In this document: piece by piece, positions 1 through 4,127 of the stretch | Numbering within the stretch: the first letter of the stretch is position 1 | How the letters are laid out: each line of letters opens with the position of its first letter | From: a virus | Lineage: Duplodnaviria; Heunggongvirae; Uroviricota; Caudoviricetes | Length of the DNA: 4,127 nt | Virus record (IMG/VR): IMGVR_UViG_2562617057_000001 | Location: 1 to 4,127 of that record | Reading direction: 5' to 3' (one strand) | Program-made: the position numbers and the translations under genes | Notes under the pieces: generated by a model | Told to the model about the DNA's origin: nothing | What the model saw: only the letters and a program-made list of their open reading frames with translations | Databases searched by the model: none

Positions 1-746
1 ACCGGGATTTTTCCACTGTGCCGCTTCTGTGCGAAGGGGTTGTTCATGCCGTTAACCGATGAGAGATCGATACGACATCGGGTTGTCTGGGAAAGCGCGG
101 CATCAATAAGTAATGGTCGCTGGAGAAAAGCAGCCTCATCCACAAGATAAAGGGTCGTACGGTCACCACGACCGATATTATCGCCAGCCTCACCTTTGAT
201 AACCGCGCCAGTTTCAGGAAACTCAACACGCATATATGGCGCGTGCTTCTTCTCGCTCCACGAACCGCGAAACTCTACAGGTAGTGTTTCCACGAACTTG
301 CGCGCCTTCCAGAACAATGCTTTCGGGTCACCGGTGCTGTCGACGTATTCCTCTTTACGGGAGCCGAAACCGATAACCATTTCTTTGTTGAAGAGACAAA
401 GCGAGCAGGCCAGTCCGATCGCGGTCCAACTGAGCCCCATTTCACGGGATTTATCGGTAATACCATTCTCCCGATTGCTCCAGCGTTCCATAATCCAGTG
501 GATCCACTCCTCCTGCTTAGGGAAGAGTAAAAACGGAATGGTCACCGGCAGGCCATAATCAATATTACGCGGGTCCGTTGTCATGCCCCAGTCGATGATG
601 AACTGAGCCGGATTGGTACGGTAAAACTGTTTTAGTGCAGGCAATATTTCAGGATTCTGGCGAATGCGCTGTAGGCGTTCCATCCGCCATTCAAAAACCA
701 TCTGGTAATCAGGATGTTTAAAATCGAAGGGGAATGGTAACGGCAT
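1..746 (-). CDS. terL: Phage terminase large subunit, N-terminal ATPase portion (partial; 3' end lies beyond window start; codon-aligned 3..746)
   Basis: Not in the ORF track because it has no stop in the window. I translated the minus strand by hand: ATG at 746..744, 248 sense codons with no stop down to position 3 ([20 protein letters not shown]...[11 protein letters not shown]...LYLVDEAAF...[13 protein letters not shown]). Deviant Walker A-like KSREMGLS (approx 432..452) resembles lambda gpA KSARVGYS; Walker B-like LYLVDEAAF at 126..152. Start lies 2 nt after the terS stop (TAA 751..749), the canonical terS-terL coupling. Confidence 0.8.
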
Positions 747-748
747 AC

Positions 749-1303
749 TTAGCCCATCATTTTTCTATACACCTCTGCGGCCTGCTCAGGCGTTAATTTG
801 GTAATTTCTGTTCTGACTGGTCCTCCGTCAGCGCCAGTCACTTCATTTTTGACGTTGTCTTTAAACGCCTGAACAGAAACATGGCGCCCAAGCAACTCAA
901 GGTTTTTAACCTTATCAGGCCATTTGATTTTCTTCAGAAGTGCGGCGCTATCTGCGGATACCATCTCCACGACATCCATTCCTGATAGCGTTGTGCGCCA
1001 TACCTTAGGCCAGTCTTTAATGGGCTTTAGCTCACCGTTTTGCAGGAGAATGTCGAGCACATCCATCTGGTCGATTTCAACCAATCTACGAAGAACATAA
1101 GCGGCATCTATACCTACCTCTTCGTTTCGCTCGGCTTTAAGCTCAGCAATGCGCTTTGCGATATTAGCTTTTATTAGGTTTTTGCATCCTTGTACGGCGG
1201 CAGAATCCTCACTGTAACCCGCCCTGATGGCTGCTTGCGTGGCATTGAGATCTTTCAGGTACTCACGGGCAAACAGCTCTTGTTTGTCGGTGAGCTTTGC
1301 CAT
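749..1303 (-). CDS. terS: Phage terminase small subunit (Terminase_2-type, N-terminal HTH)
   Basis: 184-aa ORF. N-terminus [40 protein letters not shown] matches the conserved terminase small-subunit signature as I recall it (KQExFxxEYlxdxNAtqAaxrAGYS). GGAG Shine-Dalgarno at 1312..1315 (minus strand), 8 nt upstream of ATG 1303. Sits immediately upstream of terL. Confidence 0.85.
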
Positions 1304-1348
1304 TATTTGTGCTCCGTTTATCCGTTAAAAGGGATATCAGTTAAGTTA

Positions 1349-1351
1349 TCC
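1349..1351. repeat. Target-site duplication (TCC), left flank of IS copy 1
   Basis: TCC immediately 5' of the IS left terminus (TG at 1352) and TCC again immediately 3' of the right terminus (CA ending 2661). A 3-bp duplication is expected for IS3-family elements. Confidence 0.7.
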
Positions 1352-1376
1352 TGAACCGCCCCGGGAATCCTGGAGA
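1352..1376 (+). repeat. IS left inverted repeat (IRL)
   Basis: TGAACCGCCCCGGGAATCCTGGAGA. The reverse complement of 2637..2661 is TGAACCGCCCCGGGTTTCCTGGAGA, giving 23/25 matches (mismatches at positions 15 and 16). Confidence 0.85.
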
Positions 1377-1405
1377 CTAAACTTCCTGAGAAAGAGGTAA
1401 ACAGG

Positions 1406-1732
1406 ATGACTAAAAATACTCGTTTTTCCCCCGAAGTCCGTCAACGGGCAGTCCGTATGGTTCTGGAAAGTCAGGGCGAATATGACTCACAATGGGCGAC
1501 AATTTGTTCCATTGCTCCAAAGATTGGCTGTACGCCGGAGACTCTGCGTGTCTGGGTTCGCCAGCATGAGCGGGATACCGGGGGCGGTGATGGAGGGCTC
1601 ACCACCGCTGAACGTCAGCGTCTGAAAGAGCTGGAGCGTGAAAATCGTGAACTGCGCCGCAGTAACGATATCCTTCGCCAGGCTTCCGCTTATTTTGCGA
1701 AGGCGGAGTTCGACCGCCTCTGGAAAAAATGA
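1406..1732 (+). CDS. IS3-family transposase OrfA (HTH/leucine-zipper DNA-binding subunit)
   Basis: 108-aa ORF. AGAGG Shine-Dalgarno at 1393..1397, 8 nt before the ATG. Ends WKK* on the A6 run. Heptad-like [20 protein letters not shown] is typical of IS3 OrfA. Confidence 0.9.
1724..1732 (+). promoter_or_regulatory. Putative programmed -1 ribosomal frameshift site (A6 run; orfA stop overlaps orfB ATG)
   Basis: AAAAAA at 1724..1729 occupies the last two Lys codons of orfA. TGA stop at 1730..1732 overlaps ATG 1729..1731 of orfB, which is in the -1 frame. IS3-family elements make an OrfAB fusion transposase by -1 slippage on A-rich heptamers (established for IS911, IS3, IS150). Confidence 0.6.
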
Positions 1733-2619
1733 TGCCACTGCTGGATAAGCTGCGTGAGCAGTACGGGGTCGGACCGCTATGCAGCGAACTGCATATTGCC
1801 CCGTCAACGTATTACCACTGTCAGCAACAGCGACATCATCCGGATAAACGCAGTGCCCGTGCGCAGCGCGATGACTGGCTGAAGAAAGAGATACAGCGCG
1901 TATACGATGAAAATCACAAGGTATACGGTGTGCGTAAAGTCTGGCGTCAGTTGTTACGGGAAGGCATCAGAGTGGCCAGATGCACTGTGGCACGTCTCAT
2001 GGCGGTTATGGGACTTGCCGGTGTTCTCCGGGGTAAAAAGGTCCGTACGACCATCAGCCGGAAAGCCGTTGCCGCAGGCGACCGCGTAAACCGTCAGTTC
2101 GTGGCAGAACGACCTGACCAGCTGTGGGTGGCTGATTTTACTTACGTCAGCACATGGCAGGGCTTCGTCTATGTGGCGTTCATCATTGATGTGTTTGCCG
2201 GATACATCGTGGGGTGGCGGGTCTCATCGTCCATGGAAACGACATTCGTGCTGGATGCACTGGAGCAGGCGTTATGGGCCCGTCGACCGTCCGGCACGGT
2301 CCATCACAGTGATAAAGGTTCTCAGTATGTATCGCTGGCCTACACACAGCGGCTTAAGGAAGCCGGATTACTGGCATCAACAGGAAGTACAGGCGACTCG
2401 TATGACAACGCGATGGCGGAGAGCATCAATGGTCTTTACAAAGCGGAGGTAATACACCGTAAGAGCTGGAAAAACCGTGCAGAAGTGGAACTGGCCACAC
2501 TCACGTGGGTGGACTGGTATAACAATCGACGATTGCTGGAAAGGCTGGGCCATACTCCTCCGGCAGAAGCAGAAAAAGCTTATTATGCTTCCATCGGAAA
2601 CGATGATCTGGCAGCCTGA
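1729..2619 (+). CDS. IS3-family transposase OrfB (DDE integrase/rve catalytic domain)
   Basis: 296-aa ORF in the -1 frame relative to orfA. Catalytic triad read from the translation: D136 (WVADFTY), D195 (HHSDKGSQY), E231 ([12 protein letters not shown]), spacing D-59-D-36-E, the classic DD(35)E pattern. Confidence 0.9.
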
Positions 2620-2636
2620 GTTCACAGATAAAACAC

Positions 2637-2661
2637 TCTCCAGGAAACCCGGGGCGGTTCA
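2637..2661 (-). repeat. IS right inverted repeat (IRR)
   Basis: Reverse complement matches IRL at 23/25 positions; the element ends ...GGTTCA at 2661. Confidence 0.85.
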
Positions 2662-2664
2662 TCC
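2662..2664. repeat. Target-site duplication (TCC), right flank of IS copy 1
   Basis: TCC directly abutting the IS right end, matching TCC at 1349..1351. Confidence 0.7.
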
Positions 2665-2739
2665 CGTGTAGGGTATAAGCCATTATCAAGCCCACCCGTA
2701 GATAGGCTTTGTAATGAAGAGCCGTTGTGAAAGTAGCTC

Positions 2740-2952
2740 TCAGGTTGTCATTTTTTCCCTTTTCTGCCTACCTGCCCACTGTTTTGCAATGTACAGGCAG
2801 TCATCGAAAACTCGGCCTTTTCTGCTGGCTTGTGAACAACGGCGGTAATGCTCCACCGCCATGTCAGCGCCAGTCATAGCCGCGTTCTGGTCGTACCCAA
2901 GCTTTATTAACTCGGTTGTTACATTTTTATGTATGAAATCAATCGGAGTCAT
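2740..2952 (-). CDS. Hypothetical small protein (70 aa), translationally coupled to the upstream Rha-like gene
   Basis: ATG 2952..2950 overlaps the TGA stop (2951..2949) of the upstream ORF, an ATGA overlap. Same strand as the phage genes. I recognise no motif. Only a weak Shine-Dalgarno, so expression probably relies on coupling. Confidence 0.5.
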   Translation of the reverse strand: MTPIDFIHKNVTTELIKLGYDQNAAMTGADMAVEHYRRCSQASRKGRVFDDCLYIAKQWAGRQKREKMTT

Positions 2953-3386
2953 GCTGGTTTACCATCAGAGAAATCCCCCATGTCACATAGCTTGAACTGA
3001 ATCAGATCCTTCACAAGCTGCTCAGCCTTTTTAATGGCCTTCTTCTCTTTCTTCCGACGAGTCATGAGAGCGCTACCTGCTTGACCGTGCATTTCAAATG
3101 AGAACTTCTCAGCAGCCGCGACACGGTTTTGCATTTCGCTGATTGCCATATCGGTCAGGCCAGAGAAATCGAGGAGGTTAATGTCCTTCCCGCCCTCAAG
3201 CTCCGTCATGTGGTCATACACCTGCGCCTGAAGCTCATAGCTGTAGCTCATTGCCATGAGGCAAGCTTCACGCTTGGGAAAATTGCAAATATCCCTCTCC
3301 ACAACACCACCTGTTCCGTTGATATAGGTATCAGTTGCAAAAAATTTTGCAGCTGCATCCCCGAGGACCCTGGGTACTTTCTTCAT
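2949..3386 (-). CDS. Putative phage regulatory/antirepressor-like protein (Rha/Bro-N-like region); possibly the 3' remnant of a gene interrupted by IS copy 2
   Basis: 145-aa ORF from the first ATG. The segment PKREACLMAMSYSYELQAQVYDH resembles the conserved core of Rha/Bro-N/KilA-N-type phage regulator domains (recollection, low certainty). The frame stays open for 33 more codons upstream until it hits the IS junction at 3480/3481, and there is no clear Shine-Dalgarno before ATG 3386. Confidence 0.5.
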   Translation of the reverse strand: MKKVPRVLGDAAAKFFATDTYINGTGGVVERDICNFPKREACLMAMSYSYELQAQVYDHMTELEGGKDINLLDFSGLTDMAISEMQNRVAAAEKFSFEMHGQAGSALMTRRKKEKKAIKKAEQLVKDLIQFKLCDMGDFSDGKPA

Positions 3387-3480
3387 GAAACTGCGGTGTT
3401 CGAGTTTGCGATATTTCTTACAGGGGAACGCAAGCCCCTCCGCCTCCGCTTTGGATTTCCGATCAGCATTAATGTAATCC

Positions 3481-3505
3481 TGAACCGCCCCGGGAATCCT
3501 GGAGA
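3481..3505 (+). repeat. IRL of IS copy 2
   Basis: Identical to 1352..1376. Confidence 0.85.
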
Positions 3506-3534
3506 CTAAACTTCCTGAGAAAGAGGTAAACAGG

Positions 3535-3861
3535 ATGACTAAAAATACTCGTTTTTCCCCCGAAGTCCGTCAACGGGCAGTCCGTATGGTTCTGGAAAGT
3601 CAGGGCGAATATGACTCACAATGGGCGACAATTTGTTCCATTGCTCCAAAGATTGGCTGTACGCCGGAGACTCTGCGTGTCTGGGTTCGCCAGCATGAGC
3701 GGGATACCGGGGGCGGTGATGGAGGGCTCACCACCGCTGAACGTCAGCGTCTGAAAGAGCTGGAGCGTGAAAATCGTGAACTGCGCCGCAGTAACGATAT
3801 CCTTCGCCAGGCTTCCGCTTATTTTGCGAAGGCGGAGTTCGACCGCCTCTGGAAAAAATGA
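3535..3861 (+). CDS. IS3-family transposase OrfA (copy 2)
   Basis: 108-aa product identical to the 1406..1732 product. Confidence 0.9.
3853..3861 (+). promoter_or_regulatory. Putative -1 frameshift site (copy 2)
   Basis: Same A6 run and ATGA overlap as copy 1. Confidence 0.6.
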
Positions 3862-4127
3862 TGCCACTGCTGGATAAGCTGCGTGAGCAGTACGGGGTCG
3901 GACCGCTATGCAGCGAACTGCATATTGCCCCGTCAACGTATTACCACTGTCAGCAACAGCGACATCATCCGGATAAACGCAGTGCCCGTGCGCAGCGCGA
4001 TGACTGGCTGAAGAAAGAGATACAGCGCGTATACGATGAAAATCACAAGGTATACGGTGTGCGTAAAGTCTGGCGTCAGTTGTTACGGGAAGGCATCAGA
4101 GTGGCCAGATGCACTGTGGCACGTCTC
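3858..4127 (+). CDS. IS3-family transposase OrfB (copy 2), N-terminal 90 codons only; continues beyond window
   Basis: In frame with ATG 3858 to the last base of the window ([11 protein letters not shown]...TVARL); identical to the copy 1 orfB 5' region. Confidence 0.85.

Follow-up and report, generated by a model that had tools for sequence, protein, structure and literature searches.

A complete IS629 element with a TCC target duplication beside the terminase genes of a lambdoid prophage in Escherichia coli 53638

Two copies of the insertion sequence IS629, placed in direct orientation and bracketing 819 bp, are found in a short piece of lambdoid prophage DNA from Escherichia coli 53638, and this arrangement raises the question of whether the complete one (hereafter copy 1) reached its present position by itself or as one arm of a composite transposon. 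The window (i.e. the whole stretch of DNA that was analysed, 4127 bp) is the entire unplaced contig AAKB02000002.1 of assembly GCA_000167915.2; its first position falls within the gene that follows terS, and its last within the second IS629 (copy 2). The strain is an EIEC O144, available as a 4-contig TIGR assembly (PMC2974192). A contig end within an IS copy is the assembly break expected at a repeat, and the IS629 insertions explain why this 4-kb piece stayed unplaced in the draft. Our answer to the question is that, almost certainly, a single IS629 transposed alone into a 123-bp gap of the prophage, where staggered cleavage at TCC and subsequent repair left a 3-bp repeat. The features on which the argument is built are collected in Table 1.

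Table 1. Features located in the 4127-bp window, with their positions, strands and the grounds for each assignment (slashes in sequences mark junctions).
Feature	Position	Strand	Basis
Gene downstream of terS, 5' part	1-746	-	539 aa in relatives; terminase large-subunit position (L001, L150-L159); cut by contig start
terS, phage terminase small subunit	749-1303	-	Pfam Terminase_2, E=3.5e-37; RefSeq annotation of IS-free relative
Left copy of the target duplication, TCC	1349-1351	.	Direct reading; single TCC in IS-free prophages
Left inverted repeat (IRL) of copy 1	1352-1376	+	Begins with TG; 25 nt identical in 52/55 other full-length copies
orfA	1406-1732	+	108 aa; HTH_Tnp_1 DNA-binding domain, Pfam PF01527, E=6e-13
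-1 frameshift signal (predicted)	1687-1803	+	A6 run 1724-1729 directly 5' of the orfA stop, inside ALIL pseudoknot
orfB	1729-2619	+	296 aa, -1 frame relative to orfA; HTH_21 (PF13276) and rve DDE core (PF00665, E=5e-28)
Right inverted repeat (IRR) of copy 1	2637-2661	+	Terminates with CA; 25 nt identical in 47/55 other full-length copies
Right copy of the target duplication, TCC	2662-2664	.	Direct reading; single TCC in IS-free prophages
70-aa phage ORF upstream of terS	2740-2952	-	Called as a gene in L151, L154, L156-L159
198-aa phage gene, 3' portion	2949-3480	-	Split by copy 2; full CDS WP_004996416.1 in L001
Left target triplet of copy 2, TCC	3478-3480	.	IS-free prophages: TAATCC/ACCATCTCAAG
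IS629 copy 2, first 647 bp	3481-4127	+	Same orientation as copy 1; ended by contig end

Copy 1 occupies positions 1352-2661 on the + strand and constitutes a complete IS629 (IS3 family) of 1310 bp. Read directly, its left junction (1351/1352) is ...GTTAAGTTATCC/TGAACCGCCCCGGG... (in a longer reading ...GTTAAGTTATCC/TGAACCGCCCCGGGAATCCTGGAGA...) and its right junction (2661/2662) is ...CCCGGGGCGGTTCA/TCCCGTGTAGGG... (in a longer reading ...TCTCCAGGAAACCCGGGGCGGTTCA/TCCCGTGTAGGG...), which in short form amounts to TTATCC/TGAACC on the left and GGTTCA/TCCCGTG on the right. The repeat finder delimited inverted repeats of 25 nt with TG...CA termini, complementary at 23/25 positions (92%). These ends are not arbitrary: irrespective of the flanking DNA, full-length matches spanning element positions 1-1310 were found in 3043 of 5426 complete E. 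coli genomes, and the 55 full-length copies that we fetched share the same start and stop. The initial annotation, which had described a complete IS629-like element of 1310 bp with intact inverted repeats and both ORFs, is borne out in its extent, its TG and CA termini (common to the 55 copies), its repeats and its two open reading frames, orfA and orfB. Shorter variants make up 20 of the 55 full-length matches (1306 bp, n = 12; 1292 bp, n = 3; the rest 1303, 1308 or 1309 bp) and come from L004-L026 (Shigella flexneri SFBU1023, E. coli ECMA0423). Exact IS629 left ends were also encountered on short contigs labelled as Bacillota MAG, Neopoerus faecalis and Lachnospiraceae MAG (L016, L020 and L024, respectively), which most likely represent mis-binned or contaminating enterobacterial DNA and not genuine hosts.

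The identity of the element was judged against labelled copies (RefSeq-labelled, pO157 Sakai and IS1203-labelled). Copy 1 was 99.2-99.6% identical to a copy carried in RefSeq as 'IS3-like element IS629 family' (L027), 98.5-99.0% to full-length 1306-bp chromosomal copies of Shigella flexneri, 97.5% to a 1292-bp deletion variant in the same species, 96.7% to an IS1203-labelled copy (L028) and 96.2% to the IS629 of pO157 Sakai (L029), while many E. coli copies were 99.8% identical to it (~3 substitutions), the highest value among complete genomes of the species. The ISfinder threshold for isoforms lies at ~95% nucleotide identity, and the identity of copy 1 to the labelled IS629/IS1203 copies is above it. 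Judged by sequence, the pattern of identities fits a Shigella-type IS629, i.e. the 'sub-type II' that differs by 4-5% from the O157 sub-types (Rump et al., PMC3271280).

The element has close counterparts among described insertion sequences. The Shigella IS629 ('sub-type II', PMC3271280) has the same 1310 bp, TG...CA termini, 25-nt inverted repeats, orfA/orfB layout with the -1 frame and 3-bp duplication, and no functional difference separates it from copy 1. The IS1203/IS1203v and O157:H7 IS629 isoforms (sub-types I and III) share with it the architecture, the ends, the frameshift signal, the duplication of 3-4 bp and the preference for prophages (where 62% of the O157 IS629 copies are located, PMC3271280), but differ from it in sequence (96.2-96.7% nucleotide identity, 43-50 substitutions); they are the forms in which transposition and IEE-promoted excision were tested experimentally (bioRxiv 10.1101/2023.06.07.543989). 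More distantly, IS911, IS3 and IS2 produce OrfA and OrfAB by -1 frameshifting, employ a DDE transposase and move by copy-out-paste-in via a circle, as does IS629, whereas their sequences differ and the frameshift stimulator of IS629 is a pseudoknot of the ALIL type (apical loop-internal loop, RF01497). A 3-bp duplication is typical of IS911 and IS3. Copy 1 is a textbook IS629 insertion, whose biology is already known and which offers nothing novel.

The same triplet, TCC, abuts both ends of copy 1. A 3-bp match would be expected by chance at a frequency of ~1/64 (0.0165 when measured on the phage DNA of the window), a figure that is irrelevant here, since this prophage in its IS-free versions has a single TCC exactly at this place. 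We searched for such versions among complete E. coli genomes with a reconstructed empty site, in which the 300 bp preceding the IS, with TCC at their end, were joined to the 300 bp that follow the second TCC, and recovered the junction at 600/600 identity in two genomes, CFSAN029787 and VL46 (NZ_CP011416.1 and NZ_CM177010.1). In CFSAN029787 (L001) the empty site reads GTTAAGTTATCC/CGTGTAGGG, with one TCC, and the flanks depart from those of the window at 7 of 1351 and 1 of 816 bases. When the exact terS protein served as the query, ten independent loci were retrieved (among them L154, which is CFSAN029787 again), and in all ten the junction was unoccupied and the predicted ancestral sequence TTATCC/CGTGTAGG was present verbatim. 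One of these relatives (L158, GCA_900449825.1) is identical and gapless over 2167/2167 positions to the window from which the IS and one TCC have been removed. The flanking TCC is a genuine target-site duplication, as had been proposed from its occurrence on both sides of the element, and the check suggested at that time (an IS-free homologous prophage with a single TCC at the junction) has now come out positive in ten genomes.

The insertion rests on one draft assembly because no other genome searched carries it: a search with the whole window found neither insertion in complete E. coli genomes. We weighed whether the arrangement could be an assembly artefact, in which reads from several IS629 copies were mis-joined and the insertion, or its intact interior, is unreal. 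Such a reading would draw on the nature of the source (the window being a whole contig of a 4-contig draft that ends inside an IS copy), on the identity of copies 1 and 2 over all 647/647 positions of the latter and on the absence of this arrangement from complete E. coli genomes. A mis-join, however, cannot make a precise second copy of a triplet that the phage without the insertion has only once, and for this reason the junctions are no artefact; moreover, order and orientation are correct for both junctions and both phage flanks, the very OrfA and OrfB sequences found here are natural alleles of common occurrence, and the interior bases are at most a consensus. We thus consider the artefact very improbable. 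As the interior of copy 1 may be the assembler's consensus of several copies in the strain, the intactness of its two ORFs is established a little less firmly than the junctions are.

A passenger enclosed by two IS copies recalls a composite transposon, a likeness that is in this case only formal. According to this alternative, copy 1 would be one arm of an IS629-passenger-IS629 unit (or the product of homologous recombination between IS copies) and the TCC match would be due to chance; it could appeal to the presence of two identical, directly oriented copies 819 bp apart, to the TCC that also lies to the left of copy 2 (so that a TCC beside an IS629 end is not unique in the window), and to the observations that about half of the genomic IS629 copies are without a matching duplication and that rearrangements at IS629 are common (PMC3271280). 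It predicts, however, a foreign passenger and a duplication at the outer ends only, while copy 1 was found to have its own TCC on both sides and the 816-bp segment between the copies proved to belong natively beside terS in 10 IS-free genomes, the closest of which show 0-1 mismatches to it. Together with the left flank, this segment is collinear with the 10 IS-free prophages, and the two are 99.4-100% identical in eight of the nine full-length ones and 97.4% identical in the remaining L157; L153 has a 396-bp deletion within the segment, in the region of the 198-aa gene. Furthermore, once exactly the IS and one TCC are taken out, the window matches a sequence that exists in nature, that of L158, without any mismatch or gap. 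The native origin of the inter-IS segment and the separate duplication around copy 1 show that this copy did not arrive as an arm of a compound transposon, and the earlier claim that it inserted alone is upheld by the collinearity of both flanks (the 816 bp included) with IS-free prophages. The empty sites effectively refute the composite origin, to which we give even less credence than to the artefact, and no evidence contradicts a simple insertion of copy 1.

The norm for the family was derived from 48 other independent full-length insertions (with BLAST-defined ends) in representative genomes and viral contigs. An exact 3-bp repeat was present in 18 of the 48, a 4-bp repeat in two and a 5-bp repeat in one (GTTAC, an insertion in L052), compared with 0/48 in the offset-triplet control; in the literature, duplications of 3-4 bp are reported for 21 of 47 IS629 sites (Rump et al., PMC3271280). 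We rejected a general preference of IS629 for TCC because none of the 18 other 3-bp duplications among these 48 insertions consisted of this triplet. The literature describes IS629 as having no sequence-specific target.

The sites of the two copies resemble each other beyond the triplet, as the 14 nt preceding copy 2 (3467-3480) and those preceding copy 1 (1338-1351) are identical at 10/14 positions (CAGTTAAGTTATCC vs CATTAATGTAATCC). A post hoc simulation on phage DNA returned ~1e-4 for two random sites sharing a 4-mer together with >=10/14 identity, a value that overstates the significance because the 14-nt comparison window was picked after the match had been seen. It appears to us unlikely that both copies occupy TCC owing to a local target preference of IS629 (for a TWATCC-like motif or a DNA-structure cue) in combination with short-range hopping, and not by coincidence. 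Among the 48 insertions, five (from four independent loci; L008, L019, L038, L047, L119) have left flanks ending in ATC, mostly TATC, against ~0.75 expected, which could reflect a weak target bias; the excess was spotted post hoc, and the two sites of the window end in ATCC, with the register off by one relative to these flanks. We also considered a donor flank as the source of the shared TCC, by way of the 3-bp spacer of the IS circle, and rejected it because in the IS3-family mechanism this spacer does not integrate and TCC is native at both empty targets.

The OrfA protein of copy 1 recurs unchanged in at least 1000 contigs, and its OrfB does so in 68 (with multiple accessions per genome); members of the 90% protein cluster of OrfB are named 'IS629 transposase OrfB' by their sources. 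OrfB matched the NCBIfam model transpos_IS3 (NF033516) with 315.7 bits (cut-off 160), and its DDE triad is intact (D136, D195 and E231, followed by K238, i.e. K at E+7). The ALIL pseudoknot was recognised by Rfam RF01497 with 120.2 bits (gathering score 50) over model positions 1-117/117, and from the frames, which were read directly, a -1 slip at the A6 run is predicted to generate an OrfAB fusion of 404 aa. With every sequence requirement intact, it is plausible that copy 1 is still competent for transposition.

Frameshifting in the -1 direction between orfA and orfB and copy-out-paste-in transposition via a circle have been described for IS629/IS1203v and the IS3 family (bioRxiv 10.1101/2023.06.07.543989). 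If copy 1 followed the biology of its family, a -1 frameshift at the A6 run, promoted by the ALIL pseudoknot, would have given rise to the OrfAB transposase, and one end of the IS would have attacked the other on the same strand, whereupon replication would have copied out a circle with abutted ends. This circle would have integrated at the staggered 3-bp target (TCC), and repair would have yielded the direct repeat. As the donor copy would stay in place in such a process, the identical copy 2 located 819 bp away could have arisen in this manner, and either copy may descend from the other.

Copy 2 is a separate insertion into the phage, given that the DNA between the IS copies is collinear with that of IS-free prophages. 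In the uninterrupted phage its site reads TAATCC/ACCATC, and it interrupts the conserved 198-aa gene (WP_004996416.1) 65 nt after the start codon, leaving an ORF of 145 aa. A second ALIL match falls within it (3816-3932). Its exact left junction had no match in GTDB representative genomes, nor was the predicted right junction, GGTTCA/TCCACCATC, matched in viral contigs. Provided that copy 2 is a simple insertion as well, the right junction (beyond the window) is predicted to be ...GGGGCGGTTCA/TCCACCATCTCAAGACTGC, with the duplicate TCC.

The prophage genes around the two copies belong to the late region, which in IS-free relatives runs in the order holin, lysozyme, Rz-like lysis protein, 198-aa gene, 70-aa gene and terS, and continues with the 539-aa protein in the terminase large-subunit position, the portal and the head genes. 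The region matching positions 1-746 is annotated as terminase large subunit in phage records, and a Pfam search with the 248-aa N-terminal fragment encoded there retrieved no family; the same was the case for the Pfam searches with the 70-aa product and the truncated 198-aa product. Related phages have Rha-family or DUF2560 genes at the position of the 198-aa gene. Copy 1 lies antisense in what was originally the 123-bp gap between the 70-aa ORF and terS, its insertion point being 48 bp away from the terS start codon, and the ribosome-binding site is intact. The function of the late operon (packaging and head genes) is probably impaired, since copy 1 stands antisense at a distance of 48 bp from terS on its upstream side and the next gene in that direction is disrupted by copy 2. 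With one gene broken in two and a pair of antisense IS copies in the path of late transcription, the prophage probably has a packaging defect.

Insertions of IS629 into prophages are well documented as a cause of polymorphism among E. coli and Shigella strains and serve in strain typing. The present case is a strain-specific IS629 insertion, accompanied by a second one nearby, in a lambdoid prophage of EIEC 53638, and its value lies mainly in the correct annotation of this region. A different IS3-family element of 1264 bp (OrfA 100 aa, OrfB 272 aa), whose size would suit IS600, is present in L153 (GCA_900450175.1) ~42 bp from the site of copy 1 (equivalent to positions 2704-2706), where a 3-bp overlap indicates a duplication of its own. 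In view of this separate insertion, the stretch upstream of terS has been hit repeatedly by IS elements.

Follow-up and report, generated by a model that had tools for sequence, protein, structure and literature searches.

The IS629 element and its phage surroundings

The window, meaning the whole stretch of 4,127 nucleotides analysed here, contains a complete insertion sequence of 1310 bp on the plus strand, at positions 1352..2661. Its ends are marked by 25-nt inverted repeats, the left one (TGAACCGCCCCGGGAATCCTGGAGA, 1352..1376) being 92% complementary to the right one (2637..2661). The termini read TGAACC...GGTTCA, with the 5'-TG...CA-3' ends expected of the IS3 family, and a target-site duplication in the expected 3-4 bp range is present as TCC at 1349..1351 and again at 2662-2664. 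In the genome NZ_CP011416.1, the corresponding site is unoccupied (GTTATCCCGTG) and carries a single TCC, where the window reads GTTATCC-[IS]-TCCCGTG. Because this empty site has only one TCC, the element at 1352-2661 is a true insertion accompanied by a 3-bp TCC duplication.

Copies that match the element over its full length at 99.8% identity are present in 4263 of 5426 complete E. coli genomes, and 2-4 bases distinguish the element from the database copies. In the GenBank record LC567824.1, a Stx-phage, the match is of 99.7% over 1310 bp to a feature labelled 'IS3 family IS629', and the genes of the matching element are named 'IS629 transposase OrfA/OrfB'. RefSeq describes identical copies as 'IS3 family transposase', with a two-piece CDS, the note 'programmed frameshift' and, at the same place as here, an 'AL1L pseudoknot'. 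Judged from its sequence, the element at 1352-2661 is IS629 of the IS3 family. It agrees with the reference IS629 (= IS1203-type, from Shigella and E. coli O157:H7) in its 1310 bp, its 25-nt repeats, its 3-bp duplication and the sizes of OrfA (108 aa) and OrfB (296 aa), and nothing notable differs.

The element carries two consecutive open reading frames in the 0/-1 arrangement typical of the IS3 family. The first, orfA (1406..1732, plus strand), encodes 108 aa with a helix-turn-helix domain (HTH_Tnp_1, PF01527, E = 6e-13, 49 bits). The orfB frame, shifted by -1 with respect to orfA, is open at 1666..2619 on the same strand and has its first ATG at 1729. From this ATG, OrfB would be a protein of 296 aa containing the DDE integrase core (rve, PF00665, E = 5e-28, 98 bits), as well as HTH_21 and rve_3 matches; a helix-turn-helix in OrfA and a DDE core in OrfB are again what is expected of the family. 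The two frames overlap over 67 nt (1666-1732), and a -1 shift anywhere inside this overlap would yield a fusion of the same length.

A second IS629 copy in the same orientation (3481..4127, plus strand) is cut by the end of the window and is identical to the copy starting at 1352 over the shared part. The two direct copies, 819 bp apart, bracket two small phage ORFs of the minus strand (2740-2952 and 2949-3386), an organization reminiscent of a composite transposon or of a substrate for IS-mediated deletion; none of the complete E. coli RefSeq genomes has both insertions in this arrangement. The same four bases, ATCC, precede both copies (1348-1351 and 3477-3480; gttATCC-TGAACC and gtaATCC-TGAACC, where the hyphen marks the IS end), which may reflect a target preference or a coincidence. 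The copy at 3481 interrupts a hypothetical phage gene of 198 aa (WP_004996416.1, at 3136-3732 in NZ_CP011416.1, locus L002) roughly 65 nt past its start codon, and the 145-aa ORF at 2949-3386 is the remnant of this interrupted gene, read from an internal ATG. On the other side, the minus strand carries the small terminase (749-1303, PF03592, E = 4e-37) and the start of a large ORF without Pfam match (3-749), called hypothetical, 'TerL protein' or PBSX-family large terminase in related genomes. The region 3-1303 (minus) is thus a phage packaging module, and IS629 sits in the packaging region of a prophage. The first copy, inserted 48 nt upstream of where the small terminase begins, may affect expression of the late operon.

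Two slippery motifs in the orfA-orfB overlap

Two slippery motifs are found within the 67-nt overlap, a T4 motif at 1693-1696 and an A6 run at 1724..1729, both on the plus strand. The initial annotation had placed a -1 frameshift at the second, and its account of the layout is accurate: in ...ctc tgg aaa aaa TGA tgc..., the A6 run occupies 1724-1729, orfA terminates at the TGA of 1730-1732, and the orfB ATG, in the -1 frame, spans 1729-1731. The tetramer A_AAA (1726-1729) is therefore located directly 5' of UGA. A -1 slip at this candidate second site would lead to ...DRLWKK-MMPLLDK... (the hyphen marking here the junction) and to a fusion of 404 aa, in agreement with the ...WKK-MMPLL... product of roughly 400 aa that had been proposed. 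The T4 motif falls outside the coordinates flagged by the initial annotation.

Two reservations formulated with that proposal are also borne out. The A-run is not a perfect X_XXY_YYZ heptamer: positions 1723-1729 read G_AAA_AAA, so the canonical arrangement, in which the first three bases are identical and both the P- and A-site tRNAs re-pair, is lacking, and only the tetramer A_AAA is canonical. The other reservation concerned the absence of a convincing stem-loop at the usual distance 3' of the A6 run. The sole hairpin there, at 1733-1760 and 4 nt 3' of the run, has a folding energy of -8.6 kcal/mol, which is no better than that of shuffled sequences (z = -0.45, 62 of 200 shuffles folding as well). 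Its centroid is unstructured, and the hairpin shows no conservation within the clade, its counterparts ranging from -3.4 to -14.8 kcal/mol. This hairpin was rejected as a stimulator of the A-run on account of its shuffle-level folding and lack of conservation, and no stimulatory structure was found 4-10 nt 3' of the run, the canonical spacing. Folding of the 80 nt 3' of the A6 run, the check suggested at the outset, gave z = -1.47.

A Shine-Dalgarno-like GGAG occurs at 1705-1708, 17 nt 5' of A_AAA, too distant when compared with the usual optimum of 10-14 nt. The window contains four A6 runs for 3.67 expected. Since this count is at the chance level, the run at 1724-1729 is notable solely by its position at the end of orfA. 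On the other hand, a zero-frame stop codon in the A site can favour slippage of the P-site tRNA.

The T-run is a U_UUU tetramer (1693..1696, plus strand) of the Z_ZZN type, also called the 'T4G' motif, and is read UAU UUU GCG in the zero frame. A -1 slip at this position would give a junction reading ...QASAYF-..., and the resulting fusion would have the same length as that produced at the A-run and differ from it in 11 residues. The tetramer is embedded in a predicted frameshift stimulator: a scan with the Rfam model RF01497, the ALIL (apical loop-internal loop) pseudoknot, matches 1687..1803 of the plus strand over its full length (model positions 1-117 of 117; E = 7e-32), scoring 120.2 bits where the gathering score is 50. 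The model opens with a conserved block, cGCuUAUUUUGC, which corresponds to the T-run. The ALIL pseudoknot brackets the coordinates flagged by the initial annotation. In the second IS629 copy, the equivalent elements are T4 at 3822-3825, A6 at 3853-3858 and ALIL at 3816-3932.

Stem-loop 1 (GGCGG AGUUCGA CCGCC, 1702..1718, plus strand), delineated by the Rfam model and by folding, begins 5 nt 3' of T4. From the end of U_UUU at 1696 to the stem start at 1701/1702 there are 4-5 nt, in keeping with the motif-to-stem distance of 4-10 nt derived from 271 IS3-family members (Sharma et al., 2014; PMC4066793). Its stability is -9.8 kcal/mol if an extra A-U pair is included. Stem-loop 2 (1764..1803, plus strand), which contains an internal loop, is identified by the Rfam model, by folding and by compensatory changes. 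It is separated from stem-loop 1 (ending at 1718) by 45 nt and starts 34 nt 3' of the A-run. In the IS3411-type signal, found in at least 27 further IS elements, stem-loop 2 lies 44-104 nt 3' (2016 Atkins review; PMC5009743). As read from the sequence, the apical loop of stem-loop 1 (GUUCGA, 1708..1713, plus strand) pairs with UCGGAC at 1769-1774 to form the pseudoknot helix. Stem-loop 2 is the sole part of the region whose folding stands out (-18.6 kcal/mol, z = -2.95, 0 of 200 shuffles folding as well). Taken as a whole, the 124-nt region is not more stable than its shuffled versions (z = -0.85), and thermodynamic folding alone was discarded as a way of revealing the signal. The case for the structure is therefore based on the covariance model and on covariation.

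The ALIL pseudoknot was reportedly first described for IS3411, by Mazauric and colleagues in 2008. The IS629 region shares with the RF01497 family the full-length match, the motif 5 nt before stem-loop 1, the second stem-loop 45 nt further and a 6-bp loop-loop helix. It departs from the family consensus in this helix, where U-A and U-G pairs replace C-G and U-A, and is a compensated variant. With IS911 and IS3, which use an A_AAA_AAG heptamer followed by a downstream hairpin or H-type pseudoknot, IS629 has a logic in common: OrfA arises by termination and OrfAB by a low-level -1 shift near the end of orfA. In contrast to these elements, the motif of IS629 is the tetramer U_UUU, its stimulator is a long-range loop-loop pseudoknot instead of a compact hairpin or H-type structure, and a second candidate site occurs at the stop codon. 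The T4G and A4T motifs, a pair that Chen and Hu are said to have described for IS629 in 2006, are both present in the window.

Protein databases were also considered. NCBI lists the exact T-junction fusion of the window on 258 contigs, under the name 'IS3 family transposase'; its junction was set by the annotation pipeline and is consistent with the conserved signal. As for the exact A-junction fusion, it is absent from a collection of about 15 billion proteins, an absence that reflects annotation practice.

Conservation of the signals among relatives

Relatives were collected by a scan of one genome per species, which returned 80 loci with OrfB identities of 53-98%. In each locus, we mapped orfA and its stop codon, the stretch over which the orfB frame is open, and all slippery motifs lying in frame within the overlap; 57 distinct loci have the 0/-1 arrangement. 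A T_TTN motif is present 30-42 nt 5' of the orfA stop in 54 of these 57 relatives, down to 53% OrfB identity, and it is T_TTY in 53 of the 54. Among the three exceptions, two carry the T-motif at a shifted distance. In 11 of the 54, the canonical heptamer T_TTT_TTY (U_UUU_UUY in the RNA) occupies the T-motif position. These full heptamers before stem-loop 1 occur in distant relatives (L035, L037, L039, L054, L055, L056, L059, L063, L069, L076 and L080), which are predicted to use the same signal with a stronger slip motif.

The distribution of the A-run is narrower. An A_AAN motif directly before the orfA stop is found in 16 of the 57 loci: in all 14 having at least 70% OrfB identity, which form the enterobacterial clade, and in 2 of the 43 below that value. 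The ALIL model gave a full match, with 80-121 bits, in each of the 40 diverse loci scanned. These motif counts and ALIL matches indicate that the T-motif and the pseudoknot travel together across the group, the A-run being a lineage-specific addition.

Covariation was examined with 39 segments of 117 nt, forming a gapless alignment. The pairs counted were those of the Rfam nested structure and those of the loop-loop helix, the latter being absent from that nested structure. The six pairs of the loop-loop helix are formed in 97.9% of the cells, and two of them have changed on both sides, with exchanges between G-C, A-U and G-U at one pair and between C-G, U-A and U-G at the other. The complementarity of the apical loop and the internal loop, which defines the ALIL type, has thus been maintained in evolution. 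Helix 1, that of stem-loop 1, is paired in 94.9% of the cells, and helices 3 and 4, belonging to stem-loop 2, show compensatory changes. Overall, the structure is 91% paired, compared with 31-41% after a displacement of the partners by 1-3 columns, and the observed covariation score was reached by 0 of 500 shuffles. Coding in two frames limits the variation of this region, yet coordinated changes at a distance of 60 nt cannot be accounted for in this way.

Within the enterobacterial clade, 15 distinct sequences all carry the A6 run unchanged, although their stop codon varies between TGA, TAA and TAG. This invariance could result from a double-coding constraint rather than from selection for slippage. 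Five close relatives from Phytobacter, Mixta and Kosakonia (L006, L007, L017, L018 and L022) retain both the A6 run and a stop codon but lack an ATG at this place (AAAAAATAGCC). Thus, the A-run is not kept merely as part of the orfB start. In the region of these five equivalent to window positions 1724-1735, GGAAAAAATAG is kept and no ATG overlaps the stop. As far as can be told from their sequences, orfB would be expressible only by frameshifting in these relatives.

Interpretation of the frameshift region

Taken together, the region very probably corresponds to the programmed -1 frameshift region of IS629, with U_UUU and the ALIL pseudoknot as the main, ancestral signal and the A-run as a second site specific to enterobacteria. 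Most ribosomes translating orfA would stop at UGA 1730 and release OrfA (108 aa), whereas a small fraction would slip by -1 and continue in the orfB frame to produce the 404-aa OrfAB transposase. At the T-run, which is proposed as the main -1 site in view of the Rfam block, its conservation and the NCBI junction, tRNA-Phe would re-pair from UUU 1694-1696 to UUU 1693-1695, and UGC would be read next. The ALIL pseudoknot at 1687-1803, predicted by the covariance model, would stimulate this slip through pairing of the apical loop (1708-1713) with the internal loop (1769-1774). At A_AAA 1726-1729, the P-site tRNA-Lys would slip by -1 while the stop codon occupies the A site. The motifs, the reading frames, the match to the structure model, the conservation and the covariation are shown by the sequences; we infer both that ribosomes actually shift in this region and how the use of the T-site compares with that of the A-site.

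The initial annotation was thus right as to the kind of event, a -1 frameshift leading to OrfAB in an IS3-family gene pair, and needs correction as to the place. The A-run is probably not the main frameshift site: U_UUU with the ALIL structure is the conserved signal, the NCBI junction is at the T-run, and the A-run is restricted to the enterobacterial clade and has no stimulator at a suitable spacing. From the sequence comparisons, it would at best be a secondary slip site, the conserved signal being the T-run 30 nt upstream together with the pseudoknot.

Other explanations of the overlap may be envisaged. In one of them, the A6 run 1724-1729 would be the only frameshift site and OrfAB would have the junction ...WKK-MMPLL.... 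In its favour, A_AAA stands directly before the stop codon and does not vary within the enterobacterial clade, tRNA-Lys tends to slip on A-runs, and A4T is reportedly functional in IS629. However, the run is missing in 41 of the 43 relatives below 70% OrfB identity, all of which keep the T-motif and the ALIL structure. Moreover, nothing beyond the shuffle-like hairpin lies 4-10 nt downstream, stem-loop 2 is 34 nt away, and stem-loop 1 would already have been melted by a ribosome positioned at A6. The A-junction protein is also missing from the collection of about 15 billion. In the comparison of tetramers, A_AA.A is among those present in IS3-family overlaps; it nevertheless ranks below U_UU.U when a stimulator is present, and in E. 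coli, where tetramers without stimulator barely rise above background, it is the weakest of the six that respond (PMC4066793). This explanation is considered very unlikely. Reinitiation has also to be weighed. In that case, the A-run would yield no functional fusion, the ATGA overlap would serve only termination-reinitiation, and OrfB (296 aa) would be made separately from ATG 1729. Such an overlap of stop and start is a classic coupling arrangement. Against it, catalysis in the IS3 family requires the OrfAB fusion, and the five relatives that keep the A6 run and the stop without an ATG imply that the run is not conserved for the sake of the orfB start. Free OrfB may nonetheless exist, since IS629 OrfB lowers the transposition frequency according to the statement in PMC5771124 that cites Chen & Hu, and reinitiation could operate as a parallel route beside the frameshift mechanism preferred here. 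As the full account of the overlap, it is most unlikely.

Slippage of the RNA polymerase on the A6 run would produce the fusion without any ribosomal shift, because one A inserted in some of the mRNAs gives exactly the WKK-MMPLL reading. For productive slippage, the E. coli enzyme needs about 8-9 or more A/T, and a run of six is short in this respect; for this reason, transcriptional slippage was rejected. It would also leave the conserved T-motif and pseudoknot unexplained. Thus, although the mechanism is used by some IS elements (PMC5009743), it is hardly credible here.

With programmed frameshifting at U_UUU and the ALIL pseudoknot retained as the preferred explanation, the role of the A-run can be reconsidered, and it is probable that it constitutes a second -1 site. 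Chen and Hu are said to have shown in 2006, with lacZ fusions, that TTTTG (T4G) and AAAAT (A4T) both act as -1 signals in IS629, and that transposition involves cooperation between the two fusion products. If the AAAAT result holds, the WKK-MMPLL product is probably made as a second, minor isoform. Use of the A-site, as well as the question of which isoform is the active transposase, is taken from this reported work. It may further be imagined that A_AAA and the adjacent stop codon form a frameshift site that arose in the enterobacterial IS629/IS3411 lineage alone and was maintained there by selection. Such a site would work without RNA structure, via P-site slippage at the stop codon, and the resulting transposase isoform, with 11 residues changed at the end of the leucine-zipper region of OrfA, would tune transposition. 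This proposal is tentative, and we rate it at somewhat less than an even chance. If it were true, the idea of two products would itself be old, reportedly going back to 2006, and the additions would consist only of the lineage-restricted origin and the structure-independent mechanism.

The frameshift region as such is already known, as the IS629 signal has been described and is annotated routinely by RefSeq. For scans of other sequences, the present case indicates that an ATGA overlap with an A-run does not necessarily designate the programmed site, and that the whole open stretch of the -1 frame needs examining. The case has little bearing outside correct annotation. Placing the shift at the A-run would put the wrong 11 residues in the main transposase product and would miss the pseudoknot that controls its level. 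IS629 is one of the main agents of genome change in E. coli O157:H7 and Shigella, and the frameshift sets the level of its transposase.

Follow-up and report, generated by a model that had tools for sequence, protein, structure and literature searches.

Two independent insertions of one IS3-family (IS629-like) element have very probably isolated an 819-bp segment from the late operon of a lambdoid prophage. The segment occupies positions 2662 to 3480 of the window, by which we mean the whole stretch of DNA analyzed here, 4,127 bp long and identical to the complete shotgun contig AAKB02000002.1 of assembly GCA_000167915.2. Within the window, the phage late genes lie on the minus strand and the two insertion sequence (IS) copies lie on the plus strand. 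The segment is an ordinary piece of decaying lambdoid prophage, and its corrected annotation is one pseudogene, the remnant of a 198-aa Rha-like regulator gene, and one intact small gene of 70 codons, rather than two small genes. The window illustrates the way in which IS elements normally erode a prophage in an Escherichia coli strain rich in them.

Two insertion sequences upstream of the terminase genes

The left end of the window carries terminase genes. The 5′ part of the gene downstream of terS lies at 1 to 746 (minus strand) and runs off the window. A family search with this part gave no match; it is collinear with a 539-aa gene that sits between terS and the portal gene in the related loci L001 and L008, and from its position alone it is probably the large terminase subunit gene. 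The adjoining 184-aa gene at 749 to 1303 (minus strand) encodes the small terminase subunit, matching Pfam Terminase_2 (E = 3.5e-37) and phrog_51 (E = 6.9e-50). A preliminary description of this DNA had placed the 819-bp segment between two IS copies and at the accessory position just upstream of the terminase genes. Both placements hold: the copies lie at 1352 to 2661 and from 3481 onward, with identical sequences over 647 bases, and the segment belongs between the lysis genes and the Terminase_2 gene.

IS copy 1 (1352 to 2661, plus strand) is 1,310 bp long and is bounded by 25-nt imperfect terminal inverted repeats. Its orfA carries the Pfam domain HTH_Tnp_1 and its orfB carries HTH_21, rve, and rve_3. 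At the orfA/orfB overlap of both copies, Rfam identified the ALIL frameshift pseudoknot (RF01497, 120 bits), at 1687 to 1803 and at 3816 to 3932. In IS3-family elements, this pseudoknot serves as the signal for programmed −1 frameshifting. These IS pseudoknots were all that the Rfam scan detected, and segment 2662 to 3480 gave no match. The first 647 bp of IS copy 2 lie at 3481 to 4127 (plus strand), where the copy runs off the window; it is in direct orientation with respect to copy 1 and is identical to it across all 647 shared bases (1352 to 1998). The terminal inverted repeats, a 3-bp target duplication, orfA (HTH) with orfB (rve), and the frameshift signal place the element in the IS3 family, which is the level that the searches establish. 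From its length and end sequences we take it to be close to IS629, with which it would share the length of 1,310 bp, the 25-nt imperfect repeats, the 3-bp target duplication, and the arrangement of orfA and orfB with a frameshift pseudoknot.

In a three-way alignment, the DNA to the left of IS copy 1 joined the segment seamlessly in the uninterrupted prophage. The trinucleotide TCC occurs once in that prophage and flanks both sides of IS copy 1 in the window, at 1349 to 1351 on the left and 2662 to 2664 on the right. Copy 1 thus entered by simple insertion, duplicating 3 bp of its target, and the segment was not brought in by transposition. The insertion fell in the noncoding stretch between the 70-aa gene and terS. 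The far side of IS copy 2, where a 3-bp duplication and the remaining 65 nt of the interrupted gene would be expected, is outside the window. Similar target sequences directly precede both insertions, at 1338 to 1351 (TTAAGTTATCC) and 3467 to 3480 (TTAATGTAATCC), and the motif common to the two sites, TTAA-N-GT-N-ATCC, points to a target preference of the IS element.

The contig is short, complete in the window, and ends inside the repeat formed by IS copy 2, and neither IS junction was present in 5,426 complete E. coli genomes, in the GTDB species representatives, or in the related loci that we retrieved. One might therefore suspect that the double-IS arrangement is an assembly artifact. However, each junction coincides exactly with the IS terminal repeat, a clean target duplication flanks copy 1, and the two sites share a target motif, as expected for real insertions of one element. 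Moreover, a different IS3-family insertion lies at another position in the same Rha-like gene in L013 (L013:6141-8004; GCA_900457135.1), showing that such insertions are common in IS-rich strains. We consider an artifact quite improbable. The related prophages L007, L010, and L013 are riddled with IS elements.

Two conserved genes and their products

The stop codon of the Rha-like frame overlaps the start codon of the 70-aa gene (2740 to 2952, minus strand) in the sequence ATGA at 2949 to 2952. The same 4-nt overlap is kept in L002, L004, and L005, which comprise E. coli prophages and Erwinia phage Midgardsormr38, and its conservation suggests translational coupling. Differences from the Midgardsormr38 pair number 27, 22, and 100 at the first, second, and third codon positions of the large gene and 22, 18, and 44 at those of the small gene. 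This third-position bias, together with the conservation of both genes and dN/dS values of 0.17 to 0.24 against close E. coli relatives, indicates that both genes are real and under purifying selection.

Relatives of the intact 198-aa protein form 1,867 clusters at E ≤ 0.001 and are found across Enterobacterales; those at 60 to 89% identity have a near-constant length of about 180 to 223 aa, mostly 194 to 207 aa. Searches of Pfam and NCBIfam with the 198-aa protein gave no match even at E ≤ 1, and Pfam likewise gave none for the truncated form. Pfam PF09669 (Phage_pRha) was matched by 28 of 52 relatives at 25 to 28 bits (best E = 4.2e-6 to 6.7e-6), in every case below the gathering threshold of 29.9 bits. 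Many relatives are named "Rha family transcriptional regulator" by NCBI, and the phage homologs are annotated as Ant, antirepressor, or Roi. The intact protein also matches phrog_26415, phrog_63 (Ant, E = 5.1e-11), and phrog_4936 (transcriptional regulator, E = 7.2e-11), the latter two over the N-terminal 118 to 141 residues only.

An AlphaFold (AF2) model of the 198-aa protein (mean pLDDT, 74.8) has, at about residues 16 to 117, two helices, a two-stranded hairpin, and two further helices, and its C-terminal part consists of two long helices at residues 128 to 153 and 161 to 186. A fold search with the model returned weak, nonsignificant matches that included the winged-helix regulators PadR, AphA, and TFE and the DnaD N-domain. 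Based on the PHROG matches, the subthreshold Phage_pRha matches, the NCBI names, and the AF2 model, we assign the protein to the Bro/KilA-N/Rha/Ant domain-shuffling network, as a Rha-like member that has diverged. The domains of the Bro network have been described (PMC10111431). The protein is thus Rha-like by resemblance while falling outside formal Pfam membership, and the Rha/antirepressor-like label previously given to the larger open reading frame (ORF) stands as a statement of resemblance. A motif match to the pLS20 repressor Rco (PDB 8BNY; E = 0.27) was rejected as a sign of a p53-like tetramerization domain: the match covers Rco residues 89 to 118, and the domain covers residues 125 to 159.

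The 70-aa product had been taken for an orphan, which it is not. It matches the phrog_4439 profile with an E value of 1.3e-34, residues 1 to 69 aligning with positions 1 to 69 of 74, and is an ordinary full-length member of this PHROG family, which has no assigned function. We found 385 clusters of homologous proteins and matches in 169 phage records; one cluster of the 70-aa protein bears the name of E. coli 53638. The AF2 model (pLDDT, 84.7) has helices at residues 3 to 18, 22 to 39, and 45 to 68, and the C-terminal tail is rich in Lys and Arg, so that the protein is predicted to be a three-helix bundle with a basic tail. Conserved family residues that the 70-aa protein carries include F6, L15, G19, Y36, R38, D50, and C52; D51 is conserved as well, and these positions flank a basic loop, YRRxSQxSRKG. 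No solved structure, Pfam family, or characterized protein was found to resemble it.

Several candidate relatives of the 70-aa protein were discarded. A likeness to RMF (ribosome modulation factor), seen in 2 of 58 family members (Pfam E = 0.027; 15 bits against a cutoff of 27.9), was treated as chance, the hhalign probability against E. coli RMF being 0.2%. PPR/TPR-like matches, to a synthetic PPR protein (E = 0.042) and an 801-aa repeat protein, P0264, were put down to summed weak matches to repetitive helical proteins. Comparisons with P22 orf80 (DUF2560), P22 orf59c, and the 85-aa KilA partner of phage 2851 revealed no homology.

In other phages, the phrog_4439 gene occupies early regions and has no Rha-like neighbor. 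In a Proteus phage, it comes after a gene for a CII-like activator; in Yersinia phage YeP1, after an RdgC-like gene; and in Salmonella phage ST44, after an HNH endonuclease gene, with a 40-aa ORF between. Judging from these contexts, the small gene stands on its own in phages, and it is only in the present cassette that it is coupled to a Rha-like gene.

This solo occurrence also weighs on another reading of the intact pair, as a two-component toxin-antitoxin, defense, or counterdefense system. Such a system would fit a small two-gene unit with an overlapping stop and start, located in a variable slot with exchanging cassettes, and the rha genes of P22 and phi80 do harm phage growth in IHF-deficient hosts (PMC4936722). 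Yet the 70-aa gene family, found without its partner beside CII-like, RdgC, or HNH genes, is not an obligate companion of the Rha-like gene, and neither protein has an enzyme-like or toxin-like domain in family, motif, and fold searches. That the pair is a system of this kind is, in our judgment, very improbable. The suggestion that the pair is the likeliest uncharacterized thing in the window is valid in the weak sense that both families are without demonstrated function; there was no sign of a new system. The sequences and the kinds of element are already known, and genes identical or nearly identical to these are present in many sequenced genomes.

The interrupted gene and its separation from the late operon

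E. coli CFSAN029787 carries an uninterrupted prophage with which segment 2662 to 3480 is collinear, the two being 99.9% identical over the full length of the segment. There, the intact counterpart of the interrupted gene is the 198-aa gene at L001:9288-9884 (minus strand). The window retains the last 532 nt of this 597-nt coding sequence (2949 to 3480, minus strand; codons 22 to 198), and IS copy 2 therefore lies inside codon 22. Over 176 codons the remnant is 99.8% identical to the intact gene, with a single amino acid difference, Pro193 to Ser. The cut removes the first 21 codons and 2 nt, including the start codon, together with the ribosome-binding site, and with them the conserved residues T15, M16, S18, and E20.

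The 145-aa ORF at 2949 to 3386 (minus strand) is an internal part of the Rha-like gene, running from Met54 to the stop codon. No stop codon interrupts this frame before the IS boundary at 3480, beyond which it remains open into the IS. The ATG at 3386, which encodes the internal Met54, is the first in-frame ATG, GTG, or TTG past the IS boundary, and no Shine-Dalgarno sequence lies ahead of it. The remnant could thus yield at most a 145-aa fragment starting at Met54, with half of the N-terminal domain gone. In the annotation of AAKB02000002.1, the 145-aa ORF is called and the 70-aa gene appears only as a 45-aa piece. In L007, L008, and L010 (positions 7234 to 8004), the gene upstream of an identical 70-aa gene is called as 256 aa rather than 198 aa, which may reflect a longer N-terminal variant or a different start call.

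IS copy 2, a 1.3-kb element transcribed in the opposite direction, now stands between the remnant and the 70-aa gene on one side and the late promoter and lysis genes on the other. A search of 2600 to 3540 revealed no sigma-70-like promoter on either strand, and the terminator-like sites in this interval are located solely inside the IS end or inside coding sequence, so the region has neither the promoter nor the terminator of its own that would mark a moron. Since the second IS cuts the Rha-like gene, the pair cannot work as a pair here. Judging from the sequence, we infer that the module in the window is nonfunctional prophage debris, dead or crippled.

The window had previously been described as holding two coupled small genes. 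Of this description, the ATGA overlap holds, and the 70-aa gene is indeed complete; the larger ORF turns out to be a fragment of the 198-aa gene. If both genes were whole, they might be working accessory ("moron") cargo that is still active in the prophage, a reading favored by the conservation of the overlap, the intact 70-aa gene, and a slot that is a known accessory position. But with the first 21 codons and 2 nt, the start codon, and the ribosome-binding site of the Rha-like gene missing, 1.3 kb of IS between the pair and the late promoter and lysis genes, and no sigma-70-like promoter on either strand from 2600 to 3540, we regard this as highly improbable. The chance that the two IS copies and the 819 bp form a composite transposon carrying a segment from elsewhere, as identical copies in direct orientation around a short segment might suggest, is close to nil, because copy 1 alone bears its own 3-bp duplication, TCC, because the DNA to the left, the segment, and the frame at copy 2 match the uninterrupted prophage order base for base, and because genome searches found the IS-segment-IS unit at no unrelated locus. 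The duplication at copy 1 and the base-for-base agreement instead argue for two separate simple insertions into resident DNA.

The post-lysis slot and its known occupants

In intact phages, the gene order is holin, lysozyme, Rz, the 198-aa Rha-like gene, the 70-aa gene, and the terminase genes, all on one strand. The pair follows Rz in every prophage or phage context examined, and it precedes at least four unrelated packaging modules, namely, Terminase_2, lambda-type Nu1/GpA, DUF1441/GpA, and a P22-like PBSX terminase. The pair also lies after Rz/Rz1 in Erwinia phage Midgardsormr38, with its 4-nt overlap preserved. An alternative cassette is found after Rz in Stx phage 2851 (L019:2557-3308) and in phage PhiR49_1 (L021:2557-3308).

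Two noncoding features accompany the slot. Directly after the stop codon of the small gene comes an element of about 75 nt, which in the window occupies 2662 to 2727 of the intergenic stretch after the small ORF (2662 to 2739, minus strand) and resumes at about 1330 to 1351, to the left of IS copy 1. IS copy 1 was thus inserted inside this conserved element and split it. The element is also present at L019:2480-2575, L021:2480-2575, and L020:1532-1592, and in the alignment two unrelated small genes each have it directly behind their stop codon. Matches to bases 1 to 55/66 of the segment came from 580 of 5,426 complete E. coli genomes and 45 phage records, and all of them fell in DNA without annotation; the phages with the element include Stx phages, P22-like phages, and others. 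The element contains a hairpin, AAGCC(C/T)A-N8-TGGGCTT, with no T-run behind it. Conceivably, it serves as a recombination linker, an RNA element, or a binding site.

The second feature is a terminator-like hairpin, GCCTCGC-GAT-GCGGGGC followed by T5, located immediately behind Rz and ahead of whichever gene comes next, be it Rha-like, KilA-N, or rha (L001:9885-10086, which corresponds to DNA outside the window, beyond IS copy 2; L019:3309-3510; L018:39426-39574). E. coli prophages, Stx phage 2851, and P22 share this conserved hairpin, and Midgardsormr38 has a different stem at this position after Rz. A terminator-like hairpin at this place suggests that only antiterminated late transcripts extend into the cassette.

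For intact phages, we propose that the 198-aa and 70-aa pair would be transcribed late, from the Q-antiterminated transcript. The 198-aa protein would be a DNA-binding regulator or an antirepressor-type protein of the Bro/Rha/KilA-N network. Its predicted winged-helix-like domain (about residues 16 to 117) might contact DNA or a repressor-type partner, and the helical hairpin modeled at residues 128 to 186 might serve in oligomerization or partner binding. By analogy with the rha genes of P22 and phi80, the protein may not be needed for lytic growth. We picture the 70-aa product as small, helical, basic, and mobile independently of the Rha-like protein, with which it would be cotranslated in this cassette; as a guess, it may bind nucleic acid or an acidic partner.

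A broader scheme would have the post-lysis slot of lambdoid phages hold interchangeable two-gene cassettes, each consisting of a Bro-network DNA-binding protein (Rha-like in the present case, KilA-N/ORF11CD3 in Stx phages) and a coupled small basic protein, bounded by the same conserved noncoding elements and forming one functional class with a shared, undescribed role late in infection, the phrog_4439 protein acting as effector or modulator. We think it unlikely that this scheme is correct. If the class is real, its shared role could lie in cross talk with other prophages or in triggering or blocking host defense. The window is in any case a reminder that Rha-like proteins and small proteins of the post-lysis slot are conserved across Enterobacterales and yet are without demonstrated function, and what remains of interest are the roles of the Rha-like and phrog_4439 proteins and the cassette-like organization of the slot.

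The closest positional parallel is the rha gene of P22 (orf201) and phi80, which likewise sits directly after Rz/Rz1 and before the small terminase gene. In a P22-like case, the order is Rz, 198-aa gene, 67-aa gene, DUF2560 gene, and terminase, and in P22 it is Rz, rha, orf25, orf80 (encoding the DUF2560 protein), orf59c, and gene 3; the pair therefore occupies the rha slot. In phi80 and P22, rha belongs to the late operon, and its product prevents phage growth in hosts that lack IHF (PMC4936722, citing Mozola and Friedman, 1985, and Henthorn and Friedman, 1995). The 198-aa protein and P22 Rha (201 aa) are of similar length, and both have an N-terminal domain of a DNA-binding type followed by a short helical C-terminal part, as predicted here for the 198-aa protein. 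Their sequences showed no similarity (BLASTP E = 2.0; hhalign probability, 0.4%). Whereas the P22 protein combines Phage_pRha with ORF11CD3, the 198-aa protein is without ORF11CD3 and falls below the Pfam gathering score, and the Rha-like gene in the window, unlike P22 rha, is cut by an IS.

The parallel in organization is with Stx phage 2851 and phage PhiR49_1, in which the slot holds genes for a KilA-N/ORF11CD3 protein of 165 aa and a phrog_875 protein of 85 aa. Neither of these proteins is detectably homologous to its counterpart in the window. The two arrangements nevertheless have in common the slot itself, the 4-nt overlap, a small partner with a basic tail, the noncoding element after the small gene, and the terminator-like hairpin after Rz. 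As far as can be told from their sequences, the Rha-like/phrog_4439 and KilA-N/phrog_875 pairs are alternative cassettes and not relatives.

What the first reader, a model, noticed from the sequence alone, without database searches (positions are those of the whole stretch)
2740..2952. 70-aa orphan ORF with ATGA stop/start overlap
MTPIDFIHKNVTTELIKLGYDQNAAMTGADMAVEHYRRCSQASRKGRVFDDCLYIAKQWAGRQKREKMTT has no motif I can recognise, yet it is arranged for translational coupling to the upstream gene, which argues that it is a real gene and not a chance ORF. It has a basic C-terminus and two Cys. Small coupled proteins next to phage regulators are frequent places for uncharacterised modulators.
Basis: seen in the sequence. 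Interest (0 to 1): 0.4.

Follow-up and report, generated by a model that had tools for sequence, protein, structure and literature searches.

The report
Conserved small phage gene coupled to Rha
The 70-codon ORF is a real, widely conserved phage gene of unknown function (not an orphan) whose start overlaps the stop of a Rha/Bro-type regulator gene in many prophages; here it sits intact but stranded between two insertion sequences.

Summary
The ORF (2740-2952, minus strand) and its ATGA overlap with the upstream gene are exactly as described. It is not an orphan. It matches PHROG 4439 (E 1e-34), has about 100 clusters of relatives at 50% identity, and evolves under strong purifying selection (median dN/dS 0.09). 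AlphaFold2 gives a three-helix bundle with a basic tail (pLDDT 83).

In 53 of 76 loci found from the small gene, and 59 of 72 found from the partner, its ATG overlaps by 4 nt the stop of a roughly 200-aa protein. That protein has a Rha-like or BRO-N N-domain and a shared C-terminal domain. This is a conserved two-gene cassette between the lysis and terminase genes.

Other family members sit between cII and replication gene O. Of 27 long-tailed ones, 19 end in a beta-clamp-binding-like motif (QxGLF-COOH). The window protein lacks that motif.

Function is unknown. The best guess is a small partner or adaptor of the Rha/Bro protein acting on phage DNA transactions.

In this window the partner is truncated by an IS629-like element, so the cassette is probably defunct. 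Interest is modest.

The parts
2740..2952 (-). 70-aa gene, a member of PHROG 4439. It encodes a three-helix bundle (helices 3-17, 22-39, 48-69) with a Lys/Arg-rich C-terminal tail.
   Evidence: ORF. PHROG 4439 match with E 1.3e-34 over 1-69 of 74 profile positions. AlphaFold2 pLDDT 83, pTM 0.69. Median dN/dS 0.09. Exact sequence deposited in NCBI as a hypothetical protein.
2949..2952 (-). ATGA start/stop overlap: the ATG of the small gene and the TGA of the Rha-family gene.
   Evidence: Read directly from the sequence. The same -4 overlap occurs in 53 of 76 and 59 of 72 related loci. Of 70 unique start contexts, 68 read [AG]TGA.
2953..2970 (-). The last codons of the partner (..DFSDGKPA), which double as the ribosome-binding region of the small gene. 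The Shine-Dalgarno match is weak here (GATGGTAAACCAGC); relatives carry GGAGAG.
   Evidence: Upstream contexts are listed. An SD-like motif at -16..-5 occurs in 55 of 68 unique overlapping contexts.
2949..3480 (-). Rha-family partner gene, truncated at the 5' end. 176 codons remain, the frame is open to the IS junction, and the first in-frame ATG is at 3386. The intact protein is 198 aa.
   Evidence: Frame translation. Intact 198-aa homologues named 'Rha family transcriptional regulator', some with Pfam PF09669. PHROG 63 'anti-repressor Ant' E 8.6e-8. AlphaFold2 model.
2949..3218 (-). C-terminal domain of the partner (last ~89 aa). It is shared by Rha-type and BRO-N-type partners and ends in the conserved tail [ST]Q[LF]x[LI]..G.F.
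   Evidence: Alignment A4, with S40, G45, G48, S49, R55 and Q74 invariant. Partner sets. In the model it forms two long helices of pLDDT 45-60, and the tail 162-176 is below 50.
1352..2661 (+). IS3-family (IS629-like) insertion sequence, copy 1. It is 1310 bp with 25-nt inverted repeats and a 3-bp target duplication TCC, and it is inserted between the small gene and terS.
   Evidence: Inverted repeats I1. HTH_Tnp_1 and rve Pfam hits. ALIL frameshift pseudoknot at 1687-1803. Flanks read.
3481..4127 (+). Second copy of the same IS, in direct orientation and running off the window. It is inserted into the 5' part of the Rha-family gene.
   Evidence: Direct repeat D1 and inverted repeat I2. ALIL pseudoknot at 3816-3932.
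2662..2739 (-). Conserved non-coding segment downstream of the small gene. It belongs to the region upstream of terS and is split by IS copy 1.
   Evidence: 93-100% identical in 45 phage records and 580 E. coli genomes. The intact version folds with z = -5.8.
749..1303 (-). Terminase small subunit, the next gene of the late operon in intact prophages.
   Evidence: Pfam Terminase_2 E 3.5e-37. Gene order confirmed.

Best explanation
The ORF is a genuine protein-coding gene of a conserved phage family (PHROG 4439). It encodes an ~8-kDa three-helix bundle followed by a Lys/Arg-rich tail.

Shown:
- In lambdoid prophages it is the distal gene of a two-gene cassette placed between the lysis genes and the terminase genes.
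- Its ATG overlaps the TGA of a ~200-aa protein that carries a Rha-like or BRO-N DNA-binding N-domain and a shared helical C-domain.
- In relatives the partner's last codons supply the Shine-Dalgarno sequence.

Inferred:
- Ribosomes finishing the partner re-initiate on the small gene, so the two proteins are made together.
- The small protein works as a partner or adaptor of the Rha/Bro protein's C-domain, which is poorly ordered on its own.
- The pair acts on DNA-bound machinery (replication or transcription) rather than on the virion or lysis.
- That direction is suggested by relatives outside the cassette. They sit between cII and replication gene O, and most long-tailed ones end in a beta-sliding-clamp-binding-like motif (QxGLF-COOH). 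Some lie next to a clamp-like gene.

In this window the cassette is a remnant. One IS629-like copy removed the partner's 5' end and its upstream transcription, and a second copy cuts the cassette off from terS. The small gene is intact but probably poorly expressed.
For: Real gene:
- PHROG 4439 match, E 1.3e-34.
- 111 phage records by tblastn.
- 100 clusters at 50% identity with E <= 1e-3 in the exhaustive search.
- Median dN/dS 0.09; for example 32 synonymous against 13 non-synonymous differences between the window allele and L024.
- Confident AlphaFold2 fold, pLDDT 83.

Cassette and coupling:
- -4 overlap in 53 of 76 loci and 59 of 72 loci found independently from the partner C-domain.
- The same arrangement in Erwinia phage Midgardsormr38, ORF91/ORF92, and behind a BRO-N protein in E. 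coli cM8a.
- SD-like motif in 55 of 68 overlapping contexts.
- The cassette sits upstream of three different terminase types.

Partner C-domain:
- Shared by the Rha and BRO-N types.
- Low-confidence helical hairpin with a disordered tail when modelled alone.

Link to DNA machinery:
- cro-cII-[small gene]-O-helicase order.
- 19 of 27 long-tailed cluster representatives end [GSAT][LM][FL]-COOH, against 1 of 58 short-tailed ones and 7 of 891 background ORFs. Compare the consensus QL[SD]LF and phage Mu C in PMC12867686.
- A clamp-like gene lies directly downstream in T1-like phages.

Remnant status.
Against: - No experiment or complex prediction supports binding to the partner.
- Divergence of the small gene tracks the partner's C-domain only weakly (Mantel r 0.31, against 0.85 between the two partner domains). 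This argues against a tightly co-evolved interface.
- Many family members have no Rha/Bro partner at all, so the core must have a partner-independent activity.
- The window protein itself has no clamp-binding-like motif.
- The clamp-like neighbour is absent in Salmonella phage ST44 and Klebsiella phage VLCpiS13e.
- Pfam, NCBIfam and PADLOC give no informative hit.
Confidence: 0.45

Rival explanations
1. Stand-alone small nucleic-acid-binding or machinery-binding protein. The three-helix core plus basic tail acts on its own, on DNA, RNA or a host protein such as the sliding clamp. The overlap with Rha/Bro genes is only an expression device that fixes timing and dose, with no physical complex.
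For: - The family occurs without a Rha/Bro partner next to cII/O and in lytic phages.
- Co-variation with the partner is weak (r 0.31).
- The basic tail is conserved family-wide.
- Long-tailed members carry their own clamp-binding-like motif.
Against: - The -4 overlap is kept in 59 of 72 partner-seeded loci, even at 26-36% partner identity, and despite recombination between the two genes.
- The small gene is tied to the partner's shared C-domain, not to either N-domain.
- That C-domain is poorly ordered alone.
Confidence: 0.27
2. Minimal sigma-region-2-like factor. The bundle docks on the RNA polymerase beta' clamp helices as sigma region 2 does. In long-tailed relatives it is tethered to the sliding clamp, in the manner of T4 gp55, and so modulates phage transcription.
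For: - ECF sigma factors recur in Foldseek against PDB (TMq up to 0.71) and against BFVD.
- Relatives carry clamp-binding-like tails.
- Precedents exist for clamp-dependent phage transcription (PMC12867686).
Against: - hhalign of the family profile against an RpoE sigma2 alignment gives probability 0.4%, no better than a reversed-sequence control. That sigma2 profile was narrow (Neff 2.5).
- No Sigma70_r2 hit for any of 55 members or in the PDB sequence search.
- No Foldseek hit below E = 1.
- Three-helix bundles are a generic fold.
Confidence: 0.08
3. Two-gene toxin-antitoxin, abortive-infection or anti-defence 'moron'. A DNA-binding protein and a small overlapping downstream gene in a prophage would act on the host or on competing phages rather than in the phage's own cycle.
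For: - The architecture resembles TA loci: a DNA-binding gene followed by a small gene with a 4-nt overlap.
- The cassette moves as a mosaic unit between prophages with different terminases.
- It sits at a classic moron position, between the lysis and packaging genes.
Against: - No PADLOC hit for either protein.
- The small protein occurs alone in early operons and in strictly lytic phages.
- No promoter-like site of its own was found in the intact locus.
- No toxin-like fold was found.
Confidence: 0.1
4. Chance ORF, not translated.
For: - PGAP leaves it unannotated in some RefSeq genomes.
- The Shine-Dalgarno match in the window allele is weak.
- The window contains many spurious ORFs of similar size.
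Against: - dN/dS of about 0.09 with saturated synonymous sites.
- Conservation at 40-50% amino-acid identity across genera, with start and length preserved.
- Confident predicted fold.
- The one frameshifted copy lies in a prophage whose Rha gene is also frameshifted.
Confidence: 0.02

Closest known systems
PHROG 4439 (phage protein family, unknown function)
   Same: Full-length HMM match (E 1.3e-34). The cII-adjacent long-tailed relatives and the 57-aa version in T1-like phages match the same PHROG.
   Different: Nothing. This is the family it belongs to. The family carries no functional annotation, and every source calls its members 'hypothetical protein'.
Clamp-binding phage transcription factors: Mu C/Mor (QHDLF, QPDLF) and T4 gp55/gp33 with gp45
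   Different: The window protein lacks the motif, and clamp binding is untested for any member. There is no sequence relation to Mor/C or gp55. The relatives sit in early (cII-O) operons rather than being late activators.
Sigma-70 family region 2 (Pfam PF04542)
   Different: No sequence or profile similarity. There is no region 4. The protein is about 62 structured residues only.
Rha (P22/phi80 'rha') and BRO-N/antirepressor-type phage regulators
   Same: The upstream, translationally coupled gene is a Rha-family protein (PGAP name; PF09669 in close relatives) or, in other loci, a Bro-N protein (PF02498, E 6.5e-8).
   Different: The finding is the small downstream gene, not the regulator. The shared C-terminal domain of these partners matches no Pfam or NCBIfam model.
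Ribosome modulation factor (Pfam PF04957)
   Same: Weak local match, E 0.027 and 15 bits, residues 29-56.
   Different: The score is below the gathering cut-off (27.9), and only 2 of 55 family members show it. Treated as chance.

Membership tests
PHROG 4439 | Significant full-length match to the family HMM | tested here: met
   E 1.3e-34, 119 bits, residues 1-69 against profile positions 1-69 of 74. Relatives from other contexts hit the same PHROG.
Translationally coupled gene pair | The start codon of the distal gene overlaps or abuts the stop codon of the proximal gene on the same strand, and the arrangement is conserved in homologues | tested here: met
   ATGA at 2949-2952. -4 overlap in 53 of 76 and 59 of 72 loci. 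Actual re-initiation cannot be tested here.
Protein-coding gene under selection | Excess of synonymous over non-synonymous change, with the reading frame preserved in homologues | tested here: met
   Median dN/dS 0.09 over 130 pairs. The only frameshifts seen are in decaying copies L006 and L056.
Beta-clamp-binding proteins (CBM QL[SD]LF) | A terminal or exposed pentapeptide close to QL[SD]LF | tested here: not met
   The window protein ends ..RQKREKMTT and close relatives end ..KQKGKK. The motif is present in 19 of 27 long-tailed relatives.
Beta-clamp-binding proteins (CBM QL[SD]LF) | Physical binding to DnaN | not testable with these tools
   Needs two-hybrid, pull-down or multimer modelling.
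Sigma-70 region 2 (PF04542) | Sequence or profile similarity to region 2 | tested here: not met
   No Pfam hit in 55 members. hhalign probability 0.4%, equal to the reversed control. No hit in the PDB sequence search.
Sigma-70 region 2 (PF04542) | Region-2 fold | tested here: inconclusive
Ribosome modulation factor (PF04957) | Score above the Pfam gathering threshold | tested here: not met
   15 bits against a cut-off of 27.9, and only 2 of 55 members match.
Known anti-phage defence or TA components (PADLOC) | Match to a defence-system model | tested here: not met
   No hit for the small protein or the Rha partner.

The most novel reading that the evidence does not exclude
PHROG 4439 proteins are a previously unrecognised class of small phage factors that work at the host sliding clamp. 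Early-operon members would bind DnaN directly through a C-terminal QxGLF motif. The Rha/Bro-coupled members, including this one, would be brought to DNA or the clamp through the partner, whose conserved tail (invariant Q, QLxLPGF in one clade) itself resembles a clamp-binding motif. The sigma2-like bundle would then contact RNA polymerase or replication proteins. This would give lambdoid phages a clamp-linked regulatory step analogous to T4 gp55/gp45 and Mu C.
Probability: 0.12. Interest if true: 0.7.

Novelty: new member of a known kind. Interest (0 to 1): 0.33.

Why it matters
On its own the finding adds little. The exact protein is already deposited in hundreds of genomes as 'hypothetical', and this copy lies in an IS-riddled prophage remnant.

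What the follow-up adds is a testable frame for an uncharacterised but widespread phage family:
- an obligate-looking two-gene cassette with Rha/BRO-N regulators, whose own late-operon role has never been explained;
- a sister group next to the replication genes that carries what looks like a sliding-clamp-binding tail.

If clamp binding were confirmed, clamp use by phage regulators, recently shown for Mu and long known for T4, would extend to lambdoid phages. The analysis also flags a gene that PGAP annotates inconsistently.

Tried and rejected
- **Ribosome modulation factor (Pfam RMF):** rejected. The match is sub-threshold and appears in only 2 of 55 members.
- **Sigma region 2 homology:** not supported by sequence. 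hhalign gave 0.4%, the same as the reversed control, and there were no HMM hits. Kept only as a fold-level resemblance.
- **PPR-protein hits in the PDB sequence search:** each matched stretch had E > 200, so they are chance.
- **Zinc or disulphide role for the two Cys:** rejected, because C39 is not conserved.
- **Tool limits:** the afdb50 fold library was unavailable. The search for related loci with the diverse alignments A2 and A4 failed for lack of a conserved stretch, so closer queries were used instead.
- **Source of the window:** a search for the Rha/IS junction in complete E. coli genomes found nothing. The window is probably from Shigella, given.
- **Own transcription unit:** no promoter of its own was found for the cassette.
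- **Literature:** searches found no paper on this small protein.
- **Clamp-like neighbour as a universal feature:** rejected.

Full report
**Observation.** The window carries phage genes on the minus strand. These are the start of a large terminase (1-752), a Terminase_2 small subunit (749-1303), the 70-aa ORF (2740-2952) and a Rha-like ORF ending at 2949.

The minus-strand ATGA at 2949-2952 joins the stop of the Rha-like ORF to the start of the small ORF.

Two copies of a 1310-bp IS3-family, IS629-like element lie in direct orientation at 1352-2661 and from 3481 onwards. They have 25-nt inverted repeats, a 3-bp TCC target duplication and Rfam ALIL frameshift pseudoknots.

The second copy cuts the Rha-like gene. 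Its frame is open right up to the IS end, leaving 176 of 198 codons. The first copy separates the small gene from terS.

The ORF alone is not beyond chance, because the window has 47 ORFs of at least 30 aa and several are clearly spurious.

**Is it a gene?** Yes.
- It matches PHROG 4439 over its full length (E 1.3e-34).
- tblastn finds it in 111 phage records from Erwinia, Proteus, Yersinia, Serratia, Klebsiella, Salmonella, Vibrio and other phages, all below 60% identity.
- An exhaustive profile search finds 100 clusters at 50% identity, nearly all stand-alone proteins of 50-100 aa.
- Nei-Gojobori comparison of 40 distinct alleles gives a median dN/dS of 0.09. Synonymous sites are saturated in most pairs; for example there are 32 synonymous against 13 non-synonymous differences to L024.
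- The only disrupted copies lie in decaying prophages. In STEC299 the Rha gene is frameshifted too.
- The identical 70-aa sequence is deposited as 'hypothetical protein [Shigella flexneri]' on 211 contigs.
- The Rha/IS junction is absent from all 5,426 complete E. coli genomes, so the window is probably from Shigella.
- PGAP annotates the gene inconsistently (against 16, 17).

**Anatomy of the protein.** AlphaFold2 with 21 sequences gives a three-helix bundle (helices 3-17, 22-39, 48-69) at pLDDT 83 and pTM 0.69.

Family-wide conserved positions are M-x-P-x-x-F-I-x-x-N, L15, G19-Y/F20, Y36-x-R38, K45-G46 and F-D-D-C-L, followed by a Lys/Arg-rich tail. C39 is not conserved.

No Pfam, NCBIfam or PADLOC model matches. 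The weak RMF hit is chance (2 of 55 members).

**The cassette.**
- In 53 of 76 loci retrieved with the small protein, its ATG overlaps by 4 nt the stop of a 190-230-aa ORF.
- These partners have either a Rha-like N-domain or a BRO-N domain (PF02498). They share one C-terminal domain of about 85 aa that ends in a conserved tail with an invariant Gln..[ST]Q[LF]x[LI]P[DG].G.F...
- Searching in the other direction, from three partner C-domains, 59 of 72 loci carry the small gene at exactly -4. These include partners only 26-36% identical.
- The partner's last codons (GGAGAGCCAGC-ATGA in most relatives) provide an SD-like element in 55 of 68 unique contexts. The window allele has a weaker one.
- The cassette always sits after holin-lysozyme-Rz and before terS, but in front of three different terminase types. 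It therefore moves as a mosaic unit.
- No promoter of its own was detected. A terminator-like hairpin lies upstream of the cassette.
- Modelled alone, the partner has a confident winged-helix-like N-domain. Its C-domain is a low-confidence helical hairpin with a disordered tail, as expected for a region that needs a binding partner.
- However, divergence of the small gene correlates only weakly with that of the partner C-domain (Mantel r 0.31), while the two partner domains correlate at 0.85. The small gene has therefore been reshuffled relative to its partner.

**Other contexts of the family.** In many temperate phages the gene lies in the early-right operon, in the order cI / cro - cII - [small gene] - replication protein O - helicase.

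These versions are often 80-90 aa long. Of 27 long-tailed cluster representatives, 19 end in [GSAT][LM][FL]-COOH (QQGLF, QAGLF, RPSLF, QGSLL and similar) after a basic linker. The same ending occurs in 1 of 58 short-tailed members and 7 of 891 background ORFs.

This resembles the bacterial beta-clamp-binding consensus QL[SD]LF and the QHDLF/QPDLF motifs through which phage Mu C uses the clamp for late transcription (PMC12867686).

In T1-like Klebsiella, Escherichia and Salmonella phages a 57-aa version lies directly upstream of, and overlapping, a 192-aa beta-clamp-like gene. That gene has sub-threshold Pfam DNA_pol3_beta_2/3 hits and matches PHROG 947 'processivity factor' at E 3e-11. It is often mislabelled RusA-like. 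The adjacency is not universal.

Profile-profile comparison with an RpoE region-2 alignment gives 0.4% probability, the same as a reversed-sequence control. No HMM search finds sigma factors. I therefore treat this as a resemblance of fold, not as membership.

**Interpretation.**
- Shown: a real, conserved gene, a conserved 4-nt overlap with Rha/BRO-N proteins that share a C-domain, and a three-helix bundle with a basic tail.
- Inferred, with moderate confidence: translational coupling delivers the small protein together with the partner, and the two act together on DNA-associated processes.
- Speculative: a link to the sliding clamp, to RNA polymerase, or to both.

The window copy lacks the clamp-like motif. 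It belongs to a cassette crippled by two IS insertions, so here it is most likely a silent remnant.

**Verdict.** This is an ordinary, already catalogued phage gene of unknown function. Interest is modest. The family-level clamp-motif observation is the only lead worth an experiment.

Noticed in passing
window 2662-2739 and 1304-1351 (intact version L002:4956-5085, minus strand): The non-coding segment between the small gene and terS is 93-100% identical in 45 phage records (Stx phages, P22-like Salmonella phages) and 580 E. coli genomes, although the flanking genes differ. It folds far better than shuffled controls, z = -5.8. No Rfam family matches. IS copy 1 is inserted into it.
   Followed up: partly
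window 1352-2661 and 3481-4127: Two directly repeated IS629-like (IS3-family) copies bracket an 819-bp piece of prophage, which looks like a composite transposon. Copy 1 has a TCC target duplication. Both copies carry the ALIL programmed-frameshift pseudoknot, at 1687-1803 and 3816-3932.
   Followed up: partly
L086:2632-3210 (Klebsiella phage vB_Kpn_ZC2) and 286 phage records: PHROG 3007, widely annotated 'RusA-like Holliday junction resolvase', looks like a two-domain beta-clamp-like protein. It has sub-threshold Pfam DNA_pol3_beta_2/3 hits and matches PHROG 947 'processivity factor' at E 3e-11. The RusA label is probably an annotation error that has been propagated.
   Followed up: partly
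L001:6079-6291 and L002:5079-5291: RefSeq/PGAP leaves the 70-aa gene unannotated in E. coli CFSAN029787 and RMDEC465, but calls the 67-aa allele (WP_000187850.1) in other genomes. Some depositors call a 45-aa version from an internal Met (P0023).
   Followed up: yes
window 2958-2960 (codon in the partner tail): The window's Rha-family protein ends DFSDGKPA, where every relative examined has DFPDGKPA or a similar tail with Pro. This is a Pro-to-Ser change in the conserved tail of an already truncated gene.
   Followed up: no
partner C-termini in L057-L071, L095-L102: One clade of partners ends ..SQLxLPGF.., which is close to hexapeptide clamp-binding motifs such as Hda's QLSLPL (recalled from memory, not checked here). 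The Gln is invariant across all partner C-domains. Whether this is a clamp-binding motif or the docking site for the small protein is unknown.
   Followed up: partly
L006 (E. coli STEC299) and L056: These are decaying copies. In STEC299 both the small gene and the Rha gene are frameshifted. L056 has a frameshifted small gene read through to 97 aa.
   Followed up: yes
L002:10702-10786: A C4 antisense RNA (the P1/P7-type immunity RNA that controls antirepressor expression) lies next to KilAC/P22AR-type antirepressor genes in the related intact prophage. It is not in the window.
   Followed up: no
window 3-752 (minus strand): The N-terminal 250 residues of the large terminase give no Pfam hit. 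The full 539-aa protein is also without a Pfam family in the precomputed tables, although PGAP names it TerL.
   Followed up: no

Follow-up and report, generated by a model that had tools for sequence, protein, structure and literature searches.

This locus raises the question of whether the 145-aa open reading frame (ORF) that starts at the ATG at 3386 is a gene in its own right or what is left of a longer gene after an insertion sequence (IS) removed its 5' end. The window, i.e., the whole 4,127-nt stretch of DNA that was analysed, is the entire contig AAKB02000002.1 (4127 bp) of assembly GCA_000167915.2, and its source strain is enteroinvasive E. coli (EIEC) 53638. The WGS project AAKB02 represents EIEC strain 53638 of serotype O144 (PMC4374849). 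All prophage genes of the window are carried by the minus strand, and both IS elements by the plus strand (Table 1). On its left side the contig breaks off midway through terL, near codon 249, where the window shows no repeat.

Table 1. Positions of the features discussed in the text. Positions refer to the 4,127-nt window; L001 is an intact, IS-free prophage locus and L003 another IS-free locus.
Feature	Position	Strand	Evidence or remark
terL, 5' part	1..746	-	collinear with L001 1779..3398(-), 7 mismatches/1351 nt; continues beyond the left contig end
terS, terminase small subunit	749..1303	-	PF03592 Terminase_2, phrog_51, L001 annotation
IS629 copy 1, complete, 1310 bp	1352..2661	+	orfA 1406-1732, orfB 1729-2619
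70-aa ORF, phage family of unknown function	2740..2952	-	phrog_4439, E 1.3e-34; hypothetical in L003
Rha-like gene remnant, 5'-truncated	2949..3480	-	1 mismatch/819 nt vs IS-free L001 (gene 4288..4884(-)); protein alignments A1, A2
ATG of the 145-aa ORF WP_000757687.1, equal to internal Met54	3384..3386	-	without Shine-Dalgarno motif
31 complete codons D23-F53, genuine coding sequence	3387..3479	-	identical to L001 residues 23-53
TCC adjoining the left end of IS copy 2, presumed target triplet	3478..3480	.	IS-free site GTAATCC|ACCATC
IS629 copy 2, cut by the contig end	3481..4127	+	left inverted repeat 3481-3505, orfA 3535-3861, orfB from 3858

Over its full length (1310/1310 nt), the first IS copy shared 99.7% identity with elements annotated as 'IS3 family IS629'. 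Its orfB lies one frame back (-1) from orfA, and the gene products were matched by the Pfam families HTH_Tnp_1 and rve. The terminal inverted repeats consist of 25-nt arms (1352-1376 and 2637-2661) that are 92% complementary (TGAACCGCC...GGCGGTTCA), and the element starts with TG and ends with CA. This copy occupies intergenic DNA, with the 70-aa ORF on one side and terS on the other, and is flanked by a TCC duplication (1349-1351 and 2662-2664); the filled site reads TTATCC-IS-TCCCGTG and the empty site, TTATCCCGTG, has one TCC. Copy 1 thus went in by simple insertion and duplicated 3 bp (TCC) of its target. The second copy was 100% identical to the first over the shared 647 nt (3481-4127 vs 1352-1998), and the contig ends 647 nt into it, before its right end. 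Its first base is 3481, exactly where the first-pass annotation had put the boundary, and it is preceded by TCC as well.

The sequences preceding the two insertions are alike: both 1338-1351 (AGTTAAGTTATCC) and 3467-3480 (ATTAATGTAATCC) are AT-rich, end in ATCC and agree at 9/13 positions. Judged from this similarity, the AT-rich targets ending in ATCC could reflect a target preference of IS629. The two copies stand in direct orientation, 819 bp apart, and thereby offer a substrate for deletion by homologous recombination; formally, the arrangement resembles a composite element. No other genome with two IS629 copies arranged in this way was found in the complete-genome E. coli collection.

When the minus strand was translated, the frame of the ORF 2949..3386 proved to be open upstream of the ATG at 3386 as far as the IS boundary. 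The upstream peptide, QDYINADRKSKAEAEGLAFPCKKYRKLEHRSF, comprises 32 codons (3387..3482), whereas the first-pass annotation had given 33, a number that counts the ATG itself. The first of these codons, CAG (3480-3482), is a hybrid, with its third base (3480) belonging to the gene and the other two to the terminal TG of the IS. It had also been proposed that the frame runs right up to the IS boundary; it is indeed open that far, but no stop is met there, and the same frame continues for 29 codons into IS copy 2 until the TGA at 3570-3572, so that 61 open codons lie upstream of the ATG at 3386. None of these 61 codons is ATG, GTG or TTG. Likewise, the 20 nt before the ATG at 3386 (AACTCGAACACCGCAGTTTC) contained no Shine-Dalgarno (SD)-like motif, which agrees with the earlier remark that this start lacks an obvious one. 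The part of the open stretch that lies within the left end of the IS (3483-3572, minus strand) runs antisense to orfA and has no canonical start. A fusion protein reading into the left end of the IS was rejected since the IS-derived stretch has no in-frame start, and its openness was attributed to chance.

The probability of a 32-codon stop-free run came to about 0.16 when the base composition of the region was taken into account and to 0.21 when all codons were treated as equally frequent, in line with the previous estimate of roughly 20%. Taken alone, the stop-free run is thus a weak statistic, and it is homology that indicates the open frame to be real. The 819-bp segment between the two IS copies (2662-3480) was uninterrupted in 17 complete E. 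coli genomes with a best identity of 99.9%, and no 100% match was found in the complete-genome E. coli collection. The IS-free loci that carry a 597-nt gene past the junction showed 97-99.9% identity. We inspected four IS-free loci (L001-L004), in which the gene lies at about 4270-4884. The gene was 597 nt long in three of them and a 602-nt frameshifted pseudogene in the fourth, and in all four it had its stop at the equivalent of window position 2949 and extended 65 nt past the equivalent of position 3480. Some annotations of these loci call the gene product "hypothetical protein", others "Rha family transcriptional regulator".

In L001 the product is a 198-aa protein, MNKSLTVLPSGEYPTMSSLEMV|DYINADRKSKAEAEGLAFPCKKYRKLEHRSF|MKKVPRVLG..., and the true ATG is preceded 9 nt upstream by an AAGGA ribosome-binding site in the intact locus. 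This protein is WP_004996416.1, the exact sequence of which is present on 495 contigs. The alignment to intact homologues in IS-free prophages, which the first-pass annotation had suggested as a check, therefore uncovered a longer, 198-aa gene that reaches 65 nt beyond the junction. The window retains the third base of codon 22, codons 23-198 (D23-A198) and the stop (2949-2951); M1-V22 and the AAGGA site are lost from it, the cut being placed exactly at the first IS629 base, 3481. A single amino-acid change, P to S close to the C-terminus, distinguishes the remnant from the intact protein. Upstream of the accepted ATG, the intact locus has no in-frame stop for at least 68 codons (L001 4885-5058, minus strand), and an in-frame ATG lies 58 codons up; gene callers still pick the SD-preceded M1 (198 aa) or, in some records, M16 (183 aa).

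The N-terminal part missing from the window includes highly conserved residues. A total of 1,944 homologues were found among 5.8 billion proteins, and the best 120 listed were 180-223 aa long, mostly 194-207 aa. Homologues starting at the position equivalent to the ATG at 3386, i.e., at Met54, which the first-pass annotation had named as an observation that would speak against a truncation, were looked for, and none was present among the 120 best matches listed. A few entries of 183 aa begin at Met16, a position likewise on the far side of the IS. Two alignments, with 26 and 103 homologues drawn from many genera of the Enterobacterales, showed residues P14, T15, M16, S18, E20, M21 and V22 to be at least 90% conserved or invariant, and the nearly invariant block PTMSSLEMV|DYINADRK spans the breakpoint. 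The PHROG profile matches begin at residues 1-6 of the intact protein. We used the AlphaFold model (mean pLDDT 74.7) of a full-length relative with 89% identity. In this model, residues 16-117 form a compact N-terminal domain, and two long C-terminal helices (128-187) come after it; the breakpoint lies inside the first confidently predicted helix (18-35, block-mean pLDDT 77-92), at the start of which the PTMSSLEMV segment stands, and Met54 inside the predicted helix 50-68 of the N-terminal domain.

It follows that reading the 145-aa ORF as a native gene, with the open frame upstream of it being accidental, is extremely improbable. The computed chance of the open run (about 0.16-0.21) would be compatible with such a gene, and its product is listed as a protein in RefSeq. 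However, the 31 codons upstream of the ATG at 3386 are identical to residues 23-53 of the 198-aa protein found on those 495 contigs, and these residues include positions (Y24, I25, N26, R29, F40, P41 and H50) that are invariant in the 103 homologues. In addition, a start lacking an SD motif and the occurrence of the 145-aa form (WP_000757687.1, "hypothetical protein" in RefSeq) on this one contig only, in the collection searched, argue against a native gene. The intact 198-aa protein, the starts of its 120 listed homologues and the conserved N-terminal block refute it.

We consider it highly probable instead that IS629 inserted in the 5' part of a 198-aa Rha-like late-operon gene, leaving codons 23-198. 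The homology to the intact gene ends at 3480, and the inverted repeat of the IS starts at the very next base, 3481, which implies that the truncation was made by the IS. The earlier proposal that the IS had landed inside the 5' part of this gene is thus borne out by the 198-aa orthologues, by the at least 90% conservation of residues within the 14-22 segment and by a break that coincides with the IS629 terminus to the base. The host locus would be the late operon of a lambdoid prophage, in which the gene occupies the place between an Rz-type lysis gene and the terminase genes. The second IS629 would have landed after nt 65/66, at the border of codons 22 and 23. The IS separates the gene body from its own ATG, the AAGGA site and the first 22 codons, including PTMSSLEMV.

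The junction at 3480/3481 could in principle be an assembly or cloning chimera, the gene being intact in the real genome. The contig stems from a draft Sanger-era (2000s) assembly, is short and ends in a high-copy repeat. Nevertheless, the join is located at the exact first base of the IS629 inverted repeat and follows a TCC as in copy 1, which a random chimera would not do, and we regard an artefact as highly unlikely.

What lies on the far side of IS copy 2 can be stated with less confidence. The TCC preceding this copy, together with the empty site GTAATCC|ACCATC, makes an insertion with TCC duplication the simplest reading, and such a simple insertion, leaving a 65-nt stub and a second TCC just past IS copy 2, is the probable course of events. 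The right flank would then read TCC-ACCATCTCAAGACTGCTCAT..., and the reciprocal junction ...CCCGGGGCGGTTCA-TCC-ACCATCTCAAGACTGCTCATGGTCGGGTATTCGCC.... Alternatively, the gene was truncated at the IS, and a later recombination or an IS629-mediated deletion or inversion joined unrelated DNA, with the stub and the lysis genes lost or located elsewhere. Several features of the locus would allow for this: the contig is short and unplaced, with IS629 at one end and the interior of terL at the other; two identical direct copies are available within the window; and a junction query, half of which is IS629, matched 3,611 of the 5,426 complete E. coli genomes at up to 50 places per genome, which makes partner copies plausible. 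The predicted reciprocal-junction peptides were also absent from the protein collection, as searches with seven exact candidates (3-bp, 4-bp or no duplication; short or long start) gave only the intact protein and the remnant, but ORFs so short may go uncalled, and their absence from a protein catalogue says little. Against a rearrangement, the neighbouring copy 1 shows all the marks of a simple insertion, including the duplicated TCC, copy 2 follows the same TCC triplet, and the flanks have hardly diverged from the intact prophage, suggesting a recent event. A secondary rearrangement appears rather unlikely, albeit a serious alternative for the far side. The truncation at the IS holds whichever far-side history applies.

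Compared with the intact prophage L001, there was 1 mismatch in the 819 nt that separate the IS copies and 7 in the 1351 nt to the left of copy 1. Such low divergence of the flanks, together with the identity of the two IS copies, suggests that the insertions are recent. The 145-aa ORF is most likely an untranslated pseudogene rather than a gene, because there is no in-frame start before Met54 and no SD motif, and no promoter-like site was detected in the region 2600-3800. An outward promoter borne by the IS was rejected for the same lack of a promoter-like site. It could be argued that the remnant is nonetheless expressed from Met54 or from a non-canonical start, e.g., as a dominant-negative partner of the full-length Rha-like proteins of other prophages, given that the ORF is intact apart from the single P to S substitution and that the long C-terminal helices of the model could mediate oligomerisation. 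However, besides the lack of initiation signals, such a product would begin in the middle of a domain, and its near-identity to intact alleles is equally explained by a recent insertion, which makes expression very unlikely. Very unlikely, too, is the notion that the IS629 pair and the 819 bp between them act as a composite unit, or that the 145-aa fragment is expressed and interferes with the full-length Rha-like regulators of co-resident prophages; neither the composite-unit nor the interfering-fragment idea has support here.

Both IS copies are antisense to late transcription and precede terS and terL, and they would be expected to stop transcription into these packaging genes or to exert polarity on them. 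The prophage, whose late operon has received two insertions in 2.1 kb, is therefore probably defective, with crippled DNA packaging.

The assignment of the disrupted gene to a family is less straightforward. The first-pass annotation had labelled it "Rha/antirepressor-like", and the NCBI name, the PHROG and fold matches and the gene slot are in favour of this label. NCBI names the identical intact protein and many of its relatives "Rha family transcriptional regulator". The profiles phrog_63 (anti-repressor Ant) and phrog_4936 (transcriptional regulator) matched residues 5-141 and 6-118, respectively, with E values of about 1e-11. The Foldseek search against viral models (BFVD) returned KilAC antirepressors, KilA and Rha-family regulators with E values from 1e-7 to 1e-3 and low TM-scores, and the tblastn matches included 'antirepressor' genes of Pseudomonas and Acinetobacter phages. 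In its matches to phrog_63 and phrog_4936 and in the Foldseek and tblastn searches, the protein thus resembles the Ant/KilA-N/Bro-N antirepressors. On the other hand, neither the intact 198-aa protein nor the remnant matched Pfam PF09669 (Phage_pRha) at E≤1, and NCBIfam gave no match for this allele. Among the relatives, PF09669 was matched by 11 of 26 at E≤0.1 (best E 4.2e-06), and four relatives scanned singly reached 25.8-27.7 bits, which is below the gathering cut-off of 29.9. A search for informative PDB matches gave none. We thus refer to the protein, loosely, as a divergent Rha-like or antirepressor-like late-region protein of unassigned function, and not as a demonstrated PF09669 member.

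According to PMC4936722, the product of rha (orf201) of P22 and of rha of phi80 is detrimental to lytic growth without IHF; the same paper describes P22 rha as a late-operon gene and, citing Mozola & Friedman 1985, gives the Rha phenotype as known for phi80 and P22 only. Like P22-type rha, the gene studied here is small, belongs to the late operon and stands between the lysis cassette and terS. The P22-like phage PS34 carries a bona fide PF09669 gene (68.5 bits) in the same slot, between genes 15 and 3, but the PS34 Rha protein has no detectable pairwise or profile similarity to the Rha-like protein of this locus. Orthology to P22 rha was rejected, as no P22-like phage was found by tblastn, and both BLASTP and hhalign against PS34 Rha came out empty.

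The order Rz/lysis protein, Rha-like gene, (small ORF), terS was the same in the four IS-free prophages, which comprise three terminase modules. Downstream of the lysis cassette, the Rha-like gene is combined with Terminase_2 and DUF1073 in one packaging module, with a lambda-like DNA-packaging protein and terL in another, and with another terS/terL pair in the third. The 70-aa ORF lies downstream of the Rha-like gene, and the start of the former overlaps the stop of the latter in ATGA. It is annotated in some IS-free genomes (L003), is absent from the annotation of others (L001) and travels with the Rha-like gene. In STEC299 (L004) the Rha-like gene is independently frameshifted. Across the loci L001-L004 the Rha-like gene appears to behave as a mobile, dispensable module.

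The event itself is of an ordinary, already known kind, i.e., a 5'-truncated prophage pseudogene made by IS629 in an IS-rich EIEC genome. As in the IS629-mediated inactivations in Shigella, EIEC and EHEC, the element is the same (99.7% identity, 1310 bp, orfA/orfB, 25-nt repeats), the coding sequence is split at the IS terminus, and the host belongs to the IS-rich Shigella/EIEC group; the 3-bp duplication is shown here for copy 1. In S. boydii, for instance, IS629 interrupts fimH at codon 264 (PMC4374849). IS629 copies also occur inside Stx prophages, e.g., LC567824.1. In contrast to these cases, the target gene and site are strain-specific here, as none of 5,426 complete E. coli genomes contained this gene/IS junction, and one side of the insertion is visible. 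The locus adds one more case of IS629-driven prophage decay in the Shigella/EIEC lineage. Its main value lies in annotation, and it raises no new biological question: WP_000757687.1 is the tail of an IS629-disrupted gene that was entered as a normal protein, and it should be recorded as a pseudogene with WP_004996416.1 as the intact form.

The phage collection lacked the Rha-like gene, apart from an Erwinia phage protein of 78% identity, and DNA-level matches in this collection were limited to window positions 2662-2741, in Stx and P22-like phages. This segment is intergenic and lies upstream of terS; it was shared with Stx-converting phages (2662-2717) and with P22-like Salmonella phages (2681-2741) at 96-100% identity, and the matching phages have no adjacent Rha-like gene. 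From these matches, the segment 2662-2741 looks like a mosaic junction and is possibly a conserved late-operon or pac-proximal element.
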